DNA of 64,000 bases. It comes from Geosiphon pyriformis uo1. Lineage: Eukaryota > Fungi > Glomeromycota. The stretch is from NCBI GenBank assembly GCA_016748015.1, contig JAAOMT010000512.1, positions 1,088,719 through 1,152,718 of the forward strand, in the 5' to 3' direction. Below, one piece after another: positions 1 to 64,000 of the stretch (its first letter is position 1; the number at the start of each line of letters is the position of its first letter). The notes beneath the pieces were generated by a model. That model was not told the origin of the DNA, did not search any database, and saw only the letters and a list, made by a program, of their open reading frames with translations. The position numbers and the translations under genes are program-made.

Positions 1-845
1 GCAATTCATAATTTGAAATTTCTCGATTACCCTTTTTCATTGTGTTTAACAACATATTCCCTTTTTCCAGTTTCTTATTAAAAAAATTAATCTTCAAAAT
101 AAAAAAATTAACTCGAAATCTGAATCTAATCAATCAATGATTAAGATAAAACTATATGTTCTATTCATTTAACATTATACTTCTGCATCATAAAAATTTA
201 TGGAGCACTGGTATTTATTTTCAGTAAATAACTACCCAATTTTAGTTTTAGTCACGCAAACACAAAAGCAAGTCAAAGATTAAAGTATACATGATAACTT
301 TTTATCGAACTATAATACTTTATATTTTAAATATCAAAATGTATGATGCGGGTGATTTGATTCATCATTTTCAAATTCAGTCTTATCAATTATACCAGGT
401 TTTTACTATTGTGCTATCAATTATAATAAACGCAATTGAAACAAGAAGCAAAATTCCATTAAACATGTCAATTTATCTCCTGCTGCTAAACTTTATTTTG
501 TTTCTCACACCAGCTGTAAATGATGATTATGAGTACCACTTTGAATCTTTTTCAAAGAAAAAAAAAAGATCTATAAAATGAGGCGATTTCGCTCTCTTGC
601 AAAAAAAAAAAAATTCATCATCAATTAGGTCAGGTACCTATTCCACCACTACTTTCCAGTCCCCGCGGTTCTATTTTTCACTACTGTTTCTTTGAATATT
701 TTTAATTCCAACTCAATTTACATTCTTTTATTAAATTACTCCCCTGGTTGGGCTATTTGTGAAAAGTTATTTCAATACCATTCCACTCTTCAAAATTATA
801 ATTTTCAAATAAACAAAATTTTTCTACTTAACATTATTCCTCATC

Positions 846-2223
846 ATGAAATTCTTTACATCTTCGTTGATCCTTCTTGCTACCACTTTGGCATCTATCT
901 CTGCACATACGACAATGAAAAACCCTCTTCCTAGGTATTATTAAACTCAACCTTGTTGTTGAAGGATATAAAAACATGGTCTCAATATAAAGTGATCTAA
1001 CCAATTTTTTGCTTTTACAATGTAGGGGACATCCACTAAATCCGAATGCCGCAGTGAAAGATTATAATTGCCTCACAACGCCTCTGAACGGTGGTCCAGG
1101 TTGTGCACCAAAACCATTCCCATGTGGTGGTTATCCCGTCGACAAAACGATTACTCAAGTTTTCAAAGCTGGTGATGTAATAAATGTTGAATTCTGGAAT
1201 CCAAACTTCCCAAATGGTCCAACTGACGCTGATGCTACAGCTAATCAAGCAAGACATAATGGTGGTTTATGCGAATTTGCTCTCAGTTACGATGGTGGGA
1301 ACTCTTATACCAAAATTGCTACGTATCACGAGTCTTGTCCTGATATCTTTTTCGATTGGAAAGTCAAGATCCCAGAAAATGCACCTTCATGTGATGACCC
1401 TGGTAAATGTATCTTCTCATGGTCCTGGCTTAATGCCTTGGGTAATCGTGAATTTTATCAAAATTGTGCTGATATTAAGATTGATGGTACCGCCACGGAA
1501 CCACTACCAATCATTGATATCACTCGCGCAAATGTTTCTCCATTCGCGAATAACATGGTTCCACCAGGTGATAATCCCAATAATGGTAACGCCAAAGGTT
1601 CTGGTCCTCGATCCTCCGATACCGAAGCCAACATGCACAACAAAATTGGCAGCGGCAGCAGTAAAGCTCCATCAAAATCCACTTCAATTGATGGCAAAGG
1701 AAAATCTGGATCTGGTAATCCAATTACTGGAGACAGTTCATCCTCTAACCCAGTTACAGGGGACAGTTCATCCTCTAACCCAGTTACAGGGGACAGTTCA
1801 TCCTCTAACCCAGTTACAGGGGACAGTTCATCCTCTAAACCAGTTATTGGGGACAGTTCACCATTTAAAATTGGAAATGGAACTGATCAAACGCCATTGA
1901 GCAGCGGTGATCAGAAACCTGCTAAAGGACATATAAAACATGGAAGAAAATCTGGAAAAAAGGGAACTGTTAGAAAATCGACTATTCCAACTTCCCCATT
2001 AGCTGGTGCTGCTGTATCAGGTACCATAAACAATAGTGATGCTAGTCAAGCAAAAAGCGGAGCATGTTCCAATGGGGCAATGTCTTGTGAGGAAGAAGAT
2101 AAAAGTCCAGCATTTAACATATGTGAAAATGGTAAATTTGTTCTCGCGCAATGTCCCGGCGGTACTGTATGCAAAGTTAAAAGAGACTCCATCCAATGTG
2201 GTCATTCTGTGAGGAAATTTTAG
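846..2223 (+). CDS. Secreted AA11-like lytic polysaccharide monooxygenase with Ser/Gly/Pro-rich linker and C-terminal Cys-rich (CBM19/X278-like) module; 2 exons
   Basis: ATG at 846 gives a signal peptide MKFFTSSLILLATTLASISA followed directly by His1 (HTTMKNPLPR). A GT-AG intron (935-1025) joins it in frame to the 1009..2223 ORF. AA11-type motifs ARHNGGLCEFALSYD and WSWLNALGNREFYQNCAD. C-terminal module CSNGAMSC...FNICENGKFVLAQCPGGTVC. Confidence 0.88.
1717..1860 (+). repeat. Coding tandem repeat, 30-bp unit (NPVTGDSSSS), about 4.8 copies, in the LPMO linker
   Basis: tcctctaacccagttacaggggacagttca is repeated perfectly three times, with degenerate flanking copies. Confidence 0.95.
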
Positions 2224-2970
2224 CGAATTTAAAATCCTTTGTAACAAATTCAACCCTCCCTTGTAAATTCTCTCTAAAAAATTATCACGCTCTTTACTAA
2301 ATATTTAAAGCATAAAGCTCGGAAAATCATTATAAATTTAACTTCACTTTCTCGATCCCTTTTCATTTTGCCCCTACAATTTTGATATCGAGGTCTTGAA
2401 TGTTCTGGTAACTAATCAAGGCTAACACTTATCGAAAATGTTAATACGAGTTACGGTAGTGAAAAATTAGACTCATACTTGTAATATATATATAAAATAT
2501 TTAGTTAAAATTTCTAAACAATTAATGATAGGTTCGTCATAAAAAATCTTCAATTGCATGTAAAATCTAAAATAAAAAAATCTTGGTATGATTCCTGAAA
2601 TCTTTGGCGTTATAAATTTCGACTGATGAGAGGTGGGAGGCCTTCCCAAAAATTATAGAACGATGCGGTCATAAAGCTTCTAACATCAAGCGTCTTAACT
2701 TTGATTGGCATTTTTGAGCGAATTAATAATTGAAATATTTATGGGTAATTATTTACGCAGATAATTTTTCTGAATAGAAGTTGATCACTAAGTTTGAAAC
2801 GTTTAATAGAGCCATTGACATGCCTAAATTGAAAGCAAAAAGCCGATTACAGACTAAATCCATATGCAATATTTTTAATTAAAAGCTTGTATGCATTTTT
2901 CTTCACTGCTTTTAAAAGATAGAAAGAATAAATTTCGCTCTAACTTTTCAAACTTCTCCGGCTTTTACGA

Positions 2971-5402
2971 ATGGAGCAAATCGTATCAGAAAAAGATGAG
3001 TATCAAAAAGAACGAAACACTACTGAGGAGAGTGTACGTAATAGCACTGGTGCATCTAGTGAATCTACAATAATTGAAGTAGGAGGAAAAGAGAAAGATG
3101 CTTTCTTAATTAAAGTAGAGAATGGTATGACTACGACTCTTTTATTGTATTGGGATAATGGGAGATGGCGAAATAACTTATGCAAATTTGAATGACATAA
3201 AAGTTGGCCAACCGATTGGCTCATCTACTAACGTTCAAGGCGTGAGCCTGGCATGGCGAGATTTATCATACACAATCACAAAACCTAACAAGGAAAAGCA
3301 AAAAATCGTCGATAATGTCAGCGGTCTAGTGAGACCTGGTGAAGTAATGGCAAGTCAGTATAAAATGCCCAGTTTTTTCAACGCTCTTTTATTATCTAAT
3401 TTTTCCTTTTTTTACTTCAAATCGGATATAGTAATGGGACCATCGGGAGCCGGAAAATCCACATTACTCGACTTATTGGCTGGTCGAAAAGATCCCAAGT
3501 TAGTATCAGGCCAAATATTGTTGAATGGCCGGCCTGGTTATGTGAAATACGTTTCTACTTATGTTATGCAAGACGACGCTTTGATGGGTACGTTGTTCAA
3601 ATCTGTAAAGTTGCAATATGAACTTTGCCTAACAATTTTATCTTAAATTCCAGGAATATTAACTGTGCGCGAAAATATACAGTTTGCTGCGGATCTATGG
3701 TATCCATTAAAAGACCTCTTTTTTCGCTCAATTTTTATTTCGACGTGAAGAATCTTTTAAATATAATAATTTCACCTGACTGTGTCATCAATAGTTTTCC
3801 CGCCTTTTACACAGCTCAAGAGCGACGAAATCGTGTTGAAACAATCATTCAAGAGTTTGGACTAAGTCGAGTTGCTGACTCTAGAATCGGAACAATTTTT
3901 TTGAGGGGTGTCTCTGGGGGTGAGAAACGTCGTGCTTCGATTGCATCGCAAGTAATTACAGTACCAAAAATTATTTTCCTTGATGAACCAACAACTGGTC
4001 TTGATTCGGCTGCATCATATAATGTCATGAGCGCAATAATCAGCATGGCGAGAAAACATAAACTAACGGTTATCGCCAGTATTCATCAACCTTCGACTGA
4101 AACTTATTCGCTTTTCGACAAACTTTTTCTGATTGGCCGTGGTCGTACACTTTACACGGGCTCTAGAGAAGGAGCAATTCCCTACTTTGAAAGTTTAGGT
4201 CATGTCTGCCCACCATACTCAAATCCAGCTGACCATTTTCTTTATCTTATCAATTCTGATTTCATGGTTGATAAAATGGAAGCTAATACGCATATGACCA
4301 AATTTATTGAGGGATTTGAAACCTCACAAGTGAATGCTCAATTGCAACAAGAGATTAATGATTTGGTTCAAACACACAAATTAGATGATGATACTCGAGA
4401 AATCTCTGGGGACACAACGCAAAGATATGCACGTAATTTCTTGGCTCAGACTTGGATTATTTCAGTTCGTTGTTTTAAGAATTCGACGCGAAATGTTTTA
4501 GTGTTTTGGGTCAGGGTAGCCATGTATGTCGCTTTAGCATTACTAATGGGTTCAACATTTTGGAAAGTCGGTTTTGGACAAGACCAAATTCAAGAGCGCT
4601 TCTCCTCGCAATATTTCGGTGTGGCTTTCTTATCGTTTATGAGTGTTGCTGGAATACCAGCATTCCTAGAGGAACGAAATGTTTTCCAAAGAGAAAGAGC
4701 AAACGGGTTTTACTCTGTTGCACCCTACGTCCTGGCCAACACAATTATATCATTCCCTTTTATTTTTATAATTGCTCTATCATTCACCCTCGTTGCCTAT
4801 CCGACCATTGGCTACAATAGCGGTTTTAGTCACGCTGTCATATTTGTTCTTTTCCTTTTCCTCGTATTATCAGTTGCTGAATCCCTTGCAGTCTGTATCT
4901 CAGCCCTGATTCCCATTTTCGTGGCAGCTCTTGCAATTACCGCCTTCGCAAATGGGTTTTTTATGATATTTGCGGGTTACTTGGCACGGCCAGATGAGAT
5001 CCCAAATGGTTGGATATGGGCTCACTATATCTGTTATCAAAAATATGCATTCGAAGCAATTATACTAAATGATTTTAGGGATTTGAAGTTTGATTGTGAA
5101 AAATTATCAAAAAACAATGGAACCAAACTGTATAATTGTGTTTTTGGAGATAAATCAGGAAATTCGGCTCAATTCAGCGGTCGTGATGTGCTAGAAGAAC
5201 TAGGCTACCCCAATGCTCATCTTTGGCTTTGGGCGGTAAAAAATAATTATTTTCTCAATCTTGATTTCTCGCCTGAAATATAGAAATAATTCTGATTTTT
5301 AATTTTTAACCTTTCCCATTTCAGCTTATCCTTATTGGGATGATGGTGGTTTATCGCATGATTTTCTATTTTATACTTCGCATACGACGAGGTCGGCAAT
5401 AA
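2971..5402 (+). CDS. ABCG (White-family) half-transporter, NBD-TMD; 6 exons (paralogue 1)
   Basis: Spliced model: Walker A GPSGAGKST, Q-loop YVMQDD, signature VSGGEKRR, Walker B IIFLDEPTTGLD, H-loop SIHQP, then an ABC2 membrane domain. Last exon 5325-5402 (LILIGMMVVYRMIFYFILRIRRGRQ*). Confidence 0.93.
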
Positions 5403-6109
5403 ATTAACTTGGGTTTTTAGTATAATATTGTATATCACAGAAACACTGTTTTTGCTAGTGTACAAAATTTATGTAATTAACACCAATTTAGCACGGATAG
5501 AAGTTTAACTTTATGTAAAAACTTATTAAATTTAATACATCGTATTTAATCATTTCAAGGTTTTTCCAATAAAATTGCACATTGAAAAGAATGGGGATCC
5601 AATTCACGCTTCTTTGATTCAGATTTTAGTATCAATAATAAAATCAGAAGATTTACCTTTTATTATTATTTTTTAAAATCTAAAATATTAAAAAAAAGTC
5701 AACATAGCAAAAAAGGAGTTTTCACATTGTCAAAATTTGCTTTAAATATTTGATTGTGGTAATATTTGTAGAAAACATTCATAAAAAGGTACAAATATTT
5801 ATTTTTATTTAACATTACAAAGAATGATAAAAATATAATTAATGTTCTAATATAATCAAAAATAAAAGCATTTGGTGAAACCAAACAAAAATTACACTTT
5901 TATCCGTTAGTATATAAAATTATGTAATTTAATTAGGATATATTTAATTTAAACTTTATGGGTGATTGAATTACTCTTAGGAGTCCAAAAATAAACTTTA
6001 AAAAGACATTATTATTTGTTAAAAGTTCAAAAAGATTATTGTGAACTTCCAAAAACTATGTTAAATCGTTTTAATTTTACCCGATCTATGTAAAATCTCC
6101 ATACTATGA

Positions 6110-6600
6110 AAGATTTACGTCCACTTTTAACGGTTGCTCTTGTATGACATCATACACGAAATTTTCTATAAGAATCGATGCTTATGGAGATTCATCTGTC
6201 CAAAGTACACGTCGCCAATCCTTTGAATCCAATGCTTGTAGACTTTAGCTCAATTTAGCTGTTTGATTCAGTTTATTTCATTAATGATTGGTTTCTTACG
6301 CATTATATAGGATTTAAAGAAAGTTCTAATAGATATAGGATTTTGGATTATAGATGAGATTTCCGCAGTGAATAGGTTTTTTTGCATATTTCTTATGGCT
6401 GGTTTTTTGAGAATTTGACGTTCAGAACTTTTATCAATAGTAGAATTTTGATCACTATTATTTCTTTTTAAATGATCAGTATTTTTTATTAATTCTAATA
6501 TTTTAAGACAATTCTTAACGCAAGTAGTGGACCGTCCAATAATACGGCCAATTTTTTGCGATAGATATCTCTTTTTTGAGCATTTTATCGAATAACATTC
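6110..6600 (-). mobile_element. Degenerate Tc1/mariner transposase remnant
   Basis: Minus-strand translation with stops and frameshifts: KIGRIIGRSTTCVKNCL (HTH), RKKPIINEIN*IKQLN*AK..HW, KDWRRVLWTDESP (first catalytic Asp), TVKSGRKSFIVW. Confidence 0.8.
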
Positions 6601-8389
6601 GTTTTCATAAGATATTTTGGCTACTCATTTGTTTATACATTTCGAATTTTCAAGTCCATTAACTAAATAAAAAATGAAACAAAAATGAATCTCTTTTATT
6701 ATTATAAGTGCAATTTTAAGGTTTTTAGTATTACGGCAATCTTTTAAAATTCTTTACGGTCATGAGAAAATCCTCCTAATCTGCATATTTGTCTATTCAC
6801 AGTTAGCTCCCCTCCCAAAAGTCATTGATCTAATAATAGTAAATAATCTTTAAATATCTAATTTTAGTTTTTTTGATCCAGTTCAAATTGTTTTCTTTTC
6901 CATATGGGGATAAATTGTCCCTTCTAAATAAAGGAAAAACATGATTTCAATAGAAATGTTTATTCATTTCTCGTTTTGGAGCTTTTTTAGTTTGAATGGC
7001 AATTGAATATTTCCCAAATTGTATTAATTGAATAAAATTTTTGTTCACATCAGCCTGAATTTAGTTTATAATTAAGACGTCCAGTACATTCTTTATTTTT
7101 TGATATTCATAGGACCGAAGATATGTTTAAATTTTCTTAGGCAGCAACTTCTCAGGTCGAATATCCTATAATGATATTTTTTTCAAGTGAAAATCAATAA
7201 AGTTGGGATTTAAGAATAACTAATTAAAAAAAGTCTTTGAAAAAAAATTAAAATTCCAATTATTTTTTTATTTGTGAGAAATTGGTCATAGTAATTAGAT
7301 TGAAAAAATTTGATTTATTTTAAAGCTTCTAATCATTCATGAAAATTTTAATTGTCCTAAACACTATACAATAATCCAATTGGTAATTATCAATCACTTT
7401 TGTTAGGTTTATTTCCAACGATGAGATTGCGAATTTTTTTTTTAGACTGTAAACTTTTCCCTATAAAAATTTACTGTTTAACACAAGTTAAATTATGTAT
7501 ATCTAAAAAATCATCGCCAAAAGGTTTAAGCATTAACATTAATTAAATATAATTCTTCAACTATATCAAATCCGAAAACTTTATAGTTTTAAAATCTTTG
7601 GTACGATAAATATTTGCCATTTTCAAATGAGTTTCAACCATTCCATAACTTGTTCTTAATAGCGATAGGGACAGCTTAAGTTAATATATTTTGTAAAAAT
7701 AATTAAAGTGTCATAGTATAATAAAATGTTCTTAATTTGTACAAGGGATTGTTTACTGAAAGGAATTCATGAGCCTGATTTTTTTTTCTCCCAGGAATGT
7801 GATGAAGAGTTCTATAGACAAAATATATATGTGCACCCACACTGCATCTGCCAACTGCAATGTTATGAACTCTATTTTTGCGAGAATTCACGGTAAAAAT
7901 TCAATACGGTATTTCATTGAACAGCACACTTTTTGACTTTTTCGTAAAAGATTTGCATCTGTAATGTATAGATACTAACCCACCCCCTACAATACCATAA
8001 TCAATAAATGTGGCTAGGCTAGATTTGAAATTTGAATTCGTTTATTATTATTAACCAATTTACATATCTTTAAATGAAAAAAATTTATAGCACGCCCTAA
8101 GCTAAGTAAAGACTGACATAAAATTATAAAGGATAAAGGTCGAGCGAAGTGAATATTAGCGGGAATGTTGTGTTCTGTAAAAGTTTTTTTGTGGTTCGGC
8201 GTGAATTTAGAGATTATTTAATTGTGGGACGAAAATCTTACCCTTACATTAAATAAAGATGTCCAAAGATTTCTTATAAAAACAGCAACTCAAGTTTACC
8301 TTCCTTTCTCTGCCATTTCTGGTCCATGCCAACGTCTTCTTAATCTGAAAAGATTTTTCTTCAAAAGACAAAATAAATAGATAATAATT

Positions 8390-10876
8390 ATGGAAAAAAC
8401 CTTTGTTTTGTCAAATGATTCTCAGGAGGATACGAGTGACCTTAATGTTGAAGGCATAACGAGCCATTCGAGACTTAGTTCAGAAAAGACTTCCATTACA
8501 TGTACAGATCTCGAGAAACAATGCACAAAAGAAAAATTGATTTCAGTAGCAATTGATGACGGTAAAAATCCGTTTTATAATGAGCTAGAATTTATTTCGA
8601 GCATGAAAGATTGGATATACGTACTAAATAAGAGATTTTTCAACAAATAAAAGATGACGATTTTTATTTCACATCCCGCAAAAGTGTCAGTCTTGCTTGG
8701 AAGAATCTTTCATACACAATTACTAACTCAAGAAATAAAAAAGAAGATAAAATTATTCAATGCATGAGCGGTATAGTCAACCCAGGAGAATTCTTGGCAA
8801 GTCAGTAGATATAACAAATTTTCCCATACTGAACCTTGAGTCCTTAACCCTACATTACTCAATTTTTTATTCCTATTTTTAGTTTTGGGTCCTTCTGGTT
8901 CTGGTAAAACAACATTATTGGATTTATTATCAGGTCGCAAAGATCCAAAGCTAGTTTCAGGGGAAGTACTTTTGAATGGGAGACATGGTAATATCAAATA
9001 TGTATCAAAATATGTGATGCAAGACGACCAAATGATAGGTATACAATAACTTTTTGAATTTGAATTGAAATATTTTTTTGCTCAAGCTATTTTTATATCT
9101 TTTAAGGAGTTTTGACCGTTCGTGAAAATATTGAGTATGCTGCAGAGTTCTGGTATGCATTATTTGGCTTTTTAATTTTCTGCAACTCGCAATATTTTAC
9201 TGTAACTCATTTTCACAATCAAATTTTTCATCGAAACAGTCTTCCCACTTCATATAGCGCTGCGCAAAAAATGAAACGTGTTAATGACATTATTCAAGAA
9301 TTTGGATTGGAACGTGTCGCAAATTCTAAAATTGGAAATGTCTTTGTACGTGGAGTATCCGGCGGTGAAAAACGGCGAGCTTCAATAGCCTCACAAGTGA
9401 TTACATTACCAAGTATGATATTTCTCGACGAACCAACTACTGGTCTTGATTCAGCAGCTTCATATAATGTCATGAAGGCGATCGTTGGAATGGCACGAAA
9501 GTACAAACTTACAATTATCGCAAGCATTCATCAGCCATCTACCGAAACGTACTCACTTTTTGATAAAGTTGCTTTCATTGTTCGTGGTCGTACAGCATAC
9601 ATTGGCAGTCGGGAAGGGGCTATACCTCATTTCAATGAATTAGGCTATAAGTGTCCACCTTACTCCAATCCAGCTGATTATATCCTTTCTCTCATTAATT
9701 CGGATTTCATTACGGATAAATCGCAGGCCCAAACATATCTTACCAAATTTATAGATGGTTTCGAAATATCATCGACCAACCTTGAATTAGGAGAAAAGAT
9801 TAGCCAATTAATTGAATTTCATCAGAGTGATCACGACACTAGAGAGATTTCTTCAGAGACCAATAAACGATATGCTCGTTCTTTCTTCGCACAAACACAT
9901 ATAATAATGAGGCGGGCATTTATAAATGCACTGCGAAACGTGTTGATGTTTTGGACGCGGGTTATATTGTATTCTACCCTTGGATTAATGATGGGGTCAC
10001 TTTGGTGGAATATTGGATATGAACAGGAGCAAGTACTTGAGCGATTGGCTTCTCTATATTTTACTATTGCATTCTTGACTTTCATGAGTATTGCTGCTAT
10101 CCCTGGCTTTTTGGAGGAGAGAGCTGTGTTTGAGAGAGAACGCTTCAATGGTTTTTATTCTGTCGGTCCTTACGTCTTATCCACAAGTCTTGTTTGCATT
10201 CCTTTTCTGTCCCTCATCACAATTTGTTTCACATTCACCGTTTATCCCACAATATCTTATAATCATGATTTTTACCGTGCTCTTGATTATGTTATCATAA
10301 TATTTCTCGTTCTGATGATCTCGGAAGCTCTGGTTGTATTTATCGCTGCGATTATTCCAGAGTTCGTAGCTGCTCTCGGTATCACCTCATTTGTGAATGG
10401 GTTCTTCATGATATTCGCCGGTTTTCTTAAACTTTACAAAAACCTTCCAACCGCCTGGAAATGGGCCAATTATATCAATTATCAAAAATATGCTTTCGAG
10501 GCAATTATCAGCAATGACCTCAACGGTTTGACCTTCAAATGTGAAACACTGGATCTAGCAGTAATTGATCCAAGCGGTTCCCTCAGTTTGCTAGTTGGGA
10601 ACAACAATTATTACCACTGCAACTTTGGTGACAAATCTGGCCGATCAGAGTCATTTAGTGGATCAGATATTTTGAAGGATCTCAAGTGGGATGACATCAT
10701 ATATTGGCGATGGGTGGTAAGTGATTATTCTACTTTTTTTTTAAAATGGATTAGAACTTCTATTTGGTTGTGGTTATTTACATACGTTATATTCGCAGCT
10801 TATTTTGGTTGGATACGTTATTGCTTACCGTCTGGCTTTTTATGTATTACTCCGAATAAGAAGACTGCACATCTAA
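8390..10876 (+). CDS. ABCG half-transporter; 6 exons (paralogue 2)
   Basis: Walker A GPSGSGKTT, VSGGEKRR, MIFLDEPTTGLD, SIHQP. Intron positions match paralogue 1. Last exon 10799-10876 (LILVGYVIAYRLAFYVLLRIRRLHI*). Confidence 0.93.
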
Positions 10877-12023
10877 ACAGATAGGTTAATTAAAAGTCTT
10901 TTTATGGCATTGAGTTGGGACGTCTTGTCTTTGGCCGTGTGCATTTCTGCAACTAACTTCTGCCAAATAAAAAAAATCCATGATCTGTAATTTTAATATA
11001 GAAAAGCAATTAATCGTATTTAGATAATAAATTTAGTTTCCATAGATTCCCCTAAACTTTCAATCTACTGTTGCTTTTCCCAATATCTAAAATTGTTTTA
11101 GGAAGCTCTTAGGCTTGAAATCGCATACCTATCAATTTTAATAAAAATAACAAAAAATTGAGACGACGTGTATGTGAACTTTTCAAAATTCAAAGCTAAA
11201 AACTATATAACTTTGGAGAAGTATCTTTTCTTTCTTTATAAAATGGGAAGATTTCTCGGCGCCAATAGCTCGATCTATCGACTGAATTTATCAGTATTTA
11301 AGAAAAACCACAAATGAAACTACTTATTGTAGCAGTTTGAATCTAAGATAAGAATCCCGGCATGAAATTTTGAGACTAGCCAAAAAAAATAGGAACAAAA
11401 AAACCTCAATATTTTGAAAAAATTGAAGTCACTTATTTCCTTGGCAAAATATTATAAAGGACGTTAAAATCATTCCACCTTGTTTATTAAAAGTGAAGTT
11501 TATAGAAATAAAAATCATCAAAGAATGTCTTACTTGTAGAGTGTGAAAAATTTCACAAGTTGTTCAGCAACTGAAATTCTGCTTGTTCATAGATACTTCG
11601 AAAACGCTTTTGAAGATGTTATAAGCTTGTTAATTTGATTAATCTAGGTGGCCATTATATGAATAAGAACCATCCGATTTTCTAGAATACGATGAACATT
11701 GATCTTTTTAAGGGGATATTTTGGAACTTCAATGTGACTGAATGAACTTAGAGAATTTATGGTAAAAATCAGAATTTTACTTTCATATTAAATAATTATT
11801 TTAAAATTTTTAATCTTAAACCTTACTACAATGTGGGAATTAAAGTGGCAGACTTTAGAAGATGATTCTGCTTCGCCACACGAGTATCATGTGATAGGAA
11901 TCATGAGATAAATACATTTAAACCGTGCCGTTACATCATTATTATGTCTTTTTCTTGAAGATTTTCCTAAATTTTATGGGTCTCGTTATTTAAATAGAGT
12001 GATTAATTGCTCGATTTTTAAAA

Positions 12024-13353
12024 ATGGATGTAAGCCTTTCCATACAGATTCCACTCAAACGAAAGACAGAAACCGATAAGGCATTCTTCGAACGTGAAAA
12101 CATCGAGCTCGAAGCTTCATGGATGAGAAAGCAAGAAGCACTGAATGAGAATCATCCGGGAAATATTTCAGTATCAGAGGTCAAAAAAAACCCAAAAGGG
12201 GCAAGTGACATTAGTTTAATTGGATTTGATGATAGAGAGGAACTGCCAGATGAGCATTTTGAAAATTTCCTTAACAATGAGCCAAAAATGGGACCAAAAA
12301 AGTATTTTTTTAAATAAAAATTTCCTCAAGAATAGTAAATCAAAAAACTTGATTTACGGTATCTTTACCTGTTCTTTTTTACCATTGTTTGCAAAATGAA
12401 ATATCTTTCATTTTTTTATTTAAATTTATCCAAGGATTATCGTTTGCCATCTTCCCCCATGGTGCCAACGGCACCCTGTAGAATTTCCATCTATTGATGC
12501 TTATGAGATTCACTATAACAATTGTCACCGGTACATTTGTGATGAATGCGATGCTGTATTTCCCACTAAACGTTGGCTGGACATGCATTTGACAGAATTT
12601 CACGATGTGCTGGCACAGATTCGAAAGGAGAGAGGCGAGAAAATTGTAAGAAAGCCAGCCGTTTTGAGAAATTCTCCAAATCAGACACTAGATACTGATT
12701 TTCTCGTGTCAAATTCGATAGTTCGCTTGCTTTGTCCAAGGATGTGATCGCAATTTTGGAGAGTACGCCAAAAGAAATCGTCATTTGATCGATAAACATG
12801 ACTATGCGACAAATTATAACTTTGCCATTGTGAAGTTTGGGGTGGTACCTGTAAGCGTGCGTAAAGTAAATGATGTCATTAAGAAAAAGAAAATGTGAGT
12901 TTTCTATTATGATATCTCACTTCTTTTAGGTCATATCGATTTACCATTTCATTGATGTTTAAATCACATAATAGGGAAAAGAAAAAACGAAATAAACAGG
13001 AAAAGAACCAGTCATCTTTTGCTGAAACTTTAGATGGCTCAACCCCTATTGAGCTCAACAGCCAAGTTGCTTTGGACACTATAGTGCCACAGGAGCCTGA
13101 CGACATAGATATGTTGATTGAATCAATGGATAAATTAAGCCTACCCACTTCAATCAAATTTGGCCGTGAATCACAGCGTACACGATTACCATTTGGGCTC
13201 GCTAGCTTTGGTCATTCAAAAGCGTCCTTCCCTAAATCTAAGAAAGCAGGAGCAAAGAAAATAAATAAATTTTCAATGGATATTGAGATAGAGGCAAAAA
13301 ACTTGGAGGAAATTGAAAATTTTAAGGTTGAAAGCTCAGGACAAAATATCTGA
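12024..13353 (+). CDS. ZNF511: ZNF511-like C2H2 zinc-finger protein (multi-exon)
   Basis: Exons at about 12435-12645 and 12722-12850 encode CHLPPWC..EFPSIDAYEIHYTNCHRYICDECDAVFPTKRWLDMHLTEFHD and FACFVQGCDRNF...RNRHLIDKHDY..NYNF, the ZNF511 finger arrangement. N-terminal motif LKRK...AFFE. C-terminal motif LPTSIKFGR. Confidence 0.78.
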
Positions 13354-13558
13354 TATTAAAATGGATTGATAATTATGCGCCCCAAGCTGGAATAGGAACT
13401 TACCAGATGTTTTTGATTTGAATCATGAAATATTTTCGAGCTCTGTTTGATTTTTTTTTTCTCAGATTATCAAAAAAGCCTATTTGTCAAAATTTGATTT
13501 TTTGAAATTAGAAAATCTGTACATACATGGCCACTCGTTAATTAGCAGATAAAAGCAC

Positions 13559-15939
13559 TATAATATTAAAAAATGGGAAAACAAAACATTCTCATTAAAT
13601 AATTTTGTTAACAGTTTCAAGTTTTTTATCAAAATAAAATCTAAAGCAGTCTTTTATTAAAAGTTAGAACTTTTTAAACCTTTTTCAAGATATTTTATTG
13701 CTCGTACAAAAAATTCCAAAAAACAAAGTTGCAGTTTTTTTATGTTGCAATGCTATAAAAAAAAATTATTTTTATTTACGAATATAAAAATACAAGTTAT
13801 ATAAAATTATAAATCAATTACTTTTATTGGAATTTTATCAAGTTTACTTTAATCTGTATAGCTTAAACAAATACAATTTTTTTGGTATTGGTTAAAATGT
13901 GATTATTTGATAATATTATTATTTTGTAATTGTTTTAATTGTTTTATTTTTACATAAGTTTTGTTTCAAATAAGAATTAAGATAAAAAAATTTTATTATG
14001 ATTATATTTAACAACAATAATAATAACAAACAATATTAGCAATAATAAATAATATAATAATAATACTTAAAATTAATTTAAAATTTATTTATTTAATTAT
14101 TATAATAATTATTATGTTTTTTAAAACACCATAATCCAAAAAAAATTGTGATATATTGAATATAAAAACAAAATTATAATTAGTTATAATCACTTTTTTA
14201 TTAAAAATTATAATTAATTCAAAATTTTTAAATAATAAAAATAACATATTAAATTATTTATTTAGCATATTATATATTAATTTTTAATAAATATGTTAAA
14301 CCAATTTTTTAATTACTTAAATTTAATTATTGTCAAATATATTATTGTTATTTTTGAATTCTAAAAAGCTGGTAATGCTGCTTTTAGCAAAATTGGTGTT
14401 TTAAAAAAGAGTTGTATTTAATAAAAAACTCTGGATGTTAATATTACTATAAAAGTTAAAGTTTAAATTATTGGGTTTTTTCTTTAAAGCTGCTTTTTTT
14501 AATTTAATTAAAATATTTTGAAGTCTTTTATTGTGTTCAAAAGAGTATTTAATAAAATTAATTTTTTGAAATCTAATATAAAAACTTTAGTTTGTTTAAA
14601 ATTAATAATAGAATTTATTAATGTTTTAATAATTTAAGTTTTTTTAATAACTAATAAAAACAAATTTAACACAATATTATTAATTAAAAAAAATATATAT
14701 TTTTATTTTTTATTATTAAATTTCAAATTTAGATAAATTTTAAACCACAAAATTAATAAACAATTAAAATTAATCTTTAAAAGATTTATATTTAGTAAAA
14801 TTAGAATTTTAAATATTCAAATCAAATTTTAAACTTTTAATTAAACTGAAATTTTAATAATTCAAAAATAATAACTTATAAAACTAGTGTAAAATTAGAA
14901 AGATTAAAAATATTAATTAAATTAAATTATAAAAAAGTAATTTGAATTGGTTGTAGCTTTGAACAAGATAGTTTTAATACAAAAGTCAAAAACATATTTC
15001 TTTAATATATAAAAAATATGGTTAATACATATACATAATATACACAATAATAAATATATTACAAATAGAAAATTTTTGTAGAAAAGTTTAATTTGCACAT
15101 AATTAATATTATAAAATTTTAAAACAACAATTAAAAAAAAATTCTACATTTTTTTACAAAACGGAAATTATATTTTATAATACAAATATTTATTTTGTAT
15201 TCAGTAAGCAAACAGAAAATATCTAAAAAAAATAGAAAGCTAGTTTTTTTTGAAAACTCAAATCAAGGTTTTGGCAAATTAATGTTTGTATGTTTAAAAA
15301 TATTCTGCATTTAAAAAAAGTATGGTAAGCTTCTTTTAAATAATAATAAAATAAACAATAAAATTATAATAATTCTATAAAATTTAATAATAAAAGAACT
15401 TTATTTAAATAAAGCAATAAAATAAAAAATAAAAGTTTTATTTAATTATCAAAAACTAATTTATAATATTTATATTTTTTATATTAAAGCTTATTATATA
15501 AATACTAAAGTTAATATAAATAATTAATATTTATTTTATTAATATTACGGCTGTTTATAAATGTATATACACAAAGATTTGAAATATAAAACATTTGATT
15601 TTTTACTCTCAGTTTTATTTTTGAGAATTTGTCATTTTTATAATATTGAATCAAAACAAAAATTTGCATTATGTTTTTTTGATTGTTTTAATCGTTTTTG
15701 AAAAGTAATTTATTTTTGTAATTGTCAGCCGAACATAAACAACCTTATTCTTTTGCATAAATTGCTGTGACTACTTTTTGTTTCCATATCTGTAAAAAAA
15801 TAAAGTTGTTTGTAGAAATTTTAATAAAAATCACATGATTTTAAATAACCAATTGTTATAATGTTTTTTTTTAATTATGTACTAATCTGCAGTTTGTTTA
15901 AAAAGCAGGGTTTTTCAGGATTTTTTTGAAAACACTGTA
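13559..15939. mobile_element. Extremely AT-rich, heavily decayed transposon relic (possible Tc1/mariner-type ends)
   Basis: About 2.4 kb with very few C or G and no ORF. The right end aacactgta (15931-15939, reverse complement tacagtgtt) matches the left tataatatt (13559-13567) if C>T and G>A changes are allowed. Boundaries are tentative. Confidence 0.35.
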
Positions 15940-16528
15940 ATGATAAGTCTTGTTTAACTAACAAGCTGAAGCCAATAATTAAACTTGACAGCTAAAAAAT
16001 ATTTTTATTTATGTTCAAATAATGCGGTTCATAAACTAGATTAATGATTCCCAAAATATTCGGCTAATTATAGCTTTAATAAGAAAAAGCATTCAAAGAA
16101 ACCAACGATCTATCTGAAAAGTTTTTCAAGAGTTGTTAATATATGCTTCATTAATTTCTTTTTTCGAGTTTTAAGAGTTCATAATTCATAAAATAGTTGT
16201 TAAGAGCCACATTTCTTAGTATTATGCATGAATTTCGAGTTTTAGATAATGAATGCTAAGGATAAATCTCTCGAAACAATTTCCAGACTTTGAAATATAG
16301 AGATTATTGAAGAGATTTCATATATATCGGGAAACAAAAGCTTTTTTAATAAAATTTATTTTTTTACATTAAACATTACAAAAATTAAAAAGTTATTCTG
16401 TTATACAACAATAAATATATAGGAAATTCTACTGGGTTTAAAAATATGTATTATGATTCCAGTCTATAATTTGAAATCAAATATTTTTTTACACTTAACG
16501 CTAGGAGATTTTATTGATTCTCTTATGA

Positions 16529-18916
16529 CTAAATGCGAACCTTTCGAATTCGAAGTGCTAAGTAAAAGGCGAATCGGTAGAAGATAATCATTGCAATCAA
16601 GACAAGCTACAATGAAAGATTCAAAAGAAAATGATCAGTATTTGTCATTCTGCAATTTAAAATTTATATTTGCAATTTAAGAAAATTTATACTTACTATC
16701 CAAGCCCATTGTTTTGTTTCTGAGTACCCACTTTCATCCAAAACCTGACGGCCAGTAAAAGTTGATGCGAACCCATCCTTGTTTCCATAATTACAACTAT
16801 ATCGATTGTTTCCATAACTCTCTGGCAATTTTTCACAATTAAATGTCAGGTTTGCAATGTCATTTTCAATCATAGCCTCGAACGCGTACTTCTGGTAGCA
16901 AATATAATGTGCCCATTTCCAACCCTGTGGAATGTTATCGGGCTTAACGAGATATCCCGCCATTACCATGAAAAATCCATTCGTAAATGCAGTAATTGCC
17001 AAAGAAGCTACAAAGATCGGAATAATTGCCGCGATAAATACGACCAAAGCTTCGGCAACCAGTAAGCAAAGCCACATGTAGATGGCGTACAATACAGCGT
17101 GTTCGAACCCACTGTGATAACCTACTGTAGGATATACGACGATTGTGTATGCAGTGGCAATAATTAAGAGGAAAGGAATCGAAACCAAGGAATTTGCCAA
17201 GGCGTATGATCCAACAGAATAAAATCCATTAGCTCTTTCTCGTTGAAATACATTTCGTTCTTCCAAGAAACCAGGAACTCCGGCGACACTCATGAAAGAT
17301 AAGAAAGCAATAGAAAAATATTCGGATGTAAGTCTTTCAGTTAGTCGCTCTTGATCGGATCCAATTTTCCACCATGTTGTACCTATCAATAAACCAAGAC
17401 CCACATACATAGCTAATCGAACCCAAAACAGTAAAATGTTTCTTATGGCATTTTTGAAAGAACGCGAAAGAAGGATTCGGGTCTGTTGAAAAAAGTTACG
17501 CGAGTAACGTTTTGTTGTGTCTCCAGAAATTCTACGTGTATCTTCGTCTAATTTATGATATTCAATTAGTTCTTTTATGTTTTCTGTTAACTCCTTGCTG
17601 GCTTCTGATTGCTCAAAAGCGGTTATGAATTTGGTAATATACTCTTGAGCTTCAGCTTTATCGGTCATGAAATCCGAATTGACCAAGGAAATGAAATGAT
17701 CGGCCGGATTGGAATAGGGTGGACATACGTGGCCTAACTTTTCAAAATGTTGGATTGCTCCTTCTCGGGTGCCAGTGTATAAAGTTCGACCCCGGCCAAT
17801 TAAAAATAAACTGTCGAAAAGTGAGTAAGTTTCTGTCGACGGTTGATGGATGCTGGCTATGACTGTCAGCTTATATCTTCTTGCCATACTAACGATGGCT
17901 TTCATAACGTTGTATGACGCGGCTGAATCTAAACCAGTTGTAGGCTCGTCAAGAAAAATGATTTTGGGCAATGTGATTACTTGTGATGCAATTGATGCAC
18001 GACGTTTTTCACCTCCCGAGACACCCCGAACAAACACAGTTCCAATTTTGGAGTCAGCTACTCGATCTAATCCAAACTCTTGAATAATACCCTGGACTCG
18101 TACTCTTCTTTCCTGAGGAGTATATGAACTGGGAAAGCTGGTTTTTGAGAAATAAGTGGTTTAAGGTTAATAAAGATGAATTTCAGGGTTTCAAGCATCT
18201 TATTTGGATTGAGGTAGTAATATTAGAAAGATTCTTACCATAAATCAGCAGCAAATTGAATGTTTTCTCGAACAGTCAGGACTCCCATTAAAGCATCGTC
18301 CTGCATTACATAAGTTGAGACATATTTGACTTCACCGGGTCTTCCGTTTAATAAAATTTGGCCAGAGACAGCTTTCGGATCTTTTCGACCGGCCAGCAAA
18401 TCTAACAATGTTGATTTTCCGGCACCTGAAGGACCCATTACTATAAGATAATTTTTAGAAATTATTAAATTGACGCGTCAAGCTGCCATAATAATCTCAA
18501 TTGTGGTCAAAAAAAGAAATTGATCATAAATTAGGTTCTACTTACTTGCCATCACTTCACCAGGTTTAACTATTCCACTCACACCCTCGATAATATTTTG
18601 CTTTTCTTTTGTCTTTGAGTTTGTAATAGTGTAGGACAAGTTTTGCCAGGTTAAACTGACGCTGTCTAAACTTCCTGACATGCTTGTAACCTCGGAGTTT
18701 AAATCTAAGAAAAAGCAATGGTTGGTTTTACTCAAATATAAGGAATCTTCACAAAAACTAACCCATACCATCTTGAATATTGAGAGAAACTGCTTTTATA
18801 GATTTTTCTTCTCCGTCAATGAAGCTACTATCCAAGGTGGTTGTTGCGCTAACTTCTATTGAAGCTTGGGTTTGATCCTCACGTGGTTTTAAAGTTGATT
18901 GAAATAAATGTTCCAT
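16529..18916 (-). CDS. ABCG half-transporter; 6 exons (paralogue 3)
   Basis: ATG at 18916 (MEHLFQSTLKP...). GPSGAGKST, VSGGEKRR, IIFLDEPTTGLD, SIHQP. Same intron layout as paralogues 1 and 2. Last exon LVLIAMIIFYRFAFYLALRIRKVRI*. Confidence 0.93.
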
Positions 18917-19308
18917 TTTGAAAAATTATAATGCTATCTAAATTTTATATATTAATCAATATTTAAAAGTTAAGGAGCCACCTTTTCGTATCTTTTAAAA
19001 AAAATTTAAGAGATAAAAAACGCGAATAAATGATGTATTTTCAGGTAAATAAAAACATATTGACTTTGTATGATCCTTGTCGTCGAGAAGTGGAGGTTTT
19101 ATAGAAAGAAAAACATAATAAGCTGAAACGCGTGACTAATGATAATTTTTCTTTTTAGCTTTTTGATTAATGACTTCATTTTTAGCACGGCAACCGTGAT
19201 CCAAATTAACCGAATGAAAGTAGAAAATTCGCTTCCAACTTGGCAAATCTACAGGCTGTGAAAGTGATCATTTTACGTATGCACATAGAAACATGGGTTT
19301 AGAGTTTT

Positions 19309-19402
19309 GCCAAAAATATTACCCATTCGAAATTGCCAAAAATATATAATTCATTCAAAATTGTTAAAAATATATCATTCATTCAAAACTGCCAAAAATA
19401 AT
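19309..19402. repeat. Imperfect 26-28 bp tandem repeat (about 3.5 copies) upstream of ABCG paralogue 3
   Basis: gccaaaaatat...cattcgaaatt / gccaaaaatatataattcattcaaaatt / gttaaaaatatatcattcattcaaaact / gccaaaaata. Confidence 0.7.
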
Positions 19403-21944
19403 TCAAATTCTTCGATATACTGGTCATTGCATTTGGATAAATGATTTATCCTTTTTCGAGAAATAAGCCGATTAGTTCTTTTATCTAGTATTGAATTCCA
19501 AATTTGAATCAATTTAAGAAATATCGATTACACAGATTTTTTCATTTTACAGATCCCTCCTTCACAAAAGTACGTGATGGACTGTCCACATTACCCAAAT
19601 TTATTAAATGGGAAACTGCAAATGTAAGTCCCCAAATGATTTAATTCGAGAAGGTTAAGATGAAAATATTTTGAGAAGATGGGTTTGATTACTGAATATG
19701 ATGGAGTCATTCTTTGTAGTCTTTTAAGATCACCGTATTGAGGTTAGGACTCAAAAGTTTAGACATAAAATCATGAGTATCAATAATTAAGCGCAGGAAA
19801 TTATAATAATTCTTGGACAACCGAAATTATTAAGAATATTGATAGAAGCAGTAAGTCGAGAAATTTATTAACTATTCTTGAGTGTAAAGCCCAAGAGAAA
19901 ATATATTGAGTATTTAGGAATTGGAAAACTGTAAATATTTAGTGACTGGAAAATTTTTTCCGTATTATTGGGTCGAAATTGAGCTACATCGATCCCCAAG
20001 ACAGAATTCCTTTGTATTAATTTTCTTTGTAAGGGAAATTATTAGAGTCATCGTTCATCATTTTGTGTCAAGAGTAATGATGACCTGGGAAGTGGAAAAA
20101 ATATCATCCGGGTGTAGATTTTGATTTTGATAATTTTAAAGGAGCAGGAGTTATTAAAAAGATCCATCGCCATTTAATTTTATCCGTTGTAATTAAAAAT
20201 TATGGTTAATCGTTTCTCAATGATACCATTTTGAATAATAGTCGGGGAATTGAAGGTTTAAATTACCTTCCTGAGACATGCAAACATCAAGAACGTTCCA
20301 AAGAAAAAATTTACCCATTCCCGAGATATTTACTTAAAAAAAATTACTTTTAATTAATTGTGCTATTACATTAGTAAATTTTCTTCTCTATTTAATTTGG
20401 GAATGTTTGAAACCTGAGAAATTCTTTACAGTCTTTTGTGTTTTTCCATGTTTAGAATTTTGAAAACGTTTGCCAATTATGGGAGGACAAAAAAATGGCA
20501 CTGAAAGAAAATGGATGTGGTGAACGAGAAAAATCAAATTTTAACTTGTGATTCATTTTTTTTCTAGAGGAAAACTGCAGTTTCAAAGATTCAAAAGTGA
20601 TTGTCATTAATAAAAAGAAATATATATCTTGCGATCAAAAGTATTATATGCAAAGACATTATACGGAAATATAGAAATAAAAATATTCTAATCATTAACC
20701 AAAGTCTGAAGTTCTTGAGTTTAAAATCCCCAAAAAGCGGTGGTCGGATTAATTCTAGCCGTGATCATCAAGAGGTTATCGATTGAAACTTTAATACATT
20801 CTATTTCACGGATACTTTGTGAAGAGTCAATAATTTAAATTTGTTAGTTATATAGAAATGGTTATAAATTAGGATTAAATTGAAGATTTTATAATAATAC
20901 ATTCAAAAAAAGAAGGATTATGTTTTTAAAGAAGTTATATTATTAAGGCTATTCTTTCAATTGATAAAGCATTAAAGGTCTAAACCTGGAACTGAAATAT
21001 CGCTATATTATTTTTTCTAATACATTTATGATCAAATATTTAATTCCAGATAGATATTTGATATCTATTCTCTGATAATATCATCTAATAAACTACAGAA
21101 TAAATCAATTCTTTTATTGATCCCGAAATATAACTTTTGTTAAACTTATCTTAATTAAATGTATGATACAATGCTAATTTAAATATTTCCTCCTTTCCTG
21201 ATATATCATTAAATTGATTCTTTAAAGTTTTTCATTTTTTTATGATTAAGAAGATGATGTAATTGATAATTCAATTGCAAATAACGGACAATGGTCAAAG
21301 ATTCTAATTTTAGTAATGGATCCACGGCTTATTCTAAACCTGAAATATCCAAGTCAATGAATATCTTAAAATAAAATATGAATAACTCTGTAAAAATGAA
21401 AATAATTGAAATTTGTATAGATTTAGCATAGATTTTTCGATTTTAACATCTTTAATAGAAATAACAAGTTTAATTTTAAAATAAATAATTTTTTTATGTT
21501 TATAGAATGAGTTTAATATTTTAATTTAAAATTAAATCTTTTTGAAAACTTTTATAATAGTTTTACTATTTATTTTAATCAAGAATTATTAAACCATAAT
21601 TTCTATTGAACAAATTTAAAAATGATTAACAGTAACAAAAGTAAAAATTTTAAAGCTTTTTAGAGTTTAAAAAGAAAAGGGAAATATGTGTTAACATACG
21701 ATTTAAACAATATAAAAAAATAATTAAATGAACCAGCTTTTAAATTCAAGAGAATTATTTAGTAATGACTTGAATAAGCTTAACTCAATTTATAATGTTT
21801 CTACATTTTTTGATGAAAAAGATCTTTTTGGAATTATTGCAAGTTAGAAAAAAGATTGGTAATATTTATTCTCAATCTTTTTAATTGAGATCACCTTTTT
21901 ACTATTAATTTTCTCGCTTCAAGGTTCATTTATTTAACCGCGAA

Positions 21945-22076
21945 ATAGATTGAATTTAAACAGTTTTACTTTACACTAAAACGATTATGGAGTTTCCCTC
22001 CTTTAGAATGTTAACTTTTATGTGCATCCCAATAAAAAGATCGGAATTTTCGGCAAAACAGGAACAGGTAAACCCA

Positions 22077-22117
<41 letters not shown>

Positions 22118-22640
22118 TATTACTATTATAAAAATCGATCAAATTCACACCCATTTTTAGGCTTGAGGCTGAGCAAATATTGGTTGATGATCAGAATCTG
22201 AACTTCTCTGAAAATCCCATGTCTTTAACGTAAACTTGCATCGGGTGAAATACAGTATACACAAAATCATTAATCTTTGCTAAGAGAATCTCCACTCGTA
22301 CTGACGAACAAATATGGGAAATGTCTGGAAGTGGTACATCTAACTGATAAAGGTCAAATTGATTGAAGAATACTTTAAGAATTATTCTATATTGCTCGTG
22401 TGTTATTGAAACAAACCAAAATTTTGCTTTTGGATAAAGCAACCAGCACCGTTGACTCACAGACTGATAGCCAAATTCACGAAACGGCAAAAAAGAATTT
22501 AGCCCATCAATTTAAATTAATAACTAAACCTAGAATGTGATTATAGAAAAAAAAGGTTAGGCCTTTGAATTTGATATGTCTTTAACATTATATACAAACC
22601 TGACGGATTTTTTTACCAATTAATTTCATGTAGTGACCCT
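21945..22640 (+). pseudogene. ABCC/MRP-type transporter pseudogene (NBD2 remnant)
   Basis: Broken frames read NVNFYVHPNKKIGIFGKTGTGK (Walker A), TDEQIWECLEVVHL, LFYIARVLLKQTKILLLDKATSTVDSQTDSQIHET (Walker B with E>K) and a later EFD motif. Several stops and frameshifts. Fainter TMD1-like remnants may lie near 19.8-19.95 kb. Confidence 0.8.
22077..22129. repeat. (ATT)n microsatellite inside the ABCC pseudogene
   Basis: attattattatt... run with two act interruptions. Confidence 0.9.
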
Positions 22641-25032
22641 GAAACCGCTTTAAAACAAATAACTGGAAACTATAGCTTCGGATATTGTCGATCGTTTCAT
22701 CTGGTGCTGCCACTGGTGACAACTAGTCAATAAACACACCTTTGCCCTCTAGACGTAAGGTTTCCATATAAAACAATCTTAGGTGAAAAGATGTATCATC
22801 AGTATAGGATTACAATCTTTTTTTAAGGATTATTATTTCGAGAAAAATATTGAATTTCCTCAATGAAGAATAAGCGTCTATTGTGTATTTGTAAGAAATT
22901 CTCAACTGCTGAAAATGAAGCGATAACTTGAAGAAATATTCATATACTGGGATTGGGCAATGAATGCACTCTAGAAGACTTTTATTTTTTCAAAATCCAT
23001 ATTTTTTAAAAGTTTAAGATGTGGAGTTTATGAAATCTAGCTTTTGTGAAAGTTAATCAAAAAATTGTGTAAGTCAATTTAGTTTAATTTTTTATTTAAT
23101 CTCAATTATTATTGTTGTTTCTAGCGTATAAAAGAGAAGAATGGTCTGGTGTGCCATCTATTTAATTTTTGGAAAAAAAATTTAGTCATTATTTTTCAAT
23201 TTACGTATTTATGGAAATGTCTAAATTTAATTATTAAGATTTTACATTTTGGAGATCTTTTATATCTCTTATAATCATTATAAACTCAATAATAATTATT
23301 TTTGTTTATATTATTTAAAACTCTATTTGAAAATTATTATATATATTATCTTATAACCAAAATTTTTATTTTAAAGAATATTGTAAAAATTATATGCAAA
23401 TTTAAATGTAATTTGAAATAAGATTTTTAAATAGTATTTTTTTTAAAATACTTAATTACCAAAAATCAAAAATTTTTACACCATAAATTTCTCAAATAAA
23501 AAAATCATAAATTTTTTTTTAAGCTAATAAATTTTTAATTAAAAATGATTAGTAATGAAAAAAAAAACTTATTATTTTATAAATATCTTAAAAATACTCT
23601 TGCCAAATTATTACAGTTTATGTTTACTACTCTTAAAATTTTGATTACCAATCTCATCTATTTACTAATTTTTTTTGCCATTAAAACAAACCAAATATTG
23701 TCATGTTTTTTATTAAAAAAATATTATAAAATCTCATATTACAATCCAAATCCATTTATTTTATTATCAATTTGATTAAAGAATTAATTGATATTTTGCT
23801 TATAAAGACTAGATTTCTAAAAAAAAAATTGTTTTATAAACTAATATTTTATCTTTTTTAAAAAAAAAATTTATGGTTGTTTTTATTTCAATAAAATAAT
23901 ATAAAATTACACATTCTTACACTTGCTATTAAATTTTCCAAAATAATATATTAATAATAATAATAATAAAATATTAAGTTAATTTTAACTGAGATTTAAT
24001 CAAAAACCTTTGGAATAAGATTAAAAAACATCTTTTGTTACAAATTAAAACCAACCAATTTTGTTGATTTTGAAATTAAAATACCTATTATTATTGGCAA
24101 CTTAATACAAATTGTTATTTAACTTTATAAGCGAAACTTTATTTTCTTAATAATAAATTGACAACTTACAAGTAACAGAATCTCATTCACCATTGAAGAA
24201 AGAAAGGGATAATGATTTTCCTAATACATATATTTCAAGAAAGTTCAATTTTACTATGATTAAAATTGACTAAAATTTAATTACTTTTTTTAAAATTTCG
24301 TGAGAAATTTTGAACACTCAAATTATATTCTTTGGTTTAAATTTAATGGTTTTTAATAGTTTATTTACATATTGTTTCAATTAAATTTAAAGAAACAAGT
24401 TATTTAATCGTTTCAATTTTAAAATATTTTAAAATATTTCATTTAATTTCTTAGAAATTCTGTTAAACACCTAGTCTCCAAAATATTTTTTTGAGATATG
24501 ATCTCCTTTACCATATAAAACTAAAAAAAAATTTGAGGTTCTGAGATTTGCCCCTTTTTGATATTTGATGATGAAGAAGAGATATATATCCCACACCAAA
24601 GCTATCTTGAAAAAGTTTGGGATATGGGATGGTAAGCTTTCTGAGATCTTAATCCTCTGCTTTTGAACTACCTGTTTCCCTAATAATAAAATTCTATCTC
24701 AATTTCTTTGAATTTCAAACTTTTCTTTCTCAGCCTAATCTTTTACTATCTTTGGAAATACTTTAGGAACAATTGCAAAAGAATTTATCAATCGAAACTT
24801 GATATTTTATCAAAACCCCTTGTTCAATTCATTATTTTTTTTACAAGTTGAAATGACAAAACCTTTAAAGAGTTAAAACCAATTGAAATTAAATAATATA
24901 ACTCATTTACTTTTCATTACTTGAAACAAAAATACATATACAGCATTCTTTAATATGGTTAACTGTATATAGATGTATTTAAATTTAGAATTATAGATAT
25001 TGACTAATAATTGAATTTATGTATTAAGTTTT

Positions 25033-26463
25033 TCAACATTTGCCAAATTCAACGTTAAAATAGGATCCCTGATTTACTTCTTGAATACTACCATCATCGA
25101 CTGTTCCTAAATTGCATTCCTAAAAAATATTTATCATAAGTAATTATATTTCAATAAAATACAGTATTAATAAACCAATATTTTTTGGAAAAATTACCAA
25201 ATTTTCATCAATCTTTCCTTGAGGGCCTCTTCCAATACATCTATAAAGAATTTTTCTCTTTGGTATTAAGATGCATCCACAATCATCTTTTGCATATTCC
25301 AACCAATACTCTCTTTCATTGTGCAAGAACCAACCCTTTGGCGAGAAATCACGAGAAATCCAATCATTCTGTTGAGTGACCCGGATGACTTTTTGTTTAT
25401 GAAATGATATACTAACTAATCTTACAAAGTCCAAATTTCCGAATCGGGGAGTACCAAATGTGATAACGCCTATAACTATGGATTTAAAGTCACTATATGA
25501 TGCATACTTAAAGTACAATGCAGCTAAAACCGCATATACTTTGAAAAAAAATATTTTCAGTAAAAATAATATAAATATGAATTGAATGATTTAAGACAAA
25601 AAAAAATTACCTCCGCCAATTCCATGTCCAACAAAGTCAATCTGTTCAGGTTGCTCTCTCAAATTTTTTAGCTTTCCAATTAATAAAGGCATCATTAGCT
25701 GGACATGCTCTAACCAGATCGAATCGACCCTACTTTTCAGAGGTAGAGCAGTGGATATATTTGTTGAACTGACATTAAATGGTCTGTTTATCCATTGCTC
25801 TTTACTGAGTTTTGCCCCTCGAAAGTAAATAACTAATTCTTTTTTTTTCACTGATTCTTCACAAATGTCAGCTGTGAAATAAGTTTTAAATAAAAGAGCA
25901 ATAATCTTTACTATAAAACTTGAGTTCATTGTAAGTCAAGAACACAATACTAAGGTTTACCGACGATATCTTGGTCTTTCACAGCTTTTCCAATTTCATT
26001 TTTTTTGTTACAATAACCATAATTTGCAATTTCAGCCCTGCGTCTCAGATAACTTTTAAAGTCTACATTGGCAACCACAGCCTTACGTGGTTTAATTTCA
26101 GGATTAACGCGTTTGACATTATCTGATGTTTCTTTCGACTTTTTATTTTTGTCTTGTTCTGATGTCAATAAATCGATATATTTGATTTGTTCAAGAGTTT
26201 TTATCCTCCAAAACTTTCCTTCAAGACAAAGATTTTATATTTAAAATAACAAATTTGTCCTTAAACATTTAATTTGGTGAATGTTGGAGTAGAAGAATTT
26301 TTGTATCTATAATACCTTGGTTTGAGCTCTTGTTCAATTGTTCATTGAAGTTTGATTGAAACTTCAGCTTATCCGACAAAGATTTGTTGTAAAAATTCAA
26401 CTTGATTTGTACTATTATTAAAACAAAAAAAAAGAAGAAAAAAAAAGATTTTATCCTCGACAT
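25033..26463 (-). CDS. Class-3 lipase-like alpha/beta hydrolase with N-terminal signal/anchor; probably catalytically inactive; about 5 exons
   Basis: Hydrophobic N-terminus MSRIKSFFFFFFFVLIIV. Lipase_3 landmarks ANYGYC, ELVIYFRG, DFVGHGIGG|VYAVLAALY, ITFGTPRFGN, RVTQQNDWI, H.EREYW, and C-terminal EC...GSYFNVEFGKC*. The nucleophile Ser is replaced by Gly. Confidence 0.82.
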
Positions 26464-26820
26464 TTTTATTGACACAAATAAAAGAATTGGTGGTGTTAGA
26501 TACTGTATTTATAGATTGATAGATGGTGTGATATATGTGGTTGATTTTTAGAGTGATCTACAGTTCATTCCATGTTTATAAACGGGGAATATCTTTTTAA
26601 TAAAGCTATTCAAATGACCTAATCCCCAGAAGCCAATGAAAGTTGGTGATTTCCACGAGATTAAACATTGCAATAACACGGAAATCTTGTTTGTCATAAT
26701 ACGTACATGCATAAAGAATAAAAATGGGGTTTTTTATATTTTGAATAATTAATAAAAATATTGAATGAAAACTATTTTTTTTTAAAAAAATAATAAATGA
26801 TTTTCAAGTTCTCATATTTT

Positions 26821-26901
26821 AATAACAATAATAATAATAATAAATAATAATAATAATAATAATAAATAATAATAATAATAATAATAAATAATAATAATAA
26901 T
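26821..26901. repeat. (AAT)n compound microsatellite
   Basis: aataat runs with periodic single-A insertions. Confidence 0.9.
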
Positions 26902-47877: not shown

Positions 47878-50800
47878 TCAAGGCACTTGAAGTTTTATAT
47901 GGAAAATTTCTATTCCGATCCCTACGATCCCTATTTGGATATTCGAGTCACTTTGTTCGCTGAAGTGAGTAATGAATGGTTCAAAAATAAAATGAATCAT
48001 CGATAAAAATACCAATGCAAACAATTTAGGATATTTACCTTATTAACTTCGCTCCCAGAGCAGACGGATCGGCGACGTCGAGAAATTGTGAGTCAATGAG
48101 TAATATTTCGAATGATGACTCGGACTTTTGAACAACTTTCCATAAATTTACCCGTTGATCCAATGACATGGTAAGAAAAGTCGTTTTGTCTATTATTTTT
48201 ATTCCTTCAGATTCGATGATAAAAAGTATTTCGTTTGAAATTTTCCAAAATGATTAATCGCAGTAAAACCTGAGCATACCCTGAATTGAGGATCCATGCG
48301 CTTGTGATGCACCTCCTGTTATTAACGTCAAATCTTTAATGTAGCAATCACTCTTTATAACAGTCTTTAAGGAAATTTCGGAGTTTTCCCATGTGTCGGT
48401 AGTAATTCGGAGTATTGCAACTCCGATGGCATTATCGTCACCTCCGGTTACAAGCATGAAATTCTCCATATCGGTGGGAATCTGATGCACATCTAAGCAA
48501 TTGACCCCAGATTGGTGAGCTTTGTAAACGTGTAAAGGCTGACGCAGAGTAGGCTGAAGTTGCTCCCGTCGTGATGAAATTTCTTCATCTCTTGTTGTAG
48601 TTTGCATTTCCTTCAAAAAGCTGAATTGTAGAATTAATGAGCGAATAATAGTAGCTGTCGAAGATCCAAGAGTAGGTGATGGTTTATTTACCCATATACT
48701 GTTTTTGATACATCCCAAATAGCAATTCTAAAAAATTGGAAAGATTTGAGCTTTATGCGATATATCAACTAGGAGACAAATTATAAACATACCTTCCATC
48801 AGTGGCACAAGTCAAAAGAATAATCTGATTTTTGCCTTCCTCCTGCCCTGTCTCACAAAATGTAGCTCAGCTGACAACATTATAGAAAAAAGACGAGCTC
48901 GCATACCTGGTATCAACAAATGCTTAACGTGCAATATACATTTTTGATGAAACGAAGATTGTCCAACCAGTAAAAAATGGCGTTGACCCTCATCAAATAT
49001 CCAGACCTATGATAAAAATTAGCTTCAATATCTATCATCAAATAAAAGAATTTAAGAAACAAAGTTAATGAACGTACCCTTAAAATTGCGTCTGAATATA
49101 CAGCTGCTATTAAATGTAAGCCATTGGCTGGATCAATTGGGAAAACAGAGGTATCCATTATGCGTGTTTCTGGTATTTCACTGTTGAGAGAAATATAGTC
49201 AGAATTGAAGATCGAGTTTTAAATTATGTTCCTTATTTACCTGATAGTCGGGCAACATGTCCATTCTAGGCAATTAACATTCATCAGAGGCGATATTTGA
49301 GAAGCTTTTAATGATAAAAAATCATAAAATAAATTTTTGATAGTGTGAATCCAAATAGGAAGTGCAATGTATTTTGAGGATAGCCAATTTACCCAAAGAA
49401 TCTATATCCAGGTGTGTTCCTCGAGCTATTGTCATCTCGACTTTCCAACATCGCAATTCTTCGCAAGCTCCACTTGAGAAAAGTAACAATTCCTTACCTG
49501 CCAAGTTTATAGTTAGTATATCTAGTAAGAAAATCATATGAAATTGGATCTCAAGTACCTAGACTCCATTGAATGGTACGAATTACTGAGGTATGCTTCT
49601 TGATATTACAGAGGTTGCGTAAACAATTTTCTTTTTGACCAGGCACATCTAGAAGACACGATAGGTTTTATAGAAATTATTTTATCCTGAATGTAAACTT
49701 CACAATAGATATTTACACTGAAACAAACGCAATGTACTATCTTCCGCTCCTGTAGCAAAGATTATGGGATCGATTGTGCAATTTGTTTGAGATCCGTTCC
49801 ATGAATAAGCTGAGAATTGTGCAACAGTCATAAGTAAATTTTGAGCTGAATAACACGTTTTCATGAACCTCAGTAGAGAAGTCAATAGAAACTTACACAA
49901 ATATTCTATGGAACGCGCTTCACGCCCATGAAAGTTTTCTTGCAATTTGCACTTATCAAACCCTTCACTGAGAGCTGAAGCGCGTCGGGCATACAGATAA
50001 ACCTAGAGGAATCACATAGTCAAAGTTTTTTTAACTGTGGCGGATAAAAAAATTCAGCGAGGCACGCACATTTTCCTTGCGAATGAATGCAAAAGTCGCT
50101 TTATCCAACCGCTTATTGGCTGCTTTGAAATGCCATACACGATGCGCTCCTCCACATGCGACTGAGAACATCTATTTGAAATATTTATTTTTTACTACCA
50201 TTGGGAATGAATTGCATGTTACAGGGAATATCAAAAGAAGCCTCACTTGAAACTTTCTTTCTTCATTATAAATAAAAAATCGCTTGCGATAGAATCCAAG
50301 TAATAAGAGCTCATTATCTACAAACAGTATCTTTAAGGAAATCATTGAATCCCATTTATGAACAACCAGAACATAAAAAATGATCCCGATAATTAAACTC
50401 ACTTTTTCTAACCATCCTTTGGTAATTTTAGCTCTATAAACTTCCTCTAAAACCAATTGATTTGAAATGCCGTTTGTTGTATATGATAACGACGTAGAAA
50501 AGAGTGTTTTCGAGTTGAAATCTTCTTGAGCAATGTCTTGAAGATTATTACGGTCAGTATTCTCCATTTCGGGGATTTCGAGTAATTGGATTGGCTTTGG
50601 ATGCTCTAATAATGATCGTAATTCCCTCAACCGATACTTGATATATTCCCCATCACGACCGGATGTATAAATCAACAATATATTTTCGTTGTCACTGGTT
50701 TGTTGAATTTTCCAGGTAATACATGTCACCGCTTGTTTCCCATGACTTTTGCTTATGTAGAGAATAGGGGCAAAATTAGGTGCTGATTCATTGGAACTAG

Positions 50801-53624
50801 AGCTTATAAAGGGCCAGAGGTGGTAAATGGCTAGACCACTTTCTCGCGATCCACACATTAATAAATTATATTGAGGGCAAACAGCCAAAGATAAAAGGAG
50901 AAAATCTGGTGGCAAGCTGAGCTTGTAGAGTGGTTTTAAGGTTGGCTTATAAAAATAAAAATAAGATTAGCCTCAAGGATCAACTCTAATAGAATAAAAT
51001 AAGCTGAAGCGATGGTTAGGCTTACTTGGGTGGCGAATTTTAAATCTAATTGAAGTATATGAATATCATTATGAACAGCATGAGATATAACGTAGTGGAG
51101 GTCCTTATCTGCTAAATTGAAAATTTATCAGTGGAATTCGGTAAATTTTCTTAGAAATTAAAGAAATGGTTACCCTCTGATGCTTCTATGAATATTTCAA
51201 AAATCTTTAAATCATGAATCTTTTGTTTGATTGGCTAAAGAAAATTAGGGAAATTAGGAAAATATCTTTATTAAATAAAATTTTCTTTAATAAAATTACC
51301 TCAAATTCGTTCCAGGGGCTCACTATAAACACATGACCTTTGATGCTGCCGCAAGATATAATTCTCCCACATCTTGATGCTGTCATCATATTATAACTCA
51401 TTAAATCAATGTCTCTATAAAGAATGAGCCATTGCTTGTTTTCATAATGATATCGCATTAGATACCTGAAAATACAAATAATTAATGCGCATATTGTTAA
51501 TTAAAATAAAAATTAGAAATTTAAAAAAAAGTTTCTACCCGTAATTAGTCGCTACCACAATGGTCAAATAGTCGACAAGCACAAAATTACGAATATGTTC
51601 TTTGAAAGTTGGTTGAAATTGATTATTTTCCTAAATTCAAAATGATTTTAGATTGATCAAAGAATATCGTAGAAAATTGCGGATAATATATACTTTTAAA
51701 TTAATATAATCTTCAAGTGGGGGCAGTGAAACTCTAATCAGATCTTCATCAGAATCTATAGAATTAATGGGTCAAAATGAATGATAAAAACCATTTTGAT
51801 CAAAGACATTAACAAGTCTAAGACTCTCTACCAATTTTGTTTTTGCTTATGGAAAGCAAGGACCATAGTCTAATACCGGAATCTTGTCCACCAGTTGCCT
51901 ATTAATTAAGATAGAAATTAAAATTTCCAAATGATTTTCTTAATTTGCGAAAATGAATTAATAAACAAACACTCTTACGATAATCTTTTTTGAAGGGTTT
52001 ACTGCCACGCTCCACACATTCTTTCCAACATGACCTTCCCAACAAGCCAGGCAATCATTGTTCAGATTTTCAGTATTTTCATCAATAGTATTCTGCCAAA
52101 CGCGGCATGTAGAGTCCTATAGAAATTTTTTTTTACAAGTTGTGAATTAGATATTGCTGATTTTTCAAAGAATCTTACCTCAGAAATACTGATTAGATAG
52201 TTTTCCACAAAGAGGCAGTCCCAAACACGGGCCATATGTCCAAACAACACAAGTGGTTCCTTTTTTCTATTTTTATAGCCAAATTTAAATGAATCAACCA
52301 AATATTTTGGGCAAATAACCTAATGAAAATTGAAATTACCTCATTCAGACGAAAAAACTTACTTCTCATCCACTGCTGTCTTCCAAACTCGAATAGTGCG
52401 ATCATCTGATACGGAGGCTATAGATGATCCATTCTGATTAAATCTGATGCCAAATATAACACCCTGCAAAGGAATTATGCTAAATTCGAAAGTAAAGAGC
52501 AATTTCAATAATTTTTATTAAGACATCCTTACTTCATGCCCAACAAGTTTCTTAACTACTATCCCATCACCGTTTTGATCCTTCTTTGTGACGTTCCATA
52601 TATGAACTTGATTAAAAACTGTTCCGGAAGCCAATAAAAGTTCTTTCCTGGTGTCCCCGAAAAACCGAGCCGAATATAACACACAACGCTCTTGACATTG
52701 GATATAATACACGCAAACCATGTTCAAAGGATCCCATATTTCAACAAAATTATGAGCAAACGCTACGGCAATTTCTATTTTTTCTTTTCCGAATGATGTT
52801 ATGTTGGGAGATGCAACCTGCAAAGAAATACTGGTTAACCATAACAAATTGAAAAAGTAGGCGTCAGCGTTTTTATAATACCAAGATATCTTCTACATCC
52901 TGATTTGGTTCATACAGCCATTGCACGTCCAAAATCCAATCTCTAAGTGGAGACAATCGGGTACGAAGTGTGAAAGTACACAATGGTAACCTAAGAATTT
53001 AAATTTGTAGAAATTTGTTTATTGATCCATCTTAAAGAATGAAGAATTGCTTATAAATACCCTGTGCCTTTTCCTACTGGATTCATAATAATAAATTCCA
53101 CGATTTGAATTGTTTTAGCACCATAAATGGCTAATATTTGGTGCTCATGCTCAGTTAACGCACTTTGACATTGAGACTTATTTCCGCAGTTTTTTTCATT
53201 ATAGTAATTTTTTCCTTTTAAAATTGAAATTTTTATCAATAAGAAACTCGATTTGAAATCTCTCGAGGTTCAAATAAAAATTAATTACCACCTGGGACAA
53301 TCCTATAAATTCGATTGTTTTCTAAAACGATGCAAGAAGCCAAGAGTTTACTGGTGGGCAAATAGAAAGCTTTCAGGTAAGGACCAGTTCCCGCTAATAG
53401 AATCGCATCGTTATGAAAATATAAACTGGTAACAGGTCCCGCGTAGAATAATTTTTCTAACTTCAGAGAAAAGTCGTAGTTTAATGAAATTTCTGTTTAG
53501 CTTTGCCGATTAATTAAAGTGAATTGATTTTTTCAAAGGAAACAATGCAAACAATTTTAATAAAAGGAAATTTAAGTTAGAGAATATTATAATATACCTG
53601 ATAATTCCGCAATGACTCGTTCAT
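47878..53624 (-). CDS. WDR6: WD-repeat protein 6 / Trm734 (Rtt10), tRNA 2'-O-methyltransferase regulatory subunit; many exons
   Basis: Spliced motifs typical of the family: YAGPVTSLYF..LLAGTGP, LASGTVFNQVHIW, LVGHEGVIF, SVSDDRTIR, LFGHMARVWDC, WEGHVGKNVWS, TGGQDSGIRLW, ACGGAHRVWHF, FHGREAR, ATGAEDSTLR, AHQSGVNCL, VTGGDDNAI, DQRVNLWK, GIVGIGIEIF. Termini are inferred from splice signals. Confidence 0.88.
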
Positions 53625-54439
53625 GACAATAAAGTTTTATTTAAAATTTTGAGATACATGAACATCTGAAAAAAAGCAAACAGATTTTAGCGCTTATTTC
53701 ATCTCTGGTGTCACTGATCCTTCCCAAATTTGGGAAACACTAAAAGCAAAGGTAGTAGATTAGAATGCAATCCAGATCGAGTCAATCCGAATCGTATTAT
53801 AATCTCTTGTTAAATATTAAATAATCCACTCGAAATTTCTAAAATAGTTATAACCACTCACTTCGAACGTTCGAGTATGGTAAAATAGCTGAAAATATGT
53901 CAAAAATGCTTTTTGGGTTGCCGTTTTATGAAGCATTATGAATCAAACATGCGAAAAAATGTAAAAACAAGCCGGTTAATGGGACGTAAAACTAAAATTA
54001 TGCAGGTTCCAAGTCAATAAATTGAAGCAAGCAAAGCGTATACACCACTAGCTATTGTTAAAATTTATAATAAAAATTACAGGTATAAAGTTTTCAGGCT
54101 CACCCAAAAGAGTCGGAAAAGGAGGCTCATTATTTTTCAGAGCGAGGGTTCGGTAGTTGTCAATGAAATGGTTGATTCATAGCTGTGCTTGAAAAATCAG
54201 AATAATAACTACTAGGATTATGGAACTCACGTTTATATTGGGTTTTGGTTTATTTAACCAAAAATCTAAACAAAAGAAAAGAAAATAGACAGACAACTAA
54301 ATTTGACAAATCACAAAAATTAAAAATCAATAAATTTAAATGTATTAATAATTATAAAACCAATTAAAAAATATATTTTAATAAAACTATTTAATTAGGA
54401 AATTATTCATCTTAAAACTTGAGGAATTTTTTTTGTTTA

Positions 54440-55504
54440 TCTACGTAGCTCACGCTTTGTCCGCACGTGACCAGCCACCCGAGCCAGTCAACAGTTCGTT
54501 GACTAACTTATCATAAGACACGTGTTCCTGACCATTAACTGAATATTTGAAAAAAAAAAATTACCGTTGACTAGGTCCGAATAACACAGATGACCCAACC
54601 TAAGTGCAATTCTATTCCCCAATGGACTTGTCATTATCGACATAAACTTCCACATCCGAATCCTCCTTTTGAATCATGCCGTTTTTATCATTATCCTCTC
54701 TCAACTTTGCAGTTGGTATCCATATTAAGGAATTTTTTACTCTTTTACCTATTCAATATATATAAATATATTAACCAACAATTACATAATCTTTTGTTAC
54801 TAATAAAATATTCAATTTTTTATAGGATTAACAACTCTAATAATTTCTTTATGTGATAAATCAATCATAAATTATGTTTAAGTAGATAAAGGAGTTATAA
54901 TTGAAAGCTGATTAATAATAGGTTGAATATTTTTTAAAATATTTATTATCTGATAATGAAATATTTTATCAATATAAAAAGAATATTTGTAAAGTGAATT
55001 GAATTTAATATAATTTTAAACTTTTATAATAAAAGCATTTTAAATGTATAATATAAAAAAATTATAGATCTTTTATTTGCAAAAGTTTTATTGATTTAAT
55101 TTACAATAAAATTTTTTTTTATTTAATGCTTTAAAGTATGTAATATAATACAAAATTTGATTTATACATTTTTTAAAATAAATCAAAATGTATTAAATTA
55201 AATGTTTTTACAAATGTTTAAGTAAATGTGTTATAAAATAGAAACTTTATTAAAGTAAATTGGCAAAATTTTGATTTAAAAACAAAAGTAATTATATTAA
55301 TTAAATTAAAAGTTTTTTTTAATAAAAAATAATACAAAAAAAGTAAAATAAGTGATTAATCTAGAAACAACAAACAATCTATAAAAAAAAATATTTACAA
55401 ACATGTAATAAAGATTTTTTTTTAAAACTATCGTTATTATTATTATTTAAATTATAATAAATCGGCTGGTTACGTATTAAAACCGCATAATCCACGTCTA
55501 CTAG
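54440..55504 (+). mobile_element. Putative non-autonomous Helitron-like element (about 1.07 kb)
   Basis: Begins A|TCTAC (54439/54440) and ends CTAG|T (55504/55505). Imperfect hairpin acgtatta..taatccacgt just before the 3' end. Subterminal inverted match acgtgaccagcc (54465-54476) vs ggctggttacgt (55464-55475), 11/12. Confidence 0.55.
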
Positions 55505-57457
55505 TTGCCTTTGTTATACCTAGAATAGATAATAGCAATTTAATAATAATTAATTGTAAAGAATTTCAAAAGATTGTAATTGTAATAATTGTTAATGATT
55601 GGAAAACTTTTACCAAATATTTTTAAGTTGTAAATTTTTAAGTATAATTCTATTTTTGAATATAATAATAAGGTAATTTAAAAAATAAAAATAATTAACT
55701 ATATGATAATAATAATCAATTGAAAAATAAGAATTATTAATTAAAAAAATAATTAATTTTAACAAAAATTTTTCAAAATAACACATATTTATAAAAACAA
55801 AAAATTTTAATATATAAAAAATTTAAAATTACATTTAGATTTTTGCAAATCAAAATAATATTAATAAAGATTATTAAATAAATTGAATAATTAATAAGAA
55901 AGTATTCAATTACCAAATTATAATTTAAAATTAAATAATAAAAATTTCAATTTTGGTTTTAATAGTATTTTAATAAATAATAATAAATAAATAAATATCA
56001 AAAATAATTATTATTCCAATTTGTAAAAATTATAAAAATTTATAAAACAGTTAAAAATTACCAAATTAATTAATTATTATTAAAAAAATTTGAATAATAA
56101 ACTAATAAATAGCAAAATACGAACCTTATTTAAATTTTAATAACAAATATTATTTATTGCAAATAAATTTAAAAAAAAGTTTTTTACTTTTTAAATTTAT
56201 TTGAATAAATACAAATACAAATACAAATACAAAATCTAAAAATGAATTTAATACTTTTTTCCAGTTTCTTTAACATCGGCCACATTCGTTATTGCAAAAA
56301 AATTTTAAAATCAAAAAATATTACAATATTTACATCAAAATTAAATGACAAATATTTTAAAAGCAAAAAATTTAATAAAATTTATAATACTTTTTTATTA
56401 TATTGAAAAAATAAAAAATAAAATTTTAATAAAATTAATATTTTTTTTGAATTAGTTTTAAAAAAATAAAATTTTTTATTGTTATTTGTTGAAAAAAAAA
56501 TTTATAACAAAAAATTTAATACTTTTTCAAGGTCGTTTAATTCTTCTTCTAAAATAAATTTTTGATTAAAATTAGCAAAATATTTGTATATATATATTTT
56601 GTCAAATTTTTTTTCAAATCAATATATAATATTTATAATAAAAACATGTATAATAAGCAAGTTATTTAATTAAATATTTTTTCAAAAGTAATTTTTACAA
56701 ATAGTTGTGACAATAATAAACAGTTATAAAAACTTACCAATATTTTTTAAAACCCTACTTTAAATTATAATCTAAAAAATTTTATAATCATAAAATTCTA
56801 CAATTTTAAATCTTATTTTTACTAAATAACATATAGTTAATTTAAAAATATGTTATAAATGTGCAACGTTCTTAATAAATTAAATTAATGAAAAAAGTTG
56901 AACATTAATTATATAAAAATAATAAAGAACAGTTTAATTAAATTATTAAAAATAAAAGGCTTTGTTAAAAAAAAATTAATATAGTTTAAATTAAAACAAT
57001 ATAAATAAGAATTTCGCTAATATATAAAAAATTGTATATAACTAATTTTATTGAATTACGCAATTTAATTATTAAATCAAGACTGATTTCTTTTAATCAA
57101 GTAATTTACACATTTAAATTTTTTTGTTTTATTTTTCTTTATTTATTTTTTAGTTTATTACTTCGATTTATAACAAAAAATAATGACATCAATATCAATA
57201 TCAAAATCAAAATTTTTTATAATAAAAATCTCTTCAAAAAAAAAACCAAAATGTAATATTATTTTCGTTTATTTTTATATATTGGTTATTTTGTTTTTAC
57301 TTATATTTTATTTATTTAATGTATTCTAACCCCATAAAATTTAATTATAAACTTATTCAATATTTTTAATGTAATAATTACTACGATACAAATTAAATTT
57401 CCAAATTTATTAATATTATAAAATTAATTAAATACTGATTATTCATTGTTCTGATTA

Positions 57458-58220
57458 GGGGACGAACATATATCACGTCATTATTGATTACTATAGGACC
57501 ATCCCTCCCCCCCCTCCCCTGGTGAGATATGCAATCAGACATTCCATAATAATGTTATCTCACATCATAATAATATGCTATTCATGATGCACAATTATAA
57601 ATACATGCACTATAAATATATATCAAACTTGTATAATAAATATGATCAAACTTATGATCGAAATTATTATAAAAATATACTAGCCTAAACATCTCAACTT
57701 ATCGCATTGTCCTATTTATATAAAAATGACCAAGAATTTGTGTCTAATCTAACGTGTCTTTTATCTCCTGATCTAGCGCGTCTTTTATTTCCTGATCTAG
57801 TGCATCTTTTATTCGCGTCTTTTATTTCCTGATCTATCGCGTCTTTGATATTGTATTTTTGATTTCATTTATTGCTAAACTCTCCTAATATGCAAGCTTT
57901 CCTAACTACATCGCAATACAAAAAGTTTTATATTTATAAAACTCCCACAAATCAACACCAGAGATTTTGCAATGCATTTGGATATAGTCGTATGGTAAAC
58001 ACAGAAGGAAATCCAGCATACCATAAATTAGACTGCATTTCTATATTCTAATTGGCTAATAAATCATGTACCATTTAAAGTTGTAAGATTTTGACATTTC
58101 TATATTCTAATTGGCTAATAAAAATCCAAAATCACATGCCATATAAAATCATGTGAGACATGAGATTTTGAATTCCCCCCCTCCCCCCCTTTCATAATGA
58201 CGTGATATATGTTCATCCCC
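57458..58220. mobile_element. PIF/Harbinger (Tourist-like) MITE, 763 bp, 27-bp TIRs, TTA target-site duplication
   Basis: Left TIR ggggacgaacatatatcacgtcattat (57458-57484) and right TIR ataatgacgtgatatatgttcatcccc (58194-58220) match at 26/27. TTA lies on both sides (57455-57457, 58221-58223). No ORF. Internal 24-bp tandem repeats at about 57752-57846. Confidence 0.88.
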
Positions 58221-58476
58221 TTATTAATCCAAGCAAATATTGCTATAATAGCCAAATCAAAACATGACTAGAAAAATACATCTAGGCTTTAATCAAGACT
58301 TGACTATATTCCCAATTTGTTTAATCATGGTTTTCTTTTTATAAAAAATTTCAATTACAATTAACATATGAACATTGTTATTATAATTTGTATAATTTGA
58401 TGAAATAATTTACAACACCTGTTTGATATAATTTTATAATAAAAAATCTATATAACTAATTTTAAAGCGCTTTTAA

Positions 58477-58715
58477 GATACACATTTGGGAGTAAACAGC
58501 AAACACAGCAAGATTTGTTTATTACATTTATTGTGAAATCCTGAATAATAATCTTTATGACAATAAAATAATAACCAAACACACCTTCATTAATGTGTGT
58601 GATGACTTCTAAAAAAAATTCCATGTCATGTTCTGCCATGGTCATCATATAGTCAGGGCCTCAATCCTATTGAGAGTATTTGGGCTGTTTTGAAACAAAA
58701 AATCAAAAAAATTTT
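58477..58715 (+). mobile_element. Tc1/mariner transposase C-terminal remnant
   Basis: YCEILNNNLYDN...TKHT...VLPWSSYSQGLNPIESIWAVLKQKIKK (a WPxxSPDLNPIExxW variant), with stops. Confidence 0.75.
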
Positions 58716-60363
58716 CGCAGCCTGCTCATATTCAAGCCATGACACTATACTTAATATTAATTCGGTATTAAGGTATCTTGTTCAAAAAAATTGTATAATC
58801 CGAAAAAAATTGTTTACCATTACCTTCCACCCTCATCAGCATTTATCTTCACTATCGGAACGTGATGTTTCTGTTGTTCTTATATATATATTCAATGATA
58901 GCTGTGACAATATTTGGCCTGATCTGTTGTGGCTAAAATGGCTTTTTATTAATAAAATTTATTATTACATAAACCCATACGCTAATATCAACAACTTTGT
59001 GATGCGCGTACCATTCTGAAATTAATTTGCAGAATTCACGATTAGGCATTATGAACCAATTTGTCATTAACCTTGAAAAAATGATCTCAGTCCACAGCAG
59101 AGAATCTCAAAATAAAAAGTGTATTTGATCGTCTTTATTCACTTCTTAAAATTCTTTGGCATTGTTCCAGTTGAATTGTTCGGTGTTAATAGCAAGAAAT
59201 GCGTGCAGCTCAAAATAGATTAAAAATACCCTTGTTCTATCTTGACTGCCGCATACAAGTTAAATAAACGCTACACAAAACTTTTTCCATTCTTTTTGGC
59301 TCTTTGTATTTCCTATTTATTTATTTTAATGAATGAGATCAGATTTTGATTATGAAACGTCAAACAGACGTTATGTTTTTAGTTTAAGAGCACATTATAA
59401 AGACATTTTATTAAGATTTGAAGTAATTTTTAATTCTTCTTGAGAAAGCAACAAAGAAAGTTTATAGGTGTTGAAAGGTGCAAAATATATCTGTTCTGGT
59501 GATATGTAAAAGTTTTTTTTAGAAGCAAGGATTTATAATAAGTCTAATTAATGAGATAATATTTGTACTGGGCATCTTGATCCCTCGGATCAGCAGCATT
59601 TTCCAAGTCTAGACTTCATGAAATTCTTTTTTATCGTATTAATCAATTGCTTCATTCAAATTTTATGGTCCTAGTTTTTATTCCCACCGTCGAATAGGCA
59701 TTCAAAGGAATCATGCATATATATAGTTTTGGGCATTTTAACCCTGTTTTCAACTTCCCGTTGTTGGGGTTTCTCTGATACGTCATGGTTTTTGATATTA
59801 ATAGGCTATTTCTCAAAGAACAATTGCAAAAGTAAATTAAAAATAAAAGTTGAAACAGGAAAGTTGGATATAAACATGAAATCCAAATACATGCATATCC
59901 CAAATGATTAGATTTTTATAATGTTTGTAAAAATCTTATCAAATGCTTAAACTAAATAATATTTAATAAAAAAAATTGGCCTATATTTCAAAAAAGTTAA
60001 TACATATCTTAAAAGCTCCCTTTTTGATAAAAGATTAATATTTAATTAATTATCATTCGTCGAAATAAAAAATTACAGCACTTAGTTTATTGAATTTTCT
60101 GCAAAATATGTCAATGGATTTTTTCATACGAGTTTTTCCAAATTGCTGAAAAATTAATATATGGGTTTTCATAATAATGATTGGTTATAGAAACATATTT
60201 TGAAAATTATCAAGCATCATAAACCCTTTCAAAAATATATATTGAATATCTAATAAAAATAATTTATGAAGCTACCAAAATCAAGACAGAGTTTTTTAAA
60301 TAAGTTAAATGCTTAATTTAATTGAGACAAAAATTTATCTTGTCATAAACGTTGCAAACTGAG

Positions 60364-62597
60364 TTAAAACTCAGGCCCATAATTAAAGGTTGCTGGTAAA
60401 ACTTCATTATTCTCTTTGTTCCATGCGGTGGCTACAATCTCCTCCTCGTTAAATGTAAGCCCAAATTCAACAGCTCTATTTATTCCCAAATAGACATTGG
60501 GTAATCTTTCGAATATTAAAAGGAATATAATTACTTTTAGCAAATGTGGTACAAAAACAAAATACATTATTTAAATACCTCATCGTCATGCTACCAACGG
60601 ACTTCATACCAGCATCATCACAAAAACGACCGTTTTCTTTCGGGGTGTAATATACTTTGAACGTGATATATTGTTGATCAGCTCTTAATGGAGAATACAT
60701 CCCAGAAAATTTTTTATCGGCCGGTGCTGTCATTCCACGTGTGACTAAACGATCAAATTTCAAAATACGACCCTCCGGAGTTTTACGTTTATTTGGATCA
60801 ATTCCTTTTTGCCAAACTCTTGAGATTTGAATTCCATATGTATGTTTCAATATACGTGATTTCACCACTGCTTTATCAAGTCCCTAATGAATTTCATCGC
60901 AATTTATTAAAACAAGAAACGCCTCATATAATGAAATTAAGCTTTTGAAACTTACATAATGTACGGCACCATGTAAAATTGCAGTGATAGGGTTCAGTGG
61001 TACAGCTATTATTTTAACTTCCTGATTAAATATTTTTTTGATTCTTGCGATTAGATAGGGACTTTCGGCAAATCCTCCAACCATAAAAATTGCTGAGCAT
61101 TTATTCTCTCTATTGGCGTTGATTTGATTCCGAATCAATCTAATAATTTTATCTACAACTGGATCAAACATGGCCTTAATATCATCAAATTGAAGTTCAA
61201 CTATCCATTCATCTTCCTCCATTTGTTCCTTAACGTTAGTGGTGATGTATTGTTTTAAGGCTGGACAAGAGCGTTCGATATCAAGTTCGATTGGTCGAAA
61301 GGAAGAAGAATCATCTTTAAACTCGTATTTCACACGTTGACAAAAAAATTTATGAATTAAATATTGATATTGGCCATAATGTCTTTCTTTAAAGACTTTC
61401 ATTGCTTCGATGCCCAATCGTCGTCCAAGAAATAGAATAAATTCTGTGTCAACATAGGTACTACCACAAAGATCGCCAGTGCGCTCGGTAATTTCACCCA
61501 GTTGGTTTTCTGCCAACAATTTTCTCGTGGTTAAGTCAACTGTTCCTCCCCCACAGTCACAAACCATAAACGATGCTAATAATGATGCAAGAAAAATTGG
61601 CGTTTTAGCTAGCATACACTTCATTTTAATGTATTAATGATTCAAAAAACCAACCTCCAACGTCTAACCGATGTTCTTTTAAAACTCGCAAGCAAAAAAT
61701 AGCTGCTGCTTCGGCTGTTAACCAGGATAGCAAAATAGAAGTGTTTAGCTAAAAAAGAAAAATCAAAAATCACGTCTAATTAGAATAAGTCATTTTAAAA
61801 ATTTACGTTCTGAAGTAAATTCGAGATTGGTTGCATGCTTTGTGGCCAAGAAACCAGCCTTGAAGACACAATCCCGAAGTATTCCTTTAGTTCCAGGTGC
61901 CTATGCAAAAAAATAGCAATAATTTTGTTTAAAGTAAATTAGGCATATCTACAGAAATATAGAAACTAGTGGAAAGTTGTGATCTACCCATTCGGCTGGA
62001 ACAGTAAAGACAAACCGGACTTGAGGGAAAGTTATGCCAGGCCATCGTTTTTCCAGAGTTTCTTTTATCAACTTTATTAAAGCAACTCGAATAAATGTTA
62101 TATGATCTCATATAGTTATAAAATGATAGCAATTGTAAACCTTTTGCATTTCAGATAGGAAATCAGTGATTGCAGTCCTAAAATTTAAACCGATCGGCAT
62201 CTTTGGCTTTTTTTCCTCGCTCATGTCAGCCAAATGAAGTTTAAACAACTCAACGGGAGCAGGATCAATAGCGTTTCTATCTCTTCTGGATGGTTCTTTG
62301 GCTAGGGCCGCGAAGCCCCACGCATTCACTTTCCAATCGCTATCATATTGAAGAACCGTATTTGTTTTTGGAACGATTAGTCCCGGAAATGAATTGTGAA
62401 CCATGACATCAGGATTAATTCTGTGGCTATAAGCAAAACCTAAAAAAACCCAAGATATTTCTTTTAATGTTTATTCAGACACATAAAAAACTGTTGAAGA
62501 CTTCCGAAAAGGCATTCCTACCACTGCAAGTCGTGCCAAAATCAATGGCTACAACAACTCGAAAATCTTCAGAACTTTCTCTTGTAGGTATTTCCAT
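60364..62597 (-). CDS. HSPA12-like atypical Hsp70; 8 exons (copy 2)
   Basis: ATG at 62597 (MEIPTRESSEDFRVVVAIDFGTTCSG). Same exon/intron structure and intact ATPase motifs as copy 1. Ends VLPATFNYGPEF*. Confidence 0.92.
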
Positions 62598-62995
62598 TGC
62601 AAACCTAAGCAATTGTATTCACTAAACTCAAAGCTCTTATTTTTTCACAAAAAAGAATTTATGCAAAGTCCCAAGTAGAGAATGCCAAAGCTTTGGTCAA
62701 GAATGATCTTGGTCCAACCAATCTAGTTTGGTTTTTTGTACAAATATTACGTGTAGTTAAGAATTAATGAGCTAAGCTTAAAATGGCAATATTCGGTGTT
62801 GTTCTCACTGCCATCCTTATTTGTTCATCGGTTGCAAAAAACTTTCAAAACAAGTTTGATCCCAAAACTGAACAAAGAAAACGTTGCAGAATGACAATAG
62901 CAATCTTTTCGGCTTATTATTTTCCCAGTATTTAAAATTGAAGGTCGATTGTAACTACTAGTCAAAGGCTTTTTTCTTTCTTCACTTTCTTAACC
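62598..62995. promoter_or_regulatory. 398-bp divergent intergenic region (likely bidirectional promoter), copy 2
   Basis: Start codons at 62597 (-) and 62996 (+). Shares short conserved blocks with 39619-40113. Confidence 0.6.
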
Positions 62996-64000
62996 ATGCA
63001 CCTTCCCCAAGGACAACAAAAAAAAGATATGCCAGCCTCTAAAGAGACTCCACAAAATGCTCCACCTCCCCAACAGCAATCAAATTCGCTGATATCTCAA
63101 GAACTTCAAAAAATAATCAATTGGCTTTTAGCGCATGAAAATTGGGAAACGGATGTTTTGAAGTTCCTCTTACTTTGCATTGCAGAGCCAAAAGATAGTT
63201 GTTATAGATTTTTAATTGAAAGTGAATGGGGGGACATAAAAAACGCCATCAACTATTTCTCTTCAATGGGAATAACGAATTTAGACGCCAAAAATACTTG
63301 CATTGAATATTTGGATAGGTATAGAGATTGGCATAAAAATGAAACAAAAACTCCCATAAGTATACTTGTGGAAGATATTTGCGAATTTCTTCCTCTTGAG
63401 AAATCTGATGGAAAAACGCTCCTTAATTGCCTAGCTCGGGAGCGCCCTGAACCAAGATCAGCTCTTCGTTCAATTTTTTATCATAGGATCAAAGGAATGC
63501 ACGATATTTTGGTCGGCCAAAACTCTGACCTTATCGAACGAAACAAATCTAAAATGGAAATTAATTTTCTTCGAACAAATTACAAACTTCTTGATCAGGA
63601 GCTTCAAGGGTTAAAAAAACAGTTAGCATCTCACGATGAGGCAGAAAAGCTCAAAGAGCAAATAATAGCTGAACTGGAACAAAAGCTTTTATCACAAACG
63701 AAGCAGCATGAAGAGGAAGAGCAAAAGGAGCTAAGAATAGCTGAACTGGAACAAAAGCTTTTATCACAAACGGAGCAACATGAAGAGGAATATCAATCAA
63801 ATATGTCCAAGTTGAAGGAAGAATACGAAAATGGTAAACAAAATATTAATCAAGAGACTTGTGCACAATGTCAAAATTACTTCCAGCAACTACAACGTTT
63901 ACAAGAAGAAAGAGATATGTGGGAGATGAAGCATCAAAGTATGCAAAATGAAAGTACTTTCAAGGATAATCAAATCCAGAAACTTTCTAATCAGACCGAA
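62996..64000 (+). CDS. Coiled-coil partner protein copy 2 (5' part; truncated by the window end)
   Basis: Open frame from ATG 62996 (MHLPQGQQKKDMPASKETPQNAPPPQQQSNSLISQELQK...) to the window end, near-identical to 39618..38540 (-). Not in the supplied ORF track because no stop is reached. Carries 1.75 copies of the 24-aa repeat. Confidence 0.9.
   Translation, partial: MHLPQGQQKKDMPASKETPQNAPPPQQQSNSLISQELQKIINWLLAHENWETDVLKFLLLCIAEPKDSCYRFLIESEWGDIKNAINYFSSMGITNLDAKNTCIEYLDRYRDWHKNETKTPISILVEDICEFLPLEKSDGKTLLNCLARERPEPRSALRSIFYHRIKGMHDILVGQNSDLIERNKSKMEINFLRTNYKLLDQELQGLKKQLASHDEAEKLKEQIIAELEQKLLSQTKQHEEEEQKELRIAELEQKLLSQTEQHEEEYQSNMSKLKEEYENGKQNINQETCAQCQNYFQQLQRLQEERDMWEMKHQSMQNESTFKDNQIQKLSNQTE

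Follow-up and report, generated by a model that had tools for sequence, protein, structure and literature searches.

A local excess of amino acid replacements between partner genes of two head-to-head Hsp70-type gene pairs in Geosiphon pyriformis

Described counterparts of the gene pair

The closest described systems are DnaK-GrpE and mitochondrial Hsp70-GrpEL1 (PF00012 with PF01025; structures 1DKG, 4ANI and 9BLS), in which a long helix, a helical bundle and a small beta domain follow one another in the same order as in the model of the partner protein analysed here. The likeness extends to the adjoining position of the two genes and to the prediction that the partner touches both ATPase lobes. 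Unlike GrpE, however, the partner gives no PF01025 match, has a bundle larger by about 100 residues and carries an extra N-terminal domain along with variable repeats. The system also departs from DnaK-GrpE in that the Geosiphon-type ATPase appears to have no lid, in its many paralogous pairs per genome and in a fast divergence at the level of alleles.

With the HSPA12A/B-type Hsp70s our ATPase shares intact ATP-site motifs, a short C-terminal part without room for a lid and an expanded family. It is putatively HSPA12-type. According to the accessible part of a 2026 review (PMC13580251), HspA12A/B proteins have no lid and no known function and form an expanded family in bivalves; that part describes no linked partner for them, whereas one is present here. 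Some bacterial conflict loci carry HSP70 and GrpE genes (PMC7159879, accessible part): the GAP1-N2 GTPase systems place an Hsp70-GrpE pair, in some cases without the peptide-binding domain, in a predicted conflict locus. They are prokaryotic operons built on GTPase and FNIII proteins, none of which is seen at the Geosiphon pair.

Linked genes, divergent alleles and trans-species sharing are given as marks of allorecognition loci (PMC4540973, accessible part), and the fungal loci het-c/pin-c, un-24/het-6 and het-e of Neurospora resemble the present family in the first two of these features and, as a pattern seen with one sister species, in the third. They differ in that a Pfam search of the pair found no HET, NLR, HeLo or gasdermin domain, and the term "Hsp70" has no occurrence in PMC4540973, PMC12881547 and PMC10197012. 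The nearest named language-model clusters are MIEAP/SPATA18 (PF16026; similarity 0.86-0.89) and the C-terminal domain of plant GIL1/IRKI (PF24994; 0.79-0.82), where values below 0.9 are leads only and neither family has an HMM match to the partner; the MIEAP profile matched neither P0001 nor P0002, the database proteins of the two partners, and MIEAP is not among the families listed for their relatives. A literature search, with most subscription journals outside its scope, returned no paper describing this Hsp70-type/partner pair in its title or the start of its abstract.

Two head-to-head pairs in an inverted duplicate

The window, i.e. the whole 64,000-nt stretch of G. pyriformis DNA that was analysed, contains an inverted duplicate of about 3.6 kb (copy A, 37603-42363; copy B, 60364 to past 64000). 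Each copy is a head-to-head pair of an eight-exon gene for a 559-aa Hsp70-type ATPase and a partner open frame, 398-495 bp apart (Table 1). Partner B is intron-free within the window and continues past its end. Homologues of the partner N-terminal domain were found by profile search in a subset of the Glomeromycota relatives, and the domain has no Pfam match and no PDB sequence match. Partner A holds one more 72-bp repeat unit than partner B; over the compared part, this extra unit differs from the first one by two replacements and no silent change. In copy B the coil patch forms a CxxC motif (63860-63871) that copy A does not have.

Table 1. Coordinates in the window of the two gene pairs and of the partner segments discussed in the text.
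Feature	Position	Strand	Basis or content
Partner gene copy A, 671 aa	37603..39618	-	single open frame
C-terminal domain, partner A residues 361-650	37669..38538	-	helical bundle and small beta domain
Three 72-bp repeat units, partner A	38737..38952	-	
Variable patch, partner A codons 104-143	39190..39309	-	
Hsp70-type ATPase gene copy A, 559 aa, P0153	40114..42363	+	exon count of 8 from the alignment with copy B
Hsp70-type ATPase gene copy B, 559 aa, 8 exons, P0152	60364..62597	-	gene model, spliced contigs
Divergent intergenic region copy B, 398 bp	62598..62995	.	96/392 aligned bases unlike copy A
Partner gene copy B, codons 1-335 of 678	62996..64000	+	ORF, full protein P0002, X2 contigs
N-terminal helical domain, partner B, about residues 30-175	63083..63520	+	model, profile search
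Variable patch, partner B codons 104-143, predicted helices 4-6	63305..63424	+	9 codons with a replacement, none silent
Two 72-bp coiled-coil repeat units, partner B	63662..63805	+	
Coil patch, partner B codons 284-299	63845..63892	+	8 replacement and 1 silent in 16 codons

Copy B is expressed and spliced: all seven modelled introns of its Hsp70 gene are removed in contigs of runs X2 and X3. For intron 1 these contigs take an upstream donor, unlike the P0153 database model of Hsp70 A, which retains 10 extra residues of that intron (40190-40270). No copy A-specific contig is listed in X2 or X3, nor is any RNA data set listed for copy A, which is uninformative on expression since contigs lose rare variants. 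The database protein P0001 fuses partner A to a frame at 36661-37080 (- strand), a join that is probably a misannotation. That frame has no Pfam match and ends in a motif that we take to be that of Tc1/mariner transposases; a similar transposase-like remnant seems present on the - strand at about 58600-59000.

As a family, the Hsp70-type proteins match BiP, Hsc70 and DnaK in profile comparison (E 2e-7 to 4e-5), while P0152 alone scores below the Pfam cut-off. The phosphate and adenosine motifs of the ATP site are intact, and 75-89 of 89 rows keep them. The part of P0152 that comes after the ATPase domain is just 147 residues long, too short for a lid judging by length alone, and the ATPase is accordingly read here as putatively lidless. 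Further Hsp70-type paralogues matching 60364-62597 occur in run X1, and for a third paralogue on the scaffold, P0157, whose exon 6 is 83% identical, our searches returned no close partner.

The partner family comprises 233 representatives at E <= 0.001, and all 19 with a species name belong to Glomeromycota. Locus numbers are available for 19 partners, and in 10 of these cases an Hsp70-type gene is at most two numbers away on an equally long contig; linkage was read from the best 120 of 427 Hsp70 hits, so that the nine misses are uninformative. In 11 pairs the partner and Hsp70 trees are mostly congruent (Mantel rho 0.68, p 0.0002), as would follow from linkage alone. Genomes hold several paralogous pairs, and the paralogues predate speciation. 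One of the same best 120 Hsp70 hits, P0233, has the partner C domain in the same annotated protein, which may be an annotation join of head-to-head genes. N-terminal kinase, coiled-coil or other extensions on partners or Hsp70-type proteins (P0101, P0126, P0271, P0183, P0225, P0226) may be true fusions or annotation joins.

In the partner model seven helices occupy residues 30-175, a coil extends from there to around residue 352, and residues 360-620 make up a mixed domain. Folded alone, the C-terminal domain reaches a pLDDT of 93.6, and GrpE takes ranks 1, 4 and 5 when it is compared with 48,161 chains (Z 6.8, 5.8 and 5.6; rmsd 6.3, 6.5 and 4.7 over 132, 127 and 119 aligned residues, the whole domain being spanned). 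A Z below 8 may reflect a mere common arrangement, and ranks 1-5 are nearly level with unrelated chains. Other searches did not return GrpE: Foldseek gave no match to the C domain, the PF01025 profile had no hit in P0001 or P0002 at E up to 5, GrpE was absent from the 25 of 130 families listed for 83 relatives, and both a fold search with the whole partner model and a family profile against PDB sequences retrieved coiled coils only.

When Hsp70 B was modelled together with partner B residues 325-625, the complex scored 0.83, against 0.00 for the best of three controls; runs share at least 92% of contacts and the partner pLDDT is at least 83. Among microbial pairs, 51 of 78 solved ones and 2 of 108 mismatched ones attain the mark for such scores; among eukaryotic pairs the figures are 71 of 105 for solved ones (39 of 65 for those that lack a like complex) and 2 of 126 for unrelated ones. 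In the model both ATPase lobes are contacted by the beta domain and by the terminal part of the long helix, presumably the DnaK-GrpE arrangement, and because of this match the complex may pass by likeness to solved structures. The C-terminal domain is predicted to be GrpE-like and to bind its own ATPase, and the two proteins probably form a physical pair. Lying some 200 residues upstream of the modelled segment, the variable patch is outside the complex prediction.

Several other genes lie in the window. Copy A is flanked by paralogous kinase genes with Sel1/TPR tails (31862-34275, -; 44672-46969, +). Their N-terminal helical exons are 38% identical to each other and presumably resemble MLKL-type four-helix domains, a likeness to which neither Pfam nor PDB searches lend support. 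Three half-transporter paralogues (65-69% identical, one inverted), which we take to be ABCG-type, occupy 3131-18650, and the product encoded at 991-2223 combines a Ser/Gly-rich repeat of 30 bp with a CBM19 chitin-binding domain at its C-terminus.

Replacement and silent changes along the partner gene

A preliminary description of the window had reported 27 replacement against 2 silent codons between the two partner genes, from codon 20 of copy B (63053) to the window end, with all 15 changed codons before the repeat being replacements. Our recount gives exactly these figures, and no stop or frameshift occurs in the compared A/B frames. The two clusters it had pointed out also stand: 9 of 15 sites fall within 40 codons (p 0.011) and 8 of 27 within 16 codons (p 0.0003).

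Reads carry both versions. In DNA run X1, separate contigs of similar depth cover 39162-39338 (79.6 and 73.5; 10 differences) and 37726-38069 (65.4 and 81.8; 35 differences). The contig pairs, 40 of 94 table rows, span 10 of 16 N-domain differences and the whole of codons 452-625. Since the assembly may itself have been built from X1, this run shows the presence of both versions in the reads and does not extend to other isolates. Contigs of run X2 show no difference from partner B over 62938-63693 and 63743-64000. Past the window copy B is intact, encoding 678 aa (P0002); its DNA beyond 64000 is known only as difference positions in run contigs, which were scored against P0002.

Counted by nucleotide step, the part of the gene in the window gives 28 replacements to 3 silent changes, an AGA/AAG pair concealing one silent step. 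The binomial p is 0.11, 0.043 and 0.016 at kappa 1, 2 and 4. Pairwise GY94 returns an omega of 1.9-2.0 with p 0.04-0.06 at a fixed kappa of 2.5, chosen near the Hsp70 value of 2.8, and p 0.26-0.29 with kappa free, the latter because 22 of 31 changes are transversions. The excess beyond chance claimed in the preliminary description is confirmed in part: it does not hold for the window part with kappa free and is confined to codons 20-218, with 16 replacements and no silent change (p 0.013 with kappa free, 0.005 fixed; overall range 0.005-0.02), a value that becomes 0.07-0.17 after correction for eight segments. Patch codons 104-143 alone give 10:0 by step (p 0.06-0.10). The coil part (codons 219-335) is neutral-like at 12:3 (p 0.5-0.8), and positive selection on the coil patch finds no support in the codon model.

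Beyond the window edge the picture changes, with about 25 replacements to 21 silent changes. Codons 360-411 contribute about 2:4, where the four silent ones are six differences minus two amino acid changes, and in codons 452-625 there are 23 codons with a replacement and 14 with a silent change (by step 23:17, a ratio of 0.39-0.50). All scored partner codons, which leave out 412-451, amount to 53:24, a ratio of 0.59-0.77. This near-full-length value was the test set beforehand for a dN/dS above 1, and it falls below; positive selection on the whole gene is ruled out. The partner gene overall, its C-terminal domain and the ATPase (omega 0.52-0.54 between copies A and B, p 0.001-0.002) are under purifying selection. 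Codons 20-218 differ from the C-terminal domain (16:0 against 23:17; Fisher p 0.001). The longest run of replacements is unusual among shuffles of the 53:24 changes (p 0.017), and a neutral gene with 77 changes produces a run as long in 13-27% of simulations.

Transitions and transversions stand at 9:22 in the window part, which sets it apart from the C domain (26:14; p 0.004) and from Hsp70 (88:60; p 0.003). A diversity generator that mutates one base was considered and rejected, the list of changes having no such bias. At the predicted ATPase interface of the partner, 2 of 46 residues differ between copies (p 0.06). Changed N-domain sites do not have significantly lowered column conservation or hydrophobicity (p 0.84 and 0.39). 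Judged at informative columns, several N-domain changes seem derived on copy A, two of them at conserved columns (104 and 125).

Neutral-site divergence is far from even along the duplicate, swinging from 0 to about 25% (chi-square 134, 15 df, from rounded counts). Intron 2 (0/69) and partner codons 20-218 (zero silent) are at the low end; the intergenic region (96/392), intron 7 (18/72) and the 3′ exons of Hsp70 are at the high end. This patchwork of near-identical and 20-28% diverged tracts is probably explained by gene conversion between the inverted copies, with the tract containing codons 20-218 homogenised; mosaics of this kind arising from gene conversion are described in PMC3728101 (accessible part). 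The coil patch, with 9 differences in 48 bp, is likely an island spared by conversion. Patch 104-143 is a poor fit to such an old, shielded island because its 24-29 silent sites at 20-25% divergence predict 5-7 silent differences and none is found, making that origin unlikely. Its replacements look as if they arose after homogenisation.

The same patchwork feeds the strongest competing explanation, which we consider rather unlikely, though the most serious of those weighed here: recent conversion over codons 20-291, a loosely constrained N domain (more so in copy A) and a chance 16:0 run, singled out post hoc among transversion-rich mutations, in an otherwise ordinary dedicated chaperone module. 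Few silent changes are expected where transversions prevail, as only 12-15% of transversions in the partner gene are silent, and the corrected p values and an Hsp70 omega that is itself high point the same way. Relaxation of copy A stays as a rival because several changes seem derived on that copy, two of them at conserved columns. Relaxation would however give a ratio near 1, i.e. some 4-5 silent changes per 16 replacements and not 0, and the transversion excess is limited to the window part, as selection for replacements would yield. It also fails to predict that the same 40 residues are the most variable elsewhere, or that alleles cross species boundaries.

Variation in relatives and possible role of the pair

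Relatives were compared at the protein level, without silent rates, at two Rhizophagus irregularis loci and in two Funneliformis pairs, with the patch fixed beforehand from Geosiphon alone; such data locate variation, its cause being outside their reach. Pooled over four loci, 30 of 163 positions differ inside the homologous patch versus 33 of 420 outside (p 0.0003). Single pairs give p 0.012, 0.013, 0.14 and 0.23, three of the nine other comparisons listed are at p < 0.02 with six above, and enrichment is absent in three of the other comparisons (p 0.11-0.43). In a Funneliformis pair the partner N domain differs at 23 of 149 positions and the C domain at 6 of 283. A metagenome scan with P0008 found no locus.

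Locus identity in R. irregularis was established by partner and Hsp70 accessions being consecutive in each assembly. Between P0277 and P0309 the partner differs at 31 of 606 positions and the adjoining Hsp70 at 2 of 575 (p 1e-7), with similar variability in the C (17/286) and N (6/150) domains. Between P0277 and P0275 the figures are 67/606 (N 26/150, C 26/286) versus 24/573. Partner alleles thus diverge up to 15-fold more than the adjoining Hsp70. P0289, P0290 and P0291 are within 0-4 positions of P0277, and the alleles therefore fall into classes. The C domain of P0309 is only 1/286 away from R. diaphanus and 17/286 from the conspecific P0277; Hsp70 P0299 differs at 24/573 from P0163, whereas R. 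diaphanus differs at only 7/576. A pattern in which partner alleles cross the species boundary, judged from these proteins and one sister species, is present between R. irregularis and R. diaphanus. Raised allelic diversity, a property expected of allorecognition loci, is accordingly found at this relative at the protein level and with respect to its adjoining Hsp70. The allele pattern may also come from introgression or the drawing of species limits, or from a surface under loose constraint that drifts neutrally at a fast rate.

Two further observations concern R. irregularis. The N-terminal tail of P0275 is nearer to a paralogue about 50 genes away (P0284/P0292; 4-5/54) than that of P0277 is (8-9/46), a hint that conversion may act between loci there too. 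At the second locus P0284 and P0293 stop short of the beta domain and P0292 is complete, so that shortened alleles exist.

The preliminary description had proposed diversifying selection, as in immune or allorecognition genes, with the partner as the likely specificity determinant. Diversifying selection stands neither for the whole gene nor for the coil patch, and keeps its footing in the N-terminal domain and patch 104-143 through the data from relatives. The signal is genuine, though confined to one region and modest in statistical terms, and the alleles of relatives lend it support. We regard diversifying or balancing selection on patch 104-143 as somewhat more probable than its absence. 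Since the patch is also the most variable part in related mycorrhizal fungi, it is likely a recognition surface. Our best explanation, to which we give an even chance, is that of two head-to-head pairs in which the GrpE-like end of the partner grips a lidless ATPase and the N-terminal domain is a recognition module under diversifying selection. Gene conversion would reset silent divergence across codons 20-291 to near zero, and replacements in helices 4-6 would afterwards be favoured. The tip of the partner, at the far end of the long coiled coil, would meet a changing ligand (non-self or microbial), and the output would be the nucleotide state of the partner's own ATPase, governed by the GrpE-like end. 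Control of the nucleotide state is a prediction, and ligand sensing at the tip is inferred from the way the protein has evolved. A role of the pair in immunity or non-self recognition is tentative, falling a little short of an even bet, and the partner is a candidate specificity determinant of such a system; no Pfam cell-death, NLR or immune domain was found in the partner or in 40 longer partner relatives, two of which have a kinase.

Selection could also be real and merely fit the N domain of each copy to its own client or place in the cell, non-self recognition having no part in it, which we hold to be improbable. Several paralogous pairs per genome, older than speciation, would suit such client divergence, as would changes that avoid the predicted ATPase interface and the lack of a Pfam immune domain, but the divergent alleles of a single locus and their sharing with R. 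diaphanus are left unexplained. Very improbable is a local error-prone process, e.g. repair synthesis during conversion, laying down transversion-rich clusters that mimic selection: transversions make up 8 of 9 changes in the coil patch as well as most of those in the window part, and clustering is strong, yet no base is favoured among the changes, fourfold sites would be hit too, and the process would not strike one and the same stretch of the protein again in other genera. Errors of sequencing or assembly, or a pseudogenic copy B, can practically be discarded for the stretches that the X1 and X2 contigs cover, as the copy A letter found at 63099 and 63970 in two merged X1 contigs weighs little against equal-depth contigs for both versions, X2 contigs identical to copy B and an intact protein.

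On a wider scale, and doubtfully, we speculate that arbuscular mycorrhizal fungi may have built a family of two-gene receptors for non-self or immune sensing out of the Hsp70-GrpE exchange switch, in which a hypervariable tip would sense the ligand, a coiled coil would pass the signal on and a GrpE-like domain would switch a lidless ATPase, with alleles under balancing selection and reshuffled by conversion between paralogues. If chance and conversion were instead the true explanation, the locus would illustrate how a window edge together with gene conversion can imitate positive selection on a whole gene. The accessible part of a 2025 review (PMC12712441) presents somatic compatibility in arbuscular mycorrhizal fungi as a trait whose molecular basis is unresolved. 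A linked partner predicted to bind, a local variable patch and the allele classes in laboratory strains of R. irregularis make questions of somatic compatibility and of HspA12 function testable, and should the receptor reading be true, these loci would be candidates for the somatic-incompatibility or endobacterium-sensing genes of Glomeromycota.
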